Of a stretch of 59,248 bases of DNA, positions 1 through 59,248 are shown piece by piece. The stretch comes from Acidobacteria bacterium RIFCSPLOWO2_12_FULL_65_11 (lineage in GTDB: Bacteria; Acidobacteriota; Vicinamibacteria; Vicinamibacterales; CAVVIG01). The stretch covers positions 1-59,248 of the forward strand of contig MELA01000083.1 of the NCBI GenBank assembly GCA_001767495.1, in the 5' to 3' direction. How positions within the stretch are numbered: the first letter of the stretch is position 1; every line of letters begins with the position of its first letter. The notes under the pieces were generated by a model, which worked only from the letters and a program-made list of their open reading frames with translations, was not told the origin of the DNA and made no database searches. A program made the translations under genes and the position numbers.

Positions 1-428
1 CACCGCCGCCGCCACCGCCGCCGCCACCACCACCGCCGCCGACCGAAGACGAGCTCTTCGCGCGGAAGTCGCTGGCGCAGTTGAACGCGGAGCGCCCGCT
101 CGACGACAACTTCTTCGATTTCGACAAGTCAGAGATTCGCGCCGATGCGCGCGGACCGCTGCAGAAGAATGTGGACTGGATGAGAAGGTGGACGAGCACC
201 CAGGTGACGATCGAGGGCCACTGCGATTCGCGCGGCAGCGCCGAGTACAACCTCGGGCTGGGCACGAGGCGCGCAACCGCGGTCAAAGACTACATGGTCA
301 GCTTGGGTGTGCCGGCCAACCGCATCATCATCATCAGCAAGGGGAAAGAGCAGCCGTTCTGCACCGTGGAGAATGAAGCCTGCTGGCAGCAGAACCGGCG
401 CGGACACTTTCTGATCACCGCGAAGTAA
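1..428 (+). CDS. pal: OmpA-family peptidoglycan-associated lipoprotein (Pal-like); 5' end outside window
   Basis: Frame is open from the window edge (phase starts at nt 3). Poly-Pro linker is followed by an OmpA C-terminal-like domain (FDFDKSEIR...EGHCDSRGSAEYNLGLGTRRA). Stop TAA at 426-428. Confidence 0.85.
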   Translation, partial: PPPPPPPPPPPPPTEDELFARKSLAQLNAERPLDDNFFDFDKSEIRADARGPLQKNVDWMRRWTSTQVTIEGHCDSRGSAEYNLGLGTRRATAVKDYMVSLGVPANRIIIISKGKEQPFCTVENEACWQQNRRGHFLITAK

Positions 429-443
429 GGCCTCAGGGCAAGA

Positions 444-525
444 ACCGGTTTCATCACTGTAGTGTCCGGCTTCTGCCGGACCTGAAGTCCGCCTAAAGGC
501 GGACACTACAAGGTGATGAAACCGG
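444..525. repeat. Composite palindromic element: two inverted REP-A copies (459-482, 487-510) inside outer inverted repeats; likely bidirectional terminator
   Basis: Outer arms accggtttcatcac (444-457) and gtgatgaaaccgg (513-525). Inner copies gtagtgtccggcttctgccggacc and gtccgcctaaaggcggacactaca. Lies between convergent genes. Confidence 0.8.
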
Positions 526-527
526 CC

Positions 528-788
528 CTAAGCCGTCTCCGTTCTTGGCGCACGTAGCATCCGCCTCAGGTCGTCTTCACTCACTCGATACTTCGCGACC
601 TTCTTCCCGTCCATCAGAAGCACTGGAATCTCCAGCCCGTAGCGACGCTCGAGCTCCGGGTCTCGCGAGACGTCGACTTGCTCGACGTGCAGGCGGCCGG
701 GCATCGCGCGCGCCACGCGCTCGACGATCGCCTTCATCTCGTCGCACAAATGACAGCCGGGGCGCGAATAGAGCGTGAGCGCGGTCAC
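528..788 (-). CDS. Glutaredoxin-like small thioredoxin-fold protein (DUF836-type)
   Basis: LTLYSRPGCHLCDEM (CxxC) followed by EIPVLLMDGK. GTG at 788 avoids overlap with pyrD; the ORF track allows a start as far up as 872. Confidence 0.7.
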   Translation of the reverse strand: MTALTLYSRPGCHLCDEMKAIVERVARAMPGRLHVEQVDVSRDPELERRYGLEIPVLLMDGKKVAKYRVSEDDLRRMLRAPRTETA

Positions 789-807
789 GACGTGTCCGCC
801 GCTCGTC

Positions 808-1746
808 TCATGAAGCAGTCCACTCCTTGTCGCCGGCCGCCGTGTCGAGCGTTCCGACGAGGTCGGCGACACGGGCGATCTGGTGTCGCCGCATGTAATC
901 GCTGATCCCGTCGATGAGTTTTGGCCAGATGAAGGGATCGACGAAGTTGGCCGTTCCCACCTGCACGGCGGTGGCTCCGGCGATCATGAACTCGATCGCG
1001 TCACGGGCGTCGGTGATGCCGCCCATGCCGATGATGGGAATCTTCACCGCCTGGCGGCATTCGTACACCATCCGCACGGCAATGGGCCGGATGGCCGGCC
1101 CGCTCAGTCCGCCGACGACGTTCGAGATCTTCGGCCGGCGGGTCTCGACGTCGATGGCCATGGCGAGAAACGTGTTCACGAGCGAGACGGCGTCGGCGCC
1201 GGCGTCGGCCGACGCGCGAGCGAAGGAGGCGACGTCGGTGACGTTGGGGGTCAACTTGGGAATGAGGGGGAGTCGAGTCACTTTCCGAACCGCGCTCACC
1301 ACGTCGAACGTCCCCGTGAGGCTGCACCCAAACTGCATGCCGCCTTCTTTGATGTTGGGGCAGGAGATGTTGAGCTCGATGGCCGCGACGCCTTCCGCGT
1401 CGGAGAGGATGCGGGAGATCTCGACGTATTCGTCGAGCGTCGATCCGCAGATGTTGACAATGACCGTGGCGCGCCGCGCGCGCAGCTCGGGCAGCTTTTC
1501 AAAGATGAAGCGGCGGACGCCGATGCCCTGCAGGCCGATCGCGTTCAGCATGCCGGCCGGTGTTTCGACGATGCGCGGCGAGGGATGACCCTCGCGCTCG
1601 GCGAGAAACAGCCCCTTGACGGCGACGCCGCCGAGCGAGGCCAGATCGACCAGGTCGGCGTACTCGACGCCGTAGCCGAAGCAGCCGCTCGCGGCGATGA
1701 GCGGATTCTTGAGGGTGAGGGCGCCGATGCGGACAGAGAGATCCAT
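808..1746 (-). CDS. pyrD: Dihydroorotate dehydrogenase, class 1B catalytic subunit
   Basis: MDLSVRIGALTLKNPLIAASGCFGYG...NISCPN...GGLSGPAIRPIA. Sits downstream of pyrK. ATG at 1746 preferred over the ORF-track start at 1785. Confidence 0.9.
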   Translation of the reverse strand: MDLSVRIGALTLKNPLIAASGCFGYGVEYADLVDLASLGGVAVKGLFLAEREGHPSPRIVETPAGMLNAIGLQGIGVRRFIFEKLPELRARRATVIVNICGSTLDEYVEISRILSDAEGVAAIELNISCPNIKEGGMQFGCSLTGTFDVVSAVRKVTRLPLIPKLTPNVTDVASFARASADAGADAVSLVNTFLAMAIDVETRRPKISNVVGGLSGPAIRPIAVRMVYECRQAVKIPIIGMGGITDARDAIEFMIAGATAVQVGTANFVDPFIWPKLIDGISDYMRRHQIARVADLVGTLDTAAGDKEWTAS

Positions 1747-1758
1747 CTCAGCGCCCAT

Positions 1759-1832
1759 CGAACACAAAGGACACCAAGGACACAAAGAACCAAATGGGCA
1801 TTTCCTTCGTGTCCTTCGTGTCCATGGTGTCG
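1759..1832. repeat. Hairpin built from about 9-nt tandem units (GGACACNAA family)
   Basis: Left arm cgaacacaaaggacaccaaggacacaaagaac. Right arm ttccttcgtgtccttcgtgtccatggtgtcg. Lies between pyrK and pyrD. Confidence 0.8.
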
Positions 1833-1839
1833 AATGTCC

Positions 1840-2628
1840 TCACTCCCACGATATCTGATCCCCCGGCAGCACCGGTCCACTCAGACACGATCGGACGTGA
1901 TGGACGCGGCCGTCGTCGGATCGCATTGGCACGACGCAGCTGTAGCAGCCGCCCAGGCCGCATCCCATGATGCGCTCGACCGACACCTGGCACGGGCGGT
2001 TGTAGCGCACGGCAATCTTGGCTGTTGACGCGAGCATGCCTTCCGGGCCGCAGGCGTACACCATGACCGGCGCATCGGCCCTCCGGGCGGCGAGTCGGCG
2101 CTCGAGCGGCGCGACCACCCGCCCGCGCTCGCCGGCGCTGCCGTCCTCGGTGGTCAGGACGAGCTCGACGCCAAGACCGCGGAACAGATCCAGATAGAAG
2201 AGTTCTTGAGCGCGTCGCGCGCCGTAGAAGAGCGTCGATCGCACGCCACGCGAACAGAGTGCGTGGGCGAGGGTGGCAAAGGGTGCCAGTCCGACGCCGC
2301 CGGCGACCATCCAGGCCTCGGTGGGCGCGTCGACGGGCGAGAACGGTCGGCCGAGCGGACCGAGGCAGGCGATCCGTTCTCCAAGCCGTGCGGCGTACAG
2401 GAGCGAGGTCGAGACGCCGATGCGTTTGTTGAGCAGCGAAAGGCCAGTGACGCCGGCCGTTTGGTCGCGGAGCACTTCGAACACCGAAAACGGCCGTCTG
2501 AGCAGCGGGTCGTGGCCCGATCCCGCCTTGACCATGACAAACTGTCCGGGCGAGGCGGCCGCCGCGATAGAGGGCGCGCGAAGCGCCAGCACGTTGTAGT
2601 CACTCGAGAGCTGCCGGTTGGCGATCAC
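1840..2628 (-). CDS. pyrK: Dihydroorotate dehydrogenase electron-transfer subunit (FAD / 2Fe-2S)
   Basis: FNR-like fold (RRPFSV, GGVGLAP) and C-terminal cluster motif CGLGGCYSCVV. Lies immediately upstream of pyrD. Confidence 0.88.
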   Translation of the reverse strand: MIANRQLSSDYNVLALRAPSIAAAASPGQFVMVKAGSGHDPLLRRPFSVFEVLRDQTAGVTGLSLLNKRIGVSTSLLYAARLGERIACLGPLGRPFSPVDAPTEAWMVAGGVGLAPFATLAHALCSRGVRSTLFYGARRAQELFYLDLFRGLGVELVLTTEDGSAGERGRVVAPLERRLAARRADAPVMVYACGPEGMLASTAKIAVRYNRPCQVSVERIMGCGLGGCYSCVVPMRSDDGRVHHVRSCLSGPVLPGDQISWE

Positions 2629-2664
2629 TTCGGCGGCGACGTCAATGACTGGTGAGACTGGGGA

Positions 2665-2780
2665 GATTGATGATTGCGGATTGATGATTGATGATTATTG
2701 CTGATTCAAGATTCCGCAATCAATGAGCAATGAGTAGTATCAGTAATCATCAATCAGCAATCGCCAATCATCAATTCACG
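2665..2780. repeat. Imperfect inverted array of 7-nt units (GATTGCG/GATTGAT family)
   Basis: Left arm gattgatgattgcggattgatgattgatgatt. Right arm aatcatcaatcagcaatcgccaatcatcaat. Forms the leader of sthA. Confidence 0.8.
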
Positions 2781-2792
2781 AGACCTTCGCTG

Positions 2793-4205
2793 ATGTCAGA
2801 GAAGCACGTATTCGACGTGGTGGTCATCGGGTCGGGGCCCGGCGGCGAAGGGGCGGCCATGCGCTCGGTCAAGAACGGGCGCTCGGTGGCCGTGGTGGAG
2901 GACCTGCCGCGGGTCGGCGGCAACTGCACGCACTTCGGCACCATCCCCTCCAAGGCCTTGCGCCAGGCAATCCAGCAGCTGATGGAGTTCAAGACCAGCC
3001 CGCTCTTCAAGGAAGCCGCGGCGGAGTACGTGGCCGATTTCCCGTTGTTGCTCAAGGCCGCCGACGCCGTCATCGAACAGCAGGTCGCGGTCAGGGCCGC
3101 GCACTTCGAGCGCAACAAGGTGCGCCTCGTGCACGGCAAGGCGCGGTTCCTGAACGCCAACGAGGTGGAAGTGACCGATAAGAAGGGCGCGAGGGAGACG
3201 CTCGCGGCGAAGGCCTTCATCGTCGCGGTCGGCGCCCACCCCTACCATCCCGCGGACGTCGATTTCTCGCACCCGCGCGTTGTCGACTACGACACGGTGC
3301 TCGATCTCAAGGAGACACCTCGGACACTCACCATCTACGGCGCCGGCACCATCGGCTGCGAGTACGCATCGATCTTCCGCAACCTCGACGTGAAGATCAA
3401 TCTCGTCAACACGCAGGACAAGCTGCTGACGTTCCTCGATGACGAGATTGTCGACGCCTTGAGCTACCACCTGCGCGACCAAGGCGTGCTCATCCGCCAC
3501 AACGAGGAGTGCGCGAAGGTGGAGCCGCGCGAGGACGGCGTGGTCCTGCACCTGAAGTCCGGCAAGCAGCTGAAGACCGACTACCTGCTCTGGGCCAACG
3601 GTCGGACCGGGAACACAGAAGGGCTGGGCCTGGACGCGCTGGGAGTCGAGATCGACTCGCGCGGATACATCAAGGTGGACGCCGGCTACCGGAGCGCCGT
3701 GCCGCACATTTATGCGGTCGGCGACGTGGTGGGCGCTCCCTCGCTGGCGAGCGCAGCCTACGACCAGGGCCGCTTTGCGGCCGGCCACATCCTGCACGGC
3801 GAGAGCGACGAATCGCTCATCGCGAACATCCCCACCGGCATCTACACGGTGCCTGAGATCTCCTCAATCGGCAGGACCGAACGCGAACTGACGGAACAAA
3901 AGGTGCCGTACGAAGTCGGGCACGCGGCATTCCGTCATCTGGCCCGGGCTGAAATCACGGGACGCACGGTGGGGATGCTGAAGCTCCTGTTCCACCGCGA
4001 CACGCTCGAGATCCTGGGCGTGCACTGCTTTGGCGACCAAGCCTCGGAGATCGTCCACATCGGTCAGGTGGTGATGTCTCAGAAGGGCGAAGCCAACTCG
4101 GTCGAATACTTCACGAAGACGACCTTCAACTATCCGACGATGGCCGAGGCCTACCGCGTCGCCGCGCTGAACGGCCTCAACCGCCTCGCACGCGGAAACT
4201 CGTGA
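2793..4205 (+). CDS. sthA: Soluble pyridine nucleotide transhydrogenase (Si-specific NAD(P)+ transhydrogenase)
   Basis: [17 protein letters not shown]...[20 protein letters not shown] and a C-terminal [14 protein letters not shown] dimerisation region. ATG at 2793 chosen because residues upstream translate the heptamer array. Confidence 0.85.
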
Positions 4206-4212
4206 ATTGAGC

Positions 4213-4319
4213 GCGGGTCCTGTCCGCGAACAGCCCCACCGGGTGCTCGGCCGAAAGACAGCCTGTCACGGGACACGGCCTCCGCGCCCGGCGGGGCGGC
4301 CCCGTTCGCGGCCACCCGC
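4213..4319 (-). mobile_element. MITE-like repeat, copy A (inverted relative to copy B at 29444-29547)
   Basis: About 85% identity by hand alignment to the reverse complement of 29444-29547. Ends are imperfect inverted repeats (gcgggtcctgtccgcgaacagcccc / ggggccccgttcgcggccacccgc). Confidence 0.6.
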
Positions 4320-4841
4320 TTCGCCCTCTGGCGTGACGTCAGTCTCAGTCCTTATCAGGCTCAGCGTTGGGGAATTCGTCAGGCTCGCGTTGGTGATTGC
4401 CGGCTCCATCGCCTTGGCCAACCCGAAGTCCAGTACCTTGACCTTTTCCTCCGGCGTGATCTTCACGTTCGCCGGCTTGAGGTCCCGGTGGACGACGGCT
4501 TTCTCGTGCGCCGCTTCAAGCGCCTCTGTTATCTGGCGGGCGATGGCCAGGGCTGCATCGACAGGAAGCCCTGAGCCGTGAGTCTTGAGCCGCTCCGCGA
4601 TCGTCTCGCCCTCGACCAGCTCCATGATGAGGAAGTGCCGGTCGCCGTCTTGCTCCATCCCGTAGAGCGCCGCAATGTTGGGGTGGTTGAGCGAGGCGAG
4701 AACCTGCGCCTCGCGCTTGAAGCGCGCGACGCGTTCGGGGTCGGTGGCAAAAGCTTCGGGGAGGACCTTGATGGCGACCTCGCGCCCGAGCTTCGTGTCT
4801 CTGGCGCGATAGACCTCACCCATGCCGCCCGCGCCCAGCAT
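4266..4841 (-). pseudogene. Ser/Thr protein kinase remnant (N-lobe to DFG only)
   Basis: LGAGGMGEVY, VAIK, HRDLKPAN and DFGLAK are present, but no activation-loop APE or C-lobe. The frame runs into the MITE-like repeat and stops. No start codon upstream of the G-loop. Confidence 0.7.
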
Positions 4842-4891
4842 GGCAACGATTTCGTTTTGACCCGCCCGCGCGTTCTGGTAGGGTGTCGCCG

Positions 4892-5782
4892 ATGAAATTC
4901 GGTGTGACGTTCCCCCAGAGAGAAATCGGCACAGACCCGGTGGCCATCCGCGATTTTGTCCAGGCGGCAGAAGGCGCGGGCTTCGATTACCTGGTCGCGT
5001 ACGACCATGTCACCGGCGCCCATCCGGACAGATTCATCGGCCGGGATGTCGGCTTCCCTTCACCTCCGTATCTCTATGACTGCCAGTTTCACGAGCCGTT
5101 CACGCTCTTCGCCTATCTCGCCGGCCTGACCACACGAATCGAGTTCACGACCAGCATCTTGATTCTGCCCCAGCGCCAGACGGCTCTGGTGGCCAAGCAA
5201 GCCGCCGAGGTGGATCTGCTGTCTGGCGGGCGACTGCGACTGGGTGTCGGGGTAGGGTGGAACTTCACCGAGTACGAGGCGCTCAACCAGGACTTTCACA
5301 CGCGCGGCGCCCGTCAGGAAGAGCAGATCATCGTCTTGCGCAAGCTCTGGGCCGAAGAGCTTGTTTCCTTTCACGGGCGCTGGCACCACTTCGATCGCGT
5401 CGGCATCGCTCCCCGGCCCACGCGTCCGATTCCCGTGTGGATCGGCGGCGGCTTGACCGATCCGTTGATGAAGCGCGTGGCTCGGGTCGCGGACGGCTGG
5501 ATGCCGCTGTTGTTTCCCGGTCAGGACGCGGCGGAGGTGTTCGGCCGGCTCCGTTCCCACTTGGAGCACCAGGGTCGGGACATCGCGTCCTTCGGACTCC
5601 AGGCGGCGGTATGGACGCAGCCCGGACGCGAGGCCGACTGGATCGGCAACGCCAAGCGCCTGCAATCCCTCGGCGTCACTCATCTCGGTGTCGGAGAGTT
5701 CCCAGCCCGAGGCACCCCGAGCGAGGCGCTCGCCAGAGCGATCGCGGCCAAACAACTGCTGGCACCGGCGCTCCAGGATTGA
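4892..5782 (+). CDS. Luciferase-like (LLM class) F420-dependent oxidoreductase
   Basis: MKFGVTFPQREIGTDPVAIRDFVQAAEGAGFDYLVAYDHV...RLRLGVGVGW, typical of the LLM/F420 family. Confidence 0.75.
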   Translation: MKFGVTFPQREIGTDPVAIRDFVQAAEGAGFDYLVAYDHVTGAHPDRFIGRDVGFPSPPYLYDCQFHEPFTLFAYLAGLTTRIEFTTSILILPQRQTALVAKQAAEVDLLSGGRLRLGVGVGWNFTEYEALNQDFHTRGARQEEQIIVLRKLWAEELVSFHGRWHHFDRVGIAPRPTRPIPVWIGGGLTDPLMKRVARVADGWMPLLFPGQDAAEVFGRLRSHLEHQGRDIASFGLQAAVWTQPGREADWIGNAKRLQSLGVTHLGVGEFPARGTPSEALARAIAAKQLLAPALQD

Positions 5783-5800
5783 CCAGACCACCGTGCGGCT

Positions 5801-5841
5801 GCACAATCCTGTAATCCTGCCATTCTGCAATCCTGCAATGC
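5801..5841. repeat. Short-period repeat (AATCCTGC family); reverse complement of the array at 19361-19396
   Basis: gcacaatcctgtaatcctgccattctgcaatcctgcaatgc. Its reverse complement shares attgcaggattgcagaatggcaggatt with 19361-19396. Confidence 0.8.
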
Positions 5842-5865
5842 TATAATCACCCCCGCTCTTTAAAC

Positions 5866-5890
5866 GCGTCCCTGCGAGGACGCAAAGAGG
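5866..5890 (+). promoter_or_regulatory. Candidate PyrR-binding hairpin adjoining a Shine-Dalgarno sequence
   Basis: gcgtcc-ctgcga-ggacgc then aaagagg. Resembles the PyrR binding-loop consensus ARUCCAGAGAGGYU...GCAA (here GUCCCUGCGAGGACGCAA). Confidence 0.3.
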
Positions 5891-5896
5891 TGACTG

Positions 5897-5980
5897 ATGC
5901 CGTCCCGCGCGCCCGCTCCCCGCAATCACCCAATCACCCAATTACTCAATTACCCAATTCCGCCGCAGGTGTCCTTGTGA
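5897..5980 (+). other. Possible 27-codon leader ORF, stop overlapping a GTG start of pyrR (GTGA)
   Basis: ATG lies 6 nt after aaagagg. Translation is [30 protein letters not shown] at 5978-5980 overlaps GTG at 5977. Confidence 0.25.
5923..5960. repeat. 8-nt tandem repeat (AATCACCC family)
   Basis: caatcacccaatcacccaattactcaattacccaattc. Confidence 0.8.
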
Positions 5981-6510
5981 CCGTCGTGATGGACGCGGAC
6001 CGCATGAGCCGCACGCTGACGCGCATCGCGCACGAGATCGTCGAGCGCAACCGGGGCATCGAGGAACTGGCGCTCGTCGGCATTCGCACGCGCGGCGTCC
6101 CCATCGCCAAGCGCCTGGCGCACGCGATCGGTGAGATTGCCGGCCACGAGGTGCCGACGGGCGCGCTCGACATCACCCTGTACCGCGACGATCTGATGCG
6201 CCACGCCGTGGGCCCACAGCCGGTCGTCCGCAGCACCGAAATTCCGTTCTCGATCGACGACAAGCGCATTCTGCTGGTGGACGATGTGCTGTACACCGGC
6301 CGGACGATTCGGGCGGCGCTCGACGCGCTCATCGATTTCGGCCGCCCGAAGGTGATCCAGCTCGTCGTGCTGGTCGACCGCGGGCACCGCGAGCTGCCGA
6401 TCAAGGCCGACTACGTGGGCAAGAACCTGCCGACCTCGGCCAGCCAGAGCGTGCAAGTGCACCTGATGGAGATAGATGGCAAAGACGAGGTTGAGATTCA
6501 GGAGACATAG
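5977..6510 (+). CDS. pyrR: Bifunctional pyrimidine operon regulator / uracil phosphoribosyltransferase
   Basis: [12 protein letters not shown]...[10 protein letters not shown]...DITLYRDDL...[20 protein letters not shown]...[11 protein letters not shown]. Start is uncertain (GTG 5977, ATG 5989 or GTG 5890). Confidence 0.9.
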
Positions 6511-6537
6511 GAATTGCTGATTGCGGATTGCTGATTA
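6511..6537. repeat. 7-nt tandem repeat (GATTGCT/GATTGCG) immediately upstream of the pyrB ATG
   Basis: gaattgctgattgcggattgctgatta. Confidence 0.8.
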
Positions 6538-6538
6538 C

Positions 6539-7468
6539 ATGAAGAAGGACTTGCTAAGCATCGCTGACCTCTCGTGTGAAGAGATCACGCTGATTCTCGA
6601 CACGACCGAGGCCATGCGCGAGATCGGCCAGCGGCCGATCAAGAAGGTCCCGACGCTGCGCGGAAAGACCGTCGTGAACCTGTTTTACGAGCCGAGCACG
6701 CGTACCCGCACGTCGTTTGAGATCGCCGAGAAGCGGCTGAGCGCCGACACGCTGAGCATTCCGGTCTCGACCTCGAGCGTGCTGAAGGGCGAGACGCTCG
6801 TTGACACGGCCCTGAACATCGAGGCCATGCAGCCCGACATGATCGTCTTGCGCCACGCTTCGTCCGGCGCCGCTCATCTGCTGTCGCGCATCTGCCGGTC
6901 GCGGATCATCAACGCGGGCGACGGCATGCACGAGCATCCGACCCAGGCGCTGCTCGACGCCTTCACCATCCGCGAGCACAAACACCGCATCGAGGGCCTC
7001 AAGGTGACCATCGTCGGCGACCTGCTGCACAGCCGCGTGCTGCGATCGGACGCGCTGCTGCTGACCAAGCTCGGCGCCCAGGTGTGTGTCTGCGGGCCGG
7101 CGACGCTCGTGCCGGTCGGGATCGAGCGGCTGGGCGTGCGGGTGTCGACGTCGGTGGACGAAGCGGTGGCCGACGCCGACGTGATTATGCTGCTGCGGAT
7201 TCAGCACGAGCGCATGCAGGGAGCGTTCTTCCCGTCGGTGCGCGAATACTTCAACACGTTCGGCATGACGAAAGCACGCGTGGCGCGCGCCAGGCCGGAT
7301 GTCATCATCATGCATCCGGGTCCGATGAACCGGGGCGTCGAGATCGCGTCGGATGTCGCGGATGGTCCGTACTCGGTGATTCTCGAGCAGGTGGCCAACG
7401 GCGTCGCGGTCCGGATGGCGGTCCTGTATCTGCTGGCGGGCGGTGTAGAAGATGAAGCGGCTGCTTAG
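6539..7468 (+). CDS. pyrB: Aspartate carbamoyltransferase catalytic subunit
   Basis: [13 protein letters not shown]...HPTQALLD...[11 protein letters not shown]. Confidence 0.93.
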
Positions 7469-8786
7469 GGGTGGACGCGTCGTGGACCCGGCCAACGGCC
7501 GGGACGGCATGTTCGACGTGCTCGTCGACGGCGATCGCATTCTGCGAGTCGGTCGAGATCTCGCCCCCGACTCTGACACACAGGTGGTCGAGTTGCCGGC
7601 TGGGCTCGTCGTCTGTCCGGGCCTCATCGACATGCACGTCCATCTGCGCGAGCCGGGGCAGGAGCACAAGGAGACCGTGGCGACCGGCACGGCGGCGGCT
7701 GTCGCCGGCGGGTTCACGGCGGTCGCGTGCATGCCGAACACCAGCCCGGTGAACGACAACGCCGGCGTCACCGAGTTCATCCTGAAAAAGGCCGCCGAAG
7801 CTCACCTCGCCCGCGTCTATCCGATTGGCGCGGTCTCGCGCGGGCAGCAGGGCGACGAGCTCGCCGACATCGCCGAGCTGAAGCAGGCCGGCTGCGTCGC
7901 CATTACGGATGACGGGCGGCCCGTGGCGACAGCGATGCTGATGCGGCGCGCGCTCGAATACGCCGGCATGTTCGGGCTGGCCGTCATCGAGCACTGCGAG
8001 GAGCAGACGCTCAAGGCCGACGGCGTCGCCCACGAGGGGTTTCACGCGTCAACGCTCGGCCTGCGCGGCATTCCCGGCGAAGCCGAGTCGATTATGGCGC
8101 TGCGCGACATCTCGCTGGCGGCGCTGACCGGGGGCGTGGTCCACATCGCGCACATGAGCGCGCGGCAGACGCTCGATGCGGTCCGGTACGGCAAGTCGCG
8201 TGGCGTCCTCGTCACGTGCGAGGTCACGCCGCACCACTTCGTCCTGACCGACGAGATGCTGGCGGCGCCGATTCCGTACGACACAAACGTCAAAATGAAC
8301 CCGCCGCTGCGCGAGGCGGTCGATCGCGACGCCATGCTGGCGGGCCTCGCTGACGGCTCGATCGATGTGATTGCGACCGACCATGCGCCGCATCATTACG
8401 ACGAGAAGCGCGTCGAGTTCGACCACGCGCCGTTCGGCATCACCGGTCTTGAAACGGCGGTGTCACTCTGTTTGGACCGCCTCGTGCATCCGGGTGTCGT
8501 CACGCTTTCGAGAATCGTCGAGCTGCTGTCGGTCAACCCCGCGCGGATTCTGAAGGTGGCGGGCGGCTCGCTGGCCGAGGGCGCGCCCGCCGACATCACC
8601 GTCCTCGCGCCCGATCTGAGGGTGAAGGTGTCGGTGGAGCGCATGCGCTCGAAGTCGAAAAACACGCCGTTCGATGGCTGGCAGCTCCGCGGAGGCGTGG
8701 CGGCCACCATTGTGGGTGGACGAGTGGTCTATGTGAATGAAGACGTGTCCGGCTTCAGCCGGACCTTGAGGCGTGAGCTGAGGTGA
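7452..8786 (+). CDS. pyrC: Dihydroorotase (multifunctional-complex type)
   Basis: [13 protein letters not shown]...ATDHAPH. Overlaps the pyrB stop. The C-terminal tail ([13 protein letters not shown]) is encoded by a REP-A copy. Confidence 0.9.
8745..8765. repeat. REP-A copy inside the 3' end of pyrC
   Basis: gtgtccggcttcagccggacc, translated as VSGFSRT. Confidence 0.8.
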
Positions 8787-9433
8787 ATGGAGCAATGAGT
8801 CCAACCATGAGCGTCGATCGTCAATCGGATATTCGTGAGAAAGCGCTGAAGGATCTCCAGCAGTCCGAGGTCCTGATGCTCGGCGGGCACTTCGATTACG
8901 GGAACCTCTACCACGGGCGCGTGTACCTCAACGCGCACCAACTGTTTCGTCACCCGTCGACCATCTGGCGCTTCGCGCAGGACCTCATCGATCTGCTTCC
9001 GTCCGATCTCATTCAACGGACCGAGGTCGTGGCCGGTCCGGCGACCGGGGGAGCGCTCCTGGCGCACACCATCGCGGGGCTGCTCGACAGCCGGCGCAGC
9101 CTCACGCATCCACCGTGCAGCTTCGCGCCGTTCAACGTCGAGGCGGCGGGCGGACTTGCGCTCAGACCGTTCTATCGCCGGGAGCTGGCGGGGAAGCGCG
9201 TGCTGCTGGCCGACGATGTGCGGAACACGGGAGAGACGTTCGCCCGGTGTGCGGCGCTCGTCCGCGAGTCGGGAGGCACGGTGCTGGCCACCGTCGAGAT
9301 CTACGATCGGCTGGAGGCGCTGCGCGATCTCGGCGTGCCGAACGTCGCGCTCGCCGAATACAAGGCGCCCGAAAACTACAAAGCGGAGGATTGTCCCCTC
9401 TGCAAGGCCGGCACGCCCATCACGAGATTCTGA
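8783..9433 (+). CDS. Phosphoribosyltransferase, PyrE-like paralogue
   Basis: PRPP loop VLLADDVRNTGETF and C-terminal CPLCKAG, as in the pyrE at 22186 (CPLCAKG). GTG start overlaps the pyrC stop (GTGA). Confidence 0.7.
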   Translation: MNGAMSPTMSVDRQSDIREKALKDLQQSEVLMLGGHFDYGNLYHGRVYLNAHQLFRHPSTIWRFAQDLIDLLPSDLIQRTEVVAGPATGGALLAHTIAGLLDSRRSLTHPPCSFAPFNVEAAGGLALRPFYRRELAGKRVLLADDVRNTGETFARCAALVRESGGTVLATVEIYDRLEALRDLGVPNVALAEYKAPENYKAEDCPLCKAGTPITRF

Positions 9434-9477
9434 AGGCTCTTTGACCGCCGACGACGGTATAGTCCTCTTGACCGTTC

Positions 9478-12400
9478 ATGTCCGCGATCATCGAGAACCC
9501 CATCCTCAACTCGCCTTTTCTCGAGCCGACGCGCCACTTCAGGTTCGACGACGAAGGCATCACCAACGAGATCGCGAGCGGTCGTCGGCCCAGCTCGCAT
9601 TTCGTCCCGATTCCCCGCGCGAAGAAGAAGGGCAAGCAGCTTCAGTTCGAGACCGAGTGGACCAAGGACCGGATTGAGTCAAACCCGGTCGTGGACCGCA
9701 TCCGTCAGCGTGTAGGCGCTTGGCGTAAAGGTGGATACGTCGGCGTCACGGGCGTGACGTCGCGCCTGCTTTCGTACTGGACGCGCGAAGGGCGCGACAA
9801 GCCGCTCTTCTTCTGTCAGGTCGAAGCCGTCGAAACCGCCATCTACATTGCGGAAGTCGCGCGGAAGTACGGCGACGCGTGGATCGAGAACGATCTGCGC
9901 ACGGCGAACGACACGTCGAATCCCGGGCTGCCGCGCCTGGCGCTGAAGATGGCGACCGGATCCGGCAAGACGGTCGTGATGGCGATGGTTATCGCGTGGC
10001 AGGCGCTCAATAAGCTGGAGGACCGCCAGGACGCGCGCTTCTCCGACGCGTTTCTGATCGTCACTCCCGGGATCACCATTCGGGACCGCCTCCGGGTTCT
10101 CCTGCCGACCGATCCCGACAACTACTATCGCCAACGCGACATCCTTCCGTCGGACCTGCTGGAGCGGCTGGCACAGGCAAGGATCGTGATCACGAACTAC
10201 CATGCCTTCCTGGCCCACGAGCGAGGAGACGCGGCCAGGCTGACCAAGTCGATTCTGACAAGAGGTGAGCCAAGTCCATTCCAGGAGACGCCCGATCAGG
10301 TCGTTCGCCGCGTCTGCCGCGATCTCGGTGGCAAGAAGAACATCGTCGTCATCAACGACGAAGCACATCATTGCTACCGCCGGCGTCCGGACGCCGAAGA
10401 GGAGACCCCGGAGACCCTGGAAACACTGACCGGCGACGACCGGCAGGAGGCGGCGAAGCGCGACGAGGAAGCTCGTGTGTGGCTGTCCGGTCTTGAAGAC
10501 GTGAAGAGCAAGATCGGCGTGAAAGCGATCTACGATCTGTCCGCCACGCCCTTCTTCCTGCAAGGATCCGGCTATCCCGAAGGCACGCTCTTTCCGTGGG
10601 TGGTCTCGGACTTTTCGCTCGTCGATGCGATCGAGGCGGGTATCGTGAAGGTCCCGCGCGTGCCGGTGGCCGACAACTCGATGACCGGCGACCAGCCGAC
10701 GTACCGCGACCTGTGGATCAGGATCCGCGAGGGCCTGCCCAAGAAGGGCAGGAAGACCGACGCCATCGGCGGCGAACCGAAGCTGCCAGCCGAACTGCAG
10801 GGCGCGCTGCACAGCCTGTACGACAACTATCGCCTGTCGTTCGAGAAATGGGAGGCGAATGCCGAAGCCAGGGCCCGTGGCCTGACGCCGCCCGTCTTTG
10901 TCGTCGTCTGCAACAACACGAATGTCTCGAAGATGGTGTTCGACTACGTGGCGGGTTGGACCAAACCCCTGGCGGATGGATCCGAGGTCGTGGTGCCGGG
11001 AGCGCTCGACCTCTTCAACAACGAAGAGAGCGGCCGATGGTCCGCGCGGCCGAACACGATCCTGGTGGACTCCACGCAGCTCGAATCGGACGAAGGGATG
11101 AGCCCCGAGTTCAAGAAGATTGCCGCGGCTGAGATCGAGGAGTTCAAATCCGAGTATCGAGCGCGGTTTCCAGGCCGGAGCACCGACGATCTACGCGACG
11201 AAGACCTCTTGCGCGAGGTGATGAATACCGTCGGCAAAGCGGGAAAGCTCGGCGAGCGCGTGCGCTGCGTCGTGTCCGTGTCGATGCTGACCGAAGGCTG
11301 GGATGCCAACACGGTGACGCACATTCTGGGCGTGCGGGCTTTTGGCACCCAGCTTCTCTGCGAGCAGGTTGTCGGCCGCGGCCTGCGGCGCATGAGATAT
11401 GCCGTGAACAGCGACGGAAAGTTCGACGCCGAGTATGCCGAGGTCTACGGCGTGCCGTTTTCGTTCATTCCCTGTTCCGGCTCGAGTCCCAATCCGACTC
11501 CTGGGCCGATGCCGACGCGTGTACGGGCGCTCGAGGACCGGATTGCGTGCGAAGTGACGTTCCCGCGCCTGCTCGGCTACCGGTACGACGTGCCAAGCGA
11601 GAGACTGGCGGCGACCTTCACGGCCGATTCCAGGCTCGCCCTCTCGACCGCGGACATTCCGACCCGGACCGAGAATGCGCCAATCGTCGGCGAGCGAACC
11701 ATCCACACGCTTGACGACCTCAAGCGGCACCGCGACAACGAAGTGGCGTTCCTGCTCGCCAAACTGACACTCGAGAAATACTTCCGGCAGGACAACGAAC
11801 AGAAGACCGATCGGCCGTCGGTCCATCGCTTCGATGCTGACGTGAAAGGCTGGCTGTTCCCCCAGATGCTGGCGATTGCCAAGCGCTGGCTCGCCGAGTG
11901 CGTCACCTGCAAGGACAACACGTTTCCCCAGCTGCTGCTCCTGGTCGAGTTCGCGCACGATGCGGCCGACCGGATTTACAAGGCGATTGTCGAGAGCGCG
12001 GCCGGCACGCCCGCCCTCAAGCCGATCCTGAGGCCCTACGACGTTGTCGGCTCGACCCGATACGTGGACTTCGACACGACCAAGGCGGTGTATCCGACCG
12101 CTTCCGACAAGTGCCACGTCTCCCACGTTGTCGCCGACACCGGGTCGTGGGAGCAGAAGATGGCGCAGGCACTCGAGGAGATGCCAGAGGTTGTGCGCTA
12201 TGTGAAGAATCAGAGCCTCGGCTTCACGATTCCATACACGTTGAACGGCGAGGAGAAGCAGTACTACCCCGACTTCGTCGCTCAGATGAAGGTTGGCGGA
12301 AGTAGTGTCCGGCTTCAGCCGGACGTTCTCAATCTGATCATTGAAGTCACAGGCGAAGCGCGGAAGGACAAGGCCGCGAAGGTGACGACCGCGCGGACGC

Positions 12401-12525
12401 TGTGGGTGCCGGCGGTAAACAACCATGGCGGCTTCGGCCGATGGGCGTTTGTCGAAGTGACCGATCCGTGGGACGCGCAGCGCACGATTCGTGCCGCGCT
12501 CTCGAAATCGATGCAGGAGGCGTGA
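9478..12525 (+). CDS. res: Type III-like restriction enzyme Res subunit (SF2 helicase plus C-terminal PD-(D/E)xK-like nuclease)
   Basis: Walker A MATGSGKT, DEAH box VVINDEAHH, motif VI-like QVVGRGLRR, and C-terminal YYPDF...IIEVTG. Confidence 0.85.
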   Translation: MSAIIENPILNSPFLEPTRHFRFDDEGITNEIASGRRPSSHFVPIPRAKKKGKQLQFETEWTKDRIESNPVVDRIRQRVGAWRKGGYVGVTGVTSRLLSYWTREGRDKPLFFCQVEAVETAIYIAEVARKYGDAWIENDLRTANDTSNPGLPRLALKMATGSGKTVVMAMVIAWQALNKLEDRQDARFSDAFLIVTPGITIRDRLRVLLPTDPDNYYRQRDILPSDLLERLAQARIVITNYHAFLAHERGDAARLTKSILTRGEPSPFQETPDQVVRRVCRDLGGKKNIVVINDEAHHCYRRRPDAEEETPETLETLTGDDRQEAAKRDEEARVWLSGLEDVKSKIGVKAIYDLSATPFFLQGSGYPEGTLFPWVVSDFSLVDAIEAGIVKVPRVPVADNSMTGDQPTYRDLWIRIREGLPKKGRKTDAIGGEPKLPAELQGALHSLYDNYRLSFEKWEANAEARARGLTPPVFVVVCNNTNVSKMVFDYVAGWTKPLADGSEVVVPGALDLFNNEESGRWSARPNTILVDSTQLESDEGMSPEFKKIAAAEIEEFKSEYRARFPGRSTDDLRDEDLLREVMNTVGKAGKLGERVRCVVSVSMLTEGWDANTVTHILGVRAFGTQLLCEQVVGRGLRRMRYAVNSDGKFDAEYAEVYGVPFSFIPCSGSSPNPTPGPMPTRVRALEDRIACEVTFPRLLGYRYDVPSERLAATFTADSRLALSTADIPTRTENAPIVGERTIHTLDDLKRHRDNEVAFLLAKLTLEKYFRQDNEQKTDRPSVHRFDADVKGWLFPQMLAIAKRWLAECVTCKDNTFPQLLLLVEFAHDAADRIYKAIVESAAGTPALKPILRPYDVVGSTRYVDFDTTKAVYPTASDKCHVSHVVADTGSWEQKMAQALEEMPEVVRYVKNQSLGFTIPYTLNGEEKQYYPDFVAQMKVGGSSVRLQPDVLNLIIEVTGEARKDKAAKVTTARTLWVPAVNNHGGFGRWAFVEVTDPWDAQRTIRAALSKSMQEA
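12302..12324. repeat. REP-A copy inside the res nuclease region
   Basis: gtagtgtccggcttcagccggac, translated as SSVRLQPD, between PDF and EVTG. Confidence 0.85.
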
Positions 12526-12559
12526 CCTCACTTGTCACGTCCGTGGGAAGAATGGAAGC

Positions 12560-12646
12560 GTGAGTAAGAAGGCTCTTCGGCTGGACGAGATCGGCTACTG
12601 GTCGGAGGTGATCTTCGACACGTATCGCATGAGAGGGGCACTCTGA
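12560..12646 (+). other. 28-codon ORF coupled to the DUF5131 gene; possible TcmP N-terminal remnant
   Basis: GTG start after ggaagaatggaag. Translation is [31 protein letters not shown] overlaps the ATG at 12646 (TGATG). Confidence 0.25.
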
Positions 12647-13398
12647 TGGCCACGAACTCTCACATCGAGTGGACGGAAGCGACGTGGAATCCCGTCACGG
12701 GCTGCACGAAGATCAGTCCCGGATGCGCGCACTGCTACGCGGAGCGGATGGCGAAGAGGCTGAAGGCCATGGGTCAGGGCAACTACGCTAACGGATTTGA
12801 ACTTACCCTTCAGGGGCAGATGCTCGACCTGCCGCTTCGGTGGAAGCGATCGAAGCGCATCTTCGTCAACTCGATGAGCGACATGTTTCACGCGGACGTC
12901 CCCGTCGACTTCATCCAAAAGGCCTTTGACGTCATGCGCCGCGCACACCAGCACCAGTTTCAGATTCTAACAAAGCGCTCGGAGAGACTGCTGAGCCTCG
13001 ACTGGCAGTTGGCCTGGCAGCCGCACATCTGGATGGGCGTCAGCGTCGAGAATGCTCGATTCCTGCACCGGATCGACCACTTGCGCGCCACGCGTGCCCA
13101 CGTCAAGTTCCTTTCCCTTGAGCCGCTTCTTGGTCCGCTGCCTTGCCTCGATCTGCGGAATATCGATTGGGTGATCGTCGGTGGAGAATCAGGCCCAGAC
13201 GCCAGGCCGATGCATCCATCCTGGGTGGGGGATATTCGGGACCAGTGCCGGAATGCGGGAGTCGCGTTTTTCTTCAAGCAGTGGGGCGGTGTCTTCAAGA
13301 GCCGGACCGGGCGTGAGCTCGAGGGACGCACATGGGATCAGATGCCGAACGAGCCCCGCATCGGATGGGCGCTCCGTTCAGTAGAACAGCAAGCGTGA
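12646..13398 (+). CDS. DUF5131 / phage Gp37-Gp68 family protein (three-Cys motif)
   Basis: N-terminal [27 protein letters not shown] and C-terminal [10 protein letters not shown]...FFFKQWGG, characteristic of PF07505. Confidence 0.8.
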
Positions 13399-13469
13399 CG
13401 CCGACGTGAGATGAAAGAACGAGAAGGCGGCGGCTTGCCGGCGGTGTTGAAGGGGTCTAAGCTGGCGCG

Positions 13470-13688
13470 ATGCTGGATTGGGCCACGTGTCCAGTCGTTG
13501 AACGCGCGCCCGAGCGCGTCAGCGGCGCGTGGGTGTTCAAGGGAACCCGAATCCCGGTGCGCGCGCTGTTCGAGAATCTTGAAGAGGGCGCGAGTGTGGA
13601 TGATTTTCTGAAGTGGTTCCCCGGCGTCACGCGCGATCAGGTGATCGCCGTGCTGACGCACGCCACGCACAGCTTGACGCCTGCCTGA
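13470..13688 (+). CDS. DUF433 domain protein (antitoxin-like HTH)
   Basis: VSGAWVFKGTRIPVRALFENLEEGASVDDFLKWFPGVTRDQV. Confidence 0.7.
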   Translation: MLDWATCPVVERAPERVSGAWVFKGTRIPVRALFENLEEGASVDDFLKWFPGVTRDQVIAVLTHATHSLTPA

Positions 13689-13695
13689 CGCGGCC

Positions 13696-13953
13696 TTGAA
13701 GAGACGTAAGTTGCTGGCCCGGCTCGTTTCTGGTGCGGTTCAGAACGTTGCCTTCTCCGATCTACACTCCCTCGTAACGGGCTTCGGCTTCGAGCTTCGG
13801 GGTACGAGCGGTAGCCACCACATCTACTCGCATTCGGCGATTCCCGAGCTCATCAACCTGCAGGACGTCAACGGCCAGGCGAAGCCCTATCAGATTCGCC
13901 AGGTGCTCAGGCTGGTGGAGCGGTACAATCTTGCACTGGAGGACGAGGCGTGA
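13696..13953 (+). CDS. hicA: HicA-family mRNA-interferase toxin
   Basis: FSDLHSLVTGFGFELRGTSGSHHIYSH...KPYQIRQVLRLV. TTG start. Stop overlaps the hicB start. Confidence 0.7.
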   Translation: MKRRKLLARLVSGAVQNVAFSDLHSLVTGFGFELRGTSGSHHIYSHSAIPELINLQDVNGQAKPYQIRQVLRLVERYNLALEDEA

Positions 13954-14171
13954 GCGACTATCACATCAACATCTTTTATAGCGACGAAGATGCTGCCTAC
14001 GTCGCCGATATTCCCGACCTCAACTCCTGCTCGGCGGTGGGTGCCACGCCCGAAGAAGCGCTGGCTGCTGTCGAGGTCGCGAAGGAAGCATGGCTGGAGA
14101 CAGCGCGCGAGACCGGAAGGCAAATCCCCACCCCGCGTTATCGCCCCGCGATCTATCAGACCGTCAAGTAA
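13950..14171 (+). CDS. hicB: HicB-family antitoxin (UPF0150 fold)
   Basis: YHINIFYSDEDAAYVADIPDLNSCSAVGATPEEALAAVEVAKEAWLE. GTGA overlap with hicA. Confidence 0.7.
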   Translation: MSDYHINIFYSDEDAAYVADIPDLNSCSAVGATPEEALAAVEVAKEAWLETARETGRQIPTPRYRPAIYQTVK

Positions 14172-14174
14172 CGG

Positions 14175-16364
14175 TTGATGGCTCCGAAGACGAAATCGCC
14201 GAAAGCGCCGACTGAAATCACGTCGATCCGCCACAAGAAGGACACGCGGGTCAATATTCCGACCGAGGAGCTGCGCGACTTCGTCGCCGAGGACGAGAAG
14301 GCGCCGAAGGCGATGCTCTATCCGCGCGATCCGTCGCTCGACCCGCAGCTTGTCTGGAAGGGCAAGGACGAGCAGGATGCCGCGGCCCTCGAGGTGCCGG
14401 TCGTTCCGATTTACATCCAGGAGAAGGTGCATCCGCAGGCGCTCGTCGAGAACCTGCGCGACACGACGAAGGCGGGCGAGAAGGAACCCGAGCTGACGCT
14501 CTTCAACGACTTCAACGGGATGGACGATGCGGCGTTCGACAAGAAGGTGGACTTCTACCACCACGACCAGCACTGGTCGAACCGGATGATCCTCGGCGAC
14601 TCGCTGCTCGTGATGACGAGCCTCGCCGAGAAGGAAGGGCTGAAGGGCAAGGTCCAGACGATCTATTTCGATCCGCCGTACGGCATCAAGTTCGGATCGA
14701 ACTGGCAGGTGTCCACCCGCAAGCGCGACGTGAAGGACGGGAAGGTGGAGGACGCGACGCGCCAACCGGAACAGATCCGCGCGTTCCGCGACACGTGGAA
14801 GCTCGGCGTTCACTCGTACCTTGCCTACTTGCGGGATCGACTCTTCGTGGCACGCGAGCTGTTGACCGTGAGCGGCAGCATCTTCGTTCAAATCGGTGAC
14901 GAGAACGTGCATTTGGTTAGGTGTGCGTTGGACGAAGTGTTCGGTAGCGAGAACTTTGTCGCACAGATAAACGTGCAGAAAACAGGGTCAGTATCGACCG
15001 GCCTTCTTCCGACGACCGTCGACTATGTCCTGTTCTACGCGAGAGACAGGAGCTTGTTGAAATACCGTCAGCTCTTTTCAGAGCGTGAAGCTGGCACAAC
15101 GACGCTTGATCGATACGACTTGGTTCTGCTGCCCGACGGTTCTCAGCGCCGACTTACTGCGGTCGAACTCGAAGATCCCAGTTCAGTGCGAGGGCGACGA
15201 TTCAGATATCAATCGCTGCTTAGTGCTCGACCCGCGTCCGGAACTGACGTACGGGAGTTCTCGCTCAATGGTCAGCGATTCACGCCAGGCTCGGGGACTT
15301 TCAAGACGGATCGTTCCGGTTTGGAGCGATTGGCGTCTGCTCTTCGATTGAGCCACGTTGGCACGACGCTGCAGTACGTCCGGTATGTTGATGACTTCCC
15401 GGTGGTCCCGGTGAACGATCGCTGGGAGTCGATTCAGATTGGAACTGAGTTGACTTATGTAGTTCAAACGAGCGTTAGGGTAGTCGAACGTTGTCTACTT
15501 ATGACGACTGAGCCTGGCGACTTGGTTCTGGATCCAACCTGCGGTTCGGCGACGACAGCGTTTGTGGCGGAGCAGTGGGGGCGGCGCTGGATCACCATCG
15601 ATACGAGCCGGGTCGCGCTGGCGCTCGCGCGAACGCGGCTGATGGGCGCGAAGTATCCGTACTACCTCCTTGCCGATTCGCCGGAAGGCGTTCGCAGAGA
15701 GGCCGAGGTCACGGGGAAGATTCCTCCCGACTACAAGACCGACAACGACATCCGGAAGGGTTTCGTCTACAAGCGCGTGCCGCACGTCACGCTGAAGTCG
15801 ATCGCGAACAATCCGGACATCAAGGAAGGAATGTCGCGGGTGGAAATCGACTCCGCAATCCAGCGCCACGCTGATACCGAGCTGCTCTACGACAAGCTGA
15901 CGGTCCTCGCCACGCGGATGAATCCCGATCTGTCGATGGGCGACGAGTTGCTCAAGAAAACCGGCGCCGGCAACCTGTTCATGGTCTTCGGCGAGCCTGA
16001 TATCAAGATCAGCGCAACCGACGACAATGGAGAACAGCACCTCACCGTCGAGGTGAAGGGCGTCGACGTCTACGATCCGACGACGGGGCAGATCCGCAGC
16101 AGTTCGACGGACGATATCGCCTGCTGGTTCATCGACACGGACTACAACGGAGAGAGCTTCTTCGTCCGGCACGCGTACTTCACGGGCGGAGAGGAGCCGT
16201 ATGAAAAACTGAAACGCGCCCTGCGCGCCGAGATAGACGAGGGCTCGTGGGCGACGCTCTACAGCACTGTCAGCCGGCCGTTCGCCCCGCCAGAGACCGG
16301 CAAGATCGCCGTCAAGGTCATCAACCACTACGGCGACGAAGTGCTGAAGGTGTTTGAACTCTAA
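14175..16364 (+). CDS. mod: Site-specific DNA methyltransferase (N6/N4, beta-class order IV then I), type III Mod-like
   Basis: Motif IV IYFDPPYGIKF, motif I VLDPTCGSATTA, and family-typical C terminus FFVRHAYFTG...AVKVINHYGDEVLKVFEL. Confidence 0.85.
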   Translation: MMAPKTKSPKAPTEITSIRHKKDTRVNIPTEELRDFVAEDEKAPKAMLYPRDPSLDPQLVWKGKDEQDAAALEVPVVPIYIQEKVHPQALVENLRDTTKAGEKEPELTLFNDFNGMDDAAFDKKVDFYHHDQHWSNRMILGDSLLVMTSLAEKEGLKGKVQTIYFDPPYGIKFGSNWQVSTRKRDVKDGKVEDATRQPEQIRAFRDTWKLGVHSYLAYLRDRLFVARELLTVSGSIFVQIGDENVHLVRCALDEVFGSENFVAQINVQKTGSVSTGLLPTTVDYVLFYARDRSLLKYRQLFSEREAGTTTLDRYDLVLLPDGSQRRLTAVELEDPSSVRGRRFRYQSLLSARPASGTDVREFSLNGQRFTPGSGTFKTDRSGLERLASALRLSHVGTTLQYVRYVDDFPVVPVNDRWESIQIGTELTYVVQTSVRVVERCLLMTTEPGDLVLDPTCGSATTAFVAEQWGRRWITIDTSRVALALARTRLMGAKYPYYLLADSPEGVRREAEVTGKIPPDYKTDNDIRKGFVYKRVPHVTLKSIANNPDIKEGMSRVEIDSAIQRHADTELLYDKLTVLATRMNPDLSMGDELLKKTGAGNLFMVFGEPDIKISATDDNGEQHLTVEVKGVDVYDPTTGQIRSSSTDDIACWFIDTDYNGESFFVRHAYFTGGEEPYEKLKRALRAEIDEGSWATLYSTVSRPFAPPETGKIAVKVINHYGDEVLKVFEL

Positions 16365-16379
16365 GTCCGATCGAAGGCC

Positions 16380-16673
16380 GTGGCGTTCCGTCGAGACCTG
16401 TTGAAGCTGCTGACCGTCCAACCACGATCCGTGTCGTCGCTTGCGCGCGAGCTGGGGCTCAGGCGCGGCGACGTGGAGGAGGACCTGCGTCACGTCATTC
16501 GCACCGCGCGGGCCGCGGGCCATCGCGTCATCGTCGAGCCGGCCCGCTGCCGGGCGTGCGGATTCACCTTCGGCGAAGAGAAGCTGCTGAAGCCGGGGAA
16601 GTGTCCGTCGTGCCGAGGCACGCGGTTGTACGAGGCGCAGATTCGGATCGAGGTTGGACTGAGCCAGACTTGA
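16380..16673 (+). CDS. Small HTH plus Zn-ribbon transcriptional regulator (COG3357-like)
   Basis: PRSVSSLARELGLRRGDVEEDL, then CRACG...CPSCRG. Confidence 0.6.
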   Translation: MAFRRDLLKLLTVQPRSVSSLARELGLRRGDVEEDLRHVIRTARAAGHRVIVEPARCRACGFTFGEEKLLKPGKCPSCRGTRLYEAQIRIEVGLSQT

Positions 16674-16691
16674 AACTTGAGACTTACGGTC

Positions 16692-19361
16692 TCAGCGAGG
16701 CGTAAGCCTCAGATGTCCGATCGCGCCTGCCTCGACGTCCTTGCGCTCCATCCTCATAGGCCGGTATCGCACCTTCTGCCAATCCTGGAGAAAGTCGTCA
16801 TAGTGGCGCGAGAGCGGGTGGCCTGATTCACCAACCGCGTCGATGAATCGGCTGTCGTTGGCAGGCGAGAGGTCGATGATCTCGCGGTAGCTGGCCACCG
16901 AGCGCTGTTCGTACGGGCGGTCGGCCGACACCGTGCCGACGTTGACCGTGCTCCAGTCGCCGCCGTTCGGGATCGAACGGCTGAGGATCGGCCGCAACAT
17001 CGCAATGCTGTCGAGCTGGTGCGGAAAGACCGCGCGGTGCACCTCGTCCCACCGCCAGCGCGTCAGGTCGCGACCCAGCCGCACGGTCAGATCGGCGACT
17101 GCGTCATTGAGCGCAGCGGTCACCGCTTCCTCGCACCTCTCCCGCACTCCCGGCGTTCGCACATCGTCGCACCACGCGCTGTCCCTAGCGGCTGGGTCCG
17201 CCGGCAGGAGTTGCACCCCAGTCGTGGTGCCGTTGGCAGACGTAGTGTCCGCCTTCAGGCGGACCGCCTGTGACCCGAGCGTGCTGACGAGGAAGCGTGT
17301 GGTGAAGCTGAAGCGTCCCAGATAGTTCTCGGTCACACGCGGACCCAGATCGTCGCCGACAAGGGCCGGCACCAGCTTGAGAAACCATGCCTCGAAGATC
17401 GCCGGCGCGGCGAGGTCGCCTCGCGCGTCGCCGTTCCAGTCGCGCAGCACGGCCAGTGCGCGCTGGCCATCGGGATCGGTCGGATGCGCCAGTGGCAGCA
17501 ACACCGGCAGCAGCGTCTTGGCGTGCTGCGAGAGCGTGTCGGCCTGGATCCGGGCGAAATCATCTGGCGTGAGTCCTGACCTGGTTCCGTCCGGCTGAAG
17601 CCGGACACTACGACCGGCGTCAGACAGCAGGTCGGTAATGCGCTGCGCGCGGTACGGCTCGGGCCACTCATGGCCGAGCAGGTGCGGATAGCCGGCCGGC
17701 GCCGGGCGATTGTTGGCGGTGACGATGAAGTGCTCGGGCGGGTCGTAGAGATGGGGCAGCTGGTCGAAGGGAATCCAGCCGGTCCATTCTGTGTCGCCAG
17801 ACCAGCCCTCGATGGGCAGCGAGCCGTCGCCTCCCGCGCGAATCGGGATCCGCCCGGGCGCGTAGTAGCCGATGTGGCCATCGACATCGCCGTAGACGAA
17901 ATTCTGCGACGGCACGACGAAATAGCGGAGTGCGTTGGTGAAGTCGTCCCAATTGCGCGCGTCGTTCAGCTTCAGAAACGCCGCGAGCGTCGTGTCGTCG
18001 GGATCGAGCGCCGTCCACCGGAACGCCAGCGGGTCGAGCGGAGCCGGCTTTGGATCGGCGACAAGCGCGGCATTGTTCGCGTTGATGGCGTCCGACACCA
18101 GTGGTCCATGCCGAGTGATGCGCACCTCGATCTGCACCGGTGCGGCGCCCTTGACCTTGATGATCTCGCTCAGGATCGTCAGCGGCTCCTGATTCCCGCG
18201 GTACTCGGCAAACCGTCCGGTCGCGTCGATGCGCTCGCGGTAGAGATCCTCGACATCGGCCGCCACGTTGGTGGTGCCCCACGCGATGAAGCGGTTGCGT
18301 CCGAGCGCCACGGCCGGCACGCCGGGCAGCGTCGCACCGATCACGTCGAAAGCGCCGGCAGAGAGGTGCGCCAGATACCATATTGACGGCAGTCTGGTAC
18401 CGAGATGGGGATCGTTGGCGAGGAGCGGCTTGCCCGTCGCCGTGAGCGATCCGTCGACGACCCAGTTGTTCGAGCCGAGCGCTTCGGTGGTGGCGGCGCC
18501 GAGCAGAAAATCACGAACGCGAGGCTCGCCCTGCGACAGTGCGGCGCGGAAAGCGGCAGACCAGGAGTCAAATGCACTCGTGTAGGGCGGGTCCTTTCGG
18601 ACCCGCCGGACAGCCGGGTCCAAAAGGACCCGGCCTACCTCGGACTTTGACGAAAGGCGGCGGCTTGAGACTGGTATGTCGCGCGCGTGGAGAATGCTCG
18701 GGCCATCAGCCGCGTACGGCGGCATGAGCTGCCGCATGCGCTCCACGCCCACGAGCTGGACGAGGTCGCGCCGCAGGAGCTCGAACGAGTAGTTCGCGCT
18801 CAGATCCCAGGCCATCATCTTGACCCAGACGATGACGTCGACGCCGGTCCACGGCTCAGGCTGCACACCGAGCAGTGTGAACTCTGGCGGCAATCGGCTG
18901 CCGCGACGAGTCGAGACAAACGCGTTCACGCCCGCCACGTACGCATCGATCTGTTGTCGGGCCCAATCCGGCGTCGAGTTCCACGCCGCGGCGGCCGCAC
19001 GGCCGAAGCCGACCGTGCGAAGGAACCGATCCTGGGAGACGGCGGCGGGCCCGAAGATCTCGGCCAGGCGGCCGTGGCCGATGCGCCGCTGCAGTTCCAT
19101 TTGCCACAGGCGGTCCTGTGCGTGCACGTAGCCGAGTCCGAATAGGGCGTCCGACTTGGTCGCTGCGAAGATGTGCGGAATCGCGTCTCGGTCCCGAACG
19201 ATGTCGATAGGCGCAGAAGGGCCGGTCACCGAAACAACCCCATCTATGACCGGAAGCGATCGTCGGAGATACGCGTAGGAAGCGCCGGACAGAACGGCGA
19301 TGGCCACGACGAGGGACGCGAGCGCTTTCACAGAACGGCGGCGCATGACGCGATCATACAA
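16692..19361 (-). CDS. Penicillin acylase-family Ntn hydrolase (possibly acyl-homoserine-lactone or beta-lactam acylase)
   Basis: Signal-like N terminus, DRLWQME, nucleophile context GSNNWVV, and LLANDPHL. Confidence 0.85.
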   Translation of the reverse strand: MYDRVMRRRSVKALASLVVAIAVLSGASYAYLRRSLPVIDGVVSVTGPSAPIDIVRDRDAIPHIFAATKSDALFGLGYVHAQDRLWQMELQRRIGHGRLAEIFGPAAVSQDRFLRTVGFGRAAAAAWNSTPDWARQQIDAYVAGVNAFVSTRRGSRLPPEFTLLGVQPEPWTGVDVIVWVKMMAWDLSANYSFELLRRDLVQLVGVERMRQLMPPYAADGPSILHARDIPVSSRRLSSKSEVGRVLLDPAVRRVRKDPPYTSAFDSWSAAFRAALSQGEPRVRDFLLGAATTEALGSNNWVVDGSLTATGKPLLANDPHLGTRLPSIWYLAHLSAGAFDVIGATLPGVPAVALGRNRFIAWGTTNVAADVEDLYRERIDATGRFAEYRGNQEPLTILSEIIKVKGAAPVQIEVRITRHGPLVSDAINANNAALVADPKPAPLDPLAFRWTALDPDDTTLAAFLKLNDARNWDDFTNALRYFVVPSQNFVYGDVDGHIGYYAPGRIPIRAGGDGSLPIEGWSGDTEWTGWIPFDQLPHLYDPPEHFIVTANNRPAPAGYPHLLGHEWPEPYRAQRITDLLSDAGRSVRLQPDGTRSGLTPDDFARIQADTLSQHAKTLLPVLLPLAHPTDPDGQRALAVLRDWNGDARGDLAAPAIFEAWFLKLVPALVGDDLGPRVTENYLGRFSFTTRFLVSTLGSQAVRLKADTTSANGTTTGVQLLPADPAARDSAWCDDVRTPGVRERCEEAVTAALNDAVADLTVRLGRDLTRWRWDEVHRAVFPHQLDSIAMLRPILSRSIPNGGDWSTVNVGTVSADRPYEQRSVASYREIIDLSPANDSRFIDAVGESGHPLSRHYDDFLQDWQKVRYRPMRMERKDVEAGAIGHLRLTPR
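17242..17264. repeat. REP-A variant (GTCCGCC stem) inside the acylase CDS
   Basis: gtagtgtccgccttcaggcggac, read on the minus strand as VRLKADTT. Confidence 0.8.
17589..17611. repeat. REP-A copy inside the acylase CDS
   Basis: gtccggctgaagccggacactac, read on the minus strand as SVRLQPD. Confidence 0.8.
18582..18639. repeat. Double hairpin element (GGGTCC-N4-GGACCC, twice) inside the acylase CDS
   Basis: gtagggcgggtcctttcggacccgcc ggaca gccgggtccaaaaggacccggcctac. Encodes DPAVRRVRKDPPYT. Confidence 0.7.
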
Positions 19362-19396
19362 TTGCAGGATTGCAGAATGGCAGGATTGCAGAATGG
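19361..19396. repeat. Short-period repeat (GCAGGATT/GCAGAATG); same family as 5801-5841
   Basis: attgcaggattgcagaatggcaggattgcagaatgg. Confidence 0.8.
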
Positions 19397-20317
19397 CCGC
19401 ACATTGTTGAATTGAAGACGGCCCTCGACCGTCTGTACGAGAGCTTCAACTATCCCGATTCGGCGGCCGATCCGATTCAGATCGTGCGTCGGTACGAGAG
19501 GCCGGCCGATCGCGAGGTCGTGGGATTCTGCGCGGCGGCGCTCGCCTTCGGACGCGTGACGAGCGTCCTGCAGTCGATCGAGCGACTCGCGACGATCATG
19601 GGACGCCACCCTTCGGCGTACGTCCGCGCCTTCGATCCGCGGCGGCAGAGCGGCGCCTTCGCCGGTCTCGTCCATCGGTGGACGCGGGGCATCGATCTGG
19701 TCGCGCTCCTGTGGATCGTGCGGCAGATGATGGAGCGCTCGGGCTCGATAGAGGGGTTCTTCCTCGAGGGCTACGATCCCGAAGCCGACGACATCGAGCG
19801 CGCTCTCGACAGCTTCTCGACGCGGGCGCGGGCCCTCGACATGAAGGCGGCGTACGGGCGCCTGCCGAAACGGCCGGGCGTGCATTACTTCTTTCCGCGG
19901 CCCTCGGCCGGCAGCGCCTGCAAGCGACTCAACCTCTTTCTGCGCTGGATGGTTCGCAACGATGCCCTCGACCTGGGCGTGTGGACACGGGTGTCGCCCG
20001 CCAAACTCGTGGTCCCTCTCGATACGCACGTGATTCGGGTTGGCCGCTGTCTCCGCCTGACGCGCTACGCCAGCCCTGGGTGGGCCATGGCGAGGGACAT
20101 CACGGCGTCGCTCCGCCGCCTCGACGCGGACGATCCCGTCAAGTACGACTTCGCGCTCTGCCACATCGGGATGATGAACGCCTGCGGGTTCAATCGGTCG
20201 CGGGCTGATGGGGTCGGGCGGACGGCGTCTCGGGATCTGAATTGCCCGCTCCGTGGCCTCTGCCGGCCACACGCGCGTACACGGCCGCGGTCTCGGCGAC
20301 CATCCGCTCGACGGTGA
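19370..20317 (+). CDS. TIGR02757/DUF2400 family protein
   Basis: DPIQIVRRY...VGFCAAALAFGRV...HRWTRG...KRLNLFLRWMVR...VPLDTHV. True start is probably downstream of 19370 (for example TTG near 19409). Confidence 0.65.
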   Translation: MQNGRIAEWPHIVELKTALDRLYESFNYPDSAADPIQIVRRYERPADREVVGFCAAALAFGRVTSVLQSIERLATIMGRHPSAYVRAFDPRRQSGAFAGLVHRWTRGIDLVALLWIVRQMMERSGSIEGFFLEGYDPEADDIERALDSFSTRARALDMKAAYGRLPKRPGVHYFFPRPSAGSACKRLNLFLRWMVRNDALDLGVWTRVSPAKLVVPLDTHVIRVGRCLRLTRYASPGWAMARDITASLRRLDADDPVKYDFALCHIGMMNACGFNRSRADGVGRTASRDLNCPLRGLCRPHARTRPRSRRPSARR

Positions 20318-21434
20318 ACCGCGCGGAGACGCGTGCGAAGCCGGCTTCGCCCATCCGGCGGCGGAGCCCCTCGTCGGTCAGCAGCCGGACAATCGCGCCG
20401 GCCATGGCCTGATGGTGACGCGGCGCGACGAGCAGGCCGGTCACGCCGTCTTCGACCACCTCCGGAATCCCGCCGGCGCTTGTGGCCACAATCGCGCGCC
20501 GGCAGGCCATGGCGTCCAGCAGCGACGTCCCGAGACCTTCGGTGACCGAGCTCATCACGAACAGATCGAAGCCCTTGATGCAGCCCAGCACGTCGGTGCG
20601 GAATCCGGGCAGCAGGACGTGCTTCTCGAGGTGGTGCTCGTGCACCTGCCGCTCCAGGTGCTCCCTCAGCGCGCCCTCGCCGAGGATGACGAATCGCGCG
20701 TCAGGGATCTCGTGGACCACGAGGTGTGCTGCGTCGATCAGATGGCGCTGGCCTTTGTGCGGCTCGAGCGCGGCGACGTTGCCGACGATCGGCGCGTGAT
20801 GGGGCAGCCAGAACGTCTCGTGAATGCTGACCGGTGGCGCCGCGACGACGTGTTCGATGTCGATCCCCTCGTGAACCGTGACCGTCCGATCGGCCGGTAT
20901 GCTGTCGGCGACGAGGATCTTCCGGATGGCTTCAGACGCCGCGATGAAGCAATCCACCTGACGATGCTTCCAGCGGGAGAATGAGTTGTTCTGGAGGTGG
21001 AAATCGACCCGGCGCGAGACGACCAGTGCCGGCCCGCGGCCGCTTGGCCGGCCGGTTGTACGTCCGCTCGAGGGCGCCCCGCCACGCCCGCTCGTGTAGG
21101 ATGATGCTCCGCCGAGCGACAGTGCGAGCGCCGCCATGGCAACGCCGTGCGCGTCGTGCGCGTGGATGACGTCGGGCCCAAGTTGCCGCACGATGCGTGA
21201 GAGGCGCCAGGCGGCCGACAGGTCCATCTCGGTCCGCGGCGCAATGGGAATGAGCTCGAGTCCTTCGGCCGCGCGACGCCGCAGCTCGCCGTCAGGATGG
21301 GCGACGAGCGCCGCGCGCTGGCCCATCGCACGCAGGCCGTTGACCGTGAGGAGCACCTGATTCTGGCCGCCGCGCCAGGTCCGCGCTGTATCGATATGGA
21401 GCGAGAACATCACCTGCGCCGCTGAAGCTCCCAC
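20190..21434 (-). CDS. Glycosyltransferase family 4 (GT-B, group 1)
   Basis: C-terminal EGLGTSLLDAMACRRAIVATSAGGIPEVVEDGVTGLLV (E-x7-E region). Confidence 0.8.
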   Translation of the reverse strand: MGASAAQVMFSLHIDTARTWRGGQNQVLLTVNGLRAMGQRAALVAHPDGELRRRAAEGLELIPIAPRTEMDLSAAWRLSRIVRQLGPDVIHAHDAHGVAMAALALSLGGASSYTSGRGGAPSSGRTTGRPSGRGPALVVSRRVDFHLQNNSFSRWKHRQVDCFIAASEAIRKILVADSIPADRTVTVHEGIDIEHVVAAPPVSIHETFWLPHHAPIVGNVAALEPHKGQRHLIDAAHLVVHEIPDARFVILGEGALREHLERQVHEHHLEKHVLLPGFRTDVLGCIKGFDLFVMSSVTEGLGTSLLDAMACRRAIVATSAGGIPEVVEDGVTGLLVAPRHHQAMAGAIVRLLTDEGLRRRMGEAGFARVSARFTVERMVAETAAVYARVAGRGHGAGNSDPETPSARPHQPATD

Positions 21435-22159
21435 AGTTTGGCAAACTTCAGAAAGACGTAGTAGGAGTTCATCGCCGAGACGATCAGCCCGACGGCGCCG
21501 TCGCGGATGCCGCCTCGGAGGATGTAGTTCCTCAGGAACGCCAGCGGCGGGTGACCGGCGACTTGCAGCAAGCCCGCGCGGCGACCGCTCTCATGCATCT
21601 GGCGTGCGGCGTACGTCGTGTAGCGGTCGATGGTTTCGAGATGATCCGCGATGTCGCGATAGGCAAAGTGATGCAGCTCGCCTCGTAGCTGGCCGACGCT
21701 GCCTCGAACCGTGACCGACTCGTGCACGTAGCGGCCACTCCATTGGCTGGCGCGCCGATCGTAGAGTCGCAGTTGATAATCGGGATACCAGTCCGTCGTG
21801 CGGATCCACCGGCCCAGGTGCCGCGTCACGCGCGGGATGCGATAACCGGCGTGGCCCGGTGTCGCCTTCATCAGAGTCCTGATCTCGTCGGCGAGCTCCG
21901 GCGTGACGCGCTCGTCGGCGTCGATCGAGAGAATCCAGTCGTGCGCGGCGAGGGACGCGGCGTAATTCTTCTGCTCGACGTACCCCGGCCACGCGCGCAC
22001 GACGACGCGTGGCGTGTACCGCCGTGCGAGGGCCGCCGTCTCGTCCGTACTTTCCGAATCGACGACGATGAGCTCGTCGGCCCAGGCAACCGACTGCACG
22101 CAGTCGCTGATGTCCGCCGCTTCGTTCTTGGTGATGACCGTCACCGACAGCTTCGGCAC
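21410..22159 (-). CDS. Glycosyltransferase family 2
   Basis: LSVTVITKNEAADISDCVQSVAWADELIVVDSESTDET...SIDADE. Confidence 0.8.
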   Translation of the reverse strand: MPKLSVTVITKNEAADISDCVQSVAWADELIVVDSESTDETAALARRYTPRVVVRAWPGYVEQKNYAASLAAHDWILSIDADERVTPELADEIRTLMKATPGHAGYRIPRVTRHLGRWIRTTDWYPDYQLRLYDRRASQWSGRYVHESVTVRGSVGQLRGELHHFAYRDIADHLETIDRYTTYAARQMHESGRRAGLLQVAGHPPLAFLRNYILRGGIRDGAVGLIVSAMNSYYVFLKFAKLWELQRRR

Positions 22160-22185
22160 CCGGGTATACTACGCGAACCCAACTG

Positions 22186-22764
22186 ATGACACGCGACGAG
22201 CTCCTCGATCTGTTTCACCGCTCCGGCGCCTTGCACGACGGGCACTTCCGGCTCTCCTCCGGGCTCCACAGTCCCGGTTACCTGCAGTGCGCGCTCGTGC
22301 TGCAGCATCCACAACACGCCGAGATGCTTGGGCGCGCGCTCGCCGACCGCCTGCGCGATCTGCGGCCGACGGTCGTCCTCTCGCCGGCGCTCGGCGGCGT
22401 GATCATCGGCCAGGAAGTCGGCCGCGCGCTCGGCGTTCGCGCGATCTTCGCCGAGCGGAACGACGGCACGCTGACGCTCAGGCGCGGCTTCACGGTCGCA
22501 GAAAACGATCGCGTGCTCGTGGTCGAAGACGTCCTCACGACCGGAGGATCCACCCGCGAAACGATGCAGGTGGCGAGAGCGGCCGGGGGACAGGTCGTGG
22601 GCGTCGCGTCGATCGTCGATCGCAGTCGCGGGGTGGCGCGCTTTGATGTGCCGTTCTCGGCGCTTCTCGAGATGTCGCTGCCGACGTACGAGCCGGATCA
22701 GTGCCCGCTCTGCGCGAAGGGACTGCCGGTGGTGAAGCCCGGTTCAAGGCCGGTAATAGCTTGA
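22186..22764 (+). CDS. pyrE: Orotate phosphoribosyltransferase
   Basis: GHFRLSSGLHS...VLVVEDVLTTGGSTRE...CPLCAKGLPVVKPGSR. Confidence 0.88.
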   Translation: MTRDELLDLFHRSGALHDGHFRLSSGLHSPGYLQCALVLQHPQHAEMLGRALADRLRDLRPTVVLSPALGGVIIGQEVGRALGVRAIFAERNDGTLTLRRGFTVAENDRVLVVEDVLTTGGSTRETMQVARAAGGQVVGVASIVDRSRGVARFDVPFSALLEMSLPTYEPDQCPLCAKGLPVVKPGSRPVIA

Positions 22765-22774
22765 GGCGCCGAAT

Positions 22775-22851
22775 CAACACAGAGGACACGAAGGACGCCA
22801 AGGTCAATCTCGTGTTGTGATCGAATGTCCTTTGTGTCCTTGGTGTCGAAG
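22775..22851. repeat. Hairpin of about 9-nt units (GGACACGAA family)
   Basis: Left arm caacacagaggacacgaaggacgccaaggtc. Right arm gaatgtcctttgtgtccttggtgtcgaag. Confidence 0.8.
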
Positions 22852-22853
22852 CG

Positions 22854-23633
22854 ATGGCAACGTTCAAGATCACCCTGGCGTACGACGGAACTGAGTTCGT
22901 CGGGTGGCAGCGACAGGCGACCGGGACGTCGATCCAGGGTCTCCTCGAAGGTGCGCTTGGCGAGCTGGACGGTCGCAAGGTGACCGTCACCGGCGCGGGT
23001 CGGACCGATGCCGGCGTCCATGCGCTCGGTCAGGTCGCCAGCTGTTCAATCGAGCGTTCGATCGCGAGCGGCCAGCTCGTCGGTGCCCTCAACGCACGAC
23101 TGCCTGTCGATGTCCGAGTGCTGTCGGCGGCAGAGGTGCCGCCCACATTCCATGCGCGGTTCGACGCGCGCGCGAAAACGTACCGCTACCGGATCTGGAA
23201 TGCCGACGTTGTCAGTCCCTTCGAGCGCCGGTACGCCTGGCATGTCGACGCCGCGCTCGATGTCGGCGCGATGAATGCCGCCGCGCGGCTCCTCGAAGGC
23301 CGCCACGATTTCGCGGCGTTCCGGGCTGCCGGGAGCGCAGCGCGTACGACAGACCGCATGGTGATCGCGTCGCGCGTCGATCGTCGGGATCGCCTGGTCG
23401 TCTATGAGATTACCGGCGACGGATTCCTCCGCTACATGGTCCGCGCGATCGTCGGCACGCTGGTCGAGATCGGCCGTGGACGACAGCCGCCCGAGTGGAT
23501 GGGCGATGTGCTCGGCGCACGCGATCGGGCGCGCGCCGGACCGACCGCGCCGCCCGAAGGGCTGTTTCTTGTGCGCGTGGATTACGGCGGGCCCGGTAAA
23601 GTCCCTCTGAAGGCGGACACTACAGGGGTCTAA
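22854..23633 (+). CDS. truA: tRNA pseudouridine(38-40) synthase
   Basis: YDGTEFVGWQRQ...GAGRTDAGVHALGQV...FLRYMVRAIVG. C-terminal PLKADTTGV derives from a degenerate REP-A. Confidence 0.9.
   Translation: MATFKITLAYDGTEFVGWQRQATGTSIQGLLEGALGELDGRKVTVTGAGRTDAGVHALGQVASCSIERSIASGQLVGALNARLPVDVRVLSAAEVPPTFHARFDARAKTYRYRIWNADVVSPFERRYAWHVDAALDVGAMNAAARLLEGRHDFAAFRAAGSAARTTDRMVIASRVDRRDRLVVYEITGDGFLRYMVRAIVGTLVEIGRGRQPPEWMGDVLGARDRARAGPTAPPEGLFLVRVDYGGPGKVPLKADTTGV
23601..23624. repeat. Degenerate REP-A half-site at the truA 3' end
   Basis: gtccctctgaaggcggacactaca. Confidence 0.55.
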
Positions 23634-23657
23634 GATACAATCTGACGAAGGAACCTC

Positions 23658-24452
23658 ATGTCCCTTGAGCAGCTCCTGGCCTGGATTCCGCCAGGATCTC
23701 CAGACGAAGCGCTGGCGCGTCAGGTGAACTTCGACCAGCTGCCGGCGCACGTCGCCATCATCATGGACGGCAACGGGCGGTGGGCGGCCGAGCGGCACCT
23801 ACCGCGCGTCGAAGGCCATCGCGCCGGAATCGATTCGGTACGAGACGTCGTCGAAACGTCGGCGCGTCTCGGCATCGACGTCTTGACGCTGTACGCATTC
23901 TCGATCGAGAACTGGAAGCGGCCGCGCGCTGAAGTCAATACGCTGATGACGCTGCTCAAGCGGTACCTGCGGCTCGAGCTTGGCACGCTGCTCAAGAACA
24001 ATATTCGCTTTCGTGTCATCGGCCGGGTCGACGAGCTGCCGCCCGATGTGCGGCACGAGCTTGAGATCGGGATCGGCCGGACGGCCGGTAACACCGGGAT
24101 GCTCTTCAACATCGCGCTGAACTACAGCGGCCGGGCGGAAATTGTCGATGCGGCGCGACGCGCGATCGCCGCGGGCATCACGCCTGACGATCTCGACGAG
24201 CAGCACTTCAGCGACTTTCTCTATACGGCCGGCCAGCCCGATCCGGATCTGCTTATCCGCACGAGCGGCGAGATGCGCGTGAGCAACTTTCTGTTGTGGC
24301 AGATCGCGTACTCCGAGATCTGGGTCACCGAGACATTCTGGCCCGATTTTCGCTGCCGCCATCTGCTCGAAGCCGTCGTCGCCTATCAGAAGCGCGATCG
24401 CCGCTACGGCGGCATCAAGCAGCCGACCACAGTCGCCCTCGGCGCCAAGTGA
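23658..24452 (+). CDS. uppS: Isoprenyl transferase (undecaprenyl diphosphate synthase)
   Basis: HVAIIMDGNGRWA...TLYAFSIENWKRP...RTSGEMRVSNFLLWQ. Confidence 0.93.
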   Translation: MSLEQLLAWIPPGSPDEALARQVNFDQLPAHVAIIMDGNGRWAAERHLPRVEGHRAGIDSVRDVVETSARLGIDVLTLYAFSIENWKRPRAEVNTLMTLLKRYLRLELGTLLKNNIRFRVIGRVDELPPDVRHELEIGIGRTAGNTGMLFNIALNYSGRAEIVDAARRAIAAGITPDDLDEQHFSDFLYTAGQPDPDLLIRTSGEMRVSNFLLWQIAYSEIWVTETFWPDFRCRHLLEAVVAYQKRDRRYGGIKQPTTVALGAK

Positions 24453-24469
24453 GCGAACATTCTGATCTT

Positions 24470-24514
24470 CGAATCCCGAACCCCGAATCCCGAACCCCGA
24501 ATCCCGAATCCCGG
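24470..24514. repeat. 7-nt tandem repeat (AATCCCG/AACCCCG)
   Basis: cgaatcccgaaccccgaatcccgaaccccgaatcccgaatcccgg. Inverted partner at 26545-26586. Confidence 0.85.
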
Positions 24515-24521
24515 TGATTTA

Positions 24522-25298
24522 ATGACGCGCGTACTGAGCGGCGCGGTCCTCGTCGCCCTCGTCGTGGCCGTCGTGTGGCTGGCACCGCCGGTCGTACTGG
24601 CCGCCGTCGTGGCGCTCGTCCTGGCGCTGGCGGTCCACGAATACCTGGCGCTCTCCAAGGCCGTGGGGCTTCACCCTCCGATGGTGTCCGGCGCGCTGGC
24701 GCTGGCCGCCGCCGTCGCCGTCGCGAGCGGGCGCGGGGCATTCGACGTGGTGATGATGAGCGGCTTCATCGCCCTGGCCGGCACCGTGCTGGCCAGGGGC
24801 GTCGACCGGGCGTCGTTTGGCGATCTGGGCGCGGCGCTCGTGCCGCCCCTCTACATCGGCGCGCCCCTCGGAGCGCTCGTGGCCGTGCGGACGCTCGACG
24901 GACCAGGCGCGCTGTTCCTCTTGATGCTGACGGTGATGGTGAGCGATACGGCGCAGTACTATACCGGGCGGCTGTTCGGGCGGCGGCCGCTCGCGCCAGC
25001 GGTGAGTCCGAAGAAGACCGTCGAAGGCGCGATCGGCGGGTTCGTGTTCGGCACGCTGGCCCTCACGATTGCCGGCGCGTGGTGGCTGCCGCGCGTGGAT
25101 GTCGCGCTGCGCGCGCTTCTCGGCGTCGCCATCGTCGCGCTGGGGATTGTCGGCGACCTCTTCGAGAGCTCGCTCAAGCGCGCGGCGGGCGTCAAGGACA
25201 GCTCCTCGCTCATCCCCGGCCACGGCGGCATCCTCGATCGGATTGACGCACTGCTCTTCGCCGCGCCCGTCTATTACGTGGTCCTGAAGTATGTCTGA
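24522..25298 (+). CDS. cdsA: Phosphatidate cytidylyltransferase
   Basis: Polytopic membrane protein with SDTAQYYTGRLFGRR...SPKKTVEG...SLKRAAGVKDSS..IPGHGGILDRID. Confidence 0.9.
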   Translation: MTRVLSGAVLVALVVAVVWLAPPVVLAAVVALVLALAVHEYLALSKAVGLHPPMVSGALALAAAVAVASGRGAFDVVMMSGFIALAGTVLARGVDRASFGDLGAALVPPLYIGAPLGALVAVRTLDGPGALFLLMLTVMVSDTAQYYTGRLFGRRPLAPAVSPKKTVEGAIGGFVFGTLALTIAGAWWLPRVDVALRALLGVAIVALGIVGDLFESSLKRAAGVKDSSSLIPGHGGILDRIDALLFAAPVYYVVLKYV

Positions 25299-25305
25299 GA
25301 ACGTT

Positions 25306-25368
25306 CGACACGAAGGACACCAAGGACACCAAGGGATTCATGACCACAGAGTATTTGCCGTTGTGTTC
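25306..25368. repeat. About 9-nt tandem repeat (GGACACCAA) with a weak inverted partner
   Basis: cgacacgaaggacaccaaggacaccaaggg ... ccgttgtgttcg. Confidence 0.7.
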
Positions 25369-25387
25369 GATCGGCGCTTGATTTGAA

Positions 25388-26593
25388 GTGAAACGAATCG
25401 CCATCCTCGGATCCACCGGATCGATCGGGCAAAGCGCGCTCGCCGTCGTCGACGCGCACGCGGATCGCCTGCAGGTCGTCGGCCTCGCCGCCGGCGAGAA
25501 CGCCAACCTGCTCGCCGCGCAAATCGCGCGCTACCGGCCCTTGGTTGCGGCGATGGCCACCTGCGCCGCACTCGATCGCCTGAAGGAGAGCGGGCTGGCG
25601 GGAGTGGCGCTGGCCGGCACGGGCCGCGAAGGGCTGGTGGAGGTGGCCTCGCATCCGGACGTCGATCTGGTCCTGTGCGCGTCGGCGGGCACCGATGGCC
25701 TGGAAGCCGTGGTTGCCGCCATCGAGCACGGCAAGACCGTGGCACTCGCCAACAAGGAAGTGCTCGTGATGGCTGGGGGCCTCGTGACCGACGCCGCGCG
25801 GCGCAAAGGCGTCGCCATTCTGCCGGTCGACAGCGAGCACAACGCCATCCATCAGTGCCTCCACGGACGCCAGCACTCGGACATCAAGCGGCTGTTGCTG
25901 ACGGCGTCGGGCGGACCGTTTCGGGGCCGTCCCGCGTCCGATCTCTCAACGGTGTCGGCTGAAGAGGCGCTAAGACATCCCACCTGGCGCATGGGACGGA
26001 AGATCACGATCGACTCGGCGACGCTCATGAACAAGGGGCTCGAGGTGATCGAAGCACGCTGGCTGTTCGGCGTCCGTGCGGATCAGATCGACGTGGTCAT
26101 CCACCCGCAGTCGGTCGTCCATTCGATGGTGGAGCTGACCGATGGGTCGCTCATCGCACAGCTCGGCGTCACCGACATGCGGCTCCCGATCCAGTATGCC
26201 TTTTCGTACCCGGAGCGCTGGCCGGCGCCGCTGCCGTCACTCGACCTGGCACGGGCGGGGCGGCTTGAGTTCGAGGTGCCGGATACCGAGGCCTTTCCGT
26301 GCCTGCGCCTCGCGTATCGCGCCCTCGAAGCGGAGCGCAGCCACCCGCTCGTGCTGAACGCCGCCAACGAAGTCGCCGTGGCGCGGTTTCTCGAAGGACG
26401 GATCGGCTTTACCGCGATTCCCCTCGTCATCGAGCGGACGCTCGACGCGCACGGTGCGGCCGACGTGGACACGATCGAGCGCGTGCGCGAAATCGACCTG
26501 TGGGCCCGCGACTACGCACGGGAGATCGCCGGCGCTATAGAATTGGGGATTCGGGATTCGGGATTCGGGATTCGGGATTCGAGGGGGGCGTGA
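25388..26593 (+). CDS. dxr: 1-deoxy-D-xylulose 5-phosphate reductoisomerase
   Basis: ILGSTGSIGQSAL...ANKE...SGGPFR...HPTWRMG. The last roughly 15 codons (GIRDSGFGIRDSRGA) translate the heptamer array. Confidence 0.93.
   Translation: MKRIAILGSTGSIGQSALAVVDAHADRLQVVGLAAGENANLLAAQIARYRPLVAAMATCAALDRLKESGLAGVALAGTGREGLVEVASHPDVDLVLCASAGTDGLEAVVAAIEHGKTVALANKEVLVMAGGLVTDAARRKGVAILPVDSEHNAIHQCLHGRQHSDIKRLLLTASGGPFRGRPASDLSTVSAEEALRHPTWRMGRKITIDSATLMNKGLEVIEARWLFGVRADQIDVVIHPQSVVHSMVELTDGSLIAQLGVTDMRLPIQYAFSYPERWPAPLPSLDLARAGRLEFEVPDTEAFPCLRLAYRALEAERSHPLVLNAANEVAVARFLEGRIGFTAIPLVIERTLDAHGAADVDTIERVREIDLWARDYAREIAGAIELGIRDSGFGIRDSRGA
26545..26586. repeat. 7-nt tandem repeat (CGGGATT) spanning the dxr 3' end, just upstream of the rseP start
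   Basis: ggggattcgggattcgggattcgggattcgggattcgagggg. Confidence 0.85.
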
Positions 26594-27915
26594 CCACACT
26601 GCTTGCGTTTGTCTTCGTGCTGGGCGTGCTCGTGTTCGTGCACGAGCTCGGCCACTTTCTGGCCGCAAAGCGTATCGGGATCCGCGTGCTCAAGTTCCAG
26701 CTCGGCTTCAACCCCACCGTCCTCAGCTTCAAGCGCGGCGACACCGAGTATGGGATCGGCGCCCTGCCGCTCGGCGGCTACGTGAAAATGGCCGGTGAGA
26801 GCCCGGAGGAGGCGCGGACCGGAAGCCCCGACGAGTTCATGTCGAGGACCAAGTGGGAGCGCTTCCAGGTGCTCATCATGGGTCCCACCATGAACATCCT
26901 GCTGGCGGTCGTCGTGACGGCCGGCGTGCTGTACCGCGGCGCCGAAGTGCCGGCCTATCAGGATCAGCCGCCGGTCGTCGGCGTTGTCTCGGCCGATTCA
27001 CCGGCCGCCAAGGGCGACATTCGGCCCGGCGACCGCATTCTGTCGGTCGCCAACCGCGCGGTCGATACCTGGGAGCAGCTCTTTGTCGCGATCGGGTCGC
27101 GGCCCAATCGCGAGGTCTCGCTCGTCGTGCTGCGCGAGGGACGCGAGCTCGAGCGCAAGGTGACGCCGGTGGCGCCGCCCGGCGAGACACGGTTCGAGAT
27201 TGGCGACATCGGCGTGCTCCCCAACGTCCATCCGCGCCTGATTTCGGTCAACGCCGGCGAGCCGGGCGAGCGCGGCGGGCTGAGGGCCGGCGACGTCGTG
27301 CTGGAGGTCAACGGCGAGCCGATGTCGTTTTCCTCGCAGCTGCGCGACGCCATCGCCAAGCATCCGGACCAGCAGATTGCCGTGACGATTCTTCGCGGAG
27401 ACGCCCGTCAGACCATCGACGTCACGCCGGCGCTCAGTGGCACGATCGGCCGGCTCGGGATCGCGATTGCCGACCAGACCAAGAGCATCAAGCCCGGCGC
27501 CTTTGAAGCGGTCGGGATGAGCGTCGAGCGCAACGTCGAGTACGCGGGCCTGATCTTCCAGACGGTGTGGGGACTCATCACGCGCGAGACCTCGCCCCGG
27601 CAGCTGATGGGCCCGGTGGCGATCGCGCAGCTCTCGGGCGAGTCGGCCCAGCTCGGCCTGGTGGCGCTCTTCAGCCTGATGGCGACCATCAGCCTCAACC
27701 TCGGCATCCTCAATCTGCTGCCGATTCCGATCCTCGACGGCGGGCACATTTTCATCATGGCGGTCGAAGGGCTCTTCCGACGCGACTTCAGCGTCCGCGT
27801 GAAGGAGAAGATGCTGCTGGCCGGCTTTGTCGTGCTGATGATGCTGATGGTGACCGTGATCTACAACGACCTCACCCGCATCACCTGGATCGAGCGCCTC
27901 ATGCCCTGGCGGTAG
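26590..27915 (+). CDS. rseP: RIP metalloprotease RseP (site-2 protease, M50)
   Basis: VFVHELGHFLAAK (HExxH), PDZ region, NLLPIPILDGGH. GTG at 26590 overlaps the dxr stop (GTGA). The ORF-track extension to 26299 is rejected. Confidence 0.9.
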   Translation: MTTLLAFVFVLGVLVFVHELGHFLAAKRIGIRVLKFQLGFNPTVLSFKRGDTEYGIGALPLGGYVKMAGESPEEARTGSPDEFMSRTKWERFQVLIMGPTMNILLAVVVTAGVLYRGAEVPAYQDQPPVVGVVSADSPAAKGDIRPGDRILSVANRAVDTWEQLFVAIGSRPNREVSLVVLREGRELERKVTPVAPPGETRFEIGDIGVLPNVHPRLISVNAGEPGERGGLRAGDVVLEVNGEPMSFSSQLRDAIAKHPDQQIAVTILRGDARQTIDVTPALSGTIGRLGIAIADQTKSIKPGAFEAVGMSVERNVEYAGLIFQTVWGLITRETSPRQLMGPVAIAQLSGESAQLGLVALFSLMATISLNLGILNLLPIPILDGGHIFIMAVEGLFRRDFSVRVKEKMLLAGFVVLMMLMVTVIYNDLTRITWIERLMPWR

Positions 27916-29435
27916 GGGCACGCTTTGTAGGGCTCCTCTGGCCAGAGGACCGCTTGCATTCGAAGAGGTGATGAGATTCGCCGCGCAGATGGTCGACGCC
28001 CTCGACCAGGCCCATCGGCACGGCGTGACCCATCGCGACCTCAAACCGGCCAATATCTTTCTTGTGGCGCGCGGGGCCCAACCCCCCGCACGCTGAAGAC
28101 GGCCGCCTCGAGCGTAGACTCTCGGCGGCCGCCGGCTCGTACGTGAAGCTGCTCGATTTCGGGCTTGCCAAGCTGGCCGCGCCCAAGTCTGCGTTCACTC
28201 AATCCGCCGCATCCGTCGCCACGAATCAGCCGACGGTGCTCCCGCTGACCCTCGAAGGGACAATCCTCGGGACGCTCGGGTACATGCCACCCGAACAACT
28301 GGAAGGCGGGGACGGCGACGCGCGCTCGGACATCTTTGCGTTTGGCGCCATTCTGTTCGAGATGACGACCGGCCGACGCGCCTTTACAGGCAAGTCCAAC
28401 GTCAGCCTGATGGCAGCCATCCTCGACCACGAGCCGCCGCCGATCTCCTCCATCCAGTCGATCTCACCGCCGGCTCTCGACGAGGTCGCACGAATCTGTC
28501 TGGCGAAGAATCCTGACGATCGGTGGCAAAGCGCGGCCGACCTGCTGCACGCCCTGAAGCTGGCCCTTAAGGCCGGATTGCCTTCTTCCGTAACCGCGGC
28601 GGCTGAGCCGAAAGGCGGCAAAGTGCGCGAGCGTGCGGCCTGGGCAGTTGCCGCGCTGTTCATGCTTGCCACGACAGCGGGCACAACGTGGTGGTGGCTC
28701 AGGTCCGATCCGCCGCCGCCCGCAAAGGTGTCATTTGAGATCCCAGGCCAGCCTTCACCGTCTCTCCTGCAGTTCGCGCTGTCTCCAGACGGTGCGAATT
28801 TCGTCGCGCCAATCACCACGCCGCAAGGCGCTGCGCTCTGGCTGCGTCAACTGGATCAGATCGAGGGACGAACACTTTCGGCAGCCGTTCAGGGGGGCTC
28901 GTTCCCGTTCTGGTCGCCCGATGGACGTTTCATTGCGTTCTTTGCCTTGGGCAAGCTGAACAAGATCGATCTCGTTGGGTCACCCGCCCAGCCCCTTTGT
29001 GATGCTGCCGAGGGCCGCGGCGGAACGTGGAATCGAGACGGCGTCATTCTCTTTGCGCCGACGGCCAGCGGGCCATTATTCACGGTGCCGGCAGTCGGCG
29101 GCATTCCCGTTCAAGTGACGGAGCTCGATCAGCCAAGGCAGGAGACCGCGCACCGCCACCCGAAGTTCCTGCCCGACGGTGAGCACTTCGTATTCTTCGT
29201 CGCCAGCGGGAAGCCCGAGAATTCCGGAATCTACCTTGGTGTTCTGGGCTCGAAAGAAACGACGCGTCTCGTGGCGAGCGACGTGATGGCGGCTTTCGCG
29301 CCTCCGGATCATCTCCTGTTCATACGGGAGAACACGCTGATGGCGCAGCTGTTCGATCCGAGCCGGCTCGAGCTGCAGGGCGATCCATTTCCGATTGCAG
29401 AAGATTGGGGAAGTAAGAGCACGTTGCAGCATTAA
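27914..29435 (+). pseudogene. Ser/Thr kinase fused to TolB-like beta-propeller; 5'-truncated and frameshifted
   Basis: Frame 2 gives RGPLAFEEVMRFAAQMVDALDQAHRHGVTHRDLKPANIFLV then a stop at about 28092. Frame 3 continues VKLLDFGLAK...GTLGYMPPEQ...PD40 repeats (FWSPDGRFIAF). No G-loop or VAIK region. Confidence 0.7.
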
Positions 29436-29443
29436 CGTGCCGC

Positions 29444-29547
29444 GCGGGTGGCCGCGAACGGGGCCGCCCCGCCGGGCGCGGAGGCATCGCCCGCTACAAG
29501 TGCTTTTTGCCGAGCATTCGGTGGGGCTGTTCGCGGACAGGACCCGC
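29444..29547 (+). mobile_element. MITE-like repeat, copy B, nested in a longer imperfect hairpin (about 29413-29572)
   Basis: Matches the reverse complement of 4213-4319. Outer arms are agcacgttgcagcattaac and gttaatgctgctgcgtgct. The kinase ORF stop lies inside the left arm. Confidence 0.6.
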
Positions 29548-29597
29548 CCGAAGTTAATGCTGCTGCGTGCTCCTAAGTCTCAAGTCTGACGGTTCGA

Positions 29598-29864
29598 GTG
29601 AGGCAGACTTCAGCTTGCGAAAGCGCTGAACCGGATTATCTTAATATTGCGATATACTCTCGGGGCGCCTCGGTGCCTCAGACCAAGCTCATCTTCTTTT
29701 ATTTCTTCCACGGGCGACACGTGGCCGTTCTCGCAAGTGGGCTGACCAAGGAATCCGAGATTCCGCCGGCGGAGATTGACCGGGCGATGGCACGCAAGCG
29801 TTTATTCGAGCAAGACCCCAACGGTCACAGTTATGAAGAAACCGAAGACAGTAGGCCGCACTAG
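29598..29864 (+). CDS. RelE/ParE-superfamily toxin (Gp49/HigB-like), possibly 5'-truncated
   Basis: KLIFFYFFHGRHVAVLASGLTKESEIPPAEIDRAMARKR matches the (R)IxYFF..g..vvLLhgFxKK..P..EI..A core. Local low GC. Confidence 0.5.
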   Translation: MRQTSACESAEPDYLNIAIYSRGASVPQTKLIFFYFFHGRHVAVLASGLTKESEIPPAEIDRAMARKRLFEQDPNGHSYEETEDSRPH

Positions 29865-30177
29865 GGACGGGCTGAAGATTCTGGATCGGATCACGGGGAA
29901 CGATCCGCGGCTCCGCGAGGAGATTGGAGAGGCCAAGGTCAATTTCCGGGTGGCCCAGCTCATCTACGATGCGCGCACGGCCGCGGAGATGACCCAGCAG
30001 CAGCTCGCCGATCTCGTGGGCACCAAGCAATCCGTCATCGCACGGCTGGAAGACGCCGACTACGAAGGGCACTCATTGACCATGCTCAGTCGCATCGCGC
30101 GGGTCTTACATCAAAGGCTCGAAGTCAGGTTCGTGCCGAAACGCGCGCGTGAACGGCAGTCGGCGGCGGCGCGATAG
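29833..30177 (+). CDS. XRE-family HTH antitoxin (HigA-like)
   Basis: MTQQQLADLVGTKQSVIARLEDADYEGHSLTMLSRIARVL. ATG at 29833 overlaps the end of the toxin ORF. Confidence 0.7.
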   Translation: MKKPKTVGRTRDGLKILDRITGNDPRLREEIGEAKVNFRVAQLIYDARTAAEMTQQQLADLVGTKQSVIARLEDADYEGHSLTMLSRIARVLHQRLEVRFVPKRARERQSAAAR

Positions 30178-30178
30178 G

Positions 30179-31480
30179 TTAGGACCGCAGCACGTCCCGC
30201 ATCGCTCCCCGCGCGGCGGCGATTGTCTTGTCCACGTCCTTCACCGTGTGAGCCGCCGAGAGAAACCACGCCTCGAACTGTGACGGCGGCGGGTAGATGC
30301 CTCGCGCCAGCATGCCTCGGAAGAACCGGCCGTAGCGCTGCGCGTCGGCGCTGGTGGCGGATTGGTAGTCACGAACCGGTCGATCGGTGAAGAACGGCGT
30401 CAGCACCGATCCGACGGCGTTGACCTGCAGAGCCACTCCCGCCTCGCGCGCTGCGTCGGCCAGGCCGGCGGCGAGACGCGTGCCGAGCTTGGCAAGATTC
30501 GGATACAGGCTCGGCTTGAGTTGGCGGAGCGACCACAGGCCGGCGGTCATGGCGAGCGGGTTGCCCGACAACGTGCCCGCCTGGTACACCGGTCCGGCGG
30601 GCGACACCATCTCCATCAGATTCGCCCGGCCGCCGTAGGCGCCGACCGGCAGGCCACCGCCGATGATTTTTCCGAGACACGTCAGATCGGGAGTCACCCA
30701 GGCCAGTTGTTGAGCGCCACCGGGCGCGACGCGGAATCCGGAGATGACCTCGTCGAAGATCAGCAGGGTCCTTTCCGACGAGCAAATCTCCCGCAGCGCG
30801 CGGAGGAATCCGTCGGCCGGAGGGACGACGCCCATATTCCCCGCGATCGGCTCGACAATGACCGCGGCGATGTGGTCGCGGTTGGCGTCGAACAGGCGTC
30901 GCACCGACTCAAGATCGTTGTAACTGGCGATGAGCGTGTCGGCCGCCGCCCCGTGGGTGACGCCGGGGCTCGTCGGCTGGCCCAGCGTCAGCGCGCCCGA
31001 TCCGGCCTGCACGAGAAAGGGATCGGCATGCCCGTGGTAGCAGCCTTCGAATTTGACGATCCGCTCCCGCTTGGTCGCCGCCCGCGCGAGGCGCACCGCG
31101 CTCATGGTCGCCTCGGTGCCGGAATTGACGAAGCGCACGCGCTCGACCGACTGCATCAGCTCGCGGACGCGCTCGCCGAGCTCCACTTCGAGCGGGCTCG
31201 GCGCGCCGAAGCTGGTACCGTCGCGCGCGGCCGCCGCCAGCGCTTTCACCAGGCCGCGCGGCGCGTGGCCGTGAATGAGCGGTCCCCAGGACATCACGTA
31301 GTCGATGTACGAATTGCCGTCGACATCCTCGATGCGGGCGCCCGCCGCGCGTCGGATGAAGATCGGTGAGGCGCCGACCGCCTTGAAGGCGCGGACGGGA
31401 CTGTCGACGCCGCCGGGAAGGATCTGTTGCGCGCGCGCGAACAGCGTTCGGGATTTTGAGACGCTCATCGATGGTGGCAC
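30179..31480 (-). CDS. hemL: Glutamate-1-semialdehyde 2,1-aminomutase
   Basis: GGVDSPVRAF...DYVMSWGPLIHGH...FDEVISGFR...LGKIIGGGLPVGAYGG. Confidence 0.93.
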   Translation of the reverse strand: MPPSMSVSKSRTLFARAQQILPGGVDSPVRAFKAVGASPIFIRRAAGARIEDVDGNSYIDYVMSWGPLIHGHAPRGLVKALAAAARDGTSFGAPSPLEVELGERVRELMQSVERVRFVNSGTEATMSAVRLARAATKRERIVKFEGCYHGHADPFLVQAGSGALTLGQPTSPGVTHGAAADTLIASYNDLESVRRLFDANRDHIAAVIVEPIAGNMGVVPPADGFLRALREICSSERTLLIFDEVISGFRVAPGGAQQLAWVTPDLTCLGKIIGGGLPVGAYGGRANLMEMVSPAGPVYQAGTLSGNPLAMTAGLWSLRQLKPSLYPNLAKLGTRLAAGLADAAREAGVALQVNAVGSVLTPFFTDRPVRDYQSATSADAQRYGRFFRGMLARGIYPPPSQFEAWFLSAAHTVKDVDKTIAAARGAMRDVLRS

Positions 31481-31485
31481 CTGTT

Positions 31486-31570
31486 TATCACGAAGTCACG
31501 AAGGCCACGAAGGTACACGAAGAACTCCGAAGAACTATATAGTTTTCGTGTTCTTCGTGTCTTCGTGATA
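31486..31570. repeat. Hairpin of 7-9-nt units (CACGAAG family)
   Basis: atcacgaagtcacgaaggccacgaaggtacacgaagaac ... gttttcgtgttcttcgtgtcttcgtgat. Confidence 0.8.
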
Positions 31571-31583
31571 GGCGGTCGTTTAG

Positions 31584-32579
31584 CTAGGCGAGGGCGCGGG
31601 CGGCGTCTACCGCGTAATACGTGATGATGATGTCGGCGCCGGCGCGGCGGATGGCGGTGAGGCACTCGATCATCGCCCGGCGCTCGTCGATCCAGCCGTT
31701 CATTGCCGCCGCCTTGAGCATCGAGTACTCCCCGCTGACCTGGTAGGCCGCCGTCGGGTAGCCGAAGCGCTCTTTCGCGCGCGAGACGACGTCGAGGTAG
31801 GGCAGCGCCGGCTTGACCATGACGATGTCGGCGCCTTCCTCGATGTCGAGCTCGATTTCGCGCAGGGCTTCCTCGGCGTTGGCAGGGTCCATCTGGTGCG
31901 AGCGGCGGTCGCCGAACTTCGGCGCCGACGCGACGGCATCGCGGAACGGCCCGTAGAACGCCGAGCAGTACTTCGCCGAGTAGGCCATGATCGCCCGGTT
32001 CTCGAAGCCGCGCTCGTCGAGCGCGGCCCGGATGGCGCCGACGCGTCCGTCCATCATGTCTGACGGCGCGATGACGTCGGCGCCGGCGGCGGCGTGGGAG
32101 ACGGCGGTGCGCACAAGCTGATCGACCGTCGCGTCATTCACGATCTCATCGTCGATCACCAGGCCGCAGTGGCCGTGATCGGTGTACTCGCACAGGCAGA
32201 CGTCGGTCATCACGAGGACGTCCGGAAGCTGGCGCTTGATGGCGCGGATCGCCGATTGAACCGGCGCCTCGGGATCGTACGCGGCCGATCCGACGGCGTC
32301 TTTGTGGTCCGGCAGGCCGAACAGCAGCACGCTCTTCACGCCGACGGCCCGTGCGCGCTCGGTCTCCTTGGCCGCTTCGTCGACCGACAGGTTGAACACG
32401 CCGGGCATCGACCCCACCTCGCGGCGCACGCCTTCGCCTTCGCAGACAAACAGCGGCAGGACGAACATGTCTGGCGAGAGCCGCGTTTCGCGGACGAGCG
32501 CACGCAGCGTCTCGGAGTGCCGCAGCCGCCGCAGCCGTCGCGTGAGCTTGAGCGAGGTGTGAGTCTGAGTCGGATTCAT
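31584..32579 (-). CDS. hemB: Porphobilinogen synthase (delta-aminolevulinate dehydratase)
   Basis: RRLR..ETLR.LVRET.L...[14 protein letters not shown]...SDMMDGRV...VKPALPYLD. Confidence 0.93.
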
Positions 32580-32590
32580 GACGTGTCCCG

Positions 32591-32613
32591 GTCCGGCTGA
32601 AGCCGGACACTAC
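32591..32613. repeat. REP-A copy overlapping the stop of the HemD reading frame
   Basis: gtccggctgaagccggacactac. Confidence 0.8.
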
Positions 32614-32822
32614 GACGGCTCTTGACCGCCCTGCTTTTCGAAGTATTCCACGATCGCGTCGACGAGCGCCGGAACAGTGTACCGCGCGGGCTGAATCGTC
32701 GTCTGGATACCGAGCTGCGTCGCGGCTTCCGCTGTCACGGGTCCGATCGACGCCACCACCGTCGCGCGCAGGAGGTCGGCCGCCGGCTCGGCGCCCAGTA
32801 CCTTGACGAACGCGCGAACCGC
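32610..32822 (-). pseudogene. hemD: C-terminal 70 codons of the HemD domain, in frame with and directly downstream of the TAG at 32823-32825
   Basis: Hand translation: AVRAFVKVLGAEPAADLLRATVVASIGPVTAEAATQLGIQTTIQPARYTVPALVDAIVEYFEKQGGQEPS. This is the usual continuation after the FTS(x) motif. Confidence 0.65.
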
Positions 32823-34157
32823 CTACGCGCTCGTGAAGGTCACCACGTCGAGACGGCGGTCGAGCAGCATACGGTAGATATCCGGCTCGCCCTCACCGGC
32901 CGGTTCGGCGAGAACCGTGCGGTACGCGATCACCTCGGTCACGTTCGCGCCTTGTTTTCGCAACTCTTCGGCCAGCAGCTCGCGACCGATATCGGCATGC
33001 GGTAAGAGGACCGCCAGACCGCCCACGTCTCCAGCCTCGGCCATGGCGCGCAGCACGCCTTCGGCGCGATACTCCGACGGCGTCAGGTCGACCTTGAGGC
33101 CGTGGCGCGCGAGCCGCTCGGCGGTGGCCGGTCCGACCCCGCAGAGCTTCACGCCTGAGAGCGCGCGCAGATCCAGCGGCGTCTGCAGCAGTCGCTCGAT
33201 GAACGCGTCCACCGAATTGACGCTCGAAAAGACGATCCAATCAAACGACCCTGCCCGCGCGCATGCGTCGTCGAGCGGGCCGTAGTCGGCGGGCGGCACG
33301 ATCCGAATCATCGGCGCCTCGACGGCCTCCGCACCCGCCTCTTCGAGTCGTTCGACCAGTTCTGCCGCCTGCTCGCGCGGGCGCGTGACAAGCACGCGCT
33401 TGCCGAAGAGCGGCCGCACATCGAACCATCGCAGGTGTTCCCGGAGCGCCGTCACGCGCCCGACGATGAGGATGGCCGGACGCCGATCGTCGGAGTCGCG
33501 GACGCCGCGGGCCAGCTCGGCGAGCGTACCCTGGCGCGTCTGCTGGGTCGGGAGCGTCCCGTCGTAGACCACGGCCGCTGAATCCTCGGCCGGTCTGCCG
33601 TGGGAGACGAGCGCGCTCAGGATGTGCGGCAGCTGTCGTGCGCCCGCGTAGCACACGATCGTGCCGTCGAGTTTCGCGAGGCTCGTCCAGTCGACCGACG
33701 CGCGCGTCTTGCCCTCGTCTTCATGGCCGCGGACGAATGTCAACGTGTCGCCACCACCGGGATACGTGACCGGCACGCCGGCGTAGCTCGGCACGGCAAT
33801 GCCCGCAGGGATGCCCGGCACCACCTCGAAGCGCACGCCTTGCTCGTGCAGAAAGAGCGCCTCGGCGCCGCCGCGATCGAACACGAAGGGGTCGCCCCAC
33901 TTCAGCCGCGCCACGGTCTTGCCCTCGCGCGCCTTCTCGGCGAGAAGGTAACAGATGGCTTCCTCTTCGAGCGGCTGCGGGGCGGCCGCGCCGACGTCGA
34001 TTTGTTCGGCGTCGGGGCGCGCGTAGCGGAGCAGGCGCGCGTGGACCAGATGGTCGTACAACACCACGTCGGCCGCCGTCAGGCACTGCAGGCCGCGGAC
34101 GGTGATGAGGCCCGGATCGCCGGGGCCGGCACCGATGAGATAAACGACGCTTGGCAT
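32823..34157 (-). CDS. cobA: Uroporphyrinogen-III C-methyltransferase (CobA/SUMT) fused to uroporphyrinogen-III synthase (HemD); ends at an internal TAG
   Basis: VYLIGAGPGDPGLITVRG...VVLYDHLV...RLKWGDPFVFDRGG, then HemD-like GKRVLVTRPREQA...VVTFTSA-stop. Confidence 0.85.
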   Translation of the reverse strand: MPSVVYLIGAGPGDPGLITVRGLQCLTAADVVLYDHLVHARLLRYARPDAEQIDVGAAAPQPLEEEAICYLLAEKAREGKTVARLKWGDPFVFDRGGAEALFLHEQGVRFEVVPGIPAGIAVPSYAGVPVTYPGGGDTLTFVRGHEDEGKTRASVDWTSLAKLDGTIVCYAGARQLPHILSALVSHGRPAEDSAAVVYDGTLPTQQTRQGTLAELARGVRDSDDRRPAILIVGRVTALREHLRWFDVRPLFGKRVLVTRPREQAAELVERLEEAGAEAVEAPMIRIVPPADYGPLDDACARAGSFDWIVFSSVNSVDAFIERLLQTPLDLRALSGVKLCGVGPATAERLARHGLKVDLTPSEYRAEGVLRAMAEAGDVGGLAVLLPHADIGRELLAEELRKQGANVTEVIAYRTVLAEPAGEGEPDIYRMLLDRRLDVVTFTSA

Positions 34158-34159
34158 CG

Positions 34160-34298
34160 CAGTCAGTCAGCAGTCAGCAGTCAGCAGTCAGCAGTCAGCA
34201 GTCAGCAGTCAGCAGTCAACAGTCGGCGGTCAGCAGTCTACAGTCATCGGTCGTTGTGGTCGACTGCCGACTGAGGACTGTCGACTGTCGCCTGCCGA
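34160..34298. repeat. Long 7-nt tandem array (CAGTCAG, 8 or more units) with an imperfect inverted arm (GACTGNC)
   Basis: cagtcagcagtcagcagtcag... then cgactgccgactgaggactgtcgactgtcgcctgccgac. Overlaps the hemC 3' end. Confidence 0.85.
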
Positions 34299-35290
34299 CG
34301 CCGAGCGTCAGCGAGGATCTCCTCGGCGCCGTCGGTGATGAGCTGGGCGCCAACCTTGGCACCGATGGCGGCCGCTTCGCCACGCGTCCCGCGCGCCGTG
34401 CCGTAGAGCGCGTGGCCGCCGTCGAGCGAGACGACGACCGCAACGAGCTCCAGATTGTCGTGGTCCACTGGCGAGGCCAGGGCGCCAAGGGGCGCCTGGC
34501 ACCCGCCACCGAGCGCGGCAACGAGCGCCCGCTCGGCGCAAAGCGCCGCATCCGCCGCCGCATCGTTGATCGTTGCCACCACCTGTCGGACGTGTTCGTC
34601 GTCCTGCCGGGTCTCGATAGCGATGATGCCCTGGCCCGGCGCCGGCACCGACACCGAGGCCGGCAGCCGCAGCGAGATCCGCGACTGCAAGCCGAGCCGC
34701 CGCAGTCCGGCAGCCGCGAGAATCAGCGCGTCGTGCTCGCCGTTATCGAGCTTTCGGAGGCGTGTGTCAAGGTTGCCGCGAATCGGCGTGAACAGCGCCC
34801 CGGGAAACAGGCGCAGCAGCTGGGCAATGCGCCGCACGCTCCCCGTGCCGAGCGAGGGCGAGGGACCCAGCAGGGTGGTGAGCCTGGCCAGGTCGATCTC
34901 GGCCGCTGTGTCAGTCCGGCTAAAGCCGGACACTACATCAGATCGATTCGGCAAGGGCAGGACGACGGCGTCCAGCGGATCCTCGCGCGGCAGGACGCCC
35001 GCAATGGCGAGGCCGTCTGGCAGCACGGCCGGCAGATCTTTGCTGCTATGCACGGCGAGGTCGATGTCGCCGCCGAGAAGCGCGTCCTCGATTTCCTTGA
35101 CGAAGAGCCGCTTGCCGCCGATCTCGGAGACCGGCGCGTCCTGCAGCCGGTCGCCCGAAGTCTTGATGACGACGATGCGGCACGGGGGGCCGCCGGCCGC
35201 GGTCACTCGGGATGCGACCTCTGAAGCCTGCCAGAGAGCCAGTCGGCTTCCGCGGGTCCCGAGGCGCAGGTCACTCTTTAGGGCGGCCAC
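34244..35290 (-). CDS. hemC: Hydroxymethylbilane synthase (porphobilinogen deaminase)
   Basis: LRLGTRGSRLALWQA...IKTSGD...GTGSVRR...RGNLDTRL...GGCQAPLGA. Carries an internal REP-A insertion. The C-terminal tail translates the heptamer array. Confidence 0.9.
   Translation of the reverse strand: MAALKSDLRLGTRGSRLALWQASEVASRVTAAGGPPCRIVVIKTSGDRLQDAPVSEIGGKRLFVKEIEDALLGGDIDLAVHSSKDLPAVLPDGLAIAGVLPREDPLDAVVLPLPNRSDVVSGFSRTDTAAEIDLARLTTLLGPSPSLGTGSVRRIAQLLRLFPGALFTPIRGNLDTRLRKLDNGEHDALILAAAGLRRLGLQSRISLRLPASVSVPAPGQGIIAIETRQDDEHVRQVVATINDAAADAALCAERALVAALGGGCQAPLGALASPVDHDNLELVAVVVSLDGGHALYGTARGTRGEAAAIGAKVGAQLITDGAEEILADARRRQATVDSPQSAVDHNDR
34914..34936. repeat. REP-A copy inside hemC
   Basis: gtccggctaaagccggacactac, read on the minus strand as VVSGFSRT. 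Confidence 0.8.
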
Positions 35291-35296
35291 GGGCGG

Positions 35297-36775
35297 TCAG
35301 CGTCCCGGGCCTGTCGGACGTGCTTTAGGACGGATGAAGGGCTGGACTCGATCCTCGCCTGGATCGGCCCGTTCGACTCGCTCGCCGCTCGACGTGGCTC
35401 GGGGCGTCCCTGAGCTCGTCGAAGCGTCAGGGTCGTTGGCGAGCGCCGTCGAACCATCGGGATCCGCCGCCCGGATCTCGGGCTGGGCCTCAGCTGAATC
35501 GCGATCCGCGGCGTCGCTGAGTCGGAACAAACGAGAGAGCGCCTCGGAGTAGGCCGTGGCGGTCTCCGCGTCGCCCAGCCCCTTGAGCTGCGCGGTTGGT
35601 GTCAGCAGCAGTTTCTCGACGATGAGGTGGGTGATCTCGTCGACGCGTGCCCGTGCCTCCGGGGGCAGGGCCCCCAGCTTGAAGTCGAGCCGCTCGAGCT
35701 CGGAGCGGCGGATCGCCTCGAACCGCTGCCGCAGCGCAACGACCGTCGGGATGACGCCCCGCGACTTGAACCAGGCGCCGAACTTGCCGACCTCCTCGGA
35801 GACAATCGCTTCGGCGCGCTCGACTTCACTGGCGCGGCGCGCGAGGTTGTCCCGAACGGTGGCCTGCAGATCGTCGATATTGTAGAGGAAGACCTGCTCG
35901 AGCTCGCCCGAGGCCGGTTCGACGTCGCGTGGCACCGCGATGTCGATGATGAAGATCGGCCGGTTGCGTCGCGAGTGCATCACCGCTTCGATGCGGGCCT
36001 TGGTGAGGATCGGCGAGGTCGCACCGGTGGTTGTGACGACGATGTCGCTCGCCCCGAGGGCCGAATCGAGCTCGTCCCATGGGACGGCGCTCGCGCCGCC
36101 AATCGCCATCGCCGTTCGCGTCGCGTGCGCCAGCGTCCGACTGACGATCGTCACGTGGCGGACGCCCTGCGACTTGAGGTGCCGTGCCGTGAGCTTGCCC
36201 ATTTCGCCCGCGCCGATGACGAGGACGGTGCGACCCTTGAGGGCTCCGAAGATCTTGCGCGCGAGCGCGACCGCGGCGTATCCGACCGACACGGCGCCCG
36301 CCGCCAGTCCGGTTTCGGCGCGCACGCGTTTGCCCACGAAGAAGGAGAAATGAAACAACCGGTTGAGCAGCGGGCCGACCGTCTGCTCGCCGGTCGCTGC
36401 GCGGTGCGCGTCCTTGACCTGCCCGAGGATCTGCGGCTCGCCGACGACGAGCGAGTCGAGGCCCGCCGAGACCCGGAACAGGTGACGCGCCGCGTCAAGA
36501 TCCTGCAGGTCGTAGACGTGCGGCGCGACAGCGGCGCGGTCGACGCCGTGAAAGTCGCCGACAAAGGCCGCCAGATCCGCCCGCGCCGCCGCCACATCGT
36601 TGCAGGCCGCGTAGAGCTCCGCGCGATTGCAGGTGGAGAGGACGACGGCCTCGACTGCCGATCCCCGCGCCGCCAGCGCGCGGAGCGCCGGCTCCAGGCG
36701 TCCCTGGAAGTCGACGCGCTCGCGCAGCTCGATTGGCGCGGTGCGGTGACTCAGTCCGACCAACAGTAAATGCAT
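35297..36775 (-). CDS. hemA: Glutamyl-tRNA reductase with an extended low-complexity C terminus
   Basis: LLVGLSHRTAPIELRE...STCNRAELY...GAGEMGKL. Confidence 0.92.
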   Translation of the reverse strand: MHLLLVGLSHRTAPIELRERVDFQGRLEPALRALAARGSAVEAVVLSTCNRAELYAACNDVAAARADLAAFVGDFHGVDRAAVAPHVYDLQDLDAARHLFRVSAGLDSLVVGEPQILGQVKDAHRAATGEQTVGPLLNRLFHFSFFVGKRVRAETGLAAGAVSVGYAAVALARKIFGALKGRTVLVIGAGEMGKLTARHLKSQGVRHVTIVSRTLAHATRTAMAIGGASAVPWDELDSALGASDIVVTTTGATSPILTKARIEAVMHSRRNRPIFIIDIAVPRDVEPASGELEQVFLYNIDDLQATVRDNLARRASEVERAEAIVSEEVGKFGAWFKSRGVIPTVVALRQRFEAIRRSELERLDFKLGALPPEARARVDEITHLIVEKLLLTPTAQLKGLGDAETATAYSEALSRLFRLSDAADRDSAEAQPEIRAADPDGSTALANDPDASTSSGTPRATSSGERVERADPGEDRVQPFIRPKARPTGPGR

Positions 36776-36785
36776 GAGACGGTAT

Positions 36786-36874
36786 CAGGTCCCTGGTGCC
36801 TGGTTCCTGGTTCCCGACCCGGGAGAACCACGGACCAGAAACGGACTAAGGACGAAGGACACAGGACCAGGGAC
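36786..36874. repeat. Hairpin of short-period units (CCTGGTN / GGACNAG)
   Basis: caggtccctggtgcctggttcctggttcccgacc ... ggaccagaaacggactaaggacgaaggacacaggaccagggac. Confidence 0.75.
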
Positions 36875-36875
36875 T

Positions 36876-37706
36876 TCAAAAGTCGTGGCTCCCGCTCGAG
36901 AAATAGCTAATCGGCACAAAGTTAAGCAGCACGATCAAGAAGCCGACCGCCGACAGGTACGCGGTCCGCCGCCCGCCCCATCCGATGCGAGGCGCCGCGA
37001 AGAGCTCGAACGAGTACACGACCCAGCAGATGACGGCGACAAAAATCTTCGGATCCTGCAGTGACATCGCCTGAACGCGCGGGTCGCTGTTGGCGTACTG
37101 GGCCCAGACCACTCCGACAATCAATCCGATCGTCAGGCACACCCAGCCGAAGACCACCGTCCGCCGATTCATGCGATCGAGGACTTGCAGCGACGGCAGC
37201 CGCGCGTAGAAGAACCCGAGGTGTTTCGCCTTGATCTCCTTGAACAGCAGCACATAGGTGATGCCGATGACGCACGCCAGCGCGAAGCTCGCGTAAGCGA
37301 GGAGCACCAAGGATACATGGAGCCCGAAGAAGGGCCCCTCGAGAAGCGCGGCTCGCTCTTCGATAACGGGCCGCAGGACCGGGATCGTCTGAAGCGCGAC
37401 GAGCAGCGGCAAGATGAAGACGCCCATCGCTCGCTCGTCGGTCGTGATCTCCGTGTAGAGGTACGCGAGCGCCAGCAGCCAGACAAACGTGGAGATGGCC
37501 GAGGTCGGACCGGTGACCGGCACGTGGCCGACGTCCATCGTTTGCATGCCGATGACGAAGGTATGGGCCAGGGCTCCAAAGATGAGCAGTAAACTTGCGG
37601 ATCGGCCGGCCGCTGGCTCGCGCTCGGCGAAGTGCCAGGCGTAGACGACCGAGGCGATGACGTACAGCGCAAGAGGAACGAAATTCATTGAACTCAGCCC
37701 ACCCAC
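36876..37706 (-). CDS. Cytochrome c assembly-family integral membrane protein (HemX/YpjD/CcsA-like)
   Basis: Eight-helix-like hydrophobic profile. Position upstream of hemA matches the hemX position in hemAXCDBL-type clusters. Confidence 0.6.
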   Translation of the reverse strand: MGGLSSMNFVPLALYVIASVVYAWHFAEREPAAGRSASLLLIFGALAHTFVIGMQTMDVGHVPVTGPTSAISTFVWLLALAYLYTEITTDERAMGVFILPLLVALQTIPVLRPVIEERAALLEGPFFGLHVSLVLLAYASFALACVIGITYVLLFKEIKAKHLGFFYARLPSLQVLDRMNRRTVVFGWVCLTIGLIVGVVWAQYANSDPRVQAMSLQDPKIFVAVICWVVYSFELFAAPRIGWGGRRTAYLSAVGFLIVLLNFVPISYFSSGSHDF

Positions 37707-37708
37707 CT

Positions 37709-37731
37709 GTAGTGTCCGGCTTCCGCCGGAC
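37709..37731. repeat. REP-A copy (intergenic)
   Basis: gtagtgtccggcttccgccggac. Confidence 0.8.
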
Positions 37732-37733
37732 CG

Positions 37734-38702
37734 TTAGCGACCCGTCGGCGCGAAGTACCCCTGCTTGGTTCGGACGATCACATTGGGCCGATCCACGCGC
37801 ACCACGACACGGCGCCACGTGCCGTCGCGTCTCGAGTTCTTCGACGTGTAGCCGACCGTGTACTGGCTCGATAGCTCGTCGGCAATCTGGCCGTACAGGC
37901 CCGCCAGGTCCGAAATCTCCTTTGGGAAAAACGCCCGCCCGCCGGTTTCCTGCGCGAACTGGCGCATCTCGTACGCCGCTTCGTTGAACCCCTTGGCCGT
38001 CGGGACGCTGTCGGTCGCCTCCAGGTTGATCGTGTAAATCGCCGTGTCGGACCGCTTGGCCAGGTCGAGGACCTCGTCGAACCCCAGGAGGCTGGACGTG
38101 TCCGCCCCGTCCGATAGCACGACGATCGCCTGCCGCCGGATCTCGTCGGCATTCCTGGCACTGGCCTTCTTCAGGTCCTTGAGCGCGATGTAGATCGCGT
38201 TGTAGAGCGAGGTGGAGCCGCCCGTCGACGTCTTGCGAATCGCCTGCTCGAGGGCGCCCGCGTCATTCGTAAAACTCTGGAGCACGACGACGCGGCTGTC
38301 GAAATCGATGACCTCGGCCACGTCCTGAGCCCGGAGCCGGTGGGCGAACCCGACGGCGGCTTCCTGAGCGGTCGCGAGCTTGCTCTCCATGCTGGCACTG
38401 GTGTCCACCAGCAGCGCCAGCGCAATCGGCAGATTCGTGCCGGTGAAAAAGGTGACGTCCTGCTTGACGCCGTCCTCGTAGACGCTGAAGTCGCCTTCCT
38501 TGAGGCCGCCGACCATGCGCGAGCTGGTCACCTCGCTGACCGTCACACTGAGCGCCACCAGATCGACGCCGGTGCGAAATGCCGGCGCCTGCGTCTGGGG
38601 CTGTGGCGTCAAGGGCGCCCAACCGGCGGCGAGTGTCGTCATCAGACCCATGGTTGCCGCCACGAGGGCGACCGATGGTCTCCGCAGGCATGAACCGGTC
38701 AC
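37734..38702 (-). CDS. Secreted VWA domain protein (TIGR03436 acidobacterial VWFA-related type)
   Basis: Signal peptide, FRTGVDLVALSVTV...DFSVYEDGVKQ, MIDAS-like LLVDTSASM, and C-terminal GYFAP. Confidence 0.75.
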   Translation of the reverse strand: MTGSCLRRPSVALVAATMGLMTTLAAGWAPLTPQPQTQAPAFRTGVDLVALSVTVSEVTSSRMVGGLKEGDFSVYEDGVKQDVTFFTGTNLPIALALLVDTSASMESKLATAQEAAVGFAHRLRAQDVAEVIDFDSRVVVLQSFTNDAGALEQAIRKTSTGGSTSLYNAIYIALKDLKKASARNADEIRRQAIVVLSDGADTSSLLGFDEVLDLAKRSDTAIYTINLEATDSVPTAKGFNEAAYEMRQFAQETGGRAFFPKEISDLAGLYGQIADELSSQYTVGYTSKNSRRDGTWRRVVVRVDRPNVIVRTKQGYFAPTGR

Positions 38703-38915
38703 GGCACTCCCGACCGATCCACCACGGTCACGTACACGGAGCGCTCAATCGCCTGCGACCGAAGGGTGGTTGGCCGGGCGAAGGTGGCCGCCGCGACCAC
38801 GAGCAAAGTGGCGAGTGGGCGCCGATGGATCACGAGCCGAGTATAGGTTGAAACTGGTTTGAAATCTATGATTTGCGGGGAGCCGTGGCTGCGAGAGCAG
38901 GCCCCGGCCGGTTTC

Positions 38916-38944
38916 TTGACACCCCTCAGGTCGCGTGTTATAAA
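38916..38944 (+). promoter_or_regulatory. Sigma70-like promoter for the nuo cluster
   Basis: TTGACA (38916-38921), 17-nt spacer, TATAAA (38939-38944), about 50 nt upstream of the nuoA ATG. Confidence 0.5.
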
Positions 38945-38992
38945 CCAACGGCTTCTCTGCCGTCGCTTCTTGCCGTGCGACGTGTCATCCCG

Positions 38993-39349
38993 ATGCTTTC
39001 AGCCTACATCCCCATCGCGATTTTCGTCGTCGTCGCGACGGGCTTCGCGTTGTTCACGCTGGTCTTTTCGAGCCTGCTCCATTCGGAGAAGTACAACAAG
39101 GTCAAGCTCGAGCCCTACGAATGCGGGATCGAGCCGACGACCGGCGCCCGCGACCGCTACAGCATCCGGTACTATCTGGTGGCGATGCTCTTTGTCATCT
39201 TCGACGTCGAGACGGTCTTCATGTTTCCGTGGGCCGTCATCTTCGACGAGCTGTTGCTGTTCGGCCTCATCGAGATGCTGGTCTTCATCCTCATCCTCGT
39301 GGTCGGCTACTACTACGCGTGGCAGAAGGGCGCCCTTGAGTGGGTCTAG
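38993..39349 (+). CDS. nuoA: NADH-quinone oxidoreductase subunit A
   Basis: KLEPYECGIEP...RYYLVAMLFVIFDVETVFMFPWA. Confidence 0.92.
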   Translation: MLSAYIPIAIFVVVATGFALFTLVFSSLLHSEKYNKVKLEPYECGIEPTTGARDRYSIRYYLVAMLFVIFDVETVFMFPWAVIFDELLLFGLIEMLVFILILVVGYYYAWQKGALEWV

Positions 39350-39356
39350 GCACTGC

Positions 39357-39393
39357 GATATTGCTGATTGTCGATTGTTGATTGCGGATTGGC
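39357..39393. repeat. 7-nt tandem repeat (GATTGNN) upstream of the nuoC ATG
   Basis: cgatattgctgattgtcgattgttgattgcggattgg. Confidence 0.8.
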
Positions 39394-39402
39394 TGGGGTT
39401 GC

Positions 39403-40017
39403 ATGCCTGACGACCCGAAGGCGCCCGAAGCGCATGCGCCCAAGGCGGCCGTTCCAGCCGGTCCGCCCGATCCGGCGCCGCCGGCCGATCTTGCGCCGCC
39501 GGCCTTCCTCGCGTCGCTCTCGGAGGCGATCGCCGACGGAATCGCGCAGACCAGCTACTTTGTCGGCGACTGGACGGTCGTCGTGCCCGTGGCGCGGCTG
39601 CTTGACGTGGCCCGCCACCTGTGCGATGCGCCAGACGCGGCGTTCGATTTGTGTTCGGACGTGACCGCGAGCGACTGGCCAACGCGGCCTCAGCGCTTCG
39701 ACGTCATCTACTGTCTGTACTCGACGCGCCATCGTCATCGCCTGCGGGTCAAGATCCGGGCGGCCGAGCACGAAGGCGTGCCGTCGGTCTCTGGTATCTG
39801 GCCCGGCGCCAACTGGCTGGAGCGCGAGGTCTACGACATGTTCGGGGTGAACGTCACCGGACATCCCGATCGGCGGCGGCTCCTGATGCCGGATGACTGG
39901 CAAGGCCATCCGCAGCGCAAGGACTATCCGCTCGAAGGCCCCGGCGAGCTGCTCATGGAGAATCCGATCGACTGGTTGAAGCTGCGCCAGGCTCGCGATG
40001 AGGCCGACATCGAATAG
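39403..40017 (+). CDS. nuoC: NADH-quinone oxidoreductase subunit C (Pro/Ala-rich N-terminal extension)
   Basis: FDVIYCLYS...[42 protein letters not shown]. Confidence 0.9.
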
Positions 40018-40024
40018 AGGCAGA

Positions 40025-40112
40025 AGCGCCTGCGGCCATACGAGCCGGAGGCCATGCGAAGCCGACGGCGAGTATCAGCGTGAGTTCGCGGTGGGGGTGG
40101 GGCCCCGCCGCC
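40025..40112 (+). ncRNA. Conserved structured intergenic element, copy 1 (upstream of nuoD)
   Basis: About 88% identical by hand alignment to 43186-43262. Terminal hairpin gcggtgggg-gtgggg-ccccgccgc (40088-40111). Confidence 0.45.
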
Positions 40113-40119
40113 AGTAGAT

Positions 40120-41250
40120 ATGGAGACACCGACCGTTCATCACGGCGCCATGTTCGACACCAACGAGCTGGTGCTCAACATGGGCCCGCAGCATCCGAGC
40201 ACGCACGGCGTGCTGCGGGTGGTGCTGCGGCTCGACGGCGAGAAGGTGGTCGACGCCGACGTCGTGATCGGGTATCTGCACCGCGGCATCGAAAAGCTGA
40301 GCGAGAACCGCAACTGGACGCAGATCATCCTGCTGACCGATCGCATGGATTACGTGGCGGCCGCGACGAGCAACGTCGGCTATTGCGAGACGGTCGAGAA
40401 GCTGATGTCGCTCGAGGTGCCGCGCCGCGCGCGGTACGTCCGGACGATTCTGTGCGAGCTGCAGCGCATCGCGAGCCACTGCCTGTGGGTGGGCACGCAC
40501 GCGATGGACATCGGCGCGATGACGGTGTTTCTGTATGCGTTCCGCGAGCGAGAGCTGATTCTCGATCTGTTCGAGGAGTTCTGCGGCGCCCGGCTCACGT
40601 ACAACTCGATGCGGATTGGCGGCCTGCCGCTCGACATTCCGCCAGGCTGGGACAAGAAGGTCCTCGAGTTCTGCAAGATCATGGACTCGAAGATCGATGA
40701 ATACGAGACGCTGCTGACGCACAATCGCATCTGGCTGGAGCGGACGCGCGGGATCGGCGTCATTTCCGGCCCCGAGGCGGCCGGGCTCGGCCTGTGTGGG
40801 CCGGTGCTTCGCGGCTCCGGCGTGCCGCGCGATGTGCGCAAAGACGAGCCGTACGCGGCGTACGACGAGATGACGTTCGACGTCCCGCTGGGCACCTCGG
40901 GCGACACCTACGATCGGTACCTCGTGCGGATGGAGGAGTTCCGGCAGTCGCTGCGGATTATCCGCCAGGCCGCCGAGGGGATTCCGGACGGACCGATTGT
41001 CGGCAAGGTGCCGCGTCTCATCAAGCCGCCGGCGGGCGAAACGTATCACGCGATTGAATCACCGAAAGGCGAGCTCGGGTTTTTCATCGTGAGCGACGGC
41101 AAGTCGACCAATCCGTACCGGTTCCGCGTCCGCTCGCCCTCGTTCTGCAATCTGCAGGGGCTGCGGCGTCTGGTCCGCGGCCACCTGGTCGCAGACGTGG
41201 TCGCGCTCATCGGATCCATCGACATCGTGCTGGGAGAGGTGGATCGGTGA
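40120..41250 (+). CDS. nuoD: NADH-quinone oxidoreductase subunit D
   Basis: [15 protein letters not shown]...[10 protein letters not shown]...RVRSPSF.NLQ. Confidence 0.93.
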
Positions 41251-42269
41251 TCGACCAACTCGTCATTCCACTGGTCAAGATCCTCATCGTCTTGAATGCG
41301 ACGCTCGTCGGCGTCACCTACATGGTGCTGCTCGAGCGCAAAGTGATCGCGTGGACGCAGTCACGGCTCGGCCCGATGCGCGTCGGTCCGTACGGGGCGC
41401 TGCAGCCGATTGCCGACGCCCTCAAGCTGATGATCAAGGAAGACATCACGCCGGTGCGTGCGGACAAGTGGGTCTTCACTGCGGCGCCGATCGTCGCGAT
41501 GGTGCCGGCGCTCATCGTCTACGCCGTGATTCCCTTTGGCGACACGGTCAACCTGTTCGGCCGCGAGATTCCGCTCTACATCACCGACATCAACGTCGGC
41601 CTCCTCTACATCGTGTCGGTGGCGTCGGTCGGCGTCTACGGGATCATCCTGGGGGGGTATGCCTCCAACAGCAAGTACCCGTTGCTCGCGAGCCTGCGCG
41701 CCTCGGCCCAGCTCATCAGCTACGAGGTCGCCATCACGCTGACCCTCGTCAGCGTGATCCTGGTGGCCGGCTCGCTCAGCATGGTCAGCATCGTGCGGGC
41801 TCAGGAGAGCGCGCACGTGTGGTTCGCCTTCCTCCAGCCGATCGCGTTCGTCATCTTCTTCATCGGCGGACTGGCCGAAACCAACCGCTCGCCGTTCGAC
41901 ATGCCCGAGGCCGAACAGGAGCTGACGGGCGGCTTCCACACCGAATACAGCGGTATGCGGTTCGCGCTGTTCTTCCTCGCCGAGTACGCCAACATGATCG
42001 TGGTGGCCTCGGTGGCGACGACACTGTTTCTGGGTGGGTGGCTGCGGCCGTTTCCAAACGTCGCCTGGCTGTCGTTTCTGGACGTGATTCCGAGCTGGAC
42101 CTGGTTTCTCGTCAAGTCGTTCGGCTTCCTGTACATCTTCATCTGGGTGCGCGCGACGCTGCCGCGCTATCGCTACGACCAGTTGATGAGGCTCGGGTGG
42201 AAGGTGCTCATTCCTTTGGCGATAGCGAACTTGGTGATCACGGGAATCGTTAAGGTGCTGTTGTTGTGA
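41247..42269 (+). CDS. nuoH: NADH-quinone oxidoreductase subunit H
   Basis: [28 protein letters not shown]...KED...[20 protein letters not shown]. Confidence 0.93.
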
Positions 42270-42811
42270 TGGGTCAGGCGATAGCGTTTTACACCCTGTC
42301 GGCGTTCATTCTCGGGTTCGCCGTGCTGGTGGTGAGCACCAAGGACACGGTGCATTCGGTCCTCTTCCTCGTGCTCGACTTTCTGTTCGTCGCCGCGCTG
42401 TACGTGCTGCTCGGCGCGCCGTTTCTCGCGGCCATTCAGGTGCTGGTCTACGCGGGCGGCATCGTCGTGCTGTACTTGTTCGTGGTCATGCTCGTGAATC
42501 TGAAGCGGTCGCCTGAGGCGCATCACGATCCACACCGGCGGGCGCGGCTCGGGTTCGTGCTGGCCGCTCTCGTGCTGATTGAGGTGGGCGCCATCGCCGC
42601 CTACAGCGCCGGCGGCCCCGTGCGGCCGGCGGCCCCGCAAGCGCCGCCGACGGCGGCCGCGACGGCCGTCTCCGCGATGCGCGCCGTTGGTAACACCGAA
42701 GAGGTGGGCTGGCTGCTGTACACGAACTATCTCATCCCCTTCGAAGTCGCGTCGATGCTGCTCTTGGTCGCCATGATCGGGGCCATCGTCCTGGCCAAGA
42801 GAGAGTTATGA
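42266..42811 (+). CDS. nuoJ: NADH-quinone oxidoreductase subunit J
   Basis: Hydrophobic profile, VHSVLFLVL..L.VA.LYVLLGAPFLAAIQVLVYAGGIVVLYLFVVML. Directly follows nuoH with a 4-nt overlap (no nuoI). Confidence 0.88.
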   Translation: MMGQAIAFYTLSAFILGFAVLVVSTKDTVHSVLFLVLDFLFVAALYVLLGAPFLAAIQVLVYAGGIVVLYLFVVMLVNLKRSPEAHHDPHRRARLGFVLAALVLIEVGAIAAYSAGGPVRPAAPQAPPTAAATAVSAMRAVGNTEEVGWLLYTNYLIPFEVASMLLLVAMIGAIVLAKREL

Positions 42812-42814
42812 GCA

Positions 42815-42847
42815 TGGCTGATTGCGGAGTGTTGATTGTGGATTGGT
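42815..42847. repeat. 7-nt tandem repeat (GATTGNG) upstream of the nuoK ATG
   Basis: tggctgattgcggagtgttgattgtggattggt. Confidence 0.8.
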
Positions 42848-42854
42848 CGGCGTC

Positions 42855-43157
42855 ATGATCACGCCAACCCATTACATGCTGCTGTCGGCGGCGCTGTTCA
42901 TCATCGGCGTCATCGGGGTGATGGTGCGCAGAAACATCATCATTATCTTCATGTCGATCGAGCTGATTCTGAACGCGGTGAACATCAACCTGGTGGCCTT
43001 CTCGAGAGAGTGGCAGCATGCCGTCGGTCAGGTCTTCGCGATCTTCGTCGTCGCGGTGGCGGCGGCCGAAGCGGCGGTGGGACTCGGCATCATCCTCGCG
43101 TTCTACCGGAACAAGGAAACCGTCAACATCGACGAAATGAACCTGATGAAATGGTGA
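42855..43157 (+). CDS. nuoK: NADH-quinone oxidoreductase subunit K
   Basis: [32 protein letters not shown]...[11 protein letters not shown]. Confidence 0.92.
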
Positions 43158-43185
43158 GCGCCAGTAAGTAATGCTAGCGCCTGCG

Positions 43186-43262
43186 GCCATGCGAGCTGGA
43201 GGCCATGGAAAGCCGACGGCGAGCATCGGCGTAAGTTCGCGCCGGGGGTGGGGCCCCGGCGC
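43186..43262 (+). ncRNA. Conserved structured intergenic element, copy 2 (upstream of nuoL)
   Basis: Same sequence family as 40025-40112. Terminal hairpin gcgccgggg-gtgggg-ccccggcgc (43239-43262). Confidence 0.45.
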
Positions 43263-43279
43263 AAGTAAACAAAGCTGAC

Positions 43280-45601
43280 ATGCAATACATCTGGCTGATT
43301 CCCTTGCTGCCCGGCCTCGGGGCCCTCGTCAACGGCCTGGTCGGCATCCGCGCGTTCTCGCGCCGGACCTCCGGCGCCGTCGCGTGTGCGACGATGATCG
43401 CGGCGCTCGGCGTGTCGCTCTTGGCGTTCTGGGAGCTGCTGGGCCTGCCGGCCGATGCGCGTGCGTACGACGTGACGCTCGCCTCCTGGATCCCGGCGAT
43501 CCCGCTGCAGACGCAAAGCGGCATGGGCAGCCTGCAGGTGCCGTGGGGATTCCGGCTCGATCCGCTGTCCGGCCTGATGATTCTCGTCGTCACCGGCATC
43601 GGCACGCTGATTCACATCTACTCAACGGCCTACATGGCGGCGGAGCCTCGCGGCGGCGTCGCGAGGTTCTTCTGCTATCTGAACCTGTTCTGCTTTTTCA
43701 TGCTCGTGCTCGTCCTGGGGAACAACTACCTGGTGATGTTCGTGGGCTGGGAAGGCGTGGGCCTGTGCTCGTACCTGCTCATCGGCTACTGGTACCAGAA
43801 GAAGAGCGCGTCGGATGCGGGGAAGAAGGCCTTCATCACGAACCGCATTGGTGATTGGGGCTTCATCCTCGGCATCTTCCTCGTGTTCTACACCTTCGGC
43901 ACGCTCGATTTCCGCGCCGTGCAGAACGCGGCGGGGGCGATGAGGGTCGAGTCGGCCGGCATCGGCGTGTTGTCGATCATCTGTCTATTGCTCTTTGTCG
44001 GCGCGGTCGGCAAGAGCGCCCAGATTCCCCTGTACGTCTGGTTGCCGGACGCGATGGAAGGTCCGACGCCCGTCTCGGCGCTCATTCACGCGGCGACGAT
44101 GGTGACGGCAGGCGTCTACATGGTGGGGAGAAACGCGGTTCTCTTCTCGCACGCGCCGACGGTGATGCTGATCGTGGCGGTCGTGGGCGTGCTGACGGCA
44201 CTCTTCGCCGCGTCGATCGGCCTGGTGCAGTACGACATCAAGCGGGTGCTCGCGTACTCGACCGTCTCGCAGCTCGGCTACATGTTTACGGCGATGGGCG
44301 TCGGCGCTTTTTCGGCGGGCGCCTTCCATCTGATGACGCACGCCTTCTTCAAGGCGCTGCTCTTCCTCGGCAGTGGCTCGGTGATTCACGCGATGGGGGG
44401 CGAGCAGGACATGCGCCGCATGGGCGGCCTCAAAAAGTACTTGCCGGTCACCTACGCGACGATGGTCATCGGCACGCTCGCCATTGCCGGCATCCCGCCT
44501 CTTTCGGGATTTTTCAGTAAGGACGAAATCCTGTTCCGGTCGTTCGAGGCAAACAAGGCGATCTGGGCGCTCGCGGTTGTCACCGCGATGATGACGGCGT
44601 TCTACATGTTCCGCCTGCTGTCGATGACGTTCTTTGGCGCCTACCGGGGCCCTGCATGGGAAGGCGCCCACCGAGTGGGCGCCCACCTCGCCGCCGATCC
44701 GCACGATCACGGACACGCCGCCGCCGCGCATGGCGCACAGGACTCTCAGGCCGGCCACGGCCATGGTCACGGTGCGTGGCACGGGCCACACGAATCGCCC
44801 AACGCGATGACGTATCCGCTGATGGCGCTCGCCGTCGGCGCGATTGTCGCCGGATTCGTCGGCATTCCCACCGCGCTCTACGGGGGCAATACGATCGAGC
44901 ATTTCCTCGAGCCAAGCTTCACGGCAGAGGAGGTCCGGCTAAAGCCGGACACTACGACAGAGACTACGACAGGAACTACGACAGAAACAGCGACCGCGAC
45001 GGGGACACTTGCGGCGACGGAGACAACGACCGGGGCGGCCGCGGTGACGGAGGCTGAGAGCGTACGTAGTGTCCGGCTTCAGCCGGACCAGGCCCCGGAG
45101 ACGCCGGAAGCTGAGGAGTCGCATGCGCTCCTCGAGCTTGGCCTGATGGGCTTCTCGGTGTTGATCGCCGCCATTGGCATTGGCGTGGCGTGGAAGCTCT
45201 ACGTGACGAGTCCTGAAATCGCCGATCAGCTGGCCGAGCGGTTCGCCGGCGCACATCGCGTGCTATCCAACAAGTACTACGTGGACGAGTTGTACGACGC
45301 GACCGTCATTTCGGGCACGATGGCGGGCGGCCGCGGCCTGTGGGCGGTCGATCGAAATGTCATTGACGGCGCCGTCAACGGGACGGGCTGGGTGACCATC
45401 ATCAGTTCGTGGTTCTCCGGGCTGACCGATCGCACGGTGGTCGATGGCCTCGTGAATCTCGTCGGCCGGGTTGTGGAGGCGGGCAGTGTGGTGTTCCGCC
45501 GCCTACAGACCGGGCTGGTGCAGAACTATGCGCTCGTGATGCTGTTTGGCATCTTCGCGTTCGTGAGCATCTATTTGTTCATGCGGGCCGGAACTTTATG
45601 A
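43280..45601 (+). CDS. nuoL: NADH-quinone oxidoreductase subunit L (773 aa, with a composite palindromic-element insertion)
   Basis: GWEGVGLCSYLLIGYW...KSAQIPLYVWLPDAMEGPTPVSALIHAATMV. The insertion lies at about aa 551-603. Confidence 0.92.
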   Translation: MQYIWLIPLLPGLGALVNGLVGIRAFSRRTSGAVACATMIAALGVSLLAFWELLGLPADARAYDVTLASWIPAIPLQTQSGMGSLQVPWGFRLDPLSGLMILVVTGIGTLIHIYSTAYMAAEPRGGVARFFCYLNLFCFFMLVLVLGNNYLVMFVGWEGVGLCSYLLIGYWYQKKSASDAGKKAFITNRIGDWGFILGIFLVFYTFGTLDFRAVQNAAGAMRVESAGIGVLSIICLLLFVGAVGKSAQIPLYVWLPDAMEGPTPVSALIHAATMVTAGVYMVGRNAVLFSHAPTVMLIVAVVGVLTALFAASIGLVQYDIKRVLAYSTVSQLGYMFTAMGVGAFSAGAFHLMTHAFFKALLFLGSGSVIHAMGGEQDMRRMGGLKKYLPVTYATMVIGTLAIAGIPPLSGFFSKDEILFRSFEANKAIWALAVVTAMMTAFYMFRLLSMTFFGAYRGPAWEGAHRVGAHLAADPHDHGHAAAAHGAQDSQAGHGHGHGAWHGPHESPNAMTYPLMALAVGAIVAGFVGIPTALYGGNTIEHFLEPSFTAEEVRLKPDTTTETTTGTTTETATATGTLAATETTTGAAAVTEAESVRSVRLQPDQAPETPEAEESHALLELGLMGFSVLIAAIGIGVAWKLYVTSPEIADQLAERFAGAHRVLSNKYYVDELYDATVISGTMAGGRGLWAVDRNVIDGAVNGTGWVTIISSWFSGLTDRTVVDGLVNLVGRVVEAGSVVFRRLQTGLVQNYALVMLFGIFAFVSIYLFMRAGTL
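44933..45088. mobile_element. Composite element inside nuoL: two inverted REP-A copies flanking about 110 nt of low-complexity sequence
   Basis: Arms gtccggctaaagccggacactac (44933-44955) and gtagtgtccggcttcagccggac (45066-45088). Interior encodes TETTTGTTTETATATGTLAATETTTG. Confidence 0.75.
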
Positions 45602-47268
45602 ATCACTACCTGTCCATTATCCTGTTCGCCCCGCTTGCCGGCGCGCTCCTGCTGCTCGTCGTCGACAAGCGGCAGGAGAACACCATCCGCTGGATCGCCA
45701 ACATCGTCGCCCTTATCGGCTTCGTGGCGTCGGTGCCGCTGTGGTTCTGGTACAACACCGCGAACGCAGACTTCCAGTTCGTCGAGCGCGCGCCCTGGAT
45801 TCCTTCGATCGGCGCGGAGTACTTCCTCGGGGTCGACGGGTTGAGCGTGCTCTTGATTCTGCTGACGACGATGATGGGATCGATCGCCGTGCTCTCGTCG
45901 TGGACGGCGATTACCGAGCGCGTGAAGGAGTACTACATCTTCCTGCTCGTGCTGCAGACCGGGATGCTGGGCGCGTTCATGTCGCTCGACTTCCTGCTGT
46001 TCTTTCTGTTCTGGGAAGTCATGCTGGTGCCGATGTACTTCCTGATCGGCATCTGGGGCAGCGCCAACCGGCTCTATTCAGCGATCAAGTTCTTCCTCTA
46101 TACCCTGGTCGGGAGCGTCGTGATGCTGCTCGGCATCCTGGCGTTGTACTTCTACAATCACACGTTGACGGGCGTGTGGACGTTTGACGTCACGCAGTTC
46201 CACAGACTGACGGACGTTCCCTTCAATCTGCAGTGGTGGGTCTTCCTCGCCTTCTTCCTCGGGTTTGCGATCAAGGTTCCGATGTTCCCGTTCCACACCT
46301 GGCTGCCCGACGCGCACACCGACGCGCCGACGGCCGGCTCGGTGATCCTGGCGGCCGTCCTCCTGAAGATGGTGACGTACGGGTTTCTGCGGTTCAGCCT
46401 CCCGATTCTCCCCGACGCCTCGCGGAGCTTCGTGCCGATGATCGTCGTGCTCTCGATTATCGGCATCGTGTACGGGGCGCTCGTGGCGATGGCCCAGAAG
46501 GACTGGAAGCGGCTGGTGGCCTATTCATCGGTCAGTCACATGGCCATGGTGATGCTCGGCATGTTCGCCCTCAATCCGGTCGGCATTACGGGCAGCATCG
46601 TGCAGCAGCTCAACCACGGCATCTCGACCGGCGCGCTCTTCCTCCTGGTGGGGGTGGTCTACGAGCGGCGGCACACGCGCGAGATCTCCGAATACGGCGG
46701 ACTCTCGAAAATCATGCCGGTGTACGCGGCCGTGTTTCTCGTCATGACGATGTCGTCGATCGGCCTGCCGACGCTGAACGGCTTCATCGGAGAGTTTCTG
46801 ATCCTGCAGGGCGTCTTTGTCGCGAACAAAGTCTGGGCGGCCTTCGCGGCGGTTGGTATCGTGCTGGGTGCCGCGTACATGCTCCAGCTCTACCAGCGGA
46901 CGATGTTCGGCGCTGTCGAGAATCCGAAAAACGAGCGCCTGCTCGATCTCAGCCACCGCGAATTCGCGACCTTCGCGCCGCTCATCATTCTCGCCGTGTG
47001 GATCGGCCTCTATCCCAAGCCGTTTCTCGACCGGCTCGAGACCTCGGTCGCGCATGTCATCGCGCGGGTCAACCCGCAGTCGACGACGCAGACCGCGTGC
47101 GGATCGGCCCCCGTGACACCGGGCGCGGCAGTCGCCACCATCGCATCGGTTGAACCCTCTGCGTCGGCGTTTCTCTCCCAGACGCCCTGCGACGCGAATG
47201 GCAATCCGCTGCCTGCGGCCGGCCAGGCCCCTTCGACAGGCTCAGGGCAGGGCCCTGTAGGACGCTGA
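45598..47268 (+). CDS. nuoM: NADH-quinone oxidoreductase subunit M (C-terminal low-complexity extension)
   Basis: ATGA overlap with nuoL. FFLFWEVMLVPMYFLIGIWG...FPFHTWLPDAH. Confidence 0.92.
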   Translation: MNHYLSIILFAPLAGALLLLVVDKRQENTIRWIANIVALIGFVASVPLWFWYNTANADFQFVERAPWIPSIGAEYFLGVDGLSVLLILLTTMMGSIAVLSSWTAITERVKEYYIFLLVLQTGMLGAFMSLDFLLFFLFWEVMLVPMYFLIGIWGSANRLYSAIKFFLYTLVGSVVMLLGILALYFYNHTLTGVWTFDVTQFHRLTDVPFNLQWWVFLAFFLGFAIKVPMFPFHTWLPDAHTDAPTAGSVILAAVLLKMVTYGFLRFSLPILPDASRSFVPMIVVLSIIGIVYGALVAMAQKDWKRLVAYSSVSHMAMVMLGMFALNPVGITGSIVQQLNHGISTGALFLLVGVVYERRHTREISEYGGLSKIMPVYAAVFLVMTMSSIGLPTLNGFIGEFLILQGVFVANKVWAAFAAVGIVLGAAYMLQLYQRTMFGAVENPKNERLLDLSHREFATFAPLIILAVWIGLYPKPFLDRLETSVAHVIARVNPQSTTQTACGSAPVTPGAAVATIASVEPSASAFLSQTPCDANGNPLPAAGQAPSTGSGQGPVGR

Positions 47269-48725
47269 TGCCGCCTGGACTCTCGACGCTCGATTTCTAT
47301 TACATTCGCCCCGAGATCGTGCTCACGGCCGGCTCGCTGGTCGTCCTGATCGCGGACGTGCTGCTGTTGCGGCGCCGCAGCGGCAACGCGCTCGCGTGGG
47401 TGACGCTCGCGGCGATTGGGGCGACGCTGCTGTCGCTCGTGCCGCTCGCCAACACGCGCGTGGAGGTGGCCAACGGACTGATCGCCGTCGACCAGTTCGC
47501 CCTGTTTTTCAAGGTCGTCTTCCTGATCGCGGCCGCGATCACCGTGCTGATGTCGACGAAGTACCTGGAGGTTGAGGGCGTGCCGCCCGGCGAGTACTAC
47601 TTCCTCGTTCTCTGCGCCACGCTCGGCATGATGATCATGGCCGGCGGCATCGATCTCGTCACCATCCTGGTCGGCCTCGAGACCATGGCCGTGTCGTTTT
47701 ACATCCTGGCCGGGTTCATCAAGCCCAACCAGCGGTCGAACGAAGCGGCGGTCAAGTACTTCCTGCTCGGCGCGTTCTCGCTCGGGATCCTGCTCTACGG
47801 CATGTCGCTGATGTACGGGCTGTCGGGCTCGACCAACCTCCGAGTGATGGCCGCGGCCTTTGTGGGGCAGGAGTCCGATCCGCGCCTGGTCCTGGCCGTG
47901 ATCCTTGTGGCGGCGGGTGTTGGGTTCAAGATTGCGGCGGTCCCGTTCCACATGTGGGCACCCGACGTGTACGAAGGCGCGCCAACTCCCATCACGGCGT
48001 TTCTCTCAGTCGGGTCGAAGGCCGCGTCGTTTGCGATGCTGCTCCGGATCTTCCTCGAAGGGATGCCGTCGATGAATGCCGACTGGCGGCTGCTCTTTGA
48101 AGCCCTCGCCATCGTGACGATGACGCTTGGGAACGTCGCGGCGCTGACGCAGAGCAACCTCAAGCGGATGCTCGCGTACTCGTCGATCGCCCACGCCGGC
48201 TACCTCCTCATCGGTGTTGTCGCGGGCACCGAGCGCGGCGTGTCGGCGATGCTCATCTATCTGTTCGTGTATGCGTTCATGCAGCTCGGCGCCTTTGCCG
48301 TTCTCGTGCTCCTGCGCCGCCGGGATGTCATCGGTGACGAGCTCAAGGACCTGAGCGGCCTGTACGTCCGGAGTCCGTTTGCCGCCTTCGCCATGCTGCT
48401 GTTTATGCTCTCGCTCGGCGGCATCCCGCCGACGGCCGGGTTCATGGGCAAGTTCTGGCTGTTCAGCGCCGCCATCGATGCGCAGTACTACGGGCTGGCG
48501 GTGATCGGCGTGCTCAACAGCGCGGTCTCTCTCTACTATTACATCCGCGTCGTGGTCTTCATGTACCTGAAGAAGGAGACCATGGGCTCGGAGCTGGTGC
48601 TTGGTCCCTCGCTCGCGGTGGCTCTGGGCGTTGCGGTCGTTGTGACGATTGTCCTCGGCGTCTATCCGCGGCTGTTGTTCGAGCTGGCCGAAGCCTCCGC
48701 GGCGACCCTTGGCGCGGTTCGGTGA
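47268..48725 (+). CDS. nuoN: NADH-quinone oxidoreductase subunit N
   Basis: KIAAVPFHMWAPDVYEGAPTPITAFLS...KRMLAYSSIAHAGY. Confidence 0.92.
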   Translation: MPPGLSTLDFYYIRPEIVLTAGSLVVLIADVLLLRRRSGNALAWVTLAAIGATLLSLVPLANTRVEVANGLIAVDQFALFFKVVFLIAAAITVLMSTKYLEVEGVPPGEYYFLVLCATLGMMIMAGGIDLVTILVGLETMAVSFYILAGFIKPNQRSNEAAVKYFLLGAFSLGILLYGMSLMYGLSGSTNLRVMAAAFVGQESDPRLVLAVILVAAGVGFKIAAVPFHMWAPDVYEGAPTPITAFLSVGSKAASFAMLLRIFLEGMPSMNADWRLLFEALAIVTMTLGNVAALTQSNLKRMLAYSSIAHAGYLLIGVVAGTERGVSAMLIYLFVYAFMQLGAFAVLVLLRRRDVIGDELKDLSGLYVRSPFAAFAMLLFMLSLGGIPPTAGFMGKFWLFSAAIDAQYYGLAVIGVLNSAVSLYYYIRVVVFMYLKKETMGSELVLGPSLAVALGVAVVVTIVLGVYPRLLFELAEASAATLGAVR

Positions 48726-48741
48726 TCGTGGATCCCCTGAT

Positions 48742-48787
48742 GTAGTGTCCGGCTTCAGCCGGACTTGGTCCGCCTAAAGGCGGACAC
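48742..48787. repeat. Inverted pair of REP-A copies downstream of nuoN (terminator-like)
   Basis: gtagtgtccggcttcagccggac ttg gtccgcctaaaggcggacac. Confidence 0.8.
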
Positions 48788-48789
48788 AG

Positions 48790-49080
48790 GTGATGACGGT
48801 TGGTGAAGTGTTTCACAAGGTTTGCTATACTCACATGCCCGACGACGAGCGCGGTCCCTTCCTGGCGCGGTCGCTCCAGCATCTGCAAGAGAACATTCGC
48901 AGGTCCGGACCGGCGGCGGCGGCCGGCTACACGCTGATTGGGGCGATCATTCTGCTCGGCGGCATCGGCTACGCGGTGGATGCGTGGCGGGGGACGTCTC
49001 CCTGGTTCCTGTTGTTGGGGTTGCTCGTCGGCCTCATCGTGGGATTCTACGAGCTGGCCAAGACCGTATGGCACCGATGA
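48790..49080 (+). CDS. atpZ: AtpZ/AtpI-family small membrane protein
   Basis: GYTLIGAIILLGGIGYAVDAW.GTSPWFLLLGLLVGLIVGFYEL. Start may be the ATG at 48835. Confidence 0.7.
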   Translation: MMTVGEVFHKVCYTHMPDDERGPFLARSLQHLQENIRRSGPAAAAGYTLIGAIILLGGIGYAVDAWRGTSPWFLLLGLLVGLIVGFYELAKTVWHR

Positions 49081-49430
49081 AGCCCGTCTGGTGGATGGTT
49101 GGAGCCAGTGCGCTGTCCTGGCTGGCGGTAACCGCGCTGACGGATCGGGAGACGAGTCGGGACGTGCTCTTTGGTATGGTTGGTCCGCTCGGCGTCGCCA
49201 CCTCAACGTGGGTGCTGATGGAGCGCGCGTACCGGCGGAGCCCGATGCAGCTGACCTCGGTCATGGTCGGCGCGTTCGTGGGCAAGATGGTGTTTTTTGG
49301 CGCCTACGTGGCGATCATGATTCGCGGTGTGGCGGTTCGCCCGGTGCCGTTCATGGCAAGCTTTACGGGCTACTTCATCGGGTTGTATGTAATTGAGGCG
49401 TTGTATCTCAAGCGCCTCTTCGCGAAGTAG
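49077..49430 (+). CDS. atpI: ATP synthase protein I-like membrane protein
   Basis: ATGA overlap with atpZ. Four hydrophobic segments. Position immediately upstream of atpB. Confidence 0.55.
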   Translation: MKPVWWMVGASALSWLAVTALTDRETSRDVLFGMVGPLGVATSTWVLMERAYRRSPMQLTSVMVGAFVGKMVFFGAYVAIMIRGVAVRPVPFMASFTGYFIGLYVIEALYLKRLFAK

Positions 49431-49433
49431 ATA

Positions 49434-50363
49434 ATGGCCTTTCAGGAACACGCGGCAGAAGTCGCCGAAGGCGCGGCGGAAAAGTTCAACGCCGGCGCGA
49501 CCATCATCGAGCACGTCTCCAACAGCTCGCACGATCACCCGCTCGTTCACCTGCCGACCATCGCCGGCATCGATTTTTCGGTCACCAAGCACGTGCTGAT
49601 GCTGTGGCTGGTCGCGGGCGCCGTCTTGCTGCTGGTCAGCCTGGCCGTCCGCAAGTTTCTCAAGCAGGACCGGCTCGTACCGTCCGGGTTCATGAACGCG
49701 CTCGAAGCAGTCGTAGAGTACGTCCGCGACTCCATCGTGCTGCCCAATGTCGGCACGAAGTGGGTGAACACGTGGACGCCGTACATTCTGACGCTGTTTC
49801 TTTTCATCCTGGGGGCAAACGCCGTCGGCCTGCTTCCGATCTTCGACGTGCTCGGTCTGCTGAACCATTGGGTGCTGCACCCGAGCGACGAGTCGTTTCT
49901 CTCGCGCGTCGTCCACGGCGGGAGCACCGCGACGGCCAACTTCAACGTGACGGCCGCGTTGGCATCACTGACCTTCGGCGCGATTATCGTCGCGGGCACC
50001 AAGGCGCATGGCTTCGTCAAGCATTGGGTCAACCTCGTCCCGAAGGGGCTGGCGGCGCCGATTTACATCATCTTGATTCCTATCGAGATCATGGGGATGT
50101 TCGTGCGGCCCTTTGCGCTGACGATGCGGCTTGCGGCCAATATGACGGGAGGGCACATCGCGATCCTGTCGCTCCTCTCGTTCGTGTTTCTCTTCGCGGA
50201 AATGTTCGGCCGGGCGGCGGCCGGCATCGGGATCGGCATCATGGCCGTGCCGATGGCCTCGCTCCTCTCGGGCCTCGAAGTCATCGTGGTTCTCGTGCAG
50301 GCGTACGTCTTCTCGCTCTTGACGGCCGTGTTCATCGGTATGGCCATTCACGTTCATCACTGA
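49434..50363 (+). CDS. atpB: F0F1 ATP synthase subunit a
   Basis: FALTMRLAANMTGGHI (essential Arg context)...VQAYVFSLLTAVFIGMA. Confidence 0.92.
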   Translation: MAFQEHAAEVAEGAAEKFNAGATIIEHVSNSSHDHPLVHLPTIAGIDFSVTKHVLMLWLVAGAVLLLVSLAVRKFLKQDRLVPSGFMNALEAVVEYVRDSIVLPNVGTKWVNTWTPYILTLFLFILGANAVGLLPIFDVLGLLNHWVLHPSDESFLSRVVHGGSTATANFNVTAALASLTFGAIIVAGTKAHGFVKHWVNLVPKGLAAPIYIILIPIEIMGMFVRPFALTMRLAANMTGGHIAILSLLSFVFLFAEMFGRAAAGIGIGIMAVPMASLLSGLEVIVVLVQAYVFSLLTAVFIGMAIHVHH

Positions 50364-50388
50364 GACGGCTCTCATCACACGAAAGGAT

Positions 50389-50733
50389 ATGGGAATGAGC
50401 ACAGCAGGTTTCTTCCGCAGGGCGATGGTGGTGGCAGTTCTTGCCTTCGTCTTTGCGTCGGTCATGGGTCCAAGTGTCTTCGCACAAGAAGCAGCGGCCG
50501 CGGCTGCTCCGGCGAGCCGCCTCCACTTGATCAGCGTGGCGATCGGACTTGGGATGATTGTGATTGGCGCCGGCCTGGGCATCGGCAAGCTGGCGGTGGC
50601 GGCGGCCGAGGGCATCGCCCGGCAGCCGAGCGCGGCCGCGCAGATTACAGGCGCCGTCAACCTCCCGCTGTTCCTCCTCGAAGGGGTCGCGATTCTGGGT
50701 GAAGTCTTCGCGTTTCTCGTGCTGATTCTGTAG
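50389..50733 (+). CDS. atpE: F0F1 ATP synthase subunit c (with a signal-like N-terminal extension)
   Basis: GLGIGKLAVAAAEGIARQP...PLFLLEGVAILGEVFAFLVL. Confidence 0.88.
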   Translation: MGMSTAGFFRRAMVVAVLAFVFASVMGPSVFAQEAAAAAAPASRLHLISVAIGLGMIVIGAGLGIGKLAVAAAEGIARQPSAAAQITGAVNLPLFLLEGVAILGEVFAFLVLIL

Positions 50734-50770
50734 CGCTTCCTAACGCGGGCGTGGGCGCTGTTTTTCTGAT

Positions 50771-50793
50771 GTAGTGTCCGGCTTCAGCCGGAC
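50771..50793. repeat. REP-A copy between atpE and atpF
   Basis: gtagtgtccggcttcagccggac. Confidence 0.8.
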
Positions 50794-50808
50794 CGTAGGG
50801 AAGGCGAC

Positions 50809-51312
50809 ATGAATAATCCGCTCGTTCAGGTCGATCCAGGACTGTTCATCTGGACCATCCTGACGTTTCTGGGGCTGCTGTTCCTTCTCAAGAAGATGGC
50901 GTGGGGACCGCTGCTGAAGGCGCTCGACGAGCGTCAGGCTACCATCCGCAAGTCGCTCGACGATGCGCAGCAGGCCAAGGTGGAGCTGGAGCGTCTCAAC
51001 CAGGAGTCCGCCCAGATTCTTGCGAAAGCGAGAGCCGAGGCCGATGCGATCGTCGCTCGGAGCCGCTCGGATGCCGAGCGGCTGAGAGAAGAAATGAAGC
51101 ACAAGGCGCGGGCGGAGGCCGAAGGCCTCACGCGGAACGCCGAGCGGCAGATTCAGCTCGAGACCCAGCGCGCGCTGGGCCAGATCCGGATCGAAGCGGT
51201 CGAGTTATCGCTGTCGATTGCCTCGAAGCTCATCAAGCGAAACCTGTCGAAAGAAGACAACGCACGCCTCATCGACGAGACCCTCAGGCAAATCGACTCG
51301 CAGCGTAACTAG
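50809..51312 (+). CDS. atpF: F0F1 ATP synthase subunit b
   Basis: N-terminal TM segment FIWTILTFLGLLFLLKKMAWGPL, then a long charged coiled-coil. Confidence 0.88.
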   Translation: MNNPLVQVDPGLFIWTILTFLGLLFLLKKMAWGPLLKALDERQATIRKSLDDAQQAKVELERLNQESAQILAKARAEADAIVARSRSDAERLREEMKHKARAEAEGLTRNAERQIQLETQRALGQIRIEAVELSLSIASKLIKRNLSKEDNARLIDETLRQIDSQRN

Positions 51313-51335
51313 GCGCAGCAAGCCGGGAGTCTGAA

Positions 51336-52685
51336 ATGAAGATGGCCGGAAGCCACACCGAGGCGGGCGGGCCGGAGACCCAATCAGGCGAGCCATTGCT
51401 GGGCTCCTACTTCGTGGCCGCCTACCCTCCATTTTCCCAGTGGACCGTCGCCGCGCTTGACCAGTATCGACATCTCCTCACACAGCCGTCTCCGTTGCCC
51501 AAGCCTGTGCCGCTCGGTCTCTACGTCCACATTCCCTTCTGCACCGAGCGCTGCCAGTACTGCTACTACCTCTCCTATGCCGGCAAGACGCGCAACCAGA
51601 TCGATGCGTACCTCGACGCGCTGCTGGCCGAACTGGCTGTGTACGCCCAACAGCCTCTGCTGGCCGGTCGCATGGTGGATTTCGTGTACTTGGGCGGCGG
51701 TACGCCGTCTTTGCTCTCGCCCGGGCGAGTCGTTCGGTTACTGCGAGGGCTCGCGCAAAGTTTCTCGTGGCAGGCGGCCCGCGAAGTCACCTTCGAGTGC
51801 GCGCCGCAGACCGTCAACCTGCCGAAGCTGAGGGAGCTCCGCGAGGCCGGCGTGACGCGGCTGAGTCTCGGTGTGCAGCAGCTTGATGACGACGTGCTGG
51901 CCAGAAACGGCCGCAGCCACTCGGTCCGTGACGTCGAGCGCGCCTATGCGGAGATCCGGCAGGTGGCGTTCGACGTCGTCAACATCGACTTGATGGTCGG
52001 CATGGTCGGCGAGTCGGACGAGTCGGTTCACCGGAGCCTCGATCGCGTCGTGGAATGGGCCCCGGAGAACGTGACGATCTACCAGCTCGAGATTCCGCCC
52101 AATACGCCGCTGTACCGGGCGGTTGGCGACCGCACACTCGACGGGACCCTGCCATCGTGGGAGGTCAAGCGCGGGCGGCTGCACCAGGCGTTTGCGCGGC
52201 TCGAGGCCGCGGGCTACACGCTTCGAAGCGCCTATACGGCGGTTCGCGACATCGACCGCCATCGCTTTCTGTACATGGAGGAGCAGTACCGAGGTTCGGA
52301 TCTGCTCGGCATCGGCGTCTCATCGTTCTCGTACCTCAACGGGGTGCATCAGCAGAATCTGGCCGCGTTCGAACCCTACATGCGCAGCCTTCGGGCCGGC
52401 ACCCTGCCGCTCGGCCGGGCCTACGTCCTCAACGACGAGGAGCGTGTCGTCCGTGAATTCGTGCTGGGGCTCAAGCTCGGACGGGTCGAGCAGGCGTACT
52501 TTCGAGACAAGTTCGGTGTCCAGGTCGACCGCCGGTTTGCCGAACCGCTCTCGCGATTGTCGGCCGAGGGATGGCTCACGATCGACCCGACGGCGATCAC
52601 GCTGACTCGTCAGGGGCTGTTGCGCGTCGACCGGATGATCCCGAGCTTCTACTTACCCGCGCACCGTGGAGTCCCCTACGGCTGA
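51336..52685 (+). CDS. HemN-family radical SAM protein (coproporphyrinogen-III oxidase-like)
   Basis: LYVHIPFCTERCQYCYY (CxxxCxxC), YLGGGTPS, and a HemN_C-like tail. Confidence 0.75.
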   Translation: MKMAGSHTEAGGPETQSGEPLLGSYFVAAYPPFSQWTVAALDQYRHLLTQPSPLPKPVPLGLYVHIPFCTERCQYCYYLSYAGKTRNQIDAYLDALLAELAVYAQQPLLAGRMVDFVYLGGGTPSLLSPGRVVRLLRGLAQSFSWQAAREVTFECAPQTVNLPKLRELREAGVTRLSLGVQQLDDDVLARNGRSHSVRDVERAYAEIRQVAFDVVNIDLMVGMVGESDESVHRSLDRVVEWAPENVTIYQLEIPPNTPLYRAVGDRTLDGTLPSWEVKRGRLHQAFARLEAAGYTLRSAYTAVRDIDRHRFLYMEEQYRGSDLLGIGVSSFSYLNGVHQQNLAAFEPYMRSLRAGTLPLGRAYVLNDEERVVREFVLGLKLGRVEQAYFRDKFGVQVDRRFAEPLSRLSAEGWLTIDPTAITLTRQGLLRVDRMIPSFYLPAHRGVPYG

Positions 52686-52721
52686 GCGCGCGCGCCACAC
52701 CAGCGCGACGCGTTTACAGGG

Positions 52722-54032
52722 CTAGTCGACGGCCTTCCGCGGCTGTCGCGCGAAGGTCGAGCGCTGAAACTCCGGTTCCAGTTCGGTGGCCACAATCAGG
52801 CGCCGCACGATCGGTGTCGTCATGTAGGTCGTGACGATGGCCATGAACACGAGCATGAAAAACACGCTTTTCGGAATGACGCCGAGGTCGTACCCGATGT
52901 TGATGACGATGAGCTCCATCAGGGCGCGGGTGTTCATCAAGACCCCGACGAGGGCGGCTTCGCGGACCCGGAAACCGGCGAGCAGGGCCGCAGCGGTGCA
53001 GCCGCCCAACTTGCCGATCAGGGCGGCGAGCAGGACGAGCGCACACAGGACCCACATGGATGCGCCCTGCAGCGTCCCGATGTCGGTGCGGAGACCGGTG
53101 TACGTGAAGAAGATCGGGAGGAAGAACGCCACGACAAAATCGTGGAGCCGTCGTTTGACCGCCTCCCGAAAGGCATCTTCGTCGTAGAGCACGGCCCCAA
53201 TCAGGAACGCGCCGAAGATAGAGAAGATCCCGATGAGGTTTGTCACAGCCGCCGACGTGAAGATGAGAACGAGCAGGGTTGCCAGTGCGCCGAGCGAAAG
53301 TTCACCGTCGCGTGCTCCCACCGCGGATCGCGCCCACCTGCGGAGAACAGGGCGTACGACGAAGATCAGCACGAGCGCATAGCCGACCGTCTCGAACAGC
53401 ATCAGCGCAAAGCTGGCGGGATCGAAGCGCGACCGGACGATCGCGGTGACGAGGGCCAAGATGATCCAGCCCGCGACGTCGTCCAGCGCAGCCGCCGTGA
53501 TCGTAATGGCCGCGATCCGGGTGCGATGAATGTTCAGCTCGATCATGATCCGGCCGAGAATCGGCAGCGCGGTGATCGACAGTGCGGTCGCAAGAAACAG
53601 CGAGAAATTCAAGGGATTCCCCTCGATGCCGATCCGCGCGTGCAGGTACGGCGCGAGGAGCAAACCCAGCGTGAAGGGCACTGCGATGCCGGCCAGCGAG
53701 ATCGTGAGCGCGGCGCGCCGAGACGAGCGCAGGTGGGCGAAGTTGAATTCCAGCCCGATGAGAAACATCAGCAGGATGAGCCCGATCTGACTGAGTGTGC
53801 TGACGATCGGCGCAACCGTCGGATCGAAGATCCGGCCCGAGAGATCCGGAAAGAGGCGACCGAGGAACGTTGGGCCAAGAACGAGGCCGGCGGCAATTTC
53901 GCCGCATACCTGCGGTTGGCCCAGAAACCGGAACGCGACCGCGCCGAGGCGGGCGGCGGCGATGATCACCATGAGCTGCAGGATGACCTTGATCAGCACC
54001 GCCTCGGTCTGCGTGTCGAGCGGCGAGAGCAT
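52722..54032 (-). CDS. Cation:proton antiporter (CPA2/Kef-type)
   Basis: About 12 TM segments. QPQVCGEIAAGLVLGP...LLMFLIGLEF. Confidence 0.85.
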   Translation of the reverse strand: MLSPLDTQTEAVLIKVILQLMVIIAAARLGAVAFRFLGQPQVCGEIAAGLVLGPTFLGRLFPDLSGRIFDPTVAPIVSTLSQIGLILLMFLIGLEFNFAHLRSSRRAALTISLAGIAVPFTLGLLLAPYLHARIGIEGNPLNFSLFLATALSITALPILGRIMIELNIHRTRIAAITITAAALDDVAGWIILALVTAIVRSRFDPASFALMLFETVGYALVLIFVVRPVLRRWARSAVGARDGELSLGALATLLVLIFTSAAVTNLIGIFSIFGAFLIGAVLYDEDAFREAVKRRLHDFVVAFFLPIFFTYTGLRTDIGTLQGASMWVLCALVLLAALIGKLGGCTAAALLAGFRVREAALVGVLMNTRALMELIVINIGYDLGVIPKSVFFMLVFMAIVTTYMTTPIVRRLIVATELEPEFQRSTFARQPRKAVD

Positions 54033-54143
54033 GCCAGGTCCTCTAAACGAGCGTCAGCTGAGCGACTGCGGAATCGCGGTTCTCAGTGCAGAATCAGGCG
54101 TGGAACAGGGGCGGGATCGGATGGTCGAGGCATGTCAGCGGTT

Positions 54144-55055
54144 TCAGGCGCAGCTTGGCTGCCTAGCCTCATACAGATCTAGGCACTGCGAGCACAGTCC
54201 GAGCTCGATTCGCCAAGCCGGGTGAGCGGCGCGAATCACCGCTTCGGTCGCCGGCGAGACGCCGCCGTCGCGCGCATCGAGCGAGGCGACCGGGAAGCGG
54301 CACAGCGGGCAGCGGCCCGGCTTCCCAGCGTTTGCCAACTGTGGAGGCGTCAACGCGAACGCCACCAGCCCCGCGTGGGTCGGATCGGTCCGGTTGAACC
54401 ATTCCTCGAAGGCGCTCTCGCACCCCTCGCCCAGCATCGCGAACGCGGAGGCGAACTCGCGCCACCGTGCGGTCCGCTCCGTCGGCCCGGCCAGTCCGAC
54501 GCGGGTCAGGCGGCCGTCGATGGTCGTGTCCCACAAGACGCGATACCGATCGCGCAGGATGTTGTCCGCCGAGGGCCCGTCCTCCGACGCGGGGAGCCTG
54601 CGCTCGTAACCGAACGCCGGGTCGAGCATGTCGGCGACGTGTGTGAGCTCGTTGTGGAGGAGCGTGCACAGGGCGTCTGGCCTCAGGAGCGTGCTCGGGC
54701 AGAGCCGCAGCACCAGCGTCGGTGTCGGACTGGCGGCGTCCAGCGTCGCTTCATCGACGAGGTCCGCCCCTTCATCTTGGCGGGTCAGCGCCCGAACGAC
54801 ACGGCTCACGTTGACCCGATCGGCGACATCGACGCGTTGGTGGGCGACCTGGTCGATGACGCGGTGCAGTCCGAGACGTGCAAACCATCGCAGGTGCAGC
54901 GATCGGAAGCTCGCTTCCCGCGCATCGTCGTCCACGATCTCGTAGATCCGATCGCGCTCGCGTCGAAAGGCCTGCGCCGAGGCGGCCGGGGCCGTCGGCT
55001 CGGCCAGCAACACGGCTTCCTCGACCAGATCCGGCGCGTAGGTCGGCTGCGTCAT
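54144..55055 (-). CDS. Hypothetical protein with C-terminal CxxC...CxxC pair; last gene of the molybdoenzyme operon
   Basis: ATG at 55055 overlaps the upstream stop (ATGA). Contains LHNELTHVADMLDP, CPLCRF...CSQCLDLY. No TM segments. The ORF-track N-terminal extension is rejected. Confidence 0.5.
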   Translation of the reverse strand: MTQPTYAPDLVEEAVLLAEPTAPAASAQAFRRERDRIYEIVDDDAREASFRSLHLRWFARLGLHRVIDQVAHQRVDVADRVNVSRVVRALTRQDEGADLVDEATLDAASPTPTLVLRLCPSTLLRPDALCTLLHNELTHVADMLDPAFGYERRLPASEDGPSADNILRDRYRVLWDTTIDGRLTRVGLAGPTERTARWREFASAFAMLGEGCESAFEEWFNRTDPTHAGLVAFALTPPQLANAGKPGRCPLCRFPVASLDARDGGVSPATEAVIRAAHPAWRIELGLCSQCLDLYEARQPSCA

Positions 55056-55834
55056 GGCTTCCGCTGGATCTGAATCAGCTCGCCGTCCGAGCCGCACGCC
55101 ATCGGCGTGTCGTCGGCGGTCTCGGGCCGCACGGCGAGCCCGAGCGGACCCGCTTCGACGCCCACCCGCGCACAGTCCGCGCTCAGCAGGGCAAGCAGCG
55201 TGTGTCCCAGGGCGCCGAAGTATCCGCTCGGGTCTTCCGCCACGACGCGCGTGGCGAACGCGCGACCGAAGCGTGCAAGGTGATTGCGCAAAAACGTGCG
55301 CTCGGCGCGCTCGGTCACCTCCAGCGTCTCGCCGCTCGGCGCCCGCCCATCGTTCTCCAGCAACCACGCCTGCTTGCGGTTCAGGAAATCCATGAACTCG
55401 AGTTCGCAGGCGATGTGATCGACGCGCGCTTCCGACCCGGGCGTCGGATGCAGCCCGAACGCCAGGTAGTAGCCCGAGATGTCGGCAAGTTGCTGCGGTT
55501 GATGGAAGGCGTTGTCGGGGCCGTACTCCGTTTCGCACGCGCAGACCAGGCCGCGCGCCGTATGCCCGAACAGGTGCACGAAGCTGGCGGCCAGTTGGTC
55601 CACGCCGGGCGGCGAGATCGAGCCCAGCCGCGCGGCGACGCGTTCGACGTTCGCCCCCTCGGAGGCCTGCGCCAGGTGCCGCAGGGCGGCTGCGACGACA
55701 GGAAACCCGTCGCGGGCGCCCACTTCGCTCAGACGCTCTTCGGTCGGTGCCTGAAAGCCAATCGACATGGTCCGGTACACGACCGCTCTCGCGAGTGTAT
55801 CGTCTATCGCCGCAAGTGAAGCGGGGCTCATCAA
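55052..55834 (-). CDS. TorD/NarJ-family redox-enzyme maturation chaperone
   Basis: YRTMSIGFQAPTEE...FVHLFG......ETEY.....FHQPQQLADISGYYLAFGL...DHIACELEFM. Confidence 0.7.
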   Translation of the reverse strand: MMSPASLAAIDDTLARAVVYRTMSIGFQAPTEERLSEVGARDGFPVVAAALRHLAQASEGANVERVAARLGSISPPGVDQLAASFVHLFGHTARGLVCACETEYGPDNAFHQPQQLADISGYYLAFGLHPTPGSEARVDHIACELEFMDFLNRKQAWLLENDGRAPSGETLEVTERAERTFLRNHLARFGRAFATRVVAEDPSGYFGALGHTLLALLSADCARVGVEAGPLGLAVRPETADDTPMACGSDGELIQIQRKP

Positions 55835-55840
55835 CGTCTC

Positions 55841-57109
55841 TCAGATCGAATTGGCGTGCGCGTTCGAGCGGACGTGTACGGGTTCTTCGACGGTGGTCCG
55901 GAACAGTTCGCGCCCGTCCTTGCCGAACGCAATCACGGTGTCGTTGTACAGCTCCACCTTGCGCCCGTGCAGCGAGCCCTCGTAGATCTTCGGTCCCTCT
56001 TCGATCTCATAGCGGAAGATGATGCGGTTCGACCGGCGGAACAATTGCAGCACCGCAAGCAACTCGCGACTCGGGCTGATCGAGTTTTCGATCGCGAGGT
56101 CGACGCCTGGGCCAAACATCTGCCGCAGGTACGGCCGCGGGACCCAACGCGGCGGGATGTAGTACCCATTGGGCTGGGTGCCGAATTGCGGATACAGCGG
56201 CAGCGCGACTTTGGCCACGTGCACCAGGAAGTAGAGCGGGTTGTACCGATCCTCGGCCCAGGTGCCGTCCTCAGCAATCGTCACGAGGCCCTGCATGCGG
56301 ATCTGCCCGATGCAAGCTTCCATGCAGCGCGTTTCCATCGGCTCGCCATTGCTTTCCGGATCGGTCCCTTCGACGCGCGGGTAGCACGCAATGCACTTCT
56401 CGCTCGTGCGCGTGTTCCCTCGGTACATGGTTTTCTTGTACGGGCACGCCTCCACGCACTTGCGGTACCCGCGGCACTCCGACTGGTCGAGCAGGACGAT
56501 GCCGTCCTCGGGACGCTTGTAAATCGCCTTGCGCGGGCACGCCGCGAGGCACGCCGGATACGAGCAGTGGTTACAAATGCGGGCGAGGTAGAAGAACCAG
56601 GTCTTGTGCACCGGCAGCTGCACACCGGTGTCGTCGAGCGCGTTGCGGACCCCGCGCTTCCCGACGGGATTGTCCTCATAGATGTTCGGCGAGTTCCACT
56701 CCTCGTCGGTCGGCAGATAGCCCAGCACCCGCGCGCTGTCGGGCGACAGCGCGCGCGCGGCGGCCTCGAAAATCGTCTGGCCTTCGAACGTCCCGTACGG
56801 TGCCAACCGGCCGTCGCCGGGGGTGCCGCCCCAGACCTGGGCGCCAGGATTGGCCGTCTCGAGCTGCTCGAGGATCTTCACGTCCCACCAGCGCGGGTAG
56901 CCGCCGTAGGGCTTGGTCTCGACGTTCGCCCACCACATGTGCTCCTGGCCCTTGCTGAAGGTCCAGGTCGATTTGCACGCCATGGTGCAGCTCTGGCAGG
57001 CAATGCAGCGGTTGATGTTGAAGACGAACGCGAACTGCCGCTCCGGATACCGCGCGTCGTACGGATAGGCCATGTCGCGGCCCAGTTGCCAGTTCTTCAC
57101 CGTGGGCAT
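55841..57109 (-). CDS. NarH/NxrB-like Fe-S subunit of a type II DMSO-reductase-family enzyme
   Basis: Four cluster motifs: CIACQSCTMAC, CNHCSYPACLAACP, CRGYRKCVEACPYKK, KCIACYPRVE. Also WWANVETKPYGGYP. Confidence 0.85.
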   Translation of the reverse strand: MPTVKNWQLGRDMAYPYDARYPERQFAFVFNINRCIACQSCTMACKSTWTFSKGQEHMWWANVETKPYGGYPRWWDVKILEQLETANPGAQVWGGTPGDGRLAPYGTFEGQTIFEAAARALSPDSARVLGYLPTDEEWNSPNIYEDNPVGKRGVRNALDDTGVQLPVHKTWFFYLARICNHCSYPACLAACPRKAIYKRPEDGIVLLDQSECRGYRKCVEACPYKKTMYRGNTRTSEKCIACYPRVEGTDPESNGEPMETRCMEACIGQIRMQGLVTIAEDGTWAEDRYNPLYFLVHVAKVALPLYPQFGTQPNGYYIPPRWVPRPYLRQMFGPGVDLAIENSISPSRELLAVLQLFRRSNRIIFRYEIEEGPKIYEGSLHGRKVELYNDTVIAFGKDGRELFRTTVEEPVHVRSNAHANSI

Positions 57110-57112
57110 CGC

Positions 57113-57448
57113 TTAACTCCCGCGCCGGACCAGCCGCAGCGGCTGCGCGACCGATCCGGCGACTTCTTCAGGTCCGTCCGTCACCACCCAAACAAACCGC
57201 CCGTAGACGGCAAGGCTTTCGTCGACGATCCGCGCGATCTCGTCCTCGCCCAGCAGCCGCCAGGCCTGGTGCGCGCCGGTGTATTCGGCCCGCCGGTAGA
57301 GCGAAAGGATCTGGATCCGCGTGAGGCCGAGCTGCGCAAACTCGTCGGCAAAGGTCGCGGCCATCTCGCGGGTCACCGCCTCGTCGCCGGGCAGTTCGAC
57401 ACCAACGAGCTCTTGTGGATCTTCGGGTTCTGGATCGTGATAGGACAT
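57113..57448 (-). CDS. Hypothetical 111-aa acidic protein encoded between the alpha and beta subunits
   Basis: Tight spacing (24 nt after the alpha stop, 3 nt before the beta start). I recognise no motif. Confidence 0.5.
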   Translation of the reverse strand: MSYHDPEPEDPQELVGVELPGDEAVTREMAATFADEFAQLGLTRIQILSLYRRAEYTGAHQAWRLLGEDEIARIVDESLAVYGRFVWVVTDGPEEVAGSVAQPLRLVRRGS

Positions 57449-57472
57449 AGTCTTGGCTCTAGCGCTGGAGGC

Positions 57473-59248
57473 TCAACTCTTGACTTTTGTCAGCTCTCCC
57501 GCCAGGTACCGCCTCATCGATTCGCTCTCGTTGTCGGGCGAATAGCCCGTTGTCGCCGGCGCCCAGATGCCCGTGCCGCCGAGGCCCCCGTCTTCAGCCT
57601 TCGAAATCCGGACGAGCGTTTCCTTCGGGACCGTGTTGACGGCGTGGTTGTCGGCCTCGCCGCCGAAAATGAAGCCCATCGTCACCTTCGCCTTGTGGAA
57701 GAGCGAATCGGTCTGGAAGCCCATCGTCACCTTCGCCTTGTGGAAGAGCGAATCGGTCTGGTGCATCGGCATGTGCCAGTTCCGCGTCACCGACTGCTGC
57801 GAGCCGTAGCGCAGATTGGCCTGGTAGCCGGTGTTGGCCGACAACGCCCTGCCATCCGGGCGCGTCTCGTGCGCCTTCACGCTCTTCTCGGTGGCGATGA
57901 ACGGTGCGTGCTTCATCATCACGATGTTGTACGGATATGCGTGGTTGTATTTGACGCGCAGCATGCAGCGCGCCACGCGATAGAACGGATCGTCGGGCCT
58001 GGCGCCGATGTACGGCCGGTCGGCCGGGTTGGCGTCGAGGTAAACGTAGTCGCCGTCGTTGATTCCCAGGTCGCGCGCCGCCTGCGGGTTGACGTGGAGC
58101 TGGTGCTCGCCGACGCACGGCGCCCGCTTGTCGAGCCGGTACGGGTCGCCAAAGTTCGAGTCGTACAGCATGTGCCAGTCCACGTTGGACCAGCCGGAGT
58201 GGACGCGGTGACGCGTCTTGGGCGTGAGGCAGTAGAACTGGAATCCCTTCTCCCACAGAAAATTCTTCGTGCCCTTGACTTGCGACCACGGCAGCTTCAC
58301 GTTGCGAATCGTCCGCGCGTCCCAGTGTTCGGCGGTACGCGCGATCCCATAGTCGTCCGGCCGGACGTACGGGTTCGCGCTGACGATCACGTTGGGCAGA
58401 TAGGGCGTCGCCTCGGGCCCTTCGCGGTGCACGATGAAGTTCTCGCCGTACGCAATCGCCTCGGGCACGTCCGCATACGCGTGCAGCCGGCCGGTGTCGG
58501 TGTGGAACGGCTCGTTGTCGTGCACCTGCTCGTAGAACGGGATGCGCGGGTAGGTCCGGAAATTGAGCAGCGCCCCGCCCGGCGGCCCGTACTTGCCCGC
58601 CATGACGTCCGCCACGGTGTACCCCTGGGTGGTGGTGCAGGTCTCGAAGAGGCGCTGCAAGTACACCGAGCGCTTGCCCTCGAGCTCGAACTTGAACATC
58701 TCTTCGAACCGCTGGTCGTTGGTGAGCGTCGACATCGCCTTCGCGATGCCCGCCAGGATGGCCAGGTCGTCCTTGCTGTCGAAGACCGGCGCGATGCCGC
58801 CCTTCCAGACCTGCAGGAACGGATTGGAGCAGCTCGCCGTCACCTCCAGATCCTCGAACTCGAGCCACGAGTTGGCCGGCAGCGCGACATCCGCGTACTC
58901 GATCGACGCCGTCATCTGAATGTCGATCGAGACGATCATCTCGATGTTCGGGTTGACGTTCTTGATCATCTCGTAGGCCCACTTGGCGTTGTTGATCAGA
59001 TTCACGTTGCTGAAGATCAACGCCTTGGTGGGGGTCGGCATGTGCGTGTCGCCGGTGAAGTTCTTCCGGCCGTACTTCGGGGTGTTGACGATGAGCGCCT
59101 TGTCGCCGTGGTTCCAGTAGGCCGGCTCCTCGTCCTTCGTGTAGGCATGGGCGTGGACATCCTTGCCCGGGGCGTTTTCGTCGAGCGTCAGCGCGAACGG
59201 GTCTTCCGCCACCCAGCCTTTGAAGCCCGGGCCGGTCCAGGGTGAGCC
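57473..59248 (-). CDS. Molybdopterin oxidoreductase catalytic (alpha) subunit, NarG/NxrA-like; N-terminal part outside window
   Basis: Frame open to the window edge. Large Mo-bisPGD-type C-terminal domains. Lies immediately upstream of a NarH-like beta subunit. Confidence 0.75.
   Translation of the reverse strand, partial: GSPWTGPGFKGWVAEDPFALTLDENAPGKDVHAHAYTKDEEPAYWNHGDKALIVNTPKYGRKNFTGDTHMPTPTKALIFSNVNLINNAKWAYEMIKNVNPNIEMIVSIDIQMTASIEYADVALPANSWLEFEDLEVTASCSNPFLQVWKGGIAPVFDSKDDLAILAGIAKAMSTLTNDQRFEEMFKFELEGKRSVYLQRLFETCTTTQGYTVADVMAGKYGPPGGALLNFRTYPRIPFYEQVHDNEPFHTDTGRLHAYADVPEAIAYGENFIVHREGPEATPYLPNVIVSANPYVRPDDYGIARTAEHWDARTIRNVKLPWSQVKGTKNFLWEKGFQFYCLTPKTRHRVHSGWSNVDWHMLYDSNFGDPYRLDKRAPCVGEHQLHVNPQAARDLGINDGDYVYLDANPADRPYIGARPDDPFYRVARCMLRVKYNHAYPYNIVMMKHAPFIATEKSVKAHETRPDGRALSANTGYQANLRYGSQQSVTRNWHMPMHQTDSLFHKAKVTMGFQTDSLFHKAKVTMGFIFGGEADNHAVNTVPKETLVRISKAEDGGLGGTGIWAPATTGYSPDNESESMRRYLAGELTKVKS
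57670..57759. repeat. Perfect 45-bp direct tandem duplication inside the alpha subunit
   Basis: gaagcccatcgtcaccttcgccttgtggaagagcgaatcggtctg twice (57670-57714, 57715-57759). Protein reads QTDSLFHKAKVTMGF twice. Confidence 0.95.

Follow-up and report, generated by a model that had tools for sequence, protein, structure and literature searches.

In Acidobacteria bacterium RIFCSPLOWO2_12_FULL_65_11, the res and mod genes of a type III-like restriction-modification (R-M) system lie on one strand with small genes packed between them, which raises the question of whether this split layout is a new composite defence system, an R-M system under erosion, or a case of something already known. The window, that is the whole stretch of DNA analysed, was contig MELA01000083.1 with a length of 59,248 nt. 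We consider it probable, at roughly 75%, that a chromosomal type III-like R-M operon forms the island, and that, as elsewhere in its family (BPTD_3080), the gap between res and mod serves as a cargo slot holding cassettes that are independent of the R-M genes.

The first-pass annotation had listed seven genes on a single strand with short gaps or overlaps, and this list and its coordinates were borne out by ORF calls and family matches. All ORFs were recovered, tightly packed on the plus strand (Table 1), and the gene-to-gene spacing along the island was, in order, -1, 71, 7, -4, 3, and 15 nt. At least 24 contigs, which come from several independent samples and of which GCA_001767165.1 is one source, had the same arrangement with a nucleotide identity of 99.5% or higher, and an assembly artefact was therefore excluded. 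In the population variants L170-L173, substitutions were too few for an estimate of selection. A promoter and terminator scan of positions 8700-17200 returned one promoter-like site versus 1.1 expected, and terminator-like hairpins that were all within coding regions. Searching the window for tRNAs and Rfam families gave no match, and thus no sign of integration at a tRNA or of a regulatory RNA.

Table 1. Features of the island, in window coordinates.
Feature	Position	Strand	Length and family matches
res	9478-12525	+	1015 aa; NF046055, Pfam ResIII, PADLOC REase_III
mini-ORF	12491-12646	+	contains tcmP remnant
tcmP remnant	12560-12646	+	in-frame relic, 28 codons long, of the gene for the three-Cys-motif partner
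DUF5131	12646-13398	+	PF07505, E=2e-102, full length
DUF433	13470-13688	+	PF04255, E=5e-15
hicA	13696-13953	+	PF07927, 28.0 bits (cut-off 27); TTG start; GSH motif
hicB	13950-14171	+	73 aa; PF15919, 33.6 bits (cut-off 27)
mod	14175-16364	+	729 aa; N6_N4_Mtase; PADLOC MTase_III, 756 bits
HTH/Zn-ribbon gene	16380-16673	+	PF21476, 33.0 bits (cut-off 33); PF23470, 25.9 bits (cut-off 26)

Res was assigned over residues 5-1006 to the NCBIfam family NF046055 ('BPTD_3080 family restriction endonuclease'; 1189.6 bits, cut-off 800). The GSGKT and DEAH motifs were visible in its translation, and the PADLOC REase_III match fell at residues 874-954. The res product is a type III-like restriction subunit with an SF2 helicase/ATPase and a C-terminal nuclease, and the gene is seemingly intact. 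Its dN/dS versus relatives was 0.05-0.08, and its seven private substitutions were mid-range among 18 homologues. The window proteins share with the classical type III R-M systems (EcoP1I, EcoP15I) the SF2 helicase motifs and C-terminal nuclease region of Res, and a beta-class N6_N4 methyltransferase with DPPY as Mod. However, similarity of the window Res to the EcoP15I-type Res model (NF012027) was only marginal (E=0.0086), and the gene order differs. Classical type III systems are arranged mod then res, whereas res preceded mod, co-directionally, in 54 of 54 bounded BPTD_3080 loci and in the annotated plasmids examined.

Mod is predicted to be a type III-like beta-class N6_N4 methyltransferase; its best PDB relatives were the type III Mods 6k0w and 4zcf, and motif IV (DPPY) was found at residue 166. 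Two changes set it apart from its homologues. The AdoMet motif I reads GSATT (G459A, codon 15549-15551) versus GSG(T/S)T in 48 of 48 homologues, and alignment with the Mods of L081 and L082 (878 and 885 aa) revealed a lineage-specific 155-aa in-frame deletion with its junction at nt 15896/15897 (K574/L575). Wherever a homologue had been recovered with both flanks of mod, the deleted segment was there. The window Mod is thereby about 150 aa shorter than every homologue and falls below the full-length family architecture of about 870-890 aa. Compared with classical type III systems, BPTD_3080 Mods (~880 aa) carry a long C-terminal extension, half of which has been lost in the window. The last 155 aa are still 88-90% identical to relatives. 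Because of the deletion and the substitution of an invariant AdoMet-loop glycine, the R-M activity of the window is probably altered or impaired. Since the Mod and tcmP deletions are both in frame and the Mod C-terminus is conserved, Mod may still be functional.

Res and Mod had been taken in the first-pass annotation to be normally adjacent, which is true of only about half of the family. Among 54 related loci with both genes, res and mod were adjacent (<250 bp) in 27 and separated by 0.46-4.5 kb of same-strand cargo in the other 27, a cargo figure of 50% that was drawn from the 80 loci closest in similarity to the window Res and is not an unbiased census. Every cargo ORF with a family match was on the plus strand. 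The cargo spanned more than 15 unrelated families, including TcmP plus DUF5131 (7 loci), DUF3800 (4), NTP_transf_2 (4), GmrSD (3), AAA_21/AAA_15 ATPases (3), and Fic (2), as well as Abi_2, AIPR, HD, HEPN, MNT/HEPN, YhcG, HNH, Bro-N with DUF1828, M78, and HicAB. Annotated plasmids of cultured strains had the same layout, as in Picosynechococcus PCC 7002 pAQ5, where the order is res, UPF0175, DUF3368, mod. A split res/mod layout is normal for the BPTD_3080 family. In close relatives whose Res is 85-90% identical, the same chromosomal site had differing combinations of the same modules. By blastn each window cassette mapped to one close relative, and the cassettes occurred singly in the same slot of relatives. 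The earlier proposal that accessory modules had invaded the locus therefore stood, and was broadened to a recurrent insertion slot used across the family. Nucleotide identity in sliding windows across res and the ends of mod varied little (76-89%) apart from a single block in the 5' region of mod, where it reached 92-95%, and did not clearly point to a recent exchange of cassettes through recombination in the flanks.

The slot of the window is a mosaic of three cassettes: TcmP-DUF5131 with tcmP reduced to 28 codons, DUF433 without DUF5615, and HicA-HicB. By blastn against L014, window positions 12517-12620 corresponded to the start of tcmP, and positions 12611-12890 to its final ~35 nt together with DUF5131, with ~750 bp of tcmP missing. 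The intact gene of L014 matched TIGR04474 (TcmP) with 201.8 bits and PADLOC PDC-M41A with 241.8 bits, and intact TcmP was also present in L083 and other loci. The remnant still has the native TGATG, in which its stop overlaps the start of DUF5131, and the mini-ORF noted earlier at this position is an in-frame deletion remnant of tcmP. A DUF433 homologue (87%) occupied the same slot in L174-L179, where the order is res, DUF433, DUF5615, mod; there DUF433 is the small upstream partner of a DUF433-DUF5615 toxin-antitoxin (TA) pair, and DUF5615 matched PF18480 with 24.4 bits (cut-off 23.8). Window positions 13449-13697 had 84% nucleotide identity to this cassette, whereas DUF5615 was absent downstream of the window DUF433 and hicA starts 7 nt after it. 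The window DUF433 is thus an antitoxin-like protein orphaned of its usual PIN-like partner. Homologues of the HicA toxin were found in the same slot at L032 (46%) and, as a 3' remnant, at L084 (92% over 25 aa). The HicB antitoxin was 81% identical to that of L084 and 69% to that of L032, both of which lie directly upstream of mod, and the hicB-mod junction was contiguous at the DNA level. As in type II HicAB systems, hicA precedes hicB and the two genes overlap by 4 nt, the HicA Pfam match being marginal; hicB ends 3 nt before mod. Unlike in those systems, the window HicB is a short form without the C-terminal DNA-binding domain, and its Pfam match covers only residues 4-63. The HicA-HicB pair of the window is intact.

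DUF5131, of the phage Gp37/Gp68 family, matched PADLOC PDC-M41B with 398 bits and PDC-M30B with 378 bits. Cys20, Cys27, and Cys30 were invariant in 30 homologues, with a spacing of Cx6Cx2C versus the canonical radical SAM Cx3Cx2C. RadicalSAM.org places the family in Megacluster-5-2 (PMC9477430), and membership of the radical SAM superfamily is a tentative assignment that depends on this resource. An AF2 model of DUF5131 had a mean pLDDT of 70 with a confident core. Foldseek searches with this model gave only weak similarity to TIM-barrel proteins, SPL (4fhg, E=0.026), and LipA (5exk, E=0.09), and no match at E<=0.001, which was insufficient for the assignment of a mechanism. PDB sequence searches with DUF5131 and TcmP returned no meaningful match, and literature searches on DUF5131, TcmP, PF07505, and BPTD_3080 found no functional study. 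The gene was intact, with a dN/dS of 0.05-0.08 and no private substitutions. Judged by dN/dS and private substitutions, neither Res nor DUF5131 is under relaxed constraint.

Embedding of defence genes in defence operons was described by Payne, Hughes, Fineran & Jackson (bioRxiv 10.1101/2024.01.29.577857) for Hma, BREX, DISARM, and type I R-M as hosts, the embedded genes sharing the host orientation in 96.7% of cases. This is the setting of 'guilt-by-embedding', with PrrC within EcoprrI hsdMSR and BrxU within BREX as the classic examples, and the PADLOC candidates PDC-M30 and PDC-M41 were derived from cassettes embedded in BREX, DISARM, and type I R-M. The BPTD_3080 slot resembles these systems in the nesting of autonomous defence or TA genes between host genes, in the shared orientation, and in the variable content, with GmrSD-like proteins, ABC/AAA ATPases, and PDC cassettes as frequent cargo in both. 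It differs in its host, a type III-like R-M system with the slot between res and mod, and a literature search found no paper describing this slot. PDC-M41 and PDC-M30 consist of TcmP (TIGR04474) followed by DUF5131 (PF07505). Relatives carry both components in the slot, whereas the window has the B component and only the remnant of A; the PDC candidate system of the window is therefore incomplete. A literature search returned no anti-phage test of PDC-M30 or PDC-M41. With embedding published and the TcmP-DUF5131 cassette already catalogued, the earlier statement that no described system was known with this architecture missed published work. Since embedding is known from Hma, BREX, DISARM, and type I R-M, the window is a further case of it: one more instance of behaviour already recognised in bacterial defence loci, rather than a system of a new kind. 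For this window, an apparently novel seven-gene system becomes a known phenomenon, and three details are corrected, the mini-ORF being read as a tcmP relic, DUF433 as orphaned, and Mod as internally deleted with a mutated AdoMet motif.

By analogy with type III enzymology, Mod as a beta-class N6-adenine methyltransferase would recognise and methylate an asymmetric site, and Res as an SF2 ATPase with a C-terminal nuclease would act only in complex with Mod, cutting unmethylated DNA. Small autonomous defence or TA cassettes enter the gap between res and mod in the orientation of these two genes; transcription probably reaches them from the operon promoter, and they would travel with the R-M genes. 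We infer that the cassettes are independent modules rather than R-M subunits.

Other readings of the island were weighed against this one. The idea that GC-rich DNA has produced the small ORFs as spurious frames, with res and mod separated by non-coding sequence, can hardly be credited. Long spurious ORFs are common in high-GC DNA, and the HicA and HTH/Zn-ribbon matches lie at or just around the Pfam cut-offs, but all small genes were also called by an independent gene caller, homologues exist in the same slot elsewhere (81-92% for HicB and the HicA 3' end, 87% for DUF433), and HicB has a dN/dS of 0.10. Conservation across independent genomes already contradicts this reading. The proposal of the first-pass annotation that the R-M system is eroding was upheld in part: the Mod deletion and G459A favour it, but the clearest loss is in the cargo (tcmP and DUF5615), and neither Res nor DUF5131 shows relaxed constraint. 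It is unlikely that the R-M system is already dead in this lineage and the whole island is drifting to pseudogenes. Such decay is suggested by the loss from Mod of a family-conserved segment and of a glycine kept in all homologues, by the tcmP deletion and the missing DUF5615, and by damage in close relatives, where mod or res is split (L083, L177-L179) and hicA truncated (L084). All ORFs of the island are nonetheless open, private substitutions are not in excess in Res or DUF5131, neither deletion shifts the reading frame, the Mod C-terminus is conserved, and the arrangement is fixed across contigs of several samples.

It was also considered that a radical-SAM-like DUF5131 works with Res and Mod in a composite defence unit whose split layout is functional; in variants of this reading, DUF5131 might write or erase a second mark on DNA, or back up an inhibited R-M system. 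Consistent with such a unit, at least 13 loci of several phyla have DUF5131 immediately or almost immediately upstream of mod, and in the acidobacterial clade it has stayed at the same chromosomal site beside mod through a dS of about 1 under strong purifying selection. It is intact without TcmP in two lineages, the window and L082, and functional coupling has precedents in PrrC with the EcoprrI hsdMSR and BrxU with BREX (discussed in Payne et al., 10.1101/2024.01.29.577857). The composite unit proposed in the first-pass annotation is nevertheless quite unlikely: half of the family members (27/54) have no cargo, more than 15 unrelated families use the slot, the same cassette is catalogued from embedding in BREX, DISARM, and type I R-M, and three genes lie between DUF5131 and mod in the window. 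Co-occurrence of DUF5131 with this Res/Mod family also spoke against it. Among close DUF5131 relatives, a window-type mod was directly downstream in 5 of 47 and a window-type res upstream in 4 of 40, whereas TcmP was directly upstream in 47 of 61. Of the closest relatives, about 90% were outside BPTD_3080 R-M, mostly paired with TcmP and with otherwise heterogeneous neighbourhoods; with only about 10% inside, DUF5131 would not be an R-M subunit. A narrower reading, that the lone DUF5131 gained an R-M-tied function in the Vicinamibacterales lineage, is very doubtful. It would explain why DUF5131 is intact, under strong purifying selection, and still beside mod after the deletion of its tcmP partner in two independent lineages; as a radical-SAM-type enzyme with DNA as its substrate, for example, DUF5131 could complement or replace the altered Mod.

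The gene downstream of mod encodes a PF0610-like wHTH and Zn-ribbon protein with two CxxC pairs (CxxC...CxxC). By tblastn at E<=1e-3, no homologue was found in the 80 related loci searched, and close relatives carry MazE-PIN, 23S_rRNA_IVP, CBASS, or an exonuclease at this position. A role as conserved R-M controller was rejected on these grounds; the gene appears to be a lineage-specific add-on at a second variable position, outside the conserved system.

With cargo in about half of the sampled loci, the space between res and mod seems to be a productive cargo slot in the widespread BPTD_3080 family. Several cargo proteins had no Pfam, PADLOC, or NCBIfam family, among them those at L017 (268 aa), L042 (238 aa), L049 (209 aa), and L012 (297 aa), and a 743-aa cargo ORF at L055 with only a weak PADLOC LmuB match in the same searches. 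By the published guilt-by-embedding logic, these are candidate new defence genes.

The gap between res and mod was a recurrent cargo slot across the BPTD_3080 family of type III-like restriction-modification (R-M) systems, which counts more than 593 loci in GTDB representatives and whose Res proteins form a very large group that is well conserved across phyla. We compared 80 genome loci carrying Res homologues 47-87% identical to that of the window, placed the window proteins on them by tblastn, and identified the gap ORFs by profile searches. Wherever both genes were seen (54/54 loci), res preceded mod, and the distance between them was bimodal, being <250 bp in 27 loci and 0.46-4.5 kb in 27. 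The long gaps were filled by ORFs, and the cargo ORFs with a family match were all co-directional with res and mod. The cargo comprised the three-Cys-motif protein TcmP (TIGR04474) with DUF5131 (7 loci), DUF3800 (4 loci), NTP_transf_2 (4 loci), GmrSD (3 loci), AAA_21/AAA_15 ATPases (3 loci), Fic (2 loci), two transposase-like genes, single cases of Abi_2, AIPR, HD, HEPN, YhcG/DUF1016, HNH, Bro-N with DUF1828, Peptidase_M78, and HicAB, and several proteins without any family match. This catalogue is typical of defence islands. Annotated plasmids of cultured bacteria had this layout too. Plasmid pAQ5 of Picosynechococcus PCC 7002 (L180, 5977-12661) carried res, UPF0175, DUF3368, and mod, a Methylomagnum plasmid carried res, a hypothetical gene, mod, and CBASS, and in a Pseudomonas avellanae plasmid res and mod were adjacent. 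UPF0175/DUF3368 is a toxin-antitoxin-like pair, and PCC 7002, a model cyanobacterium, would be tractable for testing embedded cargo. Based on gap occupancy in the family and on these plasmids, the first-pass annotation that Res and Mod are normally adjacent was therefore only half true, holding for the short-gap loci and failing for the long-gap loci. The most useful by-product of the analysis was this family-wide slot, which can be mined for candidate defence genes. Six slot ORFs of 209-743 aa had no Pfam, PADLOC, or NCBIfam family, and those of L017, L042, L049, and L012 are possible uncharacterised defence candidates.

In the window, the ORF listing and the profile searches recovered every gene named in the first-pass annotation at its coordinates and on the plus strand. 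Intergenic spacings within the island were -4 to 71 nt, and its G+C content was 58-63% versus 65-68% in the flanks. On one side the island is bordered by a pyrimidine-biosynthesis operon, on the other by a penicillin amidase gene in convergent orientation. The identical arrangement (>=99.5% nucleotide identity) was present in several independent samples, on at least 24 contigs in all. The island is real sequence of one natural population.

Features of the island, pieces of the window mapped by blastn, and ORFs of related loci
Feature	Locus	Position	Strand	Remarks
191-aa ORF	window	4266-4841	-	matches only the first ~150 of 263 positions of a protein kinase domain model
res	window	9478-12525	+	1015 aa; NF046055 'BPTD_3080 family restriction endonuclease', 1189.6 bits (cut-off 800); Pfam ResIII
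mini-ORF	window	12491-12646	+	51 codons
DUF5131	window	12646-13398	+	PF07505, E=2e-102
DUF433	window	13470-13688	+	
HicA	window	13696-13953	+	
HicB	window	13950-14171	+	
mod	window	14175-16364	+	729 aa; N6_N4_Mtase; PADLOC MTase_III, 756 bits
wHTH/Zn-ribbon gene	window	16380-16673	+	PF0610-like
blastn piece	window	12517-12620		start of tcmP
blastn piece	window	12611-13404		last ~35 nt of tcmP and DUF5131
blastn piece	window	13449-13697		DUF433 cassette
blastn piece	window	13872-14500		hicA 3' end, hicB, and mod 5' end; contiguous with L084 (83%) and L032 (68%)
fused TcmP-DUF5131	L081	14019-15536		called as a single protein
fused TcmP-DUF5131	L085	5712-7229		called as a single protein
unmatched slot ORF	L044	13231-15441		only weak IS66-like match
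unmatched slot ORF	L055	13011-15242		only weak LmuB-like match
unmatched slot ORF	L017	13000-13806		
unmatched slot ORF	L042	13012-13728		
unmatched slot ORF	L049	12892-13521		
unmatched slot ORF	L012	14422-15315		

Among close relatives (Res 85-90% identical), the slot held different combinations of modules. Three of them (L081, L082, and L083) occupied the same pyr-operon site, and for the others the flanks were different or not recovered. L014 and L083 carried res, TcmP, DUF5131, and mod; L081 and L085 a cupin followed by a fused TcmP-DUF5131 of 489 aa; L082 DUF2335 followed by DUF5131 without TcmP; L084 M78, DUF4411, a hicA remnant, and HicB; and L174-L179 DUF433 with DUF5615. When the window was mapped piecewise onto these relatives by blastn, each slot piece matched one of their cassettes, which supported the earlier suggestion of invasion by accessory modules. 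Because of this mapping, the mini-ORF could be recognized as a tcmP relic, DUF433 has lost its DUF5615 partner, and HicAB is intact. The relic arose by an in-frame deletion of ~750 bp that left 28 codons, counted from the homologous GTG at 12560, and kept the native TGATG overlap with DUF5131.

We further investigated whether DUF5131 is a partner of the R-M pair by a DUF5131-side metagenome scan, in which the 80 closest relatives (64-83% identical) were analysed. TcmP lay directly upstream of DUF5131 in 47 of the 61 loci with enough flank, a lower bound since divergent TcmP forms were missed. A window-type mod was directly downstream in 5/47 and a window-type res upstream in 4/40. The other neighbourhoods were mixed, with some type I R-M, AAA_21, and AbiEii as well as housekeeping genes. 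These counts spoke against a composite unit in which DUF5131 works with the R-M pair. PADLOC already lists TcmP with DUF5131 as the phage-defence candidates PDC-M30 and PDC-M41, and both trace back to cassettes that lay inside BREX, DISARM, and type I R-M operons (Payne et al., bioRxiv 10.1101/2024.01.29.577857); our literature search found no report of testing of either candidate. The neighbour counts and the reported embedding together argue that TcmP-DUF5131 is an autonomous mobile two-gene cassette, often landing in defence operons including that of the window. A link between DUF5131 and R-M specific to the acidobacterial lineage is unlikely, and what favours it is that in this clade DUF5131 stayed beside mod through dS ~1, under strong purifying selection and with no private substitutions, though TcmP was gone in the window and L082. 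In Sinorhizobium meliloti, SMa2243 and SMa2245 place a TcmP gene close to that of the Hna defence helicase, and the TcmP gene and hna are tabulated together among the genes that show differential expression with NolR (PMC12445080), which adds another defence-linked context for the cassette. The fusion in L081 and L085, where a TcmP with a ~37-aa internal gap runs in frame into DUF5131, is a natural one and supports the idea of joint action of the two proteins.

RadicalSAM.org assigns DUF5131 to Megacluster-5-2 of the radical SAM superfamily, next to Megacluster-5-3 with spore photoproduct lyase (PMC9477430). The window protein has three invariant cysteines spaced Cx6Cx2C, and its AF2 model (mean pLDDT 70) was confident in a core at residues 60-210. 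Foldseek with this model gave no match at E<=0.001 and returned weak partial-TIM-barrel matches, with spore photoproduct lyase at E=0.026 and lipoyl synthase at E=0.09. The predicted fold is compatible with a radical-SAM-like enzyme.

Res showed no signs of decay in model coverage, dN/dS, or private substitutions: its NF046055 match was full-length, dN/dS was 0.05-0.08, and its 7 private substitutions were mid-range among 18 homologues. Compared to the Mods of L081 and L082 (878 and 885 aa), the window Mod carried a clean 155-aa in-frame deletion with its junction at K574/L575, and the deleted segment was kept in homologues with both mod flanks recovered. Moreover, AdoMet motif I read GSATT in the window versus GSG(T/S)T in 48/48 homologues. 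Conservation was retained at the catalytic DPPY motif and in what is left of the C-terminus. The deletion and the motif I change probably affect methylation or complex formation in the window lineage. The central target-recognition region varied among close relatives, as would be expected if specificities differ. The contig of L172 was 99.9% identical to the window except in its last ~160 bp (window 14741-14897), where 27 differences cluster immediately ahead of the mod target-recognition region. This pattern suggests that the population harbours another mod allele and that strain heterogeneity made the contig break at this point.

The island follows the known pattern of embedded defence genes and is a partly degraded example, in which the PDC-M41-type pair is incomplete, DUF433 is orphaned, and Mod is shortened. 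It resembles the cases of Payne et al. in host-operon orientation, variable cargo, and defence or toxin-antitoxin content. The hosts examined there were Hma, BREX, DISARM, and type I R-M, whereas the host here is a type III-like BPTD_3080 system, for which our literature search found no published description of a res-mod slot.

Gene content also varied just after mod, and this second variable site resembles another cargo slot. In L081/L085, L082, L181, and L182, mod was followed by MazE-PIN, 23S_rRNA_IVP, a 3'-5' exonuclease, or a CBASS phospholipase with a nucleotidyltransferase. The HTH-Zn-ribbon gene of the window had no homologue by tblastn in the 80 related loci, and with other genes at this place in relatives it was rejected as part of a conserved system.

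Two further observations were made. In L174-L179, where Res was 89% identical to that of the window and the contigs shared one identical DUF433 protein, mod was split at differing positions (689+192, 576+133+192, 325+559, and 576+326 aa) and res was split in one case (600+403 aa); these splits could reflect repeated pseudogenisation, phase variation, or assembly error. Elsewhere in the window, the 191-aa ORF could represent either a kinase gene that has been truncated or a longer gene with another start.
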